NCBI RefSeq assembly: GCF_016433145.1
Contig: NC_058131.1
Location: forward strand, 257,176,432 to 257,240,431
Direction of reading: 5' to 3'
Source of the DNA: Gracilinanus agilis
Taxonomy: Eukaryota
DNA: 64,000 nucleotides
A model generated the notes under the pieces. That model ran no database searches and was not told the origin of the DNA. It worked only from the letters and a program-made list of their open reading frames with translations. Below are positions 1-64,000 of the stretch, piece after piece (the stretch's first letter is position 1; every line of letters begins with the position of its first letter). The position numbers and the translations under genes are program-made.

Positions 1-221
1 TAAAATTAGATGTATTTATAATTACACATATATATGAATTTATGAATATAAAATACATATTTTAAGTCTGACAGTATATGCTGTATTCTAAACCTGTAGG
101 CCCCCCTCATGTCTGGAAGGAAGGAAAGAAGGTGAATTTTTTCATCTTTTCTTTGGAATCAGATTTTGTTGTTGTTCAGACATTTCAGTCATGCCTGAAC
201 TCTTTGTTACTCCATTTAGGT

Positions 222-425
222 CAGGGGTCGGCAACATATGGCTCTTGAGGCATATCTGGCTCTTTTGAGGGCCAGATATGGCTCTTTCTGCAGGAGCCAT
301 AAAGTCCATTTTTTTCAGGCACTGTTACAGGAGCGCACTGTGAGCACTGTACGGCTCTCACAAAATTACATTTTAAAAAATGTGGCGTTTATGGTTCTCA
401 TTGCCAAAAAGGTTGCCGACCCCTG
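222..425. mobile_element. Non-autonomous hAT DNA transposon (MITE), family B, full-length 204 bp, inserted in a MAR1/MIR-type SINE
   Basis: Perfect 14-bp TIRs CAGGGGTCGGCAAC / GTTGCCGACCCCTG. 8-bp TSD atttaggt (214-221) / atttaggg (426-433). SINE sequence resumes on both sides. Confidence 0.92.
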
Positions 426-2039
426 ATTTAGGGTTTCCTTGGCAAAGATACTAAAGTGGTCTGCAATTTTGTAAACCTTGGAGGTAATTTGCCATGAGAT
501 ACAGATAAAATAAAAATATTTGAAATATTTTATTTTATCTTATTTATTTTCATTAAAAATATTATTATACACAAGTCAATGTCCTTGAGCAATATGCTTA
601 TACCCCTTAAAGGGAGATCTTCCCCAGCAAGACCTGAAGGAGAAGTGGATTTTCTCCATGATATCTGCAGCAATTGCTCCTTTGGGTTTCTAGCTAAAGA
701 ATAGGCAATAATTTTTCTGAGGGGCTCAGACCCAACTGGGAAGGAAGAAGGATGAAATCCTGCTTAGAGGTTGGAGGGACTAGTGAGAAAATGGGGAATG
801 TTAGGTGAAGGTTAGGTGTGGTCAGTTGAAAAACAAGTCCTAAGACTGGCTGGAGTAGGGTGAAAGGTTTCCCTTTTCTTAGTTAATCACTTGCCTCTTT
901 AGTCATATCCTATGTCCTTCAAGAGAGACCATGATAAAGATAACAGGTGACCATAAAAGGTTTTTGAGTAGGGAAATGACCAAGTCTGGCTTAACCCACC
1001 AAACCAACAATGAGAAAGTCTAACTTCTTGTTGTGGAATACAAGAAGTTTTTTTTGTAGTGACCAAAGTGCTAAAATAGTTAACTGTTTTGCTCTCCTAT
1101 CTTCTGGAATGTGATATGCCCCTTTGAGTTCATGAGTATTTGTTCATGTGATGACTTGAAATAAGAAACAACCTCTGGATGTTTTCGTTCCTCAGGAAGG
1201 CAATGCTGTAAGAAGAGTTTAATGGAAACATGGTGGCCTTGGGAGTTATGGTTTCATAGATTTAGATCTGGAAGGGTCCCTAAAGGCCATTAAGACCAAC
1301 TTATTCCCTTTAACTAATTAGAAAGATAAAGCCCAGAGATACAGGCAGAAAACCTGGATTTAAGTCTTGGCTCTGCTGACTACAACCTATGTGATTTGGG
1401 AATAAATAATTTCCCTTCTTTTAGATTTGGGTTCTTTAGCTGTAAAAAAGGAGGGACTGAAATAAATGATACTCTGATTCAGTAATTCCTTATGAGTAAC
1501 TATAAGGTAACACATGGTAAACTGTATAAAATGGTCTTCAGAGACTGTGGAATAAAAAATACTTATACATACACACATGAAATATATACATACAGAGAAA
1601 TTTCATTTTTATATCATCATTTCCAAAAATATCTTCCCTTTTTCTCTTCTCTGGAGAGAATCCCTTTCAACAAAGGATGTAAAAGAAAGCAAGAATGAAA
1701 AATTAATTTAGAGAAACACTAATCAACAAATCCACTGTCTGATACCTGGTATTACAAACCTATAGAACCCCAATGTCTATAAAGAGGGGAGAAAAGTGAT
1801 TGCTGTTTCCTTCTCCAGTTCATTTTACAGATGAAGAAACTAAGGCCAACTGGGTTAAGTGACTTGTCTAGGGTCACATAGCTAGTAAGTATACTTGTCT
1901 AGGGTCACATAGCTAGCTAGTAAGTAAGTCTAAATTGAAGCTCAAAAAGATGAGTTTTCCTGACCCCCAACCCAACATTATCCACTATGCCACTTAGCTG
2001 CCTGGAGACAGATTAAGTCATTATAATAACATACTGTTC

Positions 2040-2400
2040 AAGTTCCTTTTAAATTTTATTCTGTTTTTCCCATTTCCATTATTCTGGTTATTGTGTATAT
2101 TGTTTCCTGACTCAACTCATTTCACTTTGCATCAGTTCATATAATCTTCCCATGCTTTTCTGTATTCTTCCTATCCATTGTTTCTTATAGTGAAGTGATA
2201 TCCTATCATATTCCTATGTCACAATTCTGTTTGACCATTCCCCAGTCGATGACATTTTTTTTTACAATTCTTTGTTACTGCAAAAAGTGTTACTCTAAGT
2301 ACTTTGGTGTTTGTGGAATCTTCTGATCTTTATCTTCTTTGAGGTTTATGTTTAGCAGTTGAATTTCTAAGTCAAAGAGTGTGGGCATTTTAATCTCTCT
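2040..2400 (-). mobile_element. Old L1 3' fragment (approximate ends)
   Basis: Resembles the ORF2-end/3'UTR segment seen in the L1 copies at 30.3-30.7 kb and 54.7-55.2 kb (cactttgcatcagttcat...ccattcccc). Confidence 0.65.
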
Positions 2401-4037
2401 TAAAAAAAAAAAAAAGGAAGCAGATGGCACTCATTGACATTAGCAAGAAAGTCAGAATCCCAGGAAGAATAGTAATTGTATGTATTTAATCCTTTACTTA
2501 AGTATTCTAATGCAAAAATGGAAAGACAGAGTTATACTTTATAAATTAAGTCATCCTTAGGTTCCTAAATAAACTCCTGGGCTTAAGAAATTACTGACTC
2601 ATATGATTTTCAAATGGTATATCATTTTTCAAAATTTAGAGATCTAGGATCAGAGGACCTAGACCACATGCTGCCAAGGTCTTTTTGTTACTGATAAAGA
2701 CAAATCTTTAGGTCTGGGGGAGTGGCTCAAAGAGTGTTCTCACATATGGAGAATCCATATCTTTCTATTATAGCTCTACTTATAAGTACAGTTTTATTAT
2801 TTCTTGGACAGTTTGAGAAAGATGAATGCATGTCAGGACTTCTCTGACTCTTTTCTCAAAGAAAAAGTAATGAATGAAACATAAAAAAGAGGAGAATGCT
2901 TTCAGGGACCCCAAATGTTTTGTCTGGGCTTCCTGCCTTTACCATCACAACTTGCCTGGTTCCTCCTTTGTTCTATCTTCACCCACAGAGTATCTGCAAA
3001 CTCAAAGAGTATGACAGTCAGTTTTGTCCAGGATACAACAGCACCAGCATCCACTGCTTGGTCACAGCAGTCCTCCCAGTGGAAGTGCTGAGAGAGCCAA
3101 TCTTTCCCCAGCTGCTCTCAGCAGTGGAGACCCAGCAAGTGGTCCTTCTGTGTTTTCTCCAAGCTCTTTCCCTCTGCTGCTCTTCTTTTTCTGACTGTGC
3201 TGACTTGGGGTTGGAGCACATTGTAGTGGAAGTATACAGCAAAAAAAGGAAGACTTTTAGAAGGGCACATGCTCCTTTTCAATGAAGACTTGTTTTTAAT
3301 CTATTTACTTTGACCCCTACTCCCCTTTTAGTCTTAGTGCCCTTCATGGAAATTAGCAGGGTTGAACAGTAGTGAAATCCTAAAATATATGACTTTATTT
3401 GCATATAAATATATATATACACACACATATATATGTATAAAGCACATTTATATGTAAGTATATATAAAAAATACTGCTTCAAGATTGTCTCATTTATTTG
3501 GTCAGATTGTTAGTCATGACCATTGATTTCTCTCCTAACAAAGTTATAGGATCCAATTTCATGCTGAGAGTAATTCCCGTTTATTTCCTATCTTAGCAAG
3601 AAAACTAACAAGTGAGTTTTTCTATTATAGCGTATCTTATTTTTTTTTATAACCTTCTCTCTCTCCTATGGTTCTTTTGTTGTATAAAATAATGTCTGAA
3701 TTCTATCTTGCATGATAGATTCTGTAGTATTTTGTAAAGTCTCTGTATTGCATTAGGGAAAGGGTGGTATTAACTAATTCTTAATATTTTGGATAGGGAA
3801 GAGAAGGGGGAAAAGCAATAATTAAGAACTTACTATGTGCCAGGTATGCTGTTAAGTGCTTCACAAATATTATCTCTTTCTGTCCTCACAACAATCCTGT
3901 GAAATAGTTCATATTATTACCCCTATTTTATAGTTGAGTAAACTGAGGCTGACAGAGGTTAAATGACTTGCCCTAGGTCACACAATTTAGTAAATATCTT
4001 AAGTGAGATTTGAACTGGGGCCTACCTGGCTGTAGAC

Positions 4038-4231
4038 CAGTGGTTTCTAGACTTTTTTGGCCTACCGCCCCCTTTCCAGAAAAAATATTACTTAGCCCCC
4101 TGGAAATTATTTTTTTTTAAATTTTAATAGCAATCAATAGGAAAGATAAATGCATTTGTGGCCATCACCACCTCCCCTGGATCACCGCAGCACCCACCAG
4201 GGGGTGGTAGCACCCACTTTGGGAATCACTG
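4038..4231 (+). mobile_element. hAT (Charlie-like) MITE, family A copy 1, inserted in a CORE-SINE tail
   Basis: Termini CAGTGGTTTCTAGACTT...TTTGGGAATCACTG. TSD ctgtagac / ctctaaac (6/8). Aligns end to end with the copies at 20909, 25318 and 57508. Confidence 0.9.
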
Positions 4232-6934
4232 CTCTAAACCCAGTGCTCTATCCACTGGTCACCTAGTTGTCTCTATGTAAACATAGATATATTCAATAAT
4301 AATATATTTGTAGGTAATAAAGATGATTGATATAGGCAATGTAATACTAGATAAAGGCAATATTATCATATTGACTTTTAGGCTTAATAATAGATACATA
4401 TAGGCAATAAAGTAGGAGCCCTCAAATCACCTGTTCTTTCAAAACCACTTTGCTCTCTTTAATGTTATCTTCCAGAGTTGTAGATTTCAGACTAGAGAAG
4501 GACCTTAAAATTATCTAATTCAACTCCCTTATTCTAAAGACATAGAAATTTAGGCTGAAAGAAGAAGGGACTTCATTATGTTCACATACAAAGTGTGAAA
4601 GCCAGAACTCAAATCCACGTCTGACTATAAAACTAATAAATAGCCCCAGAAGATTGAATATTATTGCCATCTAAGATGTAGTGAGTAGAAGACCATCCTT
4701 GGAGTCAGGAGGACCAAATTTCAGGTTCTGCTTGGAACACTTACTCTCATAGTGCCTCTGTTCTTAATTCTCTAAGGTGATCAGACATAGGTGAGATGCC
4801 AATATGCACCAGTAGAGAGATTTGCCTCTACCATGAGTTCCTCATACAGCTGAAATCACAGATCTAGACCCAAAGTTATTTCATTTGAGGATACCTATAG
4901 AATAATTTTCCATGTCATGAGGGAGAAAAGATACATTATAGTTTAATTAGATATAATTATTCTCTTTTCTATATACTTTTTGGGATGGAAGCAGCAGATG
5001 CAACAATGGCATAATTTTTTTCATTATTATCTTCCAAAAATACAGTTAGTTTATATCTTCTTCCAAAGTACTTTGATAGGGAAGCTTTTTAGATAGGAGA
5101 AGGGCTATCACAGACAGTAGATGAGAGGTGGTGAGTCTGCATTTTGGAATTAAAGAAATTGGGCCAAATTGCATATGTACTAGTCATTTACCTTTCCTTT
5201 CATTTCTATTCTCCATCATTCACCTAAACCTCAGTCTTTTTTTGAGCTAGTTTATCATAATCAAAAGGGTATCTTAATGGGTGAGGTAGAATAGGTTCAC
5301 TTCATTGCAATGGGGCAAGAAATGCCTAATGGTACAGTTTTGTGCAAAAGGACTTGGGAGGACACTACTTGGCAAAAATAACTCTTTTCCCCCTCCTTTT
5401 CTCTTCAGACTAGTTGGCTCCCTGGGTCAATGCCTAGCCCAAAGCAGCTTGAGGCCTCACTAAAGCACAGATCCTTAATTTGAGATGTCCTAGATATGTC
5501 AACAGAGAATTATTCACTTTGGACCCTAATCTTTAATCTGCATTAAGGTTCTAAAAATTTGCATTCAAGAAATAGCTTGATCATTCATCTGTAAAATTGA
5601 GGATGTTGGACTAAGTGATCCTTATGATTCCTTACAATGTCAAGATTTTTATTAGCTTACATAAAAGAAGAAACTTGATGGGGTGGGGAGGAGTGGTGGG
5701 TATGATCTCTGTCCTCAAGTACATGAGGGAACTGTCATATAAAAGAGGGATTAGATTCATTTTGCTTGGCCCCACAGGGCAGAACTAGGAACAGTAATTG
5801 AAAGTTGCAGAGAGGCAGACTTCTGTGCAGTATAATGAAAAACTTTCTAAAAATTGGAGTTGTTTAAAAGTATATTTCCATTGATTGTTCCTAAAGCATT
5901 ACATTGTAGTAATAAATACATCATCACTATCACTGGAGGTCACCATTAAAGTTTGCTTGCCCATTTTTTAGGAATATTGTAGAGAAGATTCCTATTCAAG
6001 TAATCGTTAGATTGGATGGTCTCTAGGATGTCTCACAACCCTGAGAATGTAAGATTCTACAAAATTCTAAATTTGTAGATTTTAATAAGTACTTGCTGTG
6101 TGTTGAACTTTGTACTAGATGCTAGAAGAGATATGAAATTTAGCTAAGATGCACTTCTTGTCCTCATAAGGATAAAGCATTCAGACAAATAGTTATAATA
6201 AAATGTTTCATTTTGCTAGAGGTAGCACCATATAATAGAAAGAAGACTGGTCTTAGACTCAGGAAGACCTGGGTCCAGGTTCTTCTTGTGATACATACTA
6301 GCTGTGTAACCTTGGACAAGTCATCAGACTGCTCACCTTTAAATTGGCCATCGGCATTGGTGGAAGGAGATTCTACATCAGCATACCAGAATGAAATCAT
6401 AGGCCCATTCTAAATGCATTATTAAGACCTCAAACATAAAGCCAAGTGGAATTGTAATTCCTTTACCAGCTCATTTTACAGTGAGGAAATTGAGGCAAAT
6501 AGGTTTAAGTGATGTGCCCAAAGTCACACAACTAGTGAGTATCCAAGGCCAGATTTGACCTAATAAAGATGAGTCTTATGACTCTAGACCAGGCACTGGA
6601 TCAACTGTGCCATCTAAAAAACCATTAGAGTGGTACCTATTGTGAAATGAGGACATGTACTAGAATGATAGTATAAGGAAAGCTGAGGGCCATAGAATCA
6701 ATGTTTTCAAAATTGTGGTGCTAAGGGGCAGTTAGGCGAGTCAGTGGATAGAATACCTAGGCCTGGAGATGGAACTGCGTTCAAAATTGACCTCAAACAC
6801 TTCCTAGCTGTGGTACCCTGGGCAAGTTACTTAACTTCATTTGTCTAGCCTTTACCAGTTTCCTGCCTTGGAAATGATATTCAGTATCCATTCTAAGAGA
6901 GAAGGTAAGGATTTATTAAAAATATTTTTTCAGT

Positions 6935-7285
6935 GTTAGAGAAGACTTTTGAGAGTCCCATGGACAGCAATGAGATCAAATCAGACAATACTTAAAGAAA
7001 TGGATTCAGACTATTCAGTGGAAGGACAGATGTTGAAGCTGAGGTGAAATACTTTGGCCACATAATAAAATGACAGGACTCACTGGAAAAGACCCTGTTG
7101 TTGCGAAAAATTAAAGCAAAAAAGGAGAAGGGGATGGCAGAGAATATGAAGCATGGATAGTGACATGGAAGGAACGAACATGAACTTGGACAGACTCCAG
7201 GAGATAGGGGAGAAATGAAGGGCCTGGCAAAGGAAGGTCCATTGATCAGGAAGAGTCAGACATGACCAAAAAACAAGACAACAAA
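6935..7285 (+). mobile_element. BovB-like RTE LINE 3' fragment
   Basis: gagaagacttttgagagtcccatggacagc...tactttggccac...ctggaaaagaccctg...aagagtcagacatgac follows the BovB/ART2A 3' end as I recall it. Ends approximate. Confidence 0.8.
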
Positions 7286-10079
7286 ATAAAGAGGAAGGAA
7301 CAGACTTGGGGCATGTGATGGAGGTAGAATTATTAACTGACAAAGTCCAACAAATGAGGGAAATAAGAGATTTGTTTTTTTCATGACAGTCTATGATTTA
7401 GGTTCTATTCGTACCTGAGTACTTTTATAGAAATTGTTCCCTTCACTGAGAATGCTGTGTCTCCTCTAGCCATATTCCTTACTTCTTAAAACAGTTCACA
7501 ATTTCACTTACCTCAGGAAGCTGTCTGGGATTAAACCCAGTTGATTTTAGACATTTTCTCCTATTTGACACCTCCTTTGCATTTATATAGTCACTTTGTT
7601 CTCACTTTATTTACACTCTATGAATGTGTTTATGTAGCTACTTCTAATTTTGAATTAAGTCCTTTCAACCAGGTAAGTTCCTGTTATAGCCAATGAACAT
7701 TACTGACTGTATAACTTAGATTTCACTGGAACTATTTCACAAGGAAGTCGCCTTGTAAGTGTCCTGTCATTTGAAGTATTCAAATGAAGGCTGGTTGACC
7801 CTATCATGCAGGGAGAATGTTATTGAACAATAGAGAAACTCAGATAGAAAGAGATCCTTGGAGACAGTGTATTAACTTAGAAAACCACAAATTAATAGGA
7901 TCTCTGTTGTATTATATTTTTATTTATTTTGTTCATTTCCCAATTCCATTTTAATCTGATTTGGGCTGTACTCAGTTTTTGTTTTTTGTTTTTGTTTTTT
8001 TTACACTCATTTTTCATCTTAGAATCAATACTAAGTATTGGGGTTAAATAACTTGTCCAGTGTCATACAGCTCGGAAGTGTCTGAGGCTAGATTTGAATC
8101 TTGGACCTCCTTGTCTCCAGGCCTGGCTCACTGAGCCACCTAAAAGCCCCAACTCAGGAATTTTGTAAGCTGCTGGATCCCCTTCCTGACTGACACTTCT
8201 GTTGTAGGAGAGTTTCACGTTTCAGGTAATGGTTGAACTAGGTGACCTCTACTGTCCTTTTCAACCCTGATATTTTGTGATTCTGGGAAGAGCATGGATA
8301 AGAATGGCTATGTCATTAAAAAGCTTTGATTCAAAGCTGTGAGGGGTCACTCCATTAAGTCCCTGTTATGTTCAAGGAATTGTCCTGGAGATTGAGGATC
8401 AACATAAACAAAACAAAGTTTGTTTTCAAGTACTATTGATTTGGGAGAAACAAAACATAGATAATAAATAAATGGATGCATGAACGTAAATGAATGGATA
8501 ACTATACACACAGAGTTAATACAAATTAATTTCATGGGAATAGAAAAAGACAATAAAGAACATTAGGGAGGACTTCATGTGGGAAATGGAACTTGATCTA
8601 GCCTTGAAGAGAAATAGAATTTCATTTGGAGGAGATGAGGAAGGAGTGTATTCAAGGTTCATGGGCACTCTATGCAAATGCTTCATGGCCAGAGATGGAA
8701 CATTAAGGGCATAGCATAGGAAATAGGTCAGTTTGGCTGGTATTGAGTCTGTGAAATGGACTAATGCAATGTTAGTCCAGAAAGATGGTTTGGAGCCAGA
8801 TTGAAGAATTTGAATGGAAGGATGTGGTTTTATTCTAGGCTTTGAGGGAATTAGGCATGTCACTGAGCTTCTTGAGGAAGGGCTTAACATGGTCAGGATC
8901 AAATATAATATGTATGGAAAAGTGATATAGAAATGCTAAGGATAATTATGACTTTAGTTACTCAGTAGACATTTTATTTCATCAGTATTTCAATCACTCT
9001 TCTACCAGTGCTGGTCATAAGCCTTCCATACTTTTGATGTGGGTTCCTGTGGAAAAAAAAAATCCATTTTCTATCAGACCACCTTCTGGTGGGTGCTGAG
9101 CCTCTCAGCCCTTTCCAAGGTTAGCCTGACACAAAGTTCATCATTAAGATTGTAATAAAAGCCTTTCAAACTTTGCTTGATCTCCAGAGATTGTAATTTA
9201 TTGTATTACCTATGAAAACCCAAGATCATCTCCATATCATTAGGAGGCCACCCAAAAAATCCTAGTAGATTATACTATTATATTCTATACTATATTATTC
9301 CTAGAGGGCAGAAATTGCCTCTTACTTTTTATATGCCCAGTTCCTGGCAAATAGAGGGTGTTTAATGAAATCTGTTGCTTGATTGAGATCAACAGCAGAA
9401 GGACTATTATGAGTTTTCCCACTTTTAGTAATACATTTCTGCCACTTCAAGTCCTACAGTGGTGACTGAATTAAATTCAATAAATCCTTAATAAGCACCT
9501 ACTATATGCAGAATGTTATCCTCTGTCTTAGGGAGATTTTAATAGGTCCTTCTTTCTTGAGATTTAAAATCTGAGTAAGTGGATAAGACACACACCACTA
9601 ACTTGCATTGCCTTTGGTCCTGATCCTACATCACCGCCTTGATGTCACGTGTTTCTTTTACACTTCTGAAATTGCTGAGGCAGTAGCCGGAAAAGAAATG
9701 ACAGTATTTTGCACTTCTATTGCATTTATTTTTGTCTAAATGGTTAGAAAGAAACAGTAAATTCAAACAAGTCTAACTTAACTTTGGGAATGCCCCTGGG
9801 TAGCAAAGAAAATTATGCTACTAGCCAATGTTGTTGAGCCTTTCCATATTCTGTGGAACTGTGTTACAAAGAGTGAGAACCCAGGATAATTGAAAGCTAC
9901 CATTTTCTCTCTTTCTCTCCCTCCCCTCACCCTTTCCCCCATATATGCATGTATTAGGGATTATAAAAAGGCAAAATTGGTTCATGAGTAAATAACCCTA
10001 AGTGCACAATTCTTTCCTAGGCTAACAGAATTAGCATAAAGGTGCTCATTAGCAGGAACAAGGTCTTTTGTTTGAAAGG

Positions 10080-11320
10080 ATGTGAACAATCTGCAGGGTG
10101 CTGGGGCAGCTGGCGAAGTTAGGCTACTGGAGAGGTCTACGAATGTGGATTAATCCCCAATAAATGTTCAAGAATTTAAATAATTGCCCCCAGAGACTGT
10201 GTGAGAGAAGCAGACCCCAGCATGCTCCCAGATCTCTTTCTGGGTCTCATTCTTCTTGTATCTGTTTGGTGGGGGCACAAGATGGTGGCATCCCCCTTGT
10301 GGGCACCTCCCCTTTGCCGAAAAGATAAGCCTGCTTGAGGCTAAGGCAGGTATATGGAACCGCTTCCTAATAGTGTTTCCTTGAGGACAAATCCAGAAAT
10401 GATCCTTAGCATGCTTAACAAACAAGAGCACCGTATCCCGAAAGTCCACAGAGCCTGGGAAATGGCTCTTTCTGTGATATTGATTGCAGGAGCCCAGCTG
10501 TACTGCTGTTGCTACAGGGTTTTGTTTTCTGTAGCTTTTCGATAATGCTGTAGCAGCTGCTTTCGAAAAATGGTACACTGCCAAGTCCTGTCCTCTCCAC
10601 CACCACCCCCCCCCCCCCCCCCCGCCATGAAACCCTTAAAACTGTTGAAAGGGATGGGGGAGAAATTCTTGTTTACCTTCAGTCTGTGGAGTTTGCATAG
10701 GACTAGGAGAAAGTGATCAAATTTAAGACTTGAGAGGACAGGATCTTGGGGGTACCAGGCTCTTGGCAACTGTAATTTACTCTGGAATCATTTTAAACGG
10801 TGGGCTGCTGCAGTTTGCTGACAGTGCTGTAAAACAAATTGCCCTGAGAGAAGGAGCCATGAGTTCGGTGAGGAGGCGCGGTAGCAGCTATGGAGGGTTT
10901 GACAGAGGAACCTTAACGAGCTCGAATCCAGCACGTCTAGTGAGTTCGTTTTCTCTGGTGAGCTGATTACACAGGTCCTTGGCTGCTCCCAGGCCCCCTC
11001 CCACCTTACAATGTCTATATTTAAAAATGTTTGTAGATAATAATGGTTTTCAGTTTCTTCTACAACAGGCAGGCAGAGTTGCCTCCTGACAATAGGAATC
11101 TATTTGCAGACTCCGTGCTTGTGTGTTTGTGCATTTTGGGGGGGGGACTGAGGGGAGATGTAGCGGGTCCTGAAAGCTGCGTGGGCTTTTGACAATTGCA
11201 CACTGTAGAGAAGCCTTGGGATTAGAAGTGATCCAGGTGTTTGTCAGTAAGGACACAGCTTCTTGAGGAAGATGAGGATCTTCTTTCGTCCTTTATTTGT
11301 AAGGTAAGTAGAGCTAGTGG
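10080..11320. promoter_or_regulatory. Repeat-free, CpG-retaining promoter-like block (probable internal alternative promoter)
   Basis: Visibly more CG dinucleotides than the flanks (e.g. ttcggtgaggaggcgcgg, aacgagctcg, ttttcga twice). TATA-like tctatatttaaaaa near 11015. Several splice-donor matches. No recognisable TE. Confidence 0.6.
10677..10698 (-). CDS. RASAL2: Coding part of a candidate alternative first exon (MQTPQTE + phase-1 donor), tentatively the short RASAL2/nGAP isoform start
   Basis: Minus strand ATGCAAACTCCACAGACTGAAG|gtaaac, with an in-frame TGA 18 nt upstream of the ATG. Human short RASAL2 begins MQTP-E|VPAERSPRRR with a phase-1 junction (recalled, not searched). Only 4 residues match and the Kozak context is weak, so the gene name is tentative. 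Confidence 0.5.
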
Positions 11321-13816
11321 GAAGGGAGTTAGCGGTATGGGGTTTAGGGAAAGGACTGATGATTTTTCTGGGGTCACTCAAAAAGGAAAGACATTTCAAG
11401 TGATAACAATAGGATGCCTGAGAGGGACTCATCATTTTTTCCTTAAATCAAACCACTGGAGTCACTTTGTTTAGGACAAGGAGCAGCCCTTCATGGCGAG
11501 TGCCAGGAGCCACAGGATGAGGAGAGGAATAGTTACCCCCTATGTCATTAGCAGCGTCAGTCTCATAGTAGCATCAGACCATTTATAGGTGTCTGAGGCA
11601 CAACATGCTTCGGCAGCTTTGTTTCTCCCGCCAGAGCTCCCGGTAGCAATAATGATCCTCTTTTGTTTAATATGAGAGCTGCTTTCTCATATTGCTTCTG
11701 GGCTGTGAGTATAATTTCTGCTCGGATGCCTTCTGATCCCAAAGCTCATAAAACCATTTTGAGGAAATAACTACATGATTATTGGCATGTTTTGTGACTA
11801 CTCATTTATTTATTCTTAGCACAAGGTCTGGTAGAAATTAGAGGTAAAAGAGGTTTTTGACACATGAGGCTTATATCTCAGTTTGTCATCAGCAAGAAAT
11901 ATTTCATTGTCAATAAGAAATACTCTTATCTTTTTCCACCCAGAAATCTAACCTTTGGGAGTTAGCACTTCAAAGCTGACATTTTTCTTTTGTGTACTTG
12001 TATTGGTTGTCATTTCAAGGATTAGGACCAGAAAGTGGGGTTGAAAAGGATATAGGAGCCTGAATATTTCTGATATGAACTTGTGAAAAAACAAAGTTCC
12101 AGTTCAGGTTTTGTGTTGGAGAGTTCAGTGGGCTGCAAGTTTCTTGCCTTGGTGATGGAATGGAAAAATTCATAATGGTAGAAATCAAAGGATCTTTCTT
12201 TTGGGGGTGGCAATTGTAATCTGTGTCTTATTACCTGAGAAATGTTCCTTCTAAGACAGGAACATCTGAGTATAGCATTCACTCTCTAGTTGAGAGAGTG
12301 TGTTACACATTTTGGGGAGGATGTATTGCTGAATTATGCAAATACACAAAGATGGCAACAACTTGGAAATCTAAAAATAACATGCTGGAAAAAATATGGT
12401 TGAATTTCACTCAAGGCTAATCAAAGGCATATTGTTTGCATATGATCAGCACTGCAGGTTTATCTCTGGATTATAATTTCAATCATCACATTGGTCCGAA
12501 TCCTTATCCAAAGAAAGTATGCCCAAAAGTACAAAGAGAATGATTATGCAAATATGTCGTTTTTCATTTCACAAACCTTCTCTGGCAAGTTAAAGAAAAC
12601 CTTTATGTATATTTCTTTATCCTGATTTGTCCACCCTCAGTTATGTATATTGGAGCATATGAAGGATATAAAAGCTTATATGGCAATTTCACGTTCATGT
12701 CTGTTTATGTGAACTGAGCCACATATAATTTCTATTTTAACCTGATGGCTTTAAAGACTGACTGAATGATAGTTGATGTAATGAATCCCTACTACTTGTG
12801 ATTTATTAAATTGTCCATACTCATTATCGCAAAATCGTGTAATGGCTTTGTCAGACATGTTATTGTTCACATCATGAATCCTTAGAGGATATGTTGAAAA
12901 AATAAAATAATCTATGAAACCACTGATTTCCCACTAGCCCCCCAATAGTCACCTGCACTGTGTGCAGTTATAAATAGCTTACTCTAGTGGTATAGGGATA
13001 GGAGCAGGACGTGAGACATGTGCAGAAGAGTTTTATTTCCTGCCTAGGGACTCCTGGTGCTATTATTCACCAGTGTCTATTTCAGTTACCAGCACAGAGG
13101 GTATCTGTGAGAGTCTCTGGTTCTGATCCATGGGTTGCCATTTCTGGCTTCTTTTCCTTACTAGATCTTGATAGACTTTGACATGCTGCAGCTGGGTCCA
13201 ATTTATTTACAGGGGTGACCTCATTTCATCTTTAATCTGTGTGTTGTTCAGCAGAAATAGTCTTGGGCGATGGTAATTACTTCATTATTATTCAGGGAAA
13301 CAGAGTATTATCAATTAATAAAAAACACATACAAAAGAAGCTTAGCTGCTTCCTTTCATTTTGTTTCTACTGATCACATTAGCTAATTATCATGGATAAA
13401 ATCTAGAGAGCAAGCTTAGAAGTACTGTTAGATTCCATATGGAATTAGTAGCAGTGTTATCTCTTCAGTATTCAGAGAGGCATGAGAACACAAAGACTTA
13501 CTTTGCTCCAAAGACAAGTGGGGAAAATGGTGTTACCCACTTCAAAATCAATGACAGAACAAATGATTTTTGAACGTTCCTTAGAAACAATTCACTTTAA
13601 CTCAACATCCTTTTATTAAGTGCTTCGTGTGTGCCGGGCTCTGTGCTAGACTCTTAGGGAACACAAAGAAAAAGATAAACAGGTTTTGCTCTCAAGAAAC
13701 TCGTATTTTACTGAGGGGAACAAGAATACATATATTAAACTGAAATATAATCAGAATAATTTCTGAAGGAGGATATTAGCAACTGGGAGGATAAGGATAG
13801 ACTTCTTATAGCTTTA

Positions 13817-14032
13817 TTTTTTTAATTGTTTAATTTTTTAAAACCCTTACCTTCCGTCTTGGAGTCAATAGTGTGTACAGGCTCTAAGGCAGAAGAGTGG
13901 TTAGGGTATGCAATGGGGGTCAAGTGACTTGCCCAGGGTCACACAGCTGGGAAGTGTCTGAGGCCAGATTTGAACCTAGGACCTCCCATCTCTAGGCCTG
14001 GTTCTTAATCCACTGAGCTACCCAGCTGCCCC
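13817..14032 (-). mobile_element. Young opossum-type tRNA-derived SINE (SINE1_Mdo-like), full length
   Basis: Reverse-complement head ggggcagctgggtagctcagtggatt, T-rich tail, 15-bp TSD cttcttatagcttta / cttgttatagcttta. Confidence 0.9.
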
Positions 14033-14399
14033 CTTGTTATAGCTTTAAAGGAAACTGAGAGTTCTATATGGCAAAGGTGAGTAGGGACAAGATGCCAGGC
14101 AGAAGAGGGGGAGGGGAACAGCCTGTGCAAAGGTACTAAAATGGGGAGTGGTATGTTCTGTTTGTGGAGGAACAAACAAGTCAGGTCAGCTGAAATGCAG
14201 TGTGTGTAAAAGAAAGTGATGTCTAATGAACCTGGGAATGTAGGTTTCATTCAGATTTTCAAGAGTTCTAAAAAGCCAAACAGAATAATTTGTCCTAGAG
14301 GCAAGAGGGAGTCCTCGAGCTTCTTGACTGGGAGAGTGATGTAGTCAAACCTTTTCTTTAGGACTATCAGTTTGGCAGCTTAGTGGAGGATGAATTTGA

Positions 14400-15065
14400 G
14401 CCACTAAAGTGATTTTCCTGAAGCACAGATCTGGATGTTTCCCTCTATATAGCAAACTAGTTGTTCCCTTTTGCAGCCAGAATCAAATACAAAATGCTAC
14501 AGTTGCCTTTCAAAGCCCTTTGTAATGTAGCTCCTTCCTTACCTTTCCACATTTCTTCTTTTACCTTACATAATCTTTGATTCAGAGACACTAAACTCCA
14601 GGATGTTTCACTCCATCTCCTGACTGGCCATTTTTTTCCTGACTATTATGATTCCTGGAATACTCTTCCTCCTCAGCCTACTGACCTCTCTAGTTTCCCT
14701 TAAGTTCCAACTAAAATTCCTTCTTTTCCTCTCCCAAGCCCTTTTAAATCTAGTGCTTTCTCTCTCTTAATTATTTCTTACCTGTCCTGTATATAGTTTG
14801 CTTTGTGTATATTGGTTGGCATATTCTCATACCCACTAGATTGTAAGCTCCTTGAGAGAAGGGATATTTTAAAAAATTTTTTTAAACCCTTAACTTTCTG
14901 TGTATTGATTTTATAGGTGGAAGATTGGCAAGGGTAGGCAATGGGGGTCAAGTGACTTGCCCAGGGTCACACAGCTGGGAGAGAAGGGATATTTTTTGCC
15001 TCTTTTTGTATCCCCAGATTTTAGGATAGTGCCTGGTACACAGAAGATACAATAAATATTAATTG
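14400..15065 (+). mobile_element. L2 LINE 3' end, interrupted by a SINE at 14871-14978
   Basis: L2-type 3' motifs (caaagccctt...; ctagattgtaagctccttgag...; gtgcctggtacacagaag...aataaat). Confidence 0.75.
14871..14978 (-). mobile_element. 5'-truncated SINE1_Mdo-like SINE
   Basis: Perfect 17-bp TSD gagagaagggatatttt (14854-14870 and 14979-14995). Confidence 0.9.
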
Positions 15066-18000
15066 ATAGGGTTTTCTGTAGATCTATTGCAAGCTTCAGG
15101 ATGCAAAATAAACATGGAAGTTCCTTTACATACAAATGAAATGATGTGAACTCACTGAATAAAGGACAACATACTCATTTTATTTTTTTTTTAAATCTGA
15201 TTTTTCATCTTAAAATTAATAATAGTTCTAAGGCAGAAGAGCAATAAAGGCTAGGCAATAGGGGATAAGTGACTTTGCCCAGGGACACACAACTAAGAAG
15301 TATTTGAGGTCAGATTTGTAGTTGTTTCAAAATGGAGGCATCCAAGATAGTATTCTTTAATGTGGTCTAACCAATGCAAAGAATAGCAGGGTTATTTTGT
15401 CTCTCATTCAAGACTCTACATATTTATTAATAGTGACCTAAATTTAAGGGTATTTTAAAATTTATTTACTAATTTATTTATTCACTAATTTGTTGTTTAT
15501 TTACTCATTAATCAATCAATCAATCAATTCATTCATTCATTAATCTATCTATTTGTTGTGACCACATCATATATCATTAGTACCAATGATATCACATCTC
15601 TCTCTCTCTCTCTAAATATACATATATATATATTTATATATACACACACCCTCACATATACATGTGTATTTTTATATTTATGTAATATACACACATATGT
15701 ATGAAGCATCCATTTATCTGTCATCTACCTATAAACTTTAAAAGCTTAAAATGATGCTAGAAATTCTGGAACACCATGTGTGTTAGATTCATAATTCATA
15801 TTGAACTTATAGTTAACTAAAATCATAGATCTTGGTTATGAAATGAATCGTGGTCCAGTTATTCCTCACCCATCTGTTAGCTTTGTAACCAAGGGTGGGA
15901 TTCTAATACATTTATTAAATGCCATCCTATTAGCTTTTTGCCTATCTGATTAGAGCAGGAAATTCACTGGAATAGTCATTATCACTTCTTCCTTCCTAAG
16001 CTAATGTCTGTTGTGAATAAAGGTGACATTAAACAGTACTTCTGTGATCCGAAAAGAACAAATCCTATTTCCTGAAACTATTAGTACCTTTATATTTATG
16101 TGATCAAAAAGGCCTCAGGGAAAATGAAAGCTAGACACATTCAAGGCCTCAGGATAACTTCATATAGAGGAAAGAATGTTGAGGTCAGGAGATATCTGGG
16201 TACAAGATACTTGCTAATCATGTGATGATGAGCAATGTCACCGACCCCCTCGAATCTTAGTTTCTTCTTTAGTAGGGTCAGTATAGACAGTTTGGTGGCA
16301 GAGTGGATAGACTACAGGGTCTGGAGTTCAAATTTAACCCTCAGTTTCCTCATCTGTAAAATGAGCTGGAGAAGGAAATGACAAAATGCACTAGTATCTT
16401 TGCAAAGAAAACCCTAAATGTGGTCACAAAGAATAACTGAAACAAATGAACAACAAGAAGATGAGTACACTATTAACTGTTTCACAAGATTGTTATGTAA
16501 AAATACACACTTTACATATCCATTCTTTTGAATTGCTAGCTCTGTAGTGTCTGGGGATCCTAAGATAGAAACATTGTAGTATGGTGAAAAGAGAATCATA
16601 GTAGCAACCTGAGTTCAAGCCCTAGGTTTGCCTCATATATTATTTTATCATAGTTAATCATTGAATGTTGATTTATTTTAAAAGGAGAATAGATTATGAA
16701 AACCTAAAATGGAAAAATTAAATAAAAATATAAGCATCCCTCATTTTATATATGCCATAATAAAAGAAAAGCTGAAACATAGGCAAGGCAATGGAGGTGT
16801 TTGCTTGGGAGTCTAATTATCATTGGCATTTTTAAGAATTGAAATTGTAGTTATTTAGGGTTGATTCCATTTTTTCCAATATAAATACAAAAGATGATAT
16901 GGGATAAAGGTTTGTAATGCTTAAAATGTTTATATAAATGCAAACTATAAGATAGGAGCTATTTATTTAAATAAATGTTTGGAAAAACATGTTCTGAGTG
17001 AGAGTATTATACTGGACACTTGCAGGTGACATCTCTGTTACTGGAGATAGGAAAAAAAACTGGTTGAGAATAAGTATGAAACAACATATTGTAGGCTATA
17101 ATACAGTTCAAAGAAGGATAGGCAGGATGATTGCATAGCTTCTCAGAAAGCTAATTTCTATTATTTGATGATATTTGGATCTTAGATCTTGAAAAAAACG
17201 AGTATAAATTCTTTCAAGACAGATATTTGCATTTTGTGTAGGCAGAAGTGGCTAGATTTACTTTGCAGTCTCTCTCTCCTTTTATATATATATATATATA
17301 TTATATAAATATCTATATATAACTATACCATCTTAATGGTATTTTAAAATTTAGGTCTTAAAAGTCAACTCCTCTTCAGCATGTATACTCACAGCTTTGC
17401 AGAAAGAGTTTTCCTGAGCATTAGCAAATGGTGAGGTTCATAAGACTTGTATGATGGTCAGCAAGTTATTATTTGAGAATCTTTCAGATGTCTAAATGTG
17501 ACTAAGAATTGATAGTGTCCTGAAGTCTATGCAAGCTTGTCTCCAGTTTAGGCATAATTAAGAAGAGTCAGTTAAGGATCCTGGTTGTTATTGTGGCCAC
17601 CAATGAAGCTTTGTTACAGCTTGAATTGGATACTTAGAAGCACACATGTGTGTGTATGTACATATACATTCACATGTATATATAAAATCTACACATATAT
17701 GATAGATATAAAACTCTTTCCCCTTTATAAGAAAGAATTTAAGAGAGCTTTGTGCCATCAGTGGAATGAATCTTGAACCATTCAAGAATATTTGAAAGGA
17801 AATAGTTTCCTATTCCCTTCATTAAATGGGGAATATCTCTTCCTTCTCTCATTTTTTTAAAAATTTTGTTCTCCTCTTTCGTATCAGTTTTATTCCTCCT
17901 CCATTAAATCCCACTTCCTTTCCAAGTTTCATGCATCTAATGAAACATGCACCTACTATACTATGGAAGAGCCCCTCTTCATCATCAAAGACTTATCTGC

Positions 18001-19327
18001 TTAGGCAATAATAATGCTCTACTTCTTAGAGGGTTACAGACCTTTGACCTGATTTCGTAATCCCATCCTTTAAGGAGATTATGGCATAAAGGACAGGAAT
18101 CTTCTTATTTTAGGTGCTAAGAGAGTTACTTTATTTAGATCAAAGTTTCCCAACCTGGGGCATGCATACATCCAGGGAGGTTGAAAATTCTTTGCAGGGA
18201 ATATTTAATAAATGTATCACATATGTTTGTGCATATACACAGAGAACTCTAGAATGTATTTTGTTTTATGTTTAATAGCATATATTGGAAATGTCTACTC
18301 CATGGTGGATGTTAACAGACTGCAATACATTACAGATAAGAAAATATGTATGAGAAAAGCTGAAGGATATTAATAGAGAAATGTGAGCCTGCCCTCCCCT
18401 GACAATGGACTCATCCAACACATATTGATTAGGGCCTAGGTGCTCCATTGGTATCCATTCAGTTTAAACCGGTTCTAACCGGTTAGAGGACAGGGATGAG
18501 ATTTGAATAGGACAAACAGGTAGGAAATGGTTGGAGTCTTTATAGTTGAAGGAAATGTCAACAATGATATCACTGATTCCTTTGGAATACTGAATGTTGT
18601 TGCTCTTCTGGCCTTCCATTGGATTGACAGCTCCCCTCAATTCACTGGACATTTGTTTAACTGCAGTTTATATCACTTCAGGGGATATAAAAATAGACTA
18701 TTAATGAAAGTTCAGATGAGAAGTAGAGAAGGCTTGAATTAGAGGCTTAATCATAGAAGTGGAAAAAGGAAGTGCAAGTGATTTTGTGGAAGAATACATG
18801 GGACTTGTTAATTGTTTAAATTGGAGAAAGGATGGAATAAAACAAAATTAACTCTCAGGTTTCAAACCTGAGGGATTGGAAGGATGGGAAGAGAGGCATG
18901 GCACACCATTGAGCAAGATAGGGAAATAGGAGCCTAGATTTGGGCATATTGAGGGTATCAGTGGAATTTTCAGGTGTAAAGGTCCAGAAACTATATAGAA
19001 ACATAGGACTAAAGCTCAGAGACTGTTAGGGAATAGAGTATACATTACATTGGAAAGTCCTTCAAATGGAAGTAATAACTGAAAACATGGATTTGGATGA
19101 AATTGCCAAAGAAAATGTATAAGATGGAAGAGTCCTAATTTTTTTTTGGTATCTCCATAGAGATACCAAATAGATAGAGATTTAGAATAATGTTCAGCAT
19201 ACAGAAGGTGTTAACTGAATACATATTTAATTTTTTTATTTGTATGTAAGATTGATGTTTAAAAATATGATTCAAAACACTGTCTCAGCCACTATTGATA
19301 CGTGAGCGAAGAAGAGAACTCACTTAC

Positions 19328-19345
19328 CCCTTCCTTGTTTTCTAT
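19328..19345 (-). CDS. RASAL2: Candidate 18-nt microexon (phase 1 gives D-R-K-Q-G-R; phase 0 gives IENKEG), tentatively of RASAL2
   Basis: Minus strand ttttctctcccgacacccag|ATAGAAAACAAGGAAGGG|gtaagtg: pyrimidine tract plus CAG, consensus donor, length divisible by 3, non-repetitive flanks that retain CpGs. The exon call is stronger than the gene name. Confidence 0.55.
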
Positions 19346-20908
19346 CTGGGTGTCGGGAGAGAAAATCCACAATGTGTAAAAATTAAGTTTCTGAACTACC
19401 TACTGAATTATTCAGAAGTGGTGTCCAGTTTTATCTGTTAAGCAGGATGAACTCATTTATTGAATATGAAATATAACAACCTTCTGAAAGCATAACTGTT
19501 CATTAGGGGGGTAAGAGTTTCATAAAAGCTAGAATGAATCTAGTGAGTGAATAGTTTGTCATTCTGGGCAGTTCAACATAGCATTATTACCACTGGGTTA
19601 GACCTATAATAATGGAGGAGTAAGCAAAAGAGGTCCTAGCAGGTTTTATGTAGTTCACTCCCTAGGAAGTCCACATGAAATTAGTCCCTTCAGAGTTAGA
19701 ATTGCCTCCTGCCAATTGCCAAGCAATTATTTTTCAATTCCACTTAATAACAATTCAAGTGCCTATTTTTCCTAATATGAAACAAAGGTCAAGAAGGTCT
19801 TCTCAGGTCTCCACTCTAAACTCCAGACTACACCTCTTTCCCCAACTGAAAGCCTTGTTTCCTTTCTAGTATCCCTTGAGATTACTTTATCTGAATCTCT
19901 TTAGTTACTATCATATTCCATCTTGTGTTATACATTTTTAGGTCCCTTGTTTCATATTCTCCTCTTTTTAGATTATAAACTTCTCAAAATTAGCAGGTGT
20001 GAATTTTAATCCTGCTAGTCCATGCACCAAGAGCAATGACTTGCCAATAGTAAGCACATAATGAATTAATTTAAAAAATAAGATGGACTCTATCCTCATG
20101 AGGTTTATAAGCTAATAAGTGAATGTTAAAAAGCAGTATGTTCAAGTAAACAATACAGTATATTGGCAAGAATGCTGGATTTAGATTTTAGATTTAGAGT
20201 TTGAGGAATGGATTTGAATCATCATTTCATCTCTGATGATTGCTATGCATAATATTAGACAAGTTGCTTAAATTTGCTGACCCTCAGTTTCCTCAACTAT
20301 AAAATGGGAATGCTTAACATGCCGTGTAAAATTGTGCATTTTCCAGAATGGCTGAGGTTCTGTAGAGTCTAGAAGTTGGGAGTTTGGTGTATGTGGAGCC
20401 TGATTTGTTCTTACCAGATGAATCTGAGATGCAGTTTTGTTCTGCATTTCTGAACGAGCTCCAAGGCATGTTTCTCTTTTAATTTTTGAATGAGAGGTTT
20501 ATGAGATGAAGGGACTGCTAGTCTAAGTGTGGAGAAACAATAGTATTTGTCTTTGGGGAGGCCTCAGTTCAAATTAATCATTATATCTACTCAAGTTGTT
20601 TTTATTATTTGATTTTTTGAGGGATATATATATACGTATATATATATAAACATATATTTTTTGCTGATTTTATTGCTTCACAAACCAAACCAAACATCTT
20701 AATTGGGGACTAAATAATCTAACAGACCCAATAGATTTGTGACTGATTCAAAGGAAACTAAGAATAAGTGGAATCTGGATGTGCCCCATGGCAGAAATAT
20801 GATTATAATAAAAATTAATTATTACTTTGGTTTTTATCAAGTTTCTGCTCTTGTGAGTTGAATTTTGGAGAAATTGGTATGAATGTAAAGTGACACTATG
20901 GCATAGCA

Positions 20909-21108
20909 CAGTGGTTCCCAAACTTTTTTGGCCTACCACCCCCTTTCCAGAAAAATATTACTTAGCGCCACTGGAAATTAATTTTAAAAAATTTTAATAG
21001 CAATTACTAGGAAAGAAAAATATACCTGTGGCCATCACCGCCACCCCCCCTCCCGGGATCACTGCAGCACCCACCAGGAGGTGGTGGTGCCCACTTTGGG
21101 AATCACTG
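20909..21108 (+). mobile_element. hAT MITE, family A copy 2
   Basis: CAGTGGTTCCCAAACT...TTTGGGAATCACTG with perfect 8-bp TSD gcatagca. Confidence 0.93.
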
Positions 21109-24100
21109 GCATAGCAGATAAAATTCTGGATTTAGAGACTAGAAGGCCTAGGTTCAAATATGGTCTTTACCACTTGATACTTCTGTGGCCATGAGCAAGT
21201 TATTTGAACTTATTCTGCCTCAATTTCCACATCTCTAAAATAAGGATAATAATAGCAATATTATATTTATATGTACATATGAAGATAATATGCTTGATGT
21301 GTTTTAAAAAAACTATAATATTCTCTATGAGAGTAAATTATTCTAGGGAATGAACTAAATTATTTTTCATTCTTCCTTTTATTTGATAAATGTTTATTAA
21401 GTTCCTACTATGAACTGCCCTATGATCCTCAAGTTGGATTGCTATGATAGAAGGAAGGAGGAGTATGTCCCATGACTTCAACAAAATAATTACAACATGG
21501 CATATGGGCGAAAGGTGAATATTGAGTACAATTACTTCTACACAAGAAATCACTTAAAAGACATCAAGGCAATATGAAAAGAAAAGAACATGGTTAGATC
21601 ATACAACCTATGGAATTCATTCCTTCTTCACAAATGAACAGAAAAGAAGTTGAATTAGTCATGTTAGGTATACTGGATGGATAGCTCTAGACCTACACAT
21701 ATGTCCACAAAATAGCTTGAGAACCAGAAGATCTCCAGAAGGTCAACCAATTACTTTATGAAGGAATCATCAAAAGACATGCACAAAACAACAGAGCGTA
21801 AGGTCTGGAAGGGCTGGCTATGTTCTAAACCAGCAGAGGGAGTGCCTACATTGGGTGGTTCAAAAAGGAGTTGTTTGAACTCTGTTAAAGGTATTATTTC
21901 CCTCAATTAAAGTGTGAATTTTTTTTAAATTAGGGATTAGCTTTCCTTTTTATTTGTATCCCTAACATGTAGTACAATTATTGATACACAACAAGCCCTT
22001 AATAAAATGCTTTTTTCATTCATTGAGTCATTGATTTTAAGTTTTGAGTTCACCCTTCCAATTCAATTCTGAAGCATCCTTTTCAATTCTAGCCACTTTT
22101 AGATCCATTAGTGGGATTCTAAGACTGTGTTGAAAGAAAATAGAATAATATGGTATCAGTGAATCTGTCTTTGTTTCCTCTTCCCTGCTCCCAAAAGGCA
22201 CTGGTCTTGGAGGTTGAACCCCATTCCAACACTGGTTATGTTACAAACCCAAGTTATCCAGTCCCAACTAAACACTGATGAAAGCACTAGGAATATACAA
22301 ATACAATAGTCTTTACTATTACATTCTATTGAGGAAAATAGCATATGCCCAGAACAACAAATGTCAAATAACTGTTGTGGGGAGGACCCTTCCAAACGAG
22401 AGTGTCAGGATTGGATTCACATAGCAGATGGTGCTTGAATTAAGCTCTGGAAGAACTCAGGTATTCCAAGAGATGGAGATGGGGATGAGAGGAGAACACA
22501 TTCCAGGCATGAGAGATGGCCTGGGCAAAGACATTGCATTTGGAGAAATGTGGGGAGGCCAATTTGCCTGAAATGGAGTGTCCATTCTAATGTGCAGAAA
22601 TATACAGATACTCCTTTCCCAGAAGAGGCTCTTTTCCTCCAAAACAAATTATTTGGGGAATAAGCCAAAAACATTATATTTGTAGTTACAGGTCAGCTTA
22701 GTAATATGTGCCTGTGTCCTTCCCTCCCCCACCCTTCTAAAAAAGGACATTTCATAACAAATTCTGCTGCCAAAATGAAATGCTTAAAGTGGATCTATAA
22801 ATGAATTCCTAGTTCTTTGACCAGAGTGGTGAATTAAACACAGACATCATTTCATTCTGGGTGAGAGTGGGACAGCCTTATTAATTTTTCATGTCTGCAT
22901 CTACTAGGAGCATGATTAAATAGAAAAAGGCACAATGAAAAGAGGACAAATGATTCACTTTGTTTGAAACCATGCAGTATTCTCGTGGGTGACTTTAGAG
23001 ATCTTAAAATCACATGGGTTTTTATTTGAAGCCTGACCAACAATCAGAGGCCAAGGTGCTAATACCAATCTCATCTCTTCTTGTGATTAGCTGTTTGACT
23101 TTCTTTCAGTTGCTTAATTCTACTACATCTTAGTAGAATATTTCCAAGGTCCTTTCTAGCATTATTATTTTGTGTTTATAGAGTAAGATAATGCCCAGAA
23201 CCAGGCTTCCATGCTACTCCTAGGACATCTCACCATGCTGCCTACACCAGCCATTATTTTCATCTTCTCCTTCTTCCTCCCCTAACACAACCTTGGCCTT
23301 GATACCTGTCTCCTCAAGCTCTGATAGATGAATTTTCACTTCATCTGGTGTGGAACCAAGCTTCAGCGCTGTTTCCTAGCTTCCTTCCCTTCCTCCAGTA
23401 GAATGTAAGTTCCTTGATGACAGGGTCTACTTTGCTTGTTTTCACTTGTACCCCCAGTGTAGCCCAGGTCCACCCTTATAATAAGCACTTAATAATGTTT
23501 TTATCAATTAATCTCTTTCTAATAATATACAATATTGTGTTTTATGACAATCTTTGCTGATACTCTATGGCACACTAGACCATAAATTCCTTTAGGACAA
23601 GGACTCTTCTCCAAACTTTGTATGTCTTTGAAAAGCTAGCAGCATGCTCTATACATAGCAATCTAAGAAGCAGTATAAATGTAGGGAACAGAGTCTGGAA
23701 CTGGACATTCAATTCCCTATTCTGTCACATGCTAGTTATGAGACTCTAAACAAATCACTTAATCTCTTACAATCTCAGTTTCCTCCTTTCCAAAGGTGTT
23801 GGACTAGATAATGCTAAAGATTCCTTCCAACTCAGATTCTTATTTCTGAGACTCATAATTGGCAAATGGTATAAGTGCTAAGGATAATTTATTCCTCTTT
23901 TGAGTCTATCCACAGAAGGCTAGGATGATCCTGAGAAGGTTAAGGTTGCATGACAAATTAAAGAGGAAGTCATCACTAATGTCCTTTTATTTTGTTTGTA
24001 TAGGGAAATGATGCAAAGCAGATTTCTCCCTAAATTCCCCTTCAGAAGAAGCACCAAGAAGCTGAGATGCTGATGAGACAAATTTTCAGTACAAATTAAT

Positions 24101-25317
24101 TTCTTAGACAAGGGCAGATCTCATGCACCAATCCAGTCAGAAGTGCCATTGGAGTTATCACCAACACAAACTATTATGTACATTTCCAGAGTAAACCCAA
24201 AATGGAGCAACTAGGTAGCACAGTGGTTAGAGTGACTGGCCTGGATTTGGAAGTACCTGGGTTCAAATCTGGCCTCAGACACCCCCTTCCTGTGTGACAT
24301 TGGGCAAGTCACTTAGCCCCAATTGCTTGACCCTTTACTACTCTTCTGCCTTAAAATCAATACTTAGTTAAGTACTTAGTATAATTCTTAATACGGAAGA
24401 TAGAGGTTTAAAAGAATAGACCAGTATACTCAAAACAGGGGTTTATAAGTAAACTCAATATAACCAAGGATCTCTGGCTCATCAGACATTAGAGAGACCT
24501 AGATTAGGAGGAACCAATCATCCTAAACCTCAGATTCACATACTTTCCCCTGAGCATCTTAGTGTTAAAAAAAAAACGACAAAATATTTTTCTGAAAGGT
24601 ACTATAATGAAAATGAAGGTAAAAAATGATACAAAAAAAGCAGTAGAAAGAATTTCTTCATGTATATACACTGGAACAAGAAGTTTTCTTTAAATTTGCA
24701 AATACCAGAAGTCACTGTAGAAGAATATAAAGTTCTTCCTTAAGTGTACAGGAAAACTGTAGAGCTGGAAATCTGGGCAACTAAGTGGTGAGGCAGATAG
24801 AGTGTTGGGTGGGGAATTGGGAAAACCCATCATGCTGAGTTCAAATCTGGACTCAGACACATTTTAGCTGGGTGATTCTGGGCAAGTTACTTAACCTTGT
24901 TTGCTTCAATTTCCTAATCTGTAAAATGCTCTGGAGAAGGAAATGGCAAACCGCTCAAGACCTTTACAAAAAAAACAAAAAATAAAAAACAAAAACCAAC
25001 AAAAAACCCAAATTGGGTCATAAAGAGTTGAGAACTGGACATGACTGAAAATGACTTAGCAACAAATATTATAGCTAATGTTGTGACTTGTCCAGGGTCA
25101 TACAGCTAGTATATGTCAAAGCAAGGACTAGAAATCAGGTCTTCCTGGCTCTGAGGCTGGCTTGTATCCATTACATAGTTATCTATGATATAATACAGCA
25201 AGCATTTATTAATTATCTTCTTTTGGGGGTCACATGGAATAAGGTGGAGCTAATACAAGATTTTGATAATCCAAAGTTTCTGACCTCCATACACTTAGGG
25301 TATAATATAATCTAGAT

Positions 25318-25504
25318 CAGCGATTCCCAAAGTGGGCGCTACTGCCCCTTGGTAGGTGCTGCAATGATCCAGGGGAGTGGTGATGGCCACAGGTGCATTT
25401 ATCTTTCCTGTTAATTGCTATTAAAATTAAAAAAATTTCCAGGAGGCTAAGTAGTATTTTTTCTGGAAAGGGGGCAGTAGGCCAAAAAAGTTTGGGAACC
25501 ACTG
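25318..25504 (-). mobile_element. hAT MITE, family A copy 3
   Basis: Reverse orientation (cagcgattcccaaag...tttgggaaccactg) with perfect TSD atctagat. Confidence 0.93.
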
Positions 25505-25879
25505 ATCTAGATAGCTGCTGATATAATCATAATTGACTAATGTATTGACTGATTTTGACTTGTTATTAGATTACTATGTAATACACATACCTCATAAATC
25601 TAATAACATATTTAGGGGAAAGAAAAAAGGGGAACTTAAAATCACAATGTTTTACATGAGGGTTCAGCAATTTTTTTTTATCCTGGATGTTATCCTGTGG
25701 GCAGAATTCTTACTTTTTCAATATTAGACCAGAAGGAAAAGGAAGAAGAAAGGGAGAGTAAACAGAAGAGTAATAAGATGGCAAAGAAATTAAGAAAGTT
25801 CAAGCAAAAGGTAGAAGAAGTTAAGTTTTTCTTAGGATGTATTTGTGAGGAGGGGGAAAGGACTGATAATTGCAAGTAA

Positions 25880-26945
25880 CAGGATAGCATTTGTATACCT
25901 TAGAGACATACTTTCATAAGTTTATTTTTCTATTACTTATATCAAATCTAGTTGCCAAAAGAAGGAAAATTGTCAAGTGGGGAAAAAGAACAGCTGCATC
26001 AAATATCTTTGAAAAGGTTCTCCAAGATATATAGAAAACCAACACAAATAGACCAAGAACTATTTCTCTATAGGCAAGTGCCCAAAGAATATGAATAAAC
26101 AATGCTCAGAAGAATTACAAACTATTAAGAATCATATGTAAGGCAGCTAAGTTGCACAGTGGGTAGAGCACCAGACTTGAGTTAGGAAGATTCATCTTCC
26201 CAAGACCAGATCTGGTTTTAGATTCTAATTAGCCATGTAACCTTGGCAAATCATTTTATGTTATTTGCCTCAGTTTTCTTACCTATAAAATAATCCAGAA
26301 AAGGAAATGGCAAACCACTCTAGTATCTTTACCAAGAAAACATCAAATGGGGTTATGTAGTGTTGAGCACAACTTAAAAAATAACTGAACAGCAAGAAAG
26401 AATCATATGAAAGATTTTTCCAAATTATTAACAAGAGAAATGCAAATCAAAAATAACTTTGAGTTTTCACCTCATATCTAGCAAATTGGCAATGCTATAA
26501 AAAAGATTGAAATAGGTTGGAGGGACTGTGGGAAGATACTACTAGTTCATTGGAGGAACTGTTAATTGGCTCATCTATTCTAGAAACTTATTTGGAATTA
26601 GGCATAAAAAATGACTAATATTTCTATATCCCTTGACTTAGATATTCTATTGCTAGACGTATCCCTCAGAGAGTTCATTGAAAAGGAATCCACCCAGCAC
26701 TTTGTGATAGCAATGAACTAAAAACAAGTCAGATGCTTGCTCGACTAAATAATCTGTGACACATAAATATCACAGCTTTACTATACCATAAGAAATAGTG
26801 AATATGAAGAATTCAGAGAAACACTAAGAGACTTTCATGAACTGATTTTCAGAGAGAAATAAGAAGAACCAGGAAAACAAAATGCATGATGATTAGAGCA
26901 ACTTAAGTGGAAAGCACAATAAAAACAAAACTGAACCCTGTACAA
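25880..26945 (+). mobile_element. Old, degraded L1 ORF2 C-terminus/3' region, with a MAR1-type SINE inserted at about 26140-26400
   Basis: cacctcatatctagcaaattggc, cccttgacttagatattctattgctag and gaactgatt...agaaccagg are L1 ORF2-end motifs. Confidence 0.65.
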
Positions 26946-28199
26946 TTAAAAACAAGTCAGCTAAGTGGTACAGTAGTGAGAGCTCTGGACCCGGAGTTAG
27001 GAAACATATGTTCAAATTTGGCTTCTAACATTTACTATTTGTGAGACTTTAGTTAACTCACTTAACCTCTGTCTGTCTCATTCTCCTTATCTCTAAAATA
27101 GGGATAATTATAGTATTTACCTCCTGTGGTTGTCCTGAAGATAAGATGAGATAACAAAGCACTTTTGCAATCCTTAAAGATCTATACAAATGCTGACTAT
27201 TGTTGTTACAAGCAAATTTGACCCTAGAGAAGAAATATCTCCCATATATGGAATATCATGTATGCTGTTGTTTGACTGATATTTTTTTTTGTTATAGTGT
27301 TATAGTGAAGCCTTGTTATAGTGAAGACTTGAGGGGTAGGAGATATAGGGTCTACTCAGAAATGAAGTGATATAATAACAAAAGGCATCAGTAAATCTTA
27401 AAATGTAATAATCAACCATTTATTGATTTGATGGAAGGAGTTGTGCTAAACACTGTTTTTCTTCCACTTATGAAAAGTGTTGATCTTATGTCTAGAATGA
27501 AGTTGTGCCTCTGATTCTTGTCCTTTCAGTTTTTATAAGGATTGTAGTTGTCACTGTTTGGAACACCTAAGTCTTCAAAAATTGACCATGTAATAACATC
27601 AGTAAATACGACCTAAAACACTATTTCCCCCAGATGTTTTAGATGTTTTTGTGGATCCAAGAATCTTAAATCCTCAATAGATCAAAGAATCTTGACTGAG
27701 CTATAAAAAAGTATAAATTGTCAGACGTTTAACTTGAAAAGGATGTTCCATTTCATTTATTACAGGCATAGAGAACTTGCAAAACCTTAAAAAAGAATTA
27801 ATGACAGTCAGCAAGTTTAAGCTCGTTGACTAGCTGTGCTGAGCTTTATACCTTAGAAAGAATCAGTACACAATTGTCTGTAGTTACATTCTGTTGTCTA
27901 GATCCAAAGTCCACTTAGGGAAACTGGTGATTTTTTTAAAACGTTGTTTAACTTGTTTAACTTGACTTGAAATACCCAAGAGCCATAAGCAATTAATGAT
28001 ATAGGAATCCTGGAGGTAGAATTGAGGGGTGAAGAAACAAAATTTTTTAAACAAACAAAAAGTGTTGTGAAGGAAATTTCAGGGATAGCCTTATGTTTTG
28101 TACTGTACAAAGGGGAAAACTAGAAAACAGTGCTAGGGGTTTCTAAGGAGAAAGCTTTCTTTTTTTAATTTTAGTAAAATATGTTCAAGGGCAAATCAG

Positions 28200-28740
28200 A
28201 ATAATTTTGAGATTTTTACCTCATACCCAGCAAATTGGCAATGTGGTAAAAAAGGTAGAAATAGTGTTGGAAGGACTGTGGGATGACAGGCACACTACTA
28301 ATCTGTTTGGAGGAGCTGTTGATTGGCCCATCCGTTCTAGAAAGTAATTTGGAATTATGCAAAACAAAATGACTAATATTTCCTTATCCCTTGACCCAGA
28401 TATCCTACTGCTAGACATATCTCCTAAAGAGTTTAATGAAAGGGAAAAAATCCATTTGTAACAAACATTCACCCAGCATTTTTTTATAGTAGTAATGAAC
28501 TAAAAGCAAGTTAGATGCTTGCTAATTACAAAATGACTAAACAAATTATGGTACATGTATCATAGTCTGAGTGTGCAATGAGAAGTGATGAATATGAAGA
28601 ATTGAGAGAATCCATAGGATATTTGCATGAACTGATTTTAGAGTGAAATAAGAAGAATCAGAAAACAACATGTATGATGTTTACAGCAACATAAGTAGAA
28701 AGCAAAATAAAACAAAGTTGAACACTGTACAATAAATACC
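28200..28740 (+). mobile_element. Old, degraded L1 ORF2 C-terminus/3' region
   Basis: Colinear with 26460-26940 and shows the same L1 motifs. Confidence 0.65.
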
Positions 28741-28794
28741 AAGACAGCTAGGGGACTTATTCCCATTATTTTATCCTTTTCTATAATTGTCTTC

Positions 28795-29058
28795 AGGCAA
28801 CTAGGAGGTACAGTGGCTAGAGCACTAGACCTGGAATCAGGAAGATCTGAGTTCAAATCCAGTCCCAGATACTTATTATTTCTGGGCCTTGGACAAATCA
28901 ATTAATCTCCTAAAAAATTAACCTCTGTTTGCCTTAATCCACTGAAGAAGGAAATGACAAACCACTCCAGTATCCTTGGCAAGAAAATGCTATGAATGGT
29001 ATTGACCATAGAGGTCATGAAGAGTCAGACATGACTAAACAACTGAACAACAACAACC
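28795..29058 (+). mobile_element. MAR1-type CORE-SINE (representative of dozens of MIR/MAR1 copies, e.g. about 16285, 24770, 29150, 34168, 40468, 46150, 49163, 50337)
   Basis: tRNA-like head (ggcaactaggaggtacagtgg...gagttcaaatcc), CORE, RTE-like tail (gaaggaaatgacaaaccactccagtatc...aagagtcagacatgactaaacaactgaacaacaac). Confidence 0.85.
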
Positions 29059-30059
29059 ATTGTCCTCAAATGTGTAGATTTTATTCTAAGTACTGTAAAT
29101 GCAATCAAATGTATAATACCAATCCTGGTCTTTAAATGAATTTTATTTATTGTTCAGTTATTTCAGTCATATCTGACTCTTTGTGACACTATTTGGGGTT
29201 TTCTTGCCAAAGATATTGGAGTAATTTGACATTTCCTTCTCCAGTTCGTTTTTCAGATTAGGAAACTGGAACAAACAAAATTAAATGATTTGTCTAAGGT
29301 CACCCAGCTGGTAAGTGTCTGAGACCAGATTTGTACTCAGGGAGACAAGTCTTCCTGACTACAGACCTGACACTCTATTCACTATACTACCTAGCTGTTC
29401 TAGGGATTTTATTTCCCCCCAGACCTAATTGACCAGACCTCTTGGTTTCTGCAAAATATGTAATCTACAAACCTTTTGGTTCATATTCAAACTAGGTATT
29501 GAAAATGTCCATTTAATGGTCCATGACATTAAAAATTGGCCTACAGTTTAAATATGCTTAACATTTATTCTTTCTTTTATATTTTTGTACATGTGAGCAT
29601 CTTAATTTATTCAACCTATACGAAGTTTTGACTTTTTTTGGGGGGGTAATGTACTGTCACTATCAGCCTTGACATTTTGGGACAAATTATTTCACCTCTG
29701 TAGGCCTTAGCTTCCTCATCTGCAAAATGAGGTTATTGGACAACATCATCATTTCCCAAATTACACTGGTCACATACCTTGAGCCTTGATAGGTATTGAT
29801 GGAATCATCATTCTCTCTTCCATGACTGGAGACTTTTCAGTTTTGAAAAGTTCTTTTCTCAAAATGATTTAGTGAATACTTAATTTGTGGAAAGACATTG
29901 TATACTTTGCGATGGAGGACACTGAAGTGAATAACTTGTAGCATCTCCCTCATGCAGTTTTTGATTAACTGTTAGGAGAGATTAAATGAGTGTCCAAATA
30001 AACTTGTTGCTAATGAGTTGATCTCTAAGACTGTAAATTGTATGGCAAGTGCCAGTTTT

Positions 30060-32536
30060 TTTTTCCAATTTATTTATTTATTAAATGTTTTAAAATGTTT
30101 ATATGATTCATTTTCTTTCCCTCTCCTCTTTCCTCCTCTCTCCCAGAGACAACAAGCAATTCCACTGGCTTAGTACAAATATTATAACTTGATACCTATT
30201 TCCATATTATTCATTTTTGCTATAGAACAATCATTTAAAGCCAAAACCCCAAATCATATTCCCATATATACAAGTGATAAGTGATAAGTCATGTTTTTCT
30301 TTGTTTCTAGTCATATAGTTCTTTTCTCAATGTGGATAGCATTCTTTCAACTAAGTCCTTCAGGAATGTCCTGGATTATTGCATTGCTACTAGTAGTAAA
30401 GTCCATTACATTGGATAGTTCCATAATGTTTCATTTTCTGTTTACAGTGTTCTTTTGGTTCTGCTCATTTCACTCTACATCAGTTCATTGAGGTTCTTCC
30501 AGTACATATAGAATTCTCCTGTTCATCATTCCTTTTAGCACGACAGTATTCCATCACCATCATATATCACAATTTCTTCAGCCATTCCCCCATTGATGGA
30601 CACCCCCTTATTTTCCAATTTTTTTTTGCCACCACAAAGAGTGCAATTATGAATATTTTTGTACATGTTTTTCCCTATTATTTCTCTAGGGTACAAACCA
30701 AGTAGTGGTATTGTTGGTTCAAAGGGCATGCAAACTTTTAAAAGCCCTTTGGGCATAATTCCAAATTGCCTTCCTTTATGGTTGGATTAATTCACAACTC
30801 CATCAGCAATGCATTAGTGTTCCAATTTTGCCACGTCCCCTCCAACATTTATTATTTTCCTATATTTTCATATTGTCCAGTCTGCTAGGTATGAGGTGGT
30901 ACCTCAGAGTTGTTTTCATTTGCATTTCTCCAATTAGGAGGAATCTAGAACTCTTTTTCATGTGATTATTGAGAGTTTTGATTTCTTCATCTGAAAACTG
31001 CCTATTCATGCCCTTTGGCCATTTGTCAGTTGGGATATGGCTTGATTTCTTATACAATTGACTTAGTTCCTTAAAAATTTGAGAAATTAGACCTTTGTCA
31101 GAGGTTTTTATTATACTTTTTTCCCAATATGTTTCTTCCTTTCTAATTTTGTTTGCATTGGTTTTGTTTTTCACAAAACCTTTTTAGTTTAATACAATCA
31201 AAATTGTCCATTTTACATTTTATAATGTTCGATATTGTTTGCTTGGTCTTAAATTCCTTCCTTCCCCATAGATATGACAGGTATTATATTCTATATTCAC
31301 CTAATTTGTTTATAATTTCCCTCTTTATATTTAAGTCATTTACCCATTTTGAATTCATCTTGAAGTATTGTGTGAGATATTGATTGAAACATAATTTCTC
31401 CCATACTGTTTTCCAATTCTCCCAGCAGTTTTTGTCAAATTGTGGGTTCTTGTCACAAAAGTTGGCATCTTTGGGTTTATCAAACACTATCTTGCTGCTC
31501 TCATTTATTCCAAGTCTATTCCATTGATCCACCCTTCCATCTCTTAGCCAGTACCATATTGTTTTGATGACCACTGCTTTATAGTACAGTTTGAGATCTG
31601 ATACTGTTAGGCCTACATCCTTCACATTTTTTTTCATAAGTTCCCTTGATATTTTTGATCTTTTGTTCTTCCAGATGAACTTTGTAATACTTTTTTCTAA
31701 TTCTATAAAAAAATTTTTGGTAGTTTGATAAGTAAAGCACTGAATAAGTAAATTAATTTAGGTAGGACTATCTTTATTATATTAGCTCATTCTACCCATG
31801 AACAATTCATGTTTTTCCAATTATTTAGATCTAGTTTTATTTGGATGAAAGTGTTTTGTAGTTATATTCACATAATTTCTAAATTTTTCTTGGCAAGTAG
31901 ATCCCCAGATATTTTATATTGTCTAGAGTGATTTTAAATGGCATATCTTTCTAACTCTTGCTGCTGGGTTTTGTTGGAAATATATAGGAATGCTGGTGAT
32001 TTCTGTGAGTTTATTTTGTACCCTACCACTTTGTTAAAGTTATTAATTATTTTCACTAGCTTTTTAGTTTATTTTCTCAGATTTCCTAGGAATGCAATCA
32101 TGTCTTCTGCAAAGAGTGGTAGTTTAATTTCCTCATTGTCTACTCTTATACCTTCAATTTCCTTTTCTTCTCTAATAGCTATTGCTTGCATTTCTAGTAC
32201 AATATTAAATAGTAGTGGTGATATGGACATCCCTGCTTCATTCCTGATCTTATTGGGAATACCTCTAACTTATTTCCATTGCAGATGATACTTGCTGATG
32301 GTTTTAAATAAATACTGCTTGGCCCTTTTATTCCTATACTTTCTAGTGTTTTCAGTAGGAATGGGTATTATATTTTGTCAAAGGCTTTTTCTTCATCTAT
32401 TGAGATAATAGTGTGATTTTTACTAGTTTGGTTGTTTATTTGGTCAATTATGTGGATGGTTTTCCTAATATTGAACCATCCTTGCATCCCTGGTATAAAT
32501 CCTACCTGGTCATAGTGAATAATTCTTTTGATAACA
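30060..32536 (-). mobile_element. 5'-truncated L1 (about 2.5 kb, disrupted ORF2 C-terminal half + 3'UTR)
   Basis: Minus-strand ORF fragments with L1 ORF2 motifs (PDLKLYYKAVVIKTIWYW, TLRYHLIPSRL, PFEPTIPLLGLYP). Poly-T at the left end. 14-bp TSD caagtgccagtttt / caagtgcctgtttt. Confidence 0.95.
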
Positions 32537-34579
32537 CAAGTGCCTGTTTTGAATTGGTAGAGAGAATATCTTTGTCCAGCCTTTGCTTACTAATAAAGTC
32601 ACAGATCTTACAAAAAAAAGGTGGAAAAGAGTTGGCATATTTCATTCTAATATATCATAATTGCTTTTATAAAGAAGGTTCCTATTTGTATGTAGTTTTA
32701 AAGAGACTGCACTACATTCAGTTACTTTTTGACTTTTGATATCTTTGGGAGCTTCTTAAGTTGAAGGAATCAGAGAAAACTTCCTGGAGAAGGTAGAATT
32801 TGAGTTAGATTTTGAAGTATGGTTAAGATTTAATAATTGATAATTGCCATTGACTTATTCATGAGAATAAACATAAAAAGGCTTATGTAAAAGTATTCCT
32901 TTCTTTCCAATAGATGGATCATTTCTCGATTGTAAGGGAAAGAAAATCTCTAGTGGAAACTTCTGCTTGATATGGATGTGTTTTCTACTGGATAGATCAA
33001 TTATTGTGACTATTTTTTGTCATAAAATAAAAATTCAAGAAGTATTTTTAAGCAACTATCATGTGTTAACATATGCTACACTGTCAGTGCTGGAAAAAAC
33101 ATGAAGTTAACGTGTGCCTTCCCTTCTGATCGAGAAGGCACAAGCTGTTTCATGAAAGAAGATGTAGTAGAGTAGAAGGGACAATGGATTTGGAGTTAGA
33201 TGTCCAGATGTTGGCTCTGCCAACTTACTACCATAGTAAGATCACTCTATGTTCTTGAACAGATAATTTTATTTCTCTCTCTTACAATTTCCTCATTTCT
33301 AAAATAACAGAATTGGCTTAGATTAGGTATGAGACCACTCCAACCCTAAGTCTAGTATCTATGCTCCATAAATAATTATAAACTTAAATAAAACATTCAT
33401 GTATAAAGTACTATGTGAAATGTGAGTAAAGGAAGGTAATATCCCACTGAGGAAATGAAGGAAAGTTTCATGATTTAGGTGGCATTTTAGCCGGAATTAG
33501 GAGAGTGGATAGGATTCTAACAGATAGTGATTGGAGGAGAGAGTGTTCTTGGCATAAGGAATATCTGGGTAAAGGTAGAAGATTGATTATGAATAAAACC
33601 CTTTAAAAAAGTTTCCTCTTTCATGTTATCTATTTTTCAATACTCCAGTCTGTGAAAGCTATTTGTGTTTTCTTTTCAACTGCTCTTCTTCTGAGAGTGA
33701 GAAAGAAATCCATAAATATGCTAGTTTTGAATAGGTCTTAAAATTTAGTGATGACATTTCTATTTTCTTGCCAGCACTTAGAAGCATGAAGAGTCTACGG
33801 CACTAACAGTAAATTATTGAGAATTACAGAAAGTTTGAAGGTGTTTTATGAGAACACTTAGTTATTTGGATCATTGGTTAGTGAGTCACCCATTTATTTT
33901 AAGCCTGTGGGGTTAAGCAGTCCTCTGAGAGGTCATTTAGATTTTTCAGATAGAGTCAGAATAGCCTTGTCTCCCATCTTTCCAGCTGGTTCTTCCTTTT
34001 AACTGAGAATATTCATTTTTGAGAAAGGGACCCACCAGTCCTCCCATTGGCAATACTTTCACTTTTCACTCTGTTCAAATATTTTGGGCATTGCCATGAC
34101 TTTCCTGGGATAATATTTTCTTCAGTTCTGAAGTAAAGAGTAGTTTAATACTTAAGGGATTATTAGAGGCAGCTAGTTGAAGCAGAAGATAGAATGCTGG
34201 GCATGAAGTCAGGAAGACCTGAATTCAAATCCAGCTTCAGACACTTACTAGCTGTGTGACCCTGGAGAATTCATTTAACTCTCTTTGCCATAGTTTCCTC
34301 ATCTGTAAAATGAGCTAGAGAAAGAAATGGCAAAACATCCCAGTGTCTTTACCAAGAAAACCCCGAATGAGGACATGAAGAGTCAGATGTGTCTGAAACA
34401 ACTGAACAACAGCAACACAACAATACTTTGGGGAACTATGATTTAATTTAGGTGGGTAACCCAATGCAGATCAATGCCCCTCATCCCCAGTTGAGATATT
34501 GTTCCAGAAACATTTATCACTTTATGACCTGCCTGGTGATGACCCTTCCTAAACTTAGCCCAGCTGATCCTTAGAAAAC

Positions 34580-34582
<3 letters not shown>

Positions 34583-34622
<40 letters not shown>
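34583..34622. repeat. (TG)20 microsatellite
   Basis: Read directly. Confidence 0.98.
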
Positions 34623-34625
<3 letters not shown>

Positions 34626-37600
34626 TAGCATGGGCATCCAGGATAACCTCTACACCTTTGATGAAGTAAGGACTTTAGTGTAATTCCTTATTATGAAAAC
34701 CACTTAATCATTAGCCTTTAATGTTTAAAGAAGATCTGGGAAGTCCTTTTTGGCTTAGATTTGAACTCTGAGTCACTATAAGAATTCTGTAATTTAGGCC
34801 TCTGAAAAAGATTGTTGGTAAATCTGGCTTTCCAAATTGCTATTTTAGTGGTAATTCTGTGGGCAGTACCTCACTGACCTGGAAAAGCTAATATAGCTTC
34901 TAAAAGTGCTTAGTCCCAAAACTCCAGTTTACATATTGGAAAAAGTCTAATTGGATGAGCTTTTAGGGGCTATTTTTAAAATAAGTACTTCATTAAGGTT
35001 ACTCAACAGTCTATTCCATAGACTTAACCTGGGTCTATGAGTTAAAATGTTTCAAAGTCCAAAACCTAGAGCATACCTGGACCTTGAAAAAAAATTAGGT
35101 TCCGAAGTGTCTATAATAACCATGATCAGAAATTTGACCTTCCTTAATTTACTTTCCCAGAGAGCAAAAATGTGTATGCTTTTTAAATGTATTTATATTA
35201 CTCACTTGTCACTTAAACATCACTCAGGCTCTTAATGTTGCTAGAAGTGTTTCTTTTAGTCAATGAGTGTTCATTTTTTGGTTAAAATCCTTAGTGCAAA
35301 CAAATGAGTATGTTGGATATATGCATAAACAGGTGTGTCTTACATTATGCAGTAGCTGCATTTCTGAAAATTTGTATATATTTCTAATTTTTGTATATTG
35401 AAACATAATTTAGATGTGCTTGGGGAGCAATTTTTAAGAAAAACATGTGGCAAACTATAAAACTAACATTCATTTTGTAATACGGCTAATCATCCCATTA
35501 TGGCTCTCTTTTCTAAGTTTGTTTTTATTTTAATTTTGAGTAAGGTAGCAAATCTTGCAGTATATTTAAATTCATTAGGACTAGCATAGGCAGAATTTAG
35601 TAGTGGGCCCCATCTGGATTCTCAAGGCCAGGGTTGGGGGTAGAGATTAGTGGTAAGACTAGCGGCTATTGAGGAAGCTATGGTGATTATGGTCCAGGCA
35701 TGAAGTGGCTACCAAGATCATGGTAGCTGGTAAAGAAAGAAAAGATGAGGGAGAGATTTCAAAGTAAGAATGAACTGGTATGAGTGAGAAGGGACACTTA
35801 ACGATGACTCCAAGTTTTTGAGGATGGGAAGATGTTAGTATTGATCTTAAAAATCAGGAACTCTGGCTTTGGTTTTAAAAAATTGCTTTATTGCAAAAAG
35901 GAATAATATGGAAATAGGATAAGTGATAATATTTGTATAATTCAGCTAAAGTGTTTATTGGATCCGGGAGTGGGGAGGGAAGAGGAAAGGGAAAGAAAAC
36001 AAAATAGGTAAACATGGAAAAATATTTTAAAAATAAAAAAAGAAATTAAAAAAAAGAAAATAAGGAACTCTGGAAGAAAGCAAGTTTTTTTGGAGGTAAT
36101 ATAATAGCTATTCTTTATATGCTTCTTTTAGATTTACAACATATGTTATATTGATTGCTATTTGTAATTATCATGTACAATAAGCATTATTACTATCACC
36201 ACTTTACAGTTGAGGAGTGGTAATAGTCAGTATTTGTATGGTGCTTTAAGATTTGTGAAGAGCTTTACATATATTACCTTGATATTTGCAACTATAATGT
36301 GCAATAAGTACTATTACCCCCATTTACGTATGAGAAAACTGAGGTACAGAATTGTTAAGTAACTTTTCCAGAGTCATATGGCTAGTAAGTGTTTAGGGCA
36401 AAATCTCAGCTCACTTATTCCTGATTCCAGTCTAGCAATCTTTCTGCTACACCACCTAGCTGATAAATGGTTTTAGGAATGTTGAATGTGAAGTATTAGC
36501 CAAGAGGAAACTTCTCATGGGCAGTTAATAACTATACAATGGGAAAATATTAAAGTTTTAAAGAAAAGCCTTCATGATAATGAAACATAGAATTTCTCAT
36601 TCCTATATGCATTGGGCCATTGGACTATTTTAAGTCTTTAGTAGAATTGTGTCTTCCTTTAACAAACTCTAAGGAGTTCAACTTTTCATTTAGAGCTCAT
36701 TTCAATTATAATATTTGTAATTACAATAGCTATGAAATGGTTTCCTTACAACCATCATGTGAGGTAGGTTGTATAAATATTATTACCCCATTTAACAGAT
36801 GAGAAAACGGTGGCTCTCCCAGGTTATGTCCCTCACCCATGGTTAGATAGCTAGCAAATATCATGGTGTGAGTCATAACTAAGCCTCCTCATCTGATTCC
36901 AAATCCAGCACACTTTCCATTAGGCCATGATGATCTAATTGACTGTAAAAAAAAATTACCTCTGTAAGAAAATAAGTAAATAAAACATTTATCAATTAAG
37001 CATGAATAATAAGCAAATCTGATTTTCTGCCATAGCAATTTTAAAAAACACTATTTCAAACCAGATGCTTTTCATAACAAGAGGAACCCAGGAGACGTTA
37101 GATATTTATCAGCACACTTCTTGAAATGAAATCTGTTTGCATTTCTAGCTACTGGAAGGCACTCCTCACCTGGCTTCCTCCTCTGATCCCATTAGTTTTA
37201 ATGGAATTTCCACTGGTGCTTCAGGAACATAATTGAACCTTTCTCCTAAAGAACTATTAATTGGGAAAAGAAGTGTTAGTTCTGCTTTACTTGTTCCAAT
37301 CTTGTGATTTTGTTTTAAGAACCCCTATGAAGTCAGAGAGAAAAAACGACCAAAAACCTTTTTGTAAAACAATCAAAACTGAACAGATGGAGCTAAAATG
37401 TACCAGCAGGTCCCCTCTGGTTGCTCTATGTGGCAGGATCACCATTATTTTTTTCACAGTTGCATAGTGTAGAATCCTAGTAGAACCCTCTCTGCTCTAT
37501 TCCTTATCAGTTCAGCTACTCTCAACAACCTCAGTTACCTTGTGTTAACTGCAAGTCTTTTCAGGGTCAATTGTTTGTATCCCAATGTGGAATCATGGAC

Positions 37601-38235
37601 CAATTGGTTGAATGGTCTTGCCTCTCAAAGGGATAGAATTCAGGGAGTCTTGAATATCCATTTTGAACCTGTGAGTAAAAGGGAATGAATACAAGTATAT
37701 TATTAATATTGTTGTTATTATTTAGTTGTATTAAAGTTCCAACAGTGTTTTATTATGATGTGGAAGTGACCCTGGATTCTTAAAGACACTGTCAGTGGAG
37801 CAGGTGGCAGGTTCTACCAAGATGGAGAGATTTCAAGCATAGACCTGGCAGTGGACTTTCTGTCTTTTGTCCAAGGACCAGACCGGCTAAATGCAAAGAG
37901 GCTCACTGCCGGAAGATTGGCCTTTGAGTGATGGATTTGGGGGCAGCTGTACCTCATGGAGATCTTATACTAAGACATGGAGGGCTTAGGATCTCTATCA
38001 GTGTAGGGAGGACTCACACTGACAAAATCAAAGGTCTTTTAGAGCAATGAATTAAAGACTCCCATGTAATTGCCAGTCGGGAGTCCCAGAGAGTTGGAAA
38101 TAGATAGTTTCTGGTTTCTCCTTCCTTAAGGTGACATTTGTTTCTAGTACTTGTAGTTCTGCTCATAGTTAAATTATTAGGATAGCCAGAAAGAAGTGAG
38201 GCATGGCCCTAGTGCACCAAAATCATATGTTTTGA

Positions 38236-38238
<3 letters not shown>

Positions 38239-38286
<48 letters not shown>
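38239..38286. repeat. (CA)24 microsatellite
   Basis: Read directly. Confidence 0.98.
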
Positions 38287-38287
<1 letters not shown>

Positions 38288-39631
38288 CTTTCAATCAGTC
38301 AAATTTTAAATGATAGCTTTTTAGTTACATAATGATGGGACTAGAAAGGATGTCAGGATTAAGCTCATGATTGAGACATTCACTAGAAGTTTGCAACCTC
38401 CAGTGTACATAATAGATATAAACATAAAAGAATAGCATAATAGATACTTAGACATTGCTATGCCCCACTCTCCGTCCCTTGTAACATTTTTTGCTGGACA
38501 GTGCCCTCTCTTCTACCTCCTACTGTGGTTTGTGAAAATCTGTAGAGCCATTACTCTTCAGTTTCCCTTTATTTCAGTTGTACTATATCATCTCTCTTCT
38601 TTTCATTAGACTTCTTGAAAGAGTGGCCTATATATGATAACTGATACTAAAATACTATCCACTCATTCCTTAAATTTTTTCTTGCAATCTGACTTGGTCT
38701 CCATCACTCAACTGAAACTACAATCTGGAATGTGACCAATAGCCTCCAATGGCCAAATTCAATAACCTTTCTCCCCACACCCCCATAAGATTTAGATATC
38801 AGCTTAGAGATAATCTAGTCCAACTCCATCATTTTGTTTATGAGGAAACTGAGGCTAGAGACTTTCATGACTTGCCCAAGGTTGAAGAGCTAGTTATTAA
38901 GAGTCAGGATTCAAGCCCATATCCTATTTCCAAATGCAGTGCTTTCTATAATCCTAAATTACCTTATCCAATCACTTCATATGTTCAGTTGATTTCTATA
39001 GGATTTCCCAGTATAGCATCTTCAACCACTCAGCATTTGGTGTTTCTACTGGAGTTAAAATAAAGGGGGATTGAATTATTAAATCGAGGAAGAAAACACA
39101 TGCAATATTTTTACAGGCTGTCTTTGGTTTTCCAGTACTAAAACTTTATTTTAACCTTCAGTTCTGGCAATAATTACTATGCATTTGGAATACAAAAAGT
39201 ATTTTTTTCAGAAGTCATTTATGTTTTATTATGGCTAAAAAGGCATTTGCTTCACTTTTTCTTACTAAAATTTTCTCCTTGGCTCATTTGTGATTTAAAT
39301 GGATTTTGGATATTGAGACCTTCTGTTCAAGTCCAGACAAAATATAACATCAGGAAATCAAGCAAGGTTGACAACTTCTGGGGAAATCTTGGACATCAAA
39401 GGACACTCATTTTAATTTCTTTAGTTACCAACTGAAAATGGAGTTAACAAGATGCGTTTTCTGGCATGTATCGCATGAGATATGTATAAAAGGAAAAAAG
39501 AGAACTTGCAAATGGACATCTTTGGGCTACGGTTGAATCGATGGCTCTCTATGTAGAAAAGAGCTTAAAATTGTGGGTAACATGAAAGGTCATGGAAAGG
39601 ACATGGAGGGGAGAGTAAAAGTAAACTGCAG

Positions 39632-39826
39632 GGGGCAGCTGGGTAGCTAAGTGGATTGAGAGCCAGGCCTAGAGACGGGAGGTCCTAGGTTCAAATCTGG
39701 CCTCAGACACTTCCCAGCTGTGTGACCCTGGGCAAGTCACTTGACCCCCATTGCCCACCCTTACCAATCTTCCACCTATGAGACAATACACAGAAGTTAA
39801 GGGTTTAAACAAAACAAAACAAAAAA
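39632..39826 (+). mobile_element. Young SINE1_Mdo-like SINE, full length
   Basis: Head ggggcagctgggtagctaagtggattgag, A-rich tail, perfect 15-bp TSD aaaagtaaactgcag. Confidence 0.93.
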
Positions 39827-40858
39827 AAAAGTAAACTGCAGCATTTTTCCAGTGTTCTACATTTAAGAATAACATAATAGATATCACTGAGTAAACAAAT
39901 GTTTAGAAAAGGAGATAGAATAGTCATGTGGTACAAGTAAGGAATGACAGTACAGCCTAATCTTTCCATTGATATTCTCAGAATATTAAAAAAAAGGCTT
40001 AGAGAAAGGTCTAAGATATATTGGGTGACTCCTCTGAGAAACATCAGTGGAAGAATGGGGAAGAAAGTTGCTCAGGGTGGTTGAAACCTGTTGTGATGGA
40101 GGAAGTGTCCACTTTGATGCTATACTGTTATTGCCACTTGAGGCAATAACAAGTGCTCATATTGCCCAAATCCAAAGTCAGGAATTAAAATTAATATCCC
40201 ATTTTATTGTATGTTACCTTGAGCTCTTCTTATGGGAAAACTGGATAGGATTCTTAGGGCCATGAAGCTATAGTTATTCAGATAATTAATTCTCTCTTTC
40301 ATTTTTTGTTGTGTAAACTGAAACAAAATTGGACTACATTTAAATTGTATATAAGCAATTCTCGATTATCTCTGTCATTGGTAAGCAACAGAGGTGTCAG
40401 GTGCTTTTAATTTATTTTTATTGGATACATTTTAATTGGAATAAGAGTATGGATGATATTTAGGAAATTTATTTTTGTTGTTTTTATTCAGTTGTATCTG
40501 ATTCTTTGTGACCCCACGGACCATGCCAGTATAATCCATGGTGTTTTCTTGGCAAAGATATAGCGGTGGTTTGCCATTTCCTTCTCTAGTGGATTAAGGC
40601 AAACAGAGGTTAAGTGAATTGCCCAGGATCATAAAGCTAGTGAACATCTGAGGCTGGATTTGAATTCAGGTCTTCCTCATTCTAAGCCCAGCACTCTATC
40701 CACTTAGCCATATACTTCCTTTTTGCTATGTAGACTGAACCTAAATTGGGCTATTTGGAAATCTTGTACAAGTAACTCTCAGTTATTGGTGAGAAACAGA
40801 GGTGTCAGACTACCTACAATCCATTTAAATTGTGTTTGTTTTTATATTTCAGTTGGAA

Positions 40859-41882
40859 TTGGAATGCAAGGGGCATATATGAAGTTGCCAAGAGAGTAAC
40901 ACAGAGGTACAGAATGTGTATGCAATTCAACCAGACAATTACAAAAGTCCACAGCCTGGGAGGCAAACCACTAGCCTATACACCAGGGATTGGCAACGTA
41001 TGGCTCTTTCTGCAGGAGCCATAAAGTCAGTTTTTTTTCAGGCAACTGTTACAGGAGCGCACTGTGAGCACTGTACGGCTCTCATGAAATTACATTTTAA
41101 AAAATGTGGCATTTATGGCTCTCACGACCAAAAAGGTTGCCGATCCCTGCTATGCACCATTTGAATGCCTACAAATTGATTATATCACTATGCCAAGGAG
41201 TCAAGGTTACAGATATGCTTTAGTGATAGTGGATAGATTAACCAAGTGCCCAGAAGCTTTCCCAGCAAAACATAACACCTCAGCATTTGTTGTGAAAGTC
41301 TTACTGAGAGAATTAATACCCAGATTCTCTATCCCACTCCACATTGCATCAGATTCTGGGTCCAACTTCACGAATAAGATTTTAGCTACAGTTTATGAAA
41401 CCTTAGGAGTCAAACAACATTTTCACTCAATATATAGACCGCAGTTGAGCAGGCAAATTGAACGCGTGAATAAATCTTTGAAGACTCTAATAGCAAAAAT
41501 CTGTGCAGAATCCCACATGAAATGGCCTGATGCATTACCATTGGCACTATTCCATCTAAGATGCCAACTCAACAACATTACGCACTTATCCCCATTCGAA
41601 ATGCTGTATGGCCATCCACCTTTCCATGGCAAGTCACCTCAAAGCATTCATAAATTATCACACCTGGGTATGGAATGCAAACTCTTTGAATATATTAAAT
41701 TACTCAGGCAACAATTAAATCAACTCCATAAATTAGGCTTGATACATCAAAGAGTACCCTTTGATTTTAGTCTACACAACTTCCAACTTGGAGATTATGT
41801 TTACATCAGAAACTTCACTAGGAAGTCTGTGTTAGAACCCAAGTGGCTTGGACCATCCCAAATAATTTTAACTACTCCTACC
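40859..41882 (+). pseudogene. Class I (gamma/epsilon-like) ERV pol fragment: integrase, from the end of the Zn-finger region through the DD35E core to the C-terminal GPxxIILTTPT motif
   Basis: Translation PFECLQIDY...LIPRFSIPLHIASDSGSNF...RPQLSRQIERVN...LSPFEMLYGHP...LEPKWLGP..TTPT. Exactly 35 residues lie between the second D and the E. Removing the MITE and one TSD rejoins GGKPLAY to APFECLQID in frame. Confidence 0.93.
40984..41149. mobile_element. hAT MITE, family B, internally deleted copy (166 bp), inserted in the ERV integrase
   Basis: TIRs CAGGGATTGGCAAC / GTTGCCGATCCCTG. TSD ctatacac / ctatgcac. Aligns with 222-425. Confidence 0.93.
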
Positions 41883-41892
41883 TGGCTTGCCA
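41874..41892 (-). promoter_or_regulatory. Retroviral primer-binding site, tRNA-Arg(ACG)-like
   Basis: Minus strand TGGCAAGCCAGGTAGGAGT, 5 nt after the LTR end ...ATAACA. 16/19 identical to the complement of the tRNA-Arg(ACG) 3' end as I recall it (TGGCGAGCCAGCCAGGAGT). Confidence 0.75.
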
Positions 41893-41897
41893 ATTAA

Positions 41898-43530
41898 TGT
41901 TATCAAGAAATAAATAAGGTAATCTGAGTCAATGAACGCAATTTGGGTGTGAGGAAGGATAAATGGGGATATTAGGTGATTATAAGGTGATTGGAGGAGG
42001 AATGAAGGTATGGGAAGGTATATAGGAGATAAGGGAAATGGGGTATGTAGGAGAGGGCAGCTCAAATAGGTTTATTCTCAGACGCTTCAGACAGAGGATA
42101 CAGGGAGGAAATTAGGGCCAGTAAGAAATGTTTAGGTTTGGGTAGAGGGGTTCTTTTGTTAGTTTCTAAAGTCTCTTGAGGAAGGAGTTGAGAGGGCCCC
42201 GCCCTGCCAGTCAAACTGATGTCTGAAGGAAGTCTCGGGGTGGTACTTCCTGCCAAGATGGATGTCCCCAGCTCCCCTCAAGGAAATAGAAGAAAATGAT
42301 TCCTTCCCCTTGAGCCCTTGTCTTAATTTTCGACACAATGATTCACCAGAGGGTTTAAATAGGTATCAAGGGGATTTGTTAATACCAGGGTCAGTCAGAA
42401 GGGGAGGGGTTCAGGGTTTTCTAACTGCTACTAGGGAGAGGGGTGAGGGTGGGGGATGGGTCATGGAGAGGTTTAGACAGAGAGAGTCCAGCTCTCCCAG
42501 TCAGGAAGATTTGACTGCCTTTTAAGTAAAGTCTTTATCAAATCATTAAAACTAGGGGTAACTAAAGAATGCCTACCCTTTGATCCAGACATACCATTGT
42601 TGGGTTTGTACTCCAAAGAGATCATAGATAAACAGACTTGTACGAAAATATTTATAGCTGAGCTTTTTGTGGTGGCAAAAAACTGGAAAAGGAGGGTATG
42701 TCCTTCAATTGGGGAATGGGTGAACAAATTGTAGTATATGCTGGTGATGGAATACTATTGTGCTCAAAGGAATAATAAACTGGAGGAATTCCACGTGAAC
42801 TGGAAAGACCTCCAGGAATTGATGCAGAGCGAAAGGATCAGAGCCAGAAGAACATTGTACATAGAGACTGATACACTGTGGCACAATCGAATGTAATAGA
42901 CTTCTGTACTAGCAGCAATGCAATGACACAGGACAGTTCTGAGGAACTTTTGGTAAAGAACGCTACCCACTTTCAGAGGAAGGACTGCAGGAGAGGAAAC
43001 ATATAAGAAAAACAACTGCTTGAAGGCATGGGTTGAGATGGACATGGTTGGGGATGTAGACTCGAAACTACCACACCAATGCAACTATCAACAATTTGGA
43101 AATAGGTCTTGATCAATGACACATGTTGAAACCAGTGGAAATGTGCATCGGCCATGAGTGGAGGGATTGCGGGGGTGAAGGGGAAAGTAGGAGCATGAAT
43201 CATGTAACCATGTTAAAAATGAATATTAATAAATGGTTAAAAAAAACTAGGGGTAACTTATTGGAGGATACGCTACTAGCCTATAGAAACTAAACCCACA
43301 ATGTCTAATCACCAAGCCCTCCCTTCCACCAGGATCCAAAGGAAATTCAGGGAAGGGGAGGGATGGAGATGGGAGATCAGGGAGAGGTCCAGAGAAATGA
43401 GACCGGTCCAAATTTCCCCAAGACAAAATAAGCACAGGCCAAGGCCGAAGCAATTAGGCCAAAGCCAATAGGTTAAGCCAAAGCAAAAGCCTCCAGCCAC
43501 AGCAAAAGCCAGAAGGCAAAAGCCTCATCA
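41898..43530 (-). mobile_element. ERV LTR (about 940 bp after removing the inserted L1), 5'-LTR type because it is followed by a PBS
   Basis: Minus strand starts TGATGAGG (or TGAGG) and ends TTGATAACA. TATA-like CCTATTTAAA near 42355 and AATAAA near 42072 are in the right order on the minus strand. Confidence 0.85.
42564..43242 (+). mobile_element. 5'-truncated young L1 (ORF2 end + 3'UTR + poly-A) inserted in the LTR
   Basis: Perfect 16-bp TSD aaaactaggggtaact at a TT/AAAA endonuclease site. Encodes PFDPDIPLLGLYSKEI...CPSIGEW. Confidence 0.95.
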
Positions 43531-45354
43531 GTTGGAACTTCACCTCTATTTTTAGCTTCAAGTCCTAACTGACTTTCTGAAGATTCCAAGATGTTTAACT
43601 GACTTTTTGTGACCGTTAGAAATTACAGAAGCAAAAAGTTTCTGTTAGCCACCTTGCATTACAGAATAAAGTTGTGATTGATGGCTAGGAAATTCATTTT
43701 ATTTCAGACTAATCTGTGGAGCATTAATTTGTCCTGGGGAACTGAATAATTGTCTCATCCTTCCCTGTAATTCAACATCTAATTGGAATTAAAAAAAAAA
43801 CATTTCTACCACATTTCATATGGTGGGTATTCGAGAAAAATTTTTAACAATATATATTAATAATAGACCACATTTGTACAGTGCCTCTTTACAGTTTAAA
43901 AATAATTTCTTCACACTTTTGGGGGTAATATAACTCTTATTCCTCATGTTTTACAGAAAAAACCAAAAGGCTCATTAACTGGTCCAGGGAGACAAGAGAT
44001 TTGCCCAAAGTCTCAAAGATAGTAGTAATTAGGCATCTAAGTGATTCAGTGGACCACCCCTGGAGATAGGAAGACCTGAGCTAGAATATGGCTCTGAGTT
44101 GCTTACTGGCTGTGTGACTCTGGGCAAGTCACTTACTCTCTTCCTGCCACTGTTTCCTCATCTATAAAATGGGTATAACAACACCTGCCTCCCAAGATCA
44201 AATGATAGAACATGTGTAAAATCCTTTGCAAGTATTTAAGTGATATATAAATGCCAGCTGTTGTTGTCAATGTTAAATATTGTTGTTATTATCAGAGATG
44301 AAATTTGAACTCAGATTGTCTGACTCCAGAGTCAAGGTTATTTCCATTGTACCACTCTGCTTCTTGCCACATTGGGCAGCCTTTTAAACACTAACTTTTT
44401 CCTGAGCCTGTTCTTTTCCAATATAAGCATCCCTAACTCTTTTAGCTGATGGTGTCTGAGAAAAACAAGAGGACTTTAAAATTCCTAGTTGAAATTTTCT
44501 TTTCTGGAGCTGTTCAAAGTTTTCTAATTAGTTTAATGCTTATGTGGCAGCAAGTACCTCTTCCTTTTTGCTAAGCCTACCACCCCAGAGAGGGCATATA
44601 AACACTTTTCAGCATCCCTGGACCCTGTGATCTCTAATGGATTTTTGTTTGTCATTTCTGACATGGAGACTCTCAAGATGTCTCTTCGTCAAAGGCAGGT
44701 AATAGCTCCCTAATGCCCTTCTAGTAAAGGCTATTTCATGCTATTGGAATTTGCCACACTGTTTACACAACTTCTGTTTCTTCCATAGAACATTTGTTAT
44801 GTAGTATTTACCAATTAATGTTATTACCCACAAGAATTGCCTGTGTTCCTAGTTAAATATTGTTCATTGCTGTGTCTGTGCAAATATGTACATGTAGACA
44901 TACAGATTAGGCCATGTTATTGAGGAAAAGGTTGGCTCTGGCTTTAGAAGAAGTGATCCATAAACTCACGTTACGTGTAAAAGTAATTTAGAATCCAGAG
45001 GAACTTAACAACACATGATTCTTGGTCTGTCTTGAGACACGAGTGGCCTTGTGCTAAGCGATTCTTATTCTCACTTGGCAAATTAGTTCATAAATTGTTG
45101 ACTGTTCAAGAACAGAGTCAAAATAAAATAGAAAAAAGGAAGGAAAGAAAATTTTTAAATGGCCCTGATTGCAAGTGATATGCTGCCAGTTTGCACTGTT
45201 TTGAGAACACTCAAGGATGAAAAAAAGGGAAAAGTGAGGAGAAAACGGGTCATGAATAGCAAAATCCTAATGAGATATTTTTGGATAGTTCTGCATGGCT
45301 TTGTGATTCCAGAGCTGAACTTTACTCACAAGAAGCAAAATGTGAAGAACACAA

Positions 45355-45960
45355 ATATTTAGGTGTAATATTTATGTGAGCTCTTTTTGTGATAGCGGAA
45401 TACTGGAAATTGAAGGAACGTTCATTAATTGGGGAATAGCTGGACAAATTTTGATATATGATTGTGATGGAATGCTATTGTGCTATAAGAAATGATGAAC
45501 AGTGTAGTTTAAGGAAAACCTGGGTAGACTTGCATGAACTGATTTAAAGTGAAGTGAGAAGAATCCTAACAACATTGTAAACAGTGATGACAATATTGTA
45601 ATGAACAACTTTAATGACCTTGCTCTTCTCATCTATTTTGTAATCCAAGACTTTCCAAAGACACAAGATGCAAAATAACATCCACCTCCTGAGAAAGAAC
45701 TAAGGAACTGTAATACAGACCCAGTTGTACTTTATTTCACTTTCTTTCTTCATTTTTAAGATCTCTTCCAAAAAATTACTAATATGGAAAAATATTTTGT
45801 GTGATTGCACCTGTAAAATCTATATCATATTGCTTGATGACTCAGGTAGAAGAAGGGGAGAGGTTGATGGAGAGATTTTGGAACTCAAAAAATTTTAAAA
45901 GATGCTTTAAAATGCTTAAAATTGTTTTTTACTTGTAAATTTGAGGGGGGAACATTAAAA
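45355..45960 (+). mobile_element. Old L1 3' end (approximate)
   Basis: cattaattggggaatagctggacaaatt...tgtgatggaatgctattgtgctataagaaatgatgaac L1 motif, followed by 3'UTR-like sequence. Confidence 0.7.
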
Positions 45961-47149
45961 AATAACATTTTAAGTATGCTAGGCACTGTGCTAAGTGAAA
46001 GAAATCTAAATACCAGAAAAATAGTACCTGTCCTCTAGGAACTTATATTCTACTAAGGGATGACAAAACATATAAGAGAGGGGTTACTAGGGAAGGAAAG
46101 GAATGGTAAGAGGAGCCATAGGATTGATCATATCTATTCAGAAAAGGTAGGGGAGGCTACATAGCACAGTTGATAGAGTAGCATCCCTGGAATCTGGAAA
46201 ACTTCAAAGGTGATCTCAGACACTTACTAGCTGTGTGACACTAAGCACATCACTTAATCCTGCTTGCTTCAGTCTCCTCATCTGTAAAATGAGCTGGAGA
46301 AGGAAGTAGCAAATCACTTCAGTATCTTTGCCAAGAAAACCCCAAAATGGGATCATGAAAAATTGGATATGAGGACAAACAACTGAACAAATCCATAAAA
46401 TGTACTATTGATTTGATTATTGTTCTCTAAGCTAAAAATGGAAGTTGTGGTAGGAGGGATTGGGAAGGATAGGTGAGAAACAGATATGTCAGTGTCATGG
46501 CATTTGAAGGTGGCTGGGAAGTCTTGATTTGACTAATAATGGAGAATTCTTACCATTTGGAGGGTAACACTCTAGGGAAAGAGTTGAAGGAAAACATTGA
46601 AAGAGACATGGCATAAAAATGGCCAGAGAGAATCTGTATGGTGAGTATGTGTTGGGCTATTGATGGAAAACTCTGAATAACTGGAATGCAACATCCCAGT
46701 GTGGGAACTGGAGGGTCCTGGTTGTTGATAAGATGCATGGCATGAAAATAGCTAGAAAGCAGTAGGATGCTAGGTCTGAATCAGGCTGGCAACTAATCAA
46801 TCAAGTATTTTTTGAGTACGTACTATGTGTGAGGTCCTGTGTTATAGACAAAAAGACAAAAAATAATCAATATTTGTTCTTAAAGAGCTTACCTTTTGGT
46901 AGTGGGATGTGTCACATATTTGGGAGTGGTGGCTAGAAAATGGAACTTTCTTCTAGGTAGTCAAGGTGATTGTGAATGAAGCCATTGGGCAATAGATTTT
47001 CGTGGCCTTTCCAGGAGGAGACAAGCTCTCAGTAGCAAGTGTGTAGCCACAGGACACATGGGAAAGTGCCCACACTGGTTGATCCACAATTTAACCAATG
47101 AGGAGAGTATCTTATTCTCTCAAGTACTCTCTTCACAGAATTAAAGAAT

Positions 47150-47880
47150 TTCAAAGTTAGACAGTTCCCTCATTGGTTATCTAGGTTATCTATCTCTACC
47201 TGAAAAAGAATTCTCTTTGTTAAAAACCTGCCAACTGGTTATCTAGTCTTTGTTTGAAGACCTTCAATGAGAGGGATCTTCTACTTTCTGAGGCAACCCA
47301 TTCTTTGTTTGCATAGCTCTAATCATTGGGAAGTCATTTTATTTTTTTTAAGCATCAACTTAAATATTCCCCTTAGCAACTTGTACCCATTGCTTCTAAT
47401 TCATCCTGCCTTTTGGGATCAAATAGGACTCAGATTTAAAATATTTCTTCCACATGCCAGTCTTTTACATGCTAACTTCTCTTCCTGAGTCAGCTCTTTT
47501 CCAATATAACTATTCCTAACTTTTAGCTGATCTTCATATGGCATAAACTTCAGACTCTTCGTCATTCTAATTGTCCTTCTTTGAATGCTTACCAGTTTAT
47601 TAATGCACTTTCTGAAAAGAGATGCCCAGAATTGAACAAAATATTTCAGATGTCTGACCAGGGCAGGGTAAGAGAGTAAACAGAAAGTTTTCACCTCCTT
47701 ATTCCAGATGCCCATGCCTCTTAAAATTACTAAAGATTCCATTTTATTTTGGGGGACACCACATTGGCCCATATTAAGTTTGTGGTCTACAAAAACTCCC
47801 AGAGCTTCACTACACTTTAGCCATACTGCTCCAATTTTGTACTTGTACAATTGATTTCTTGAACCCAAATGTAAGATTAA
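47150..47880 (-). mobile_element. CR1/L3-type LINE 3' fragment
   Basis: Minus ORF 47419-47868 has CR1 ORF2 C-terminal motifs (LGVFVDHKLNM, YPALVRHLKYFVQFW, KLVSIQRRTIRM..YEDQLK). Confidence 0.85.
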
Positions 47881-50589
47881 AAAAAAGGTTAAAAGGACAA
47901 AAGTATCATTTGTATTTACTCATTGCAAAAAGATCAACTGTTTTATATATATATATATATATATACACACACCCAACTCTCCTGAGATGGGTAATTCCAT
48001 CACATAGAATTTGTAAAATGACTACTATTCCATGGAATTGAAGGACGTGGCTAGACTCTATTTGGGATTAGCAAAGAGATTAACCAGAACATTAAGACCA
48101 TATCTCTACTGAGTAAGCCAGTAAGTCTGGCTAAGTAAGCACCTGAAAGTTCTGAGATCTTCATGCTTAACACTAGAATTACATCACTTGATGCAATTTC
48201 AAAATAATTTTCCATTATTGTTTATTACAATTTCTTCTATTTATACAAATGTACTTTAAATACAAATAATTACAAGCAGATATTATAATTTTATTTTGAA
48301 ATAAAAATTATCATTCGACTATTTTTTCTTATGGATTAAAAAATATGTTGTGTCAATGAATAGCATGGCCCTTGGCGAGTTCTTAAATTCCTATATATAA
48401 ATACATATCAAATATGTATTTAATTCTGAATGATATGATTTCTCCACTTCCACACTGGAAGTGATTTTGAATGAGTAATAGATATTAATTTTGTGAGAGT
48501 GATTAACCAGATGAGAAGATTTGATGAGATTGGCATTGTTGGATTGAATCATGTTCTTCAAGGATCAATGTAACTATGAACTATAAAAAAAGAAATTTAT
48601 AAAAGTAATGTGATTCTAATTGAGAGATTGTCAAACATTGCATTTTAATGTATTTTTGCTCCCAGGAGTTTTAAGTGGAAAATTAATAATAAAAAATATG
48701 ACATGTTTTATTCCTCTCATTCTAATACTTTTGTTGTAACTGTTATTAATAGTAATTCAGAATAAACAACTTAATAATAAATCAAAAGCTTCTGCTATAG
48801 AAGGGTGAGGAGCAACCAAGTTGGGAAAGAGAGGGAAAGCCCTGAAAAATAAAGATGTCAAACATTTCTGTTTATCTACATAGTCACAAGAAATACAATA
48901 CAGTGAAATTACAGATTGGATCAAACAAAATGCATCTGAAATAAATCTGGTTCATTTTCAATATAATGAAAATTAAATTATGTTAAGAGATGTGACCAGA
49001 GCTTTGGCTTCTCTTCAGAAATAAAAAAAACAACTGGATAACATCCATAATTATTGCCTGAAATGATTTATATAGTCATATGAATAACTAGCAAACCACT
49101 TGACCAGCTTTCTCCTAGACATCTGACCCCATCTTTCTTAACAGAAGGCTATCACATCATGGTTGTTGTTCAGTCATTTGTTGTGTCTGACTCAGTGACC
49201 CCATTTAGAGTTTTCTTGGCAAAGATACTGAAGTGGTTTGCCATTTCTTTCTACAGATCATTTTATAGATGAGAAAACTGAGACAAAAAAAGGTTAAGTA
49301 AATTGCCCTGAATCACACGGCTAGTAAGTATTTGAAGCCAGATTTGAACTCAGAAAAATAGCTCTTCCTGACTCCAGGCCCAGTCATTTAGCTGAAAGCA
49401 CTACATATGTACCATCAAAATATTACCTGTGACCCTTCCAAACATAGGCAAATTTTGAGTTTATGTTCTTTGTTCAATGTATTCACAGTTCGTATCACAA
49501 AAATAAATCTATTAACACTTGCAAGGCAGGAGTGTATTAGCTCAAGAATAAAAAAAGGTATGACAAAAAGTCCCAGGAGGTATAAAGAACAATGTCTTAT
49601 TGAGTTGGTAATTATCAAACAAGCCTCCTGAAAGGACTCTGACATTTACACTGCATTTATTGATCAATACAATGCCTTTCATCCAGATCTGCCTGCTTGG
49701 TGTGTTTATATGCTGAAAATACGTATGGGGAAAACACTGAAGTATTCAATATCCACATGGAAAAACCAACAATAACGTCAATAAAATTGATATGAAAATT
49801 TGAACTTTTAAAAGTGAGATAATGATGACCCCCACCCTAAAGAAGCAACATGGCTTGTTGGACAGGGAAAGCGGGGAAGATGGTTCTCTGTGGCTCTGAG
49901 CCAGTCATTTAACCTCTAAGTGTTCTAGGTAAAAGTTGCCAAGAAGATGGTGACCTGCAATGGCAGTCAGAGCTTTTGTACCCAGGAGTTCTATATAACA
50001 ATGCTATCCTTGGTCCAATTTTTACCCTATCTAGGGTTCGATCTAACCCAAAATTCATTATTATTTTTCCTAAGTGGGCTTAAAGGTAGATCTCAAATTG
50101 AAGAGAGAACCAAATCTAGAAATCTAGATGATCTATAACATTGGTCTGTTTGGCTCCAACAAAAATAACATTGAATAGCTTCTTCCTTTCATGGAATCAT
50201 CATCCAGTTATATCAAATTGTGATTTGCACTGGGTACATTTAAAATCCTTCAGGTACCGAGACTCCAGGCTTTGCGTTTGAATCAGGAGGTCTAACTGAA
50301 CCAATGGACAGAAATGACATTTATAGATGCCTTTATTATTCACTTGTTTTCAGTCTTGTCCAACTCTTTGTGACCCCATTTGGGATTTTCTTGGCAGAAA
50401 TACTGGATTGGCTTGCCATTTCCTTCTTGAGCTCATTTTTATAGATGAGGAAACTGAGGCAAATGGGGCTAAGTGATTTACTCTGGGACACACAGTTAAA
50501 TTAATAAGCGTCTGAGGCCAGATTTAAACTGAATAAGATGAGTCTTCCTGATTTCAGGTCCAGCATTCTATCCACGAAACCACCTAGTT

Positions 50590-50927
50590 TGGTGATGGCA
50601 AACCTATGACACACGTCAGCACTGACACATGTAGCCATTTTCTATGACATGCTGCCGCATACAGAGAAGTATGGGGCTGTGTGCAAATGAGGAAACATTT
50701 GCTGTAGTATAGTGTAGACACTCTCTGCACTATAGATGACAATTCTACCTATATTAATTTACCTATTTTGGTTTATTAAATACAGTTATATATTATAAAA
50801 TTATACATTTTTGTTATTTAAAAATCATGAAATTGTGATTTTTTTTCTCTAAGTGGCACACTATCTGAGTTATATTCTTTTTTTGGCAAATTTTGACACA
50901 CCAAGCTCAAAAAGTTGTCCATCACTG
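50590..50927 (+). mobile_element. hAT MITE, family C (hAT1/nhAT1-like), inserted at a CORE-SINE end
   Basis: Termini (T)GGTGATGGCAAACCTATGACAC...AAAAGTTGTCCATCACTG. TSD acctagtt / gcctagtt. Confidence 0.85.
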
Positions 50928-53900
50928 GCCTAGTTGCTCTGAAAGAAGAATACAGCAAAAAGCTATCAAGGAGAAAAAAATATAATCAAGTATGTTAAGA
51001 CTTATTGGCATCTTGAAATATAGGTTACATGAGAAAAACATGTGTAATGTAATTAACACCTTTTATAATACAAGTTTTACTTTATGCTCTCATATGTGCC
51101 TTAACAGACTTGGGAAATATCATAAGAAAAGAACTGTTCTATTTTAATGAAATACTGAGCTCATCACCCAAGGTAGCCAATGAATACTTCTTCACTGAAA
51201 AGGAAAAGAGCATTGAATGACATTCTCAGGGCACATGACAAATAGTCTAAAACCTTATAGAAATACTTTTAAATTAAGAAGTCATCATTTCCCTGAGCCA
51301 AAATAAGGAGTTTCCCTTTTTATTGTACCCCTAGTATGTGGGGCAAGGCATTGTATGTAATAGGTACTTAGTGTTTTGTGAATTGAATTGATGCAAGAGA
51401 TCATATCACTGTCCAATAAAGTCTAAGCTGGACAGATATTTTTCTGAGGTGCTGTATCTGGATAGTTAAATGATTCTGCCCTTTTGCTGCCCCAATTAAA
51501 AAAAATTTTTGAAAACCTTTCAAAACTATATTTTGTATTTCTCTGCTTTGTTTTACAGATATGCTAAAGTTTTAATACATTATTGAATCAAAAAGATCCT
51601 TCTACTGACATAAGTCAATTGCTTTATGACATAGAAATCAATTTTCATAACTGACTGTTACCAAATTTAATCACAGTTTAATAGTTCTATCAGCAGAGCC
51701 TTTGTCCCATATCATAGAAACATAAGATAGATTTAGGGCTGGAAGAGAGCATAAAGACCACCTGATCCAGGTCCCTCATTTTATAGATGGAGAAGCAGAA
51801 ATTAACCTATTTGCCCAAGGCCTCAGAGGAAGTAAGTGGTAGAGGTAAGATTTTAAAACAGCCTTCTGGTTCTAAATCCTGCACAAGAAATAGTATAGAC
51901 TCAGCAATTCAATCCACCAAAACCACCTTGACCACCACTACTTCCTTAGATCCCAGTAGAGATAGTCAAGAACACTGAACTCAAGAGCTGGGAGAAAAGC
52001 TATACCAGATCAGAGGTCCTGCTTCCAACCCATTCCTGAGCCATTATTGAGTGAAGGAGCAATTATTGTGAAGAAAGCTCTACCTTCCTTACTATCCACC
52101 TCCAATGAAGCTATTGATCAACTGCCTCTTGGGGCCAAGGAGTGGCAGAACTCCCCCTTTTCTGGCCACCAGTTCTACTTCTAGTCATGGTTCAGTGGCC
52201 CTGCAGCCATCATCTCATGAAACAATACCTATGGACATGCTACCTGGTATATTTTATCCCTGAAAAATACATTAAAGAAAATGCATTACCTCCCATTGCT
52301 TTGCTTTTGTACCTTAAAGATAACAGGACCTTATAGCTAGAAACTATTATTTGTTGTCTTCTGCATTAGAATGTAAGTTCCCTGGAAGCAGGGATTGTCT
52401 TACTTTCCTCTTTGTATCCTTAATACTTTGAACAGTGCTTTGCAAATAATAAGTACTTAAATGCTTTTTCATTCATTCATTCACTCATTCATTATGTTAG
52501 ACTTAACCTTCCTGACATGAATCATGCTATAGGACTTTAGTGGAGTGTGGTATATTGGAAAAACACTGGATTTGGAATTAGAGGATGTCCCATTTCTGCT
52601 ATTTACTATCAGTATGGACTTTTGGGAGCTGTGGAGATATGTGGATTGTTTATGTCGACACTGAATGGCTCCAGGTTTAGAGAAAAGAATGGATTTGTAA
52701 TCTAGGGTTTGAGAATTTGTCTACTTAAATATTGTGCTATTTCAACATCATTTATTTCCTTCGCATTTCTATGCATTTTATTTTATATATTTAAAAAGAT
52801 TATCCTGATGAGAGGTTTGTAGGGGTCAATGGATTGGCAAAGGGGACCCTGATTCAAAAAGGTTAAGAACTGTGAAACAGACTCATCAGCTAATAGAATT
52901 GGCCTTTTGAAATCATATCCTTATTTTGAGGCACAGTGAAGATGTAAACAATTTTATAAAGTCCCTGAATGTCCGGGCCATGATGCACCCAAATCAGAAG
53001 TCACTTCTCTGTCTGCTAAATTATTATAGCACTTTAAACTTCTGTTCTACTGCAAGGGAAAGGTCAAAATCACCCCACTTCTTTTAGCTCAGATATATTT
53101 ATTAGATGAGAACACATTTAGATTTTTTTAACTAAATGTGAACCAAGGCATAGATGCCTCCTTGAATCAAAGACATTTCAACAAAGTATAATGGGATATC
53201 TATTTTTATTGTGTGAGTGACTTTGTATTCCCCAGTGGAAACTACATAAAATGAGGGAGCTAGTTCAGAACCCAAGAGAATGGAGCAAACAGAGGAAAAG
53301 CATTTCATTTAAACCCTTGAGAAGGATTTAATTGAAAGATGTAAGCAGAGGTCTGGACTTCAGCTTCAGTCTGTCTTTTACTTCATTCACAATTAGAGAC
53401 TCTTCAAGTTTTGAAAGGTCCAAGGGATTTTGTATTCATCAACTTTCTAATATTCCTTATTCCTTATCCCATATTCCTTAGAATACCTCATGGCAGTACA
53501 TGAATCATGAACGAAGGACAGATGATATAGATCCAGAACTCTACTATAAGTCCAACAAAACAAAACACTATGTCTAAGGGAAATGTCTTAGTGACTCTAG
53601 CAAATCAACTTCCAGGAGGTAAATGTTACCCCTTAGTGGCCCCTAAACTTTAGTTCTCTTTTGTATGGACTCTTTATGTTTTTGTAGAATAGTGTTAAAG
53701 ATTTTTTAAGAAATATTTTGTAAAAATTATTATACTACTAACAATTTACTTCAACTGTTAGTAAATACCCCTTTCTAAAAGCTAATATTGCTGTCTAATA
53801 CATATTAACTAATAATCATGTTACGAAACCACCCTTGTTGTGGAACAAATAGTAAAAGTACTATGATAGTTCACGGAGGTAAAAATGGCTTCTGACTGGG

Positions 53901-54527
53901 CTAAAAGGTTAGGAGTTAGGCTCAGGGAAAGCTTCATGATGTTGCTTCCATCTTCACTGTGCCTTGAAAGAATATTATTTCATGGGTAGGATTTCAAAAG
54001 AAAATTTCTCTATATGATACATATACCACATTGTACCATAGGTGGTAGTTTTTAGTGTATGAGTCTATCTACTAAATATAATCCCCTTTAGAGTCACACC
54101 AATGTCTCCGTCATCCCTCTGAACCCTTGTCCCAAGGTCTTGCATATAACAGGTGCTCAATAAATATTTATAGAATGAATGAAGGAAGCCAAATAAGTCT
54201 TTGTATCTGTTTTGATATGCCCAATATATATTTTGTCTTCTAAATTTCTTTTGGCATATGAGTCTTTCACGTTTTTGTAAAACGAGCAAATTTCTCCAAA
54301 ATGTATCAAGATTTTGAGAGTAGGAGAGTGTAATGGAAAGAGGTCTGGATTTGGAGTCAGACCCTGAGTCCAGACCCTAACTCTGATCTTTATAAACTGT
54401 ATGGGTGGCCTTGGACAAGTCACTTAACTTCCCTGGAGCAGCCTCAGTTTCCTCATCTGTCAACCAAGGTAGTTGGACTAGTTGAACATCATTTGTGTGC
54501 TTTCAAAGGATTAAGTGGTTTTTTCCC

Positions 54528-55330
54528 TTAATTATGCTTCTGCTTGCCCTTTGTTTTTCTTATTTTGTTATTGAAAGTCTTTCTTTTTTTTTCTTTTTCC
54601 TGTATGAATAAGCTCACATTTTTAGGGTAGGTCATGCTGGGGTGAACGAGATGCATATTGCTTACACTAGAGAAAAATTCATAGAAGAAATAATGTGAAG
54701 AATGATATGTTTCAAACTGCATTCAGACTTTGTTCTTTTTATAGTGGTAGATATGCTTTTTCACCACTCGTCCTTTGGAGTTGTCCTGGATCCTTTCCTT
54801 GTTGATAATTGTTAAGTCATTCACAGTTGATCATAATTCACTATTGTAACTGTGTACGATCTCTTGGTTCTGCTCACTTTACTCTGCATCACTTTATTTA
54901 GTCCTTCCAGGTTTTTTGAGATCATCTTGTTTGTTATTTCTTATGGCACAATAGTATTCCATTATAATCATATACCATAACTTGTTCAGCTGTTCCTCAA
55001 TCGATGGACATCCCTTCAATTACCAATTCTTTGGAACCACAAAAAAAACTGCTATAAATATTTTGGAACATATAGTTTTGGGTAGCTGGGTGGCTCAGTG
55101 GATTAAGAGCCAGACCTAGAAAAAAAAAATGATTTCTTTTCCTTTTTCCTTGATCACTTTAGGAAATACAATTAATAGTGGGATTACTGGATCACAAGGC
55201 ATACACAGTTTTACAACTCTTTGAGTATAATTCCAGATTAATCTCTGAAATGGTTGAATCAGTTCACAGTTCTAGCAACAATGTACTAGTGCTCCTATTT
55301 TTATCCTTGCCCTTTATTTTGAAGGCTCTT
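54528..55330 (-). mobile_element. Old L1 3' fragment, containing a short SINE head plus A-run at about 55078-55130
   Basis: Homologous to the 3' parts of the L1s at 30.1-30.8 kb and 58.6-59.3 kb. Confidence 0.75.
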
Positions 55331-57507
55331 TCAAAGATTACTGAATATTGCTTACTATCATTAAAGCTTTGGGTTCCCCTTGCAAAATATACAGTATGAT
55401 GACTGATTTAAAAAGTGCTTCTTATTCTGATAGCTAATTTTCTACATACCGGATAAATTTATAATAAAGGCAATAGGCTGCATTTCTAAAATGGAGAAAA
55501 GTGGCTCCTTGTATCATTTAGTAAAATATCTGTGAGTATACTAAAAATGGTTCAGATTAATTTCAGATGCTTGGAGATTTGTCAGTGGGTATGATTACAA
55601 GAAAGGCAAAACACAGAAGAAGTGACGGCAGCTGTGGTGATGCGATGAAATAAAAGTAACCAGGTGGTGGTTTTTGGGGAGAGGAGAGAATGAAACTCTT
55701 TATACAATAAATTGCAAACAGAGAAAATTGTTTTCTGCCAAAGTACTTATGCAAATACAAGAACTGAGGAATGATAGGTTTTTTTACTCTATTTTAACCC
55801 TATTTTCCCCTAAAATCAAAGCAATATCCCCACACTGAAAAAAAATTATTTTAAAATTATACACAAATGTTAAAAAAAACCTAAACAGTTAAAAATAGTG
55901 TTAACACTACAATAAAACATAGAACAATCCTTTGAAAAGCAGGTTTCGGTTCAACCTAAATGTGATGAGTTAATGTATAGATCTATGTCTGATATTATCA
56001 TTGTCACTAGCCATCAGAACATGCTTTGACCAGTTGCATTCCCAATCTCCCTAGAAACCACAGCATCTATATAAACCTGGTTTGTGTTAAAAATGTATTT
56101 TATAAGCAGGGCATATCTGGGGACAGAGAAGTTAAACAATTTCCCATAGCTCTGTAGCCAACCCAGAGATTAAAGCTGAAGGGGATTCAGGATTCCTAGG
56201 AGTCCTTCATTACTATACTTGATTGTGGGGGGGCAGCTCGATGGCTCAATGGATTGAAAGCCAGTCCTATAGACTTTGGGGGGGTTCAAATCTAGTTTTA
56301 GATACTTCCTTTAGCTTTGTGACCCTGAGCAAGTCACTTAATCTTCTAGCCTTTACCACTCTTCTGCCTTTGAACCAATATACAATATTGATTCTAAGAT
56401 AAGTGTTTAAAAATATGCAAAACTGTAATATACTTGACTTGAGCTCTAGGAAAACCCCATTTGAGGTTTTCTTGACAAAGATAATGGAATGCACCAATAA
56501 CCTATGAAGTAGGCACTTAAAAGAGAACAGACCAGAATTAAATTGTTCTATTGGATAAAAGCCACATGAATTCAGAGGATATTAGACCTGGAAGAGGATT
56601 TCAGAAATCATCTAGTCCAAATTCCTTTAACCTTACAGATGTGGAAACCAAAAGGCTGAGCAAACAACTGGTTTGCCTAAGATCACATAACTAGTAACAC
56701 AGTCAGGGTTTAAGCCCATGTCTTCTAACTCTGATGCTAGTGCATTAACTTACTGTCCTTCCCATATGAAACAGAAACTCATCTTACTGGAAGAAGTGGC
56801 GTGTAGATTATCTCATGCAATGATTTCTGAAAATTTCCTTATTGTGGACTTTTCCCCTAACCATTTTCAAAACATCAAAAACTAATGAAGAATTCACTTT
56901 TAATCTCTTTGACTAAATGAATGAGGAAAGAAATGCTACTTGTGGCAAGGACAAGAAGTGGTCCCTTGAGCCGTTCAATTTTGAATGTAAATTCAAGCTA
57001 CTATTCATATATTTACTGGCTGTTGTGCTAAAATAAAATAAAACAAAATAGAAAATTAACCCTATTCATAGGGCTTTTATGGAAGGTTTTAAACAACTAA
57101 GTCAATTTTCATCATCCTCTTACTGAGCTTCTTAATGCCCTTATCTACAACTTTCTGGTTTTGATGGCTATACATCACAAAGGAAAGAGGTTAGAAGGCT
57201 TAGCTTCAAGTCCAAACTTGCTGCTTTCTAGTTATATTACATTGAACATGTCATTTTCAACTCCTTAAGCCACTGTTTCTATGTCTATAAAACCTAGTGT
57301 GGATGATCGATTCTCTAAGGTTTTCACCATTCCCAAATTCTTTGTTTCTGAAAATATTTGGGGCATGAAGGCTGACAAATAGTTTCTTTTTTCATACATC
57401 AGATAAAGATTATCTACCTTTAATATTCATGTCATCAAAGCAACCTCATCAAGGAAAAAGCAAAAATTGGTAAAAGGAGCATTGACCTAGATGTTTAAAA
57501 TCTAAAG

Positions 57508-57699
57508 CAGTGGTTCCCAAACTTTTTTGGCCTACCACCCCCTTTCCAGAAAAAATATTACTTAGCCCCCTGGAAATTATTATTTTTTAATTTTAATAGC
57601 AATTAATAGAAAAGATAAATGCACCTGTGGCCATCACCACTTTCCTGGGTCACTGCAGTATCCACCAGGGGGCAGTAGCGCCCACTTTGGGAATCGCTG
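57508..57699 (+). mobile_element. hAT MITE, family A copy 4
   Basis: CAGTGGTTCCCAAACT...TTTGGGAATCGCTG with perfect TSD atctaaag. Confidence 0.93.
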
Positions 57700-58566
57700 A
57701 TCTAAAGTGTACCAACAAAAATGTTGCATGTTTCTAGGGAGCCATTTAACCTTTCCTTAGCCATAGGTACCCTTTTAGAATTGATAATTAGTAAGTAGTT
57801 GACGACAGATAGGGTTATGAAAATTTTAGTCTGAGATGAAGGAAGATAATGTACAAATTCAAGGTCATACTATCAATTGTGCTGTATCTACTCATTGTGA
57901 ACATATGTGTGTGTGTGTACATGAGCGTATATGTATGTGGCATTAAGACTAACCCATTTCTTGAAGGTTAAAAAAAAAGCTAATCAACTAGATCTTAATC
58001 CTATTAAGTAACATTTTGAAATATTCAAACAAAGACCATGATTTAGGGAAAACCTAAACTGCATTAAGAGATTAGCAAGAAGAAGTTGCATAAAATCTTA
58101 TATCATTTCCTGCAAATGTTAAAATACTTCTCATTACATTGGTATTATTGGATTTGCTCACATAAGAAAATGAAAAAGTATGAAGTATATTTCAGAGAAT
58201 ATTTGAAGAAGTTTTTTTTTTTTAAATTCTACTTTGGAAATGAGTGTACTTTTCTGCCAGTTAGGTGAGTTTGTACCTGGCCTAGAAAAATAACAAGAAA
58301 TCTGAATTTTTGTTGGCATATCTTTTCCACTGTAAAAACAAAACCAAATATTTATGGATCAGGATTTGGGCATGTATGAAGTGATATTGTCTGACTACTG
58401 AAGCATATGTCATCAGTGTTCATCCTTGGCTATCAGAAGAGTCAGTCTTGGGGAAAGTATTTGTCAAATCTCCGCTGTGCTGCATGTACACTGACAGTTT
58501 TTGCCAGTGCCACTGAAGCTTTGCCCCTTGTCTCCCAGAAGTCAACTATTTGGGGACAGTAGAGAA

Positions 58567-61124
58567 TTTTTTAAAATTTTTTTAAAAAAATTATTTTGAA
58601 TATTTTCCCATAGTTACATATTTCATGTTCTTTCCCTCTCCCTAGGCCCCCTACCCGCCCCCCCCCTTAGCCGATGCACAATTCCACTGGGTTTTATATG
58701 TATTAATGATTAAGACCTAATTCCATATTATTGATAGTTGGACTAGAGTTATCATTTAGTGTCTACATCCCCAATAATATCCCCATCAGCCCATGTGTTC
58801 AAGCAGTTGTATTTCTTCTGAGTTTCTCCTCCCACAGTTCTTCCTCTGAATGTGGCTAATTTTCTTTCTCATAAGTCCATCAGCCTTGCTCTGAATCCTT
58901 GCATTGCTGCTAGTAGAGAAGTCCCTTATGTTCAATTGTACCACAATGTATCAGTCTCTTTGTACAATTTTCTCCTGGATCTGCTCCTTTCATTCTGCAT
59001 CAATTCCAGTTCACAAGGAATTCCTCTAGTTCTTTATTCCTTTGAGCACGATAGTGTATTCCATCACCAACATACCAAAATTTGTTCAGCCATTCCCCAA
59101 TCAAAGGACATTCTCTCATTTTCCATTTTTTTGCCACCACAAAAAATGCGACTATAAATATTTTTGTACAAGTCTTTTTCCTTATCTCTTTAGGGTATAA
59201 TCCAAGCAGTGCTATGGCTGGATCAAAAGGCAGATAGTCTAGTTCACAACTCCACCAGCAGTGCATTAATGTCCCAATTTTGCCACATCCCCTCCAACAT
59301 TCATTACTCTCCCCTATTGTCATTTTAGCCAATCTGCTAGGTGTGAGGTGATACCTCAGAGTTGTTTTGATTTGCATTTCTCTAATTATTAGAGATTTAG
59401 AACACTTTCTCATGTGCTTATTGATTGTTTTGATTCCTTTATCTGAAAATTGACTATTCATGTCCCTTGCCCTTTTATAGATTAAGGGATGGCTTGATTT
59501 TTTTTGTACAGTTGTATATTTGAGTATATTTGAGTGATTAGACCTTTATCTGAGTTTTTTGTTATAAAGATTTTTTCCCAATTTGTTACTTCCTTTCTAA
59601 TTTTGGTAGCATTGGTTTTGTTTGTACAAAACCTTTTTAGTTTAATGTAATCAAAATTATTTATTTTACATTTTGTGGTTTTTTTTAACTCTTCCTTGGT
59701 TTTAAAATCTTTCCTTTCCTAGAGCTTGACAAGTATACTATTCTGTCCTCATCTACTTTACTTATAGTTTTCTTCTTTATATTCAAGTCATTCACCCATT
59801 CTGAGTTGATCTTGGTATAGGGTGTGAGATGTTGATCTAGGCCCAATCTCTCCCATATTGTTTTCCAATTTTCCCAGCAGTTTTTGTCAAAGAGTGGGTT
59901 TTTGTCCCCAAAGTTGGGCTCTTTGGGTTTATCATACACTGTCTTGCTGAGGGCACTTAGCCCTAGTCTATTCCATTGATCCTCCCTTCTGTCTCTTTGC
60001 CAGGACAATATTGTTTTGATGACTATTGCTTTATAGTACAGTTTAAGATCTGGTACTGCTAGGCCACCTTCCTTCATATTTTTTTCATTATTTCCCTTAA
60101 TATTCTTGGTCTTTTGTTCTTCCAAATGAACTTTGTTATAGTTTTTTCTAATTCAGTAAAAAAGTTTTTTGGTAGTTTGATAGGTATAGCACTAAATAGG
60201 TAAATTAATTTGGGTAGGATGGTCATTTTTGTTATGTTAGCTCTTCTTACCCATGAGCACTCAATGTTTTTCCAATTGTTTAGATCTAGTTTTAATTGTG
60301 TGGAAAGGGTTTTGTAGTTGTGTTTGTATAATTCCTGTGTTTGTCTTGGCAGATAGATTCCTAAGTATTTTATATTGTCTAGGGTGATTTTAAATGGAAT
60401 TTCTCTTCCACTCTTCCTGCTGTGATATGTTGGAAATATATAGAAATGCTGATGATTTATGTGCATTTATTTTGTATCCTGCAACTTTGCTAGAGTTGTT
60501 GATTATTTCCACTAACTTTTTAGTTGATTCTCTAGAATTTTTTAAGTAGACCATCATATCATCTGCAAAGAGTGATAGTTTAGTCTCCTCATTACCTATT
60601 TTAATACCTTCAGTTTCTTTTTCTTCTCTAATTGCTACTGCTAGTGTTTCCAGTACAATGTTAAATAATAGAGGTGACAATGGGCATCTTTGTTTCACTC
60701 CTGATCTTATTGGGAATGCTTCTAATTTATCCCCATTGCAGATGATGTTTGTTGATGCTTTTAGATATATACCATTTATTATTTTTAGGAAAGGCTCTTC
60801 TATTCCTAAACTTTCTAGTGTTTTCAGCAGGAATAGGTGTATTTTGTCAAAGACTTTTCCAGCATCTATTGAGATAATCATGTGTTTTTTGTTGGTTTGC
60901 TTGTTGATATGGTTAATTATATGAATGGTTTTCCTAATGTTGAACCATCCTTGCATTCCTGATATAAACCCCACCTGATTATAATGAATAACTCTCGTGA
61001 TCACTTGCTTGTCTATTTTTTGCTAGTGTTCTGTTTAAGATTTTTGCATCTATGTTCATTAGGGAGATGGCCTGTAGTTTTCTTTCTCTGTTTTTGACCT
61101 ACCTGGCTTTGGGATCAGTACCAT
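58567..61124 (-). mobile_element. 5'-truncated L1 (about 2.55 kb) with frameshifted RT and C-terminal ORF2
   Basis: Minus ORFs show [52 protein letters not shown] and PDLKLYYKA. No convincing TSD found. Confidence 0.95.
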
Positions 61125-61648
61125 CACAGAAGAATCTTCATATTAAGTGGTTAATGGAGACCCCAGGATGATCCAGCATGGAAAATCTGAGAGGAATTCA
61201 TGCTTCTTCCACATTGTCACTCTCTAAACAATGTAGACATTGGCTTTGGACCCAAAAGTCATTGGGAAATAGTTATAATGGACATCCAAAGGACTTTTAA
61301 AGGGTCATTGTTAATGGAGTAACATATAGTGATCTGGCACCAATTTGTAGTGATAAAAATTTACTGTACTCAACAGCTGCTAGATGATCTCGATGTTCTC
61401 AATACAAGTCCTGGTGGATTTGTTGTATTATAAAAAGAATTATGATGGGAAGAACAATTTAGTTGAAAAGTGCTCAATATGAAGAAAGACTTCCTAACAA
61501 TTGGAACTCTCCCAAAGAGAAACAGAGTGTGAACTTCTTGAGAACAGGAACTATTTTTGCCTTTCTTTGTATCATTAACTTTTAGCACAGTGTGTGGCAC
61601 ATGGTAGGCATTTAATAAATGCTTATTGACTTTCTTTGGAAACAATTG

Positions 61649-62313
61649 TGATAATGAGATTAAATCTACCCTGCCCATCTTTATATTTAAATCACCAAAG
61701 GTGAAAACATCTTCACTTAACTCACAAGTTGGGAGTTCTGTAACCCACATAAGTGAGTGACAAATCAGAATTTATTGACTGCCTCCTGGGCAGTCCTGCG
61801 AAAAGCATCTGTTGTGATTGAACATGTAAACTAAGAGGAAGGCATGCAAAAGAGGCCCCTTTAAAAAGAGAGTTCAGGGAACTTAGGACTGGCTTCTGGT
61901 TCTTGCTTGCACGTAGAGGAGTGCTGAACCTGGGACCCTGAGACCTTGTTGAGACTGCTCTTAAATCTCTCTTAGAACTACACTTGGTGAGTGAAGAAGG
62001 CTAACTCCTTTAACCTCCCAGAAGGTACTAGCCTCTGGGAGCCTCCCTTGATTGGGAGAAGCCCTTGTGGCTAAACCCCTTGTTAATTGACTTTTAGGCT
62101 CTGGCTGGGCCTCTGGAGCCTTGCCAAAGTAAAGCCCAGACTTGAATACAATCTCTTACTCTACCCTCTTCTCATCTTCCTACTTCCACTCTCTCCTATA
62201 TTTTGTAAATAAATCACTAAAATCATTTTGGGGATTGATAATTATTCAATTCCCTGATGACCTAACCTTTTAATATTTACCTAATCAAAACCCCCTTTTG
62301 CCCCTTATTATCA
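61649..62313 (+). mobile_element. Solo ERV LTR (about 665 bp)
   Basis: 7-bp inverted termini TGATAAT...ATTATCA, TATA-like ctttaaaaag, AATAAA near 62207. It interrupts old L2/L3-type sequence. Confidence 0.75.
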
Positions 62314-62779
62314 CTAGGTCATCATTCCATCAGTGAATATCTTCAAATAAAATTTGTATTACCACTTGGTGAAGTCCTGAGGAAAAGTTCTTGTGCATGT
62401 TGGGTTTGATGACCTTAGAGATCTCTTCCAACTTAGTGTTTCGCGTTTTGTGATTTTGTAAGGATTTGAGTGCTTGGCAGATGCTTTCTATCTTTAGCTA
62501 TAGCTATCCATGCCAGTTGCCATAGAAATTAAATAAAGTGTTGTTCCACAATAACAGACAGATTATAACAAAGAGAGTGAGTCCTTCCAGGTATTCCACT
62601 ATTATTTCCCTGTCAAAAACCAAAAAACTCTTCCAAGTGAGTAGTCATAAGTACCGGGAGTAACTTGACTCTGCATCATTATGAGGCTGAATGAGAATAT
62701 TTTAACATTATACCATGTCCATATGGTTTTCATTTATAGATTATAAAAACATGTAGTTCTTGGGATCTATACCCATACC

Positions 62780-63025
62780 CATTGGTGTGCTGAAACCAGC
62801 TCTGACCAGCTTGGGAGTACCCACTGTTAAGTTTTCAATATAAGCATTTACATCACAGAGATGAGCAGTCCTTACAAATCAGAGTTTGATTTATTATTTT
62901 GTTGATTGTCTAGACTTAAGAAAGAATTAATAATTCAGATTAAACTTAAAAGAGTGTGTGTATACATTTCCCTCTTATGCTTCTACTCCTCAAGCCAGAT
63001 TGTTAAATATTTAACAGAACATTTT
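62780..63025 (+). mobile_element. Old, degraded hAT-type MITE (approximate ends)
   Basis: Starts cattggtgtgctgaaaccagc and ends ttgttaaatatttaacagaac, consistent with decayed CAGTGGTGTGCTGG-type TIRs. No TSD seen. Confidence 0.45.
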
Positions 63026-63563
63026 TTTTCTTGCTTTGTAAGCATTGCTTGAGTGCAGCAGGAATGTTGTAGGAGATTCAAGAAATGAGGTCTTCACTAG
63101 ATTGGAGGTCTAGTGAATATAGGCTAATAATGATAAAAACTGGCATTTATATGCTTTGAATTTGCAGAATACTTTTATGTTCATTATCTCATTTGAACCT
63201 CAAAACCCTACCCATATGGAAGAGAGAAAAATCTCACCAGCCCCAATGGTCCATTGCTCCAAGGCAGAAGAAGTGGTTGGATCCCTGGCTGCAAATAAGA
63301 AAAAGAGACTAATTTCATTGGTCCAAGGATGAGTCTCTCAGTTCTTCTTGATGAAGTAGATATCTAGGATGGGACCAGAGAAGTAAAAATTCAGAACTAT
63401 AGAGTATCTTTCTTAGCTATGTAAAAAGGAGTTTTGACAAAAGGCCAAATTCGGAGTCTCAAAGGCCTCTACTGTTGAGCCAATGGCCTATGTGACTTAG
63501 ATGAAAGAGGTCATTTTGACTTCAAAGTGGAGCCAGTGAGTGAAGACTTAGTAGAATTTACTT

Positions 63564-63566
<3 letters not shown>

Positions 63567-63638
<72 letters not shown>
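63567..63638. repeat. (GA)36 microsatellite
   Basis: Read directly. Confidence 0.98.
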
Positions 63639-63641
<3 letters not shown>

Positions 63642-64000
63642 TGTGCAGTTAACAGGGGAACAAATTTTGGAAATTTCCATTTAAGGTGGTGATAATGGAA
63701 GTGCCAGTGTCTGAAACCCTTTAAAAGAAAGTTTTGGAGATCAGCTAAAGAAAAATTCTTCTTGCTGGAAAAGAGTTGAGATAAGAGGAGAAGGACAAAC
63801 TTTTCTAGGCTAATTCTAATCTGTTCAGGATAAGATAGTGTGAGGTTCTAGAAGATGACCAAATCCCAAATTTCCATAGTTAACATTTGGGAATTCAGAT
63901 GCTAAATGGAAAAGACAATTGAATCCTTGTTTCTAAGAATTAAATATACTCTCAGAAGTTATCTAATCCAAGTTCTTCTGAACAGGGAATTCCTTCTATA

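Follow-up and report, generated by a model that had tools for sequence, protein, structure and literature searches.

A tRNA-tailed LTR joined head-to-head to inverted integrase sequence in a class I endogenous retrovirus family of Gracilinanus agilis

Results

In a 64,000-nucleotide stretch of the Gracilinanus agilis genome (contig NC_058131.1, positions 257,176,432 to 257,240,431; hereafter the window), we identified a 2.8-kb endogenous retrovirus (ERV) remnant that spans 40860-43663, ends in TG...CA and is flanked by a 4-bp duplication. A plus-strand integrase piece here adjoins a minus-strand tRNA-Arg-like tail and a minus-strand LTR in a head-to-head layout (Table 1). The element is best read as a tRNA-tailed LTR joined via 7 nt to inverted integrase sequence, and it most likely arose by a failed second strand transfer followed by two-ended integration. 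Some 20 similar products, of which it is one, form a recurrent class in the genome.

Table 1. Features of the ERV remnant and its target site, in window positions
Feature	Position	Strand	Basis or remark
Older host paralog of target site	40369..40475	+	Crosses empty site with single GAAT
Target-site duplication, left copy, GAAT	40856..40859		Integrase copies diverge here; host paralog 40369-40442 alignable through 40859
Integrase segment, inverted relative to LTR	40860..41880	+	847 nt without insert; Pfam rve and MLVIN_C
Far end: integrase sequence mimicking U3 att end	40860..40871	+	11/12 nt, begins TG
166-bp insert with terminal inverted repeats	40984..41149		8-bp duplication 40976-83 / 41150-57; splits integrase
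7-nt microhomology, tRNA tail positions 13-19 = antisense integrase	41874..41880	-	Sequence comparison
Copy of 3' end of tRNA-Arg(ACG), 18 nt	41875..41892	-	Isodecoder of genes L123/L124; not the native PBS of the family
LTR, TG...CA, ~1.07 kb net	41898..43663	-	LTR homology
679-bp high-copy insert with A-tail	42564..43242	+	16-bp duplication 42548-63 / 43243-58; splits LTR
10-mer named earlier as right boundary	43528..43537	+	Internal U3 sequence, no boundary
Target-site duplication, right copy, GAAT	43664..43667		Host paralog 40439-40475 alignable from 43664

Extent of the element and its target site

The alignments of the left and right flanks to the host paralog overlap at exactly 40439-40442, an equal score being reached in 2 of 2000 random segments. 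The host paralog joins at the two GAAT copies and not between 40858 and 43538, where the first-pass annotation had placed the empty site by taking a 10-mer at 40849-40858 and 43528-43537 for the two ends of the element. The 10-mer does occur at both places (2 matches in the window, with 0.43 expected and 2 or more in 7 of 100 shuffles), but LTR homology extends to 43663 and the right copy sits 126 nt inside U3, where it is also found unchanged in 26 of 29 other copies of the LTR. Neither the atypically long 10-bp duplication nor the one-good-end integration proposed from it was borne out, the true duplication being 4 bp with TG...CA ends.

The arrangement described in the same annotation, plus-strand integrase adjoining a minus-strand tRNA-Arg-like PBS and LTR with the junction inside the PBS, was confirmed by Pfam and by alignments. 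Other parts of the ERV family were looked for across the window and none was found beyond the LTR and the integrase piece, as had been stated. The LTR is not complete and uninterrupted as first described: the insert that splits it has a very high copy depth and no Pfam hit, and we take it from its translation to be an L1 3' fragment. The insert in the integrase is presumably a hAT-like MITE.

One class I ERV family

Judged by sequence, the LTR and the integrase are one class I (gamma-like) ERV family. The window integrase matched rve (E 3e-13) and MLVIN_C (E 1e-9) in Pfam and was 88-96% identical to family copies; its closest solved-structure matches were of foamy virus, which does not place its family. 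The LTRs end in TG...CA, and of 22 parsed LTR loci, 11 had an exact 4-bp duplication, the remainder including provirus 3' LTRs and mutated loci; 4 bp is also the duplication size given for XMRV/MLV in PMC2857682. In provirus L132, Gag p30, RT, RNase H and an integrase whose C-terminal domain is of MLV type follow one another in gag-pol order. The stretch from integrase to 3' LTR held no sense frame of more than 69 aa in L132 or 64 aa in L203, env being probably decayed or absent.

The same LTR and integrase lie colinear in L132, L136, L142 and others, by which an origin of the two parts from unrelated ERV families, raised in the first-pass annotation, is rejected. Five of 20 native loci extend to the integrase, colinear in all five, whereas the window integrase is inverted, so a colinear provirus, intact or deleted, was also rejected. 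DIRS-type elements use a tyrosine recombinase and leave no target duplication, and an inverted-LTR element of this type was rejected on the DDE integrase and the 4-bp duplications. L1-mediated 5'-inverted retrocopies have a poly(A) tail, start at R or are truncated, and carry a 7-20-bp duplication; the complete U3, the 4-bp duplication and the lack of a terminal A-tail exclude this class.

tRNA tail and native PBS

The tail agrees with the genomic tRNA-Arg(ACG) gene L123 in all but one of 19 nt. Two of the three supposed PBS mismatches, previously attributed to an integrase ACC codon, belong to the sequence of a genuine tRNA-Arg(ACG) gene variant (L123, L124), and the third is a CpG-type change; the integrase itself reads T-T-P-S rather than TTPT in 9 of 9 copies displayed in that orientation.

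The native PBS of the family matches the tRNA by 94% at positions 1-8, 29% at 9-22 and 88% at 23-38. It departs from the tRNA at positions 9-22 in all 30 sampled loci, with ~10 of the 14 middle positions differing, and is, on these alignments, bipartite and mismatched in the middle. A search of the assembly for another tRNA-like gene fitting the native PBS gave 0 matches at ≤1 mismatch, an absence that is no proof. Predicted duplex energies for the RNA stage were -39 to -51 with the 42-nt native PBS versus -39 to -41 with a perfect 18-mer. The DNA tail was predicted to pair at -12 to -14 in the un-decayed copy L096, against -26 with a perfect match. In-register tRNA copies number 2 versus ~96 native ones, and in-register reversions to the tRNA sequence are known in L080 and L086. 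Inheritance of the primer sequence almost never happens in this family, which does not have the standard 18-nt primer-complementary PBS with an often inherited primer copy.

The tails derive from three isodecoders. Of 30 read-through copies, 17 have a letter other than T at the A58 position, compared with 3 of 118 in the control, and the A34 position is C in 5 of 6 copies, as would be expected of copying from mature, modified tRNA.

Tailed and native loci across the genome

The family leader is left directly after the tail in 19 of 21 distinct tailed loci versus 0 of 30 native-PBS loci (Fisher p 4e-12), and 10 of the 19 jumping tailed LTRs have an inverted continuation. Another 7 loci, collected later, added 3 more inversions and 0 loci with the family leader in register. 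Among 10 elements with an inverted part, the 4-bp duplication was exact in 5, 3 of 4 bp matched in 1, and 3 were unscorable; a duplication was looked for and not found in L070, L071 and L083. Long head-to-head sisters are L073, L082, L083 and L085; the arms of L083, which has no matching duplication, are merely 0.5% apart, and a search of the following 10 kb did not reveal the far end of L082. Ten read-through loci of other families showed no clear whole inverted LTR, with one short inversion in L188. A PBS survey of a second family, with a pattern that sees other PBS forms poorly, gave 13 matches that were all tRNA-like to at least position 11 with mixed continuations.

The first-pass annotation had regarded the element as a one-off, which holds for its junction but not for the kind of event. 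Among 40 scored of 2414 candidates, the window alone spans the junction query, and the junction differs in every tailed locus on chromosome-scale contigs.

Origin of the element

The contrast between tailed and native loci, the tRNA identity of the tail, the 4-bp duplications and the att mimic together argue for an origin before integration by failed transfer. In the proposed course of events, the native PBS, with its two matching boxes and mismatched middle, would at the RNA stage hold the tRNA as firmly as a perfect PBS does, and the 18-nt DNA tail is predicted to bind the minus-strand PBS about half as strongly, its last bases staying free. The free 3' end would then have paired with sense integrase sequence and been extended backwards for ~850 nt. 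The predicted 7-nt pairing is weak (-7 kcal/mol) and below the native 8-bp pairing, so that the jump would need a free 3' end or help from the polymerase; several sister junctions have only 0-4 nt of such microhomology. The template was probably a sense DNA strand, with both strands priming each other into a duplex. Integrase would have used the U3 att end and the att mimic, leaving TG...CA and 4 bp, and the presumed MITE and L1-type fragment were inserted afterwards. The failed second transfer, the annealing to sense integrase and the backward copying had all been put forward in the first-pass annotation and are supported, on better evidence than was available there; as for the template, named there as RNA, either RNA or DNA would fit this locus, and sister elements that copied the whole LTR with U3 point to a sense DNA strand.

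Searched on both strands, the internal region of 4 of 5 natural proviruses has its best att mimic at the far-end site, which is mutated in L142. Two other integrase copies begin ≤2 nt from the same TG, L199 with an 11-12-bp duplication and L200 with none, these extra starts being borderline above chance (p 0.05-0.17). The same failed transfer might instead have yielded a head-to-head provirus of greater length, carrying U3 at both ends, which integrated and later lost ~6 kb while keeping the 4-bp duplication, the deletion running from the start of the far LTR to the site in the integrase gene that mimics it. Given the long head-to-head sisters, the general instability of inverted repeats and a similarity over ~17/21 nt between the host-plus-U3 and integrase sites, such a deletion is conceivable but unlikely: the third base is that of the integrase, which confines the crossover to a 4-nt window, and the commoner hybrid with the LTR third base was found 0 times by a pattern search sensing ~3/4 of cases. 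Colinear proviruses present the same site pair, yet no such hybrid was found.

Inversion and deletions after integration, an alternative already raised in the first-pass annotation, would require as its starting point a normal provirus with a PBS turned back to the tRNA sequence. This is very improbable, since one breakpoint would have to coincide precisely with the end of the tail and another with the far duplication, and the 19/21 versus 0/30 contrast in breaks at the PBS would have no account, even though in-register reversions are known and deletions are common among family copies.

An assembly misjoin of two repeat copies has an equally slight chance. Both flanks fit one host site with a 4-bp duplication, the left flank is single copy, the junction bears a tRNA copy that normal proviruses lack and the same grammar recurs in many sisters. 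These points outweigh the absence of a bridging read or contig in the single public run found (X1, 39% of words), whose contigs are short, none bridging 41880; one single-depth contig over 43644-43900, with a 6-nt difference, holds too little LTR for a bridge. A mobilised non-autonomous family of this layout, also suggested earlier, is scarcely credible, as no supporting point was found, the junction was found once with each tailed locus on chromosome-scale contigs having its own, and a second direct-orientation LTR and a PPT are absent.

Discussion

We favour a failed second transfer as the origin of the window element, and more tentatively suggest, at somewhat less than even chances, that a marsupial class I ERV lineage moved to a Ty1/Ty3-like mode in which the primer is not inherited and dead ends were integrated, preserving m1A58, I34 and stop-before-37 footprints that are millions of years old. 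The bipartite PBS would hold tRNA-Arg as RNA and defeat the DNA jump, leaving the primer uninherited and the tailed strong-stop DNA as a dead end. If true, there would be a class of head-to-head and tail-only proviruses unable to collapse to solo LTRs, and a vertebrate retrovirus could cease to inherit its primer as yeast Ty elements do. Second-transfer errors, known mostly from cell culture, are countable here in the germ line with a native-versus-tRNA PBS control. The set also displays the ends that integrase accepts in vivo, namely U3 ends in pairs, an att mimic and a tail annealed to the target. It further provides a dated fossil record of tRNA modification, and a means of testing whether, as the PBS decays, evasion of silencing is paid for by replication that fails. 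Annotation tools that rely on LTRs in direct repeat would report one such element as several unrelated fragments.

Plus-strand transfer errors were reportedly found in single-round retroviral vectors by Pulsinelli and Temin in 1991. For HIV-1, PMC9278108 describes inverted or asymmetric proviruses, with inversions in 2 of ~80. The class seen here resembles the vector and HIV-1 cases, as described, in being rearranged proviruses from strand transfer, but is fixed in the germ line and head-to-head, integrated by an att mimic or a pair of U3-type ends, and linked to a mismatched native PBS. An XMRV clone in PMC2857682 shows aberrant one-ended integration with a 273-bp duplication, which suits the ragged-end sister loci L199 and L071 and also the integration proposed in the first-pass annotation, whereas in the window element both ends carry CA and the duplication is the normal 4 bp.

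In mouse ETn/MusD/IAP and in SIV, the commonest PBS likewise departs from the primer tRNA, but in the accounts of PMC7472051 and PMC6450007 by 1-2 mismatches with frequent reversion, ~50:50 being proposed, compared with the extensive middle mismatch and rare in-register copies of this family. Yeast Ty1/Ty3, as portrayed in PMC5371799 and PMC7472051, have a bipartite PBS, a primer tRNA that is not inherited and a tRNA-tailed plus-strand strong-stop DNA that is a dead end. The present family appears, from sequence and predicted pairing, to share the bipartite PBS and the non-inherited primer, but it belongs to the class I (gamma-like) ERVs, uses tRNA-Arg as its primer and has in-register boxes separated by a mismatched stretch of 14 nt.

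Boundaries and contents of the window element

The first-pass annotation had bounded the element by a 10-bp target duplication at 40849..43537. Both 10-mers are present there, but the right copy is internal U3 sequence, since the exact 10-mer occupies the same LTR place in 26 of 29 other copies (two rows representing the window itself excluded); two such matches in the window are not rare, being reached in 7 of 100 shuffles. LTR homology with other copies extends to 43663, where the minus-strand LTR begins with TG, integrase homology stops at a TG at 40860, and GAAT flanks both ends. The actual duplication is this 4-bp GAAT; the family duplication is 4 bp (11 of the 22 LTR loci that were parsed carry an exact one), as is that of XMRV/MLV in the excerpts of PMC2857682. 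An older host paralog was aligned with both flanks. Its alignment to the left flank ends at 40859 and that to the right flank begins at 43664, with just GAAT shared between them; 2 of 2000 random segments scored equally well. The annotated right end gave no such alignment to the paralog, and the site joins 40859 to 43664 instead. The left flank is single copy. Three diverged copies of the host segment lie in the window and are single-copy elsewhere in the genome search.

Positions of features in and around the window element
Feature	Position	Strand
tRNA-Arg-like 18-mer	41892-41875	minus
Host segment, older paralog	40369-40475	
Host segment, copy split by the element	40777-40859/43664-43700	
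Host segment, third copy	46469-46492	
Older 75% copy of the LTR-splitting L1-type sequence	45367-45500	
Young insertion, A-rich tail and flanking direct repeat, presumably SINE-like	39626-39799	

The layout agrees with the original description, with plus-strand integrase (Pfam rve and MLVIN_C) followed by the minus-strand 18-mer and LTR. The LTR, described as complete, is on the minus strand and reaches its end but is split by an A-tailed 679-bp insert with a 16-bp duplication; the insert had no Pfam match, and we take it to be an L1 by resemblance. A TIR element of 166 bp, flanked by an 8-bp duplication, interrupts the integrase. The element's junction was found once: of 2414 candidates 40 were scored, and the window alone spans it.

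One ERV family with a bipartite primer-binding site

The LTR and integrase do not come from unrelated families, being colinear in the ERV copies L017 and L018 and in all five of 20 loci with the family's native primer-binding site (PBS) that reach integrase. Gene order in the provirus L132 is Gag p30, RT, RNase H and integrase, and no long env frame was seen in family proviruses. The polypurine tract (PPT) region before the 3' LTR is atypical (L132, L129, L143, L144), an A-run followed by mixed sequence with no G-rich purine tract. In L087 (6305-8780, with a 4-bp duplication) and L020, the first 20-29 nt of U3 are joined directly to mid-integrase, followed by a normal 3' end, reflecting either a premature plus-strand jump or later deletion.

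The pattern of U5 plus native PBS gave 102 matches, at least 5 of them inside rearranged elements and a few in duplicate contigs. Among the first 30 matches listed, identity to tRNA-Arg(ACG) was 94% at positions 1-8, 29% at 9-22, 88% at 23-38 and 22% at 39-50, a high-low-high-low profile by which we read the native PBS as bipartite; the search found no other tRNA-like gene fitting it. In the window, 18 of the 19 nt compared agree with the tRNA-Arg(ACG) genes L123 and L124, and the tail is a tRNA copy rather than a native PBS.

A recurrent class of tRNA-tailed loci

U5 plus a tRNA-type PBS was matched 23 times, or 21 after removal of two duplicate pairs. Two loci (L080, L086) have the native leader in register after the tail, and 19 leave it: 10 into an inverted family segment (L046, L059, L073, L075, L078, L082, L083, L084, L085 and the window element; L084 on a 28-nt match), 5 by a same-sense jump and 4 by running from the tail to DNA outside the family. 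Each of the 30 native loci examined enters the shared leader (19/21 versus 0/30, Fisher p 4e-12). What had been proposed as a one-off is thus a recurrent class. These tailed, rearranged elements likely formed before integration, because rearrangement afterwards has no reason to favour tRNA-tailed copies.

Among the 10 inverted elements, the 4-bp duplication is exact in five, 3/4 in one, absent in one and unscorable in three. Three of the four tail-only elements have a duplication, overlapping the last tail bases in two. L077 and L081 are bare LTRs with a tail whose last 2-4 bases double as the target duplication; it looks as though the tail had annealed to a staggered target end. A looser follow-up pattern added seven loci of the window family and related families, three of them inverted (L211, duplication 3/4; L224, 4/4 with a changed end; L220, with no clear duplication), and none of the seven has the window family's leader in register. 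Head-to-head arms diverge by 3-4%, resembling the L132 LTR pair (3.2%), with L143 left out for alignment failure. The exception is L083, whose inverted LTR arms are 0.5% apart and 15% from other copies, with no duplication, through either gene conversion between the arms or an assembly artefact.

Probable footprints of mature tRNA

Genome-wide, 39 CCA-bearing read-through copies were found. Nearly all of the 30 inspected follow an LTR-like CA end, in 18 upstream clusters. Opposite A58, 17 of 30 copies carry a base other than T, compared with 3 of 118 at free control positions (p 1e-11); opposite A34, 5 of 6 have C. Tail lengths cluster at 38-41, and three isodecoders served as source. Neither tRNA genes nor an ancestral perfect PBS were therefore copied. 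We assume that tRNA-Arg(ACG) carries I34 and m1G37. Misincorporation at m1A is described in the excerpts of PMC4787781.

Read-through tRNA-Arg tails are also found behind the ends of LTRs from many other families (L148-L177). Two of them, those of L166 and L172, jump to the U3 end of their own element, which rebuilds a CA end ahead of the duplication; those of L155 and L222 jump back into U5, and that of L153 goes straight to the duplication.

Strand transfer and the far end

The predicted RNA duplex over 42 nt reaches -39 to -51 kcal/mol, versus -39 to -41 for a perfect 18-mer. An 18-nt DNA tail with the native minus-strand PBS (un-decayed copy L096) is predicted at -12 to -14 versus -26, with the last two or more tail bases free; the integrase site pairs with the tail at a predicted -7 only, yet with its 3' end paired. 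On these values, the native PBS would pair with tRNA as RNA but poorly with a DNA tail, so that the second jump would fail. The feature is real; its first-pass limits were wrong, the core mechanism (failed plus-strand transfer, the 3' end annealed to integrase and copied backwards) was probably right, and the phenomenon is more general than proposed.

The inverted part of L073, L083 and L085 contains a native PBS together with a complete, U3-bearing LTR. Because this U3 is missing from the 5' end of viral RNA, the simplest template would be a second plus-strand DNA, two 3' ends priming each other. For the window element, that strand would have started at an att mimic, integrase-gene sequence resembling the U3 end. 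Over its first 12 nt, the far end agrees with the U3 end at 11 positions, and this is the best match on both strands of the internal region in four of five natural proviruses (mutated in L142). The motif occurs in 323 integrase copies, and among the first 100 listed only the window copy has foreign upstream sequence. A directed pattern picked up no hybrid carrying the third base of the LTR, and two further cases of foreign upstream sequence, L199 with an 11-12-bp duplication and L200 without one. Since these two matches are borderline (p 0.05-0.17), we retain as an improbable alternative that the window element is a later deletion product of a longer head-to-head element.

Comparison with known systems

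Pulsinelli and Temin reportedly described strand-transfer errors. HIV proviruses are known to show inversions and transfer errors (excerpts of PMC9278108), and the excerpts of PMC12789967 hold nothing on tailed, head-to-head products. We found no publication describing an ERV family of this kind or germ-line products that are tailed and head-to-head, which is weak evidence for novelty because the searched literature misses most subscription and older virology and excludes repeat databases. Such products may be over-represented through being unable to recombine to solo LTRs.

In HIV, MLV and SIV, the primer copy is often inherited (excerpts of PMC7472051, PMC6450007), whereas in the window family it is in register in 2 loci versus about 96 native; flap removal by host repair would yield the same count without PPT recycling. 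Ty1 and Ty3 have a bipartite PBS, do not inherit the primer and accumulate dead-end tailed strong-stop DNA (excerpts of PMC5371799). The window family resembles them in its bipartite PBS, rarely inherited primer copy and dead-end tailed products but, unlike them, is a class I ERV by its domains.
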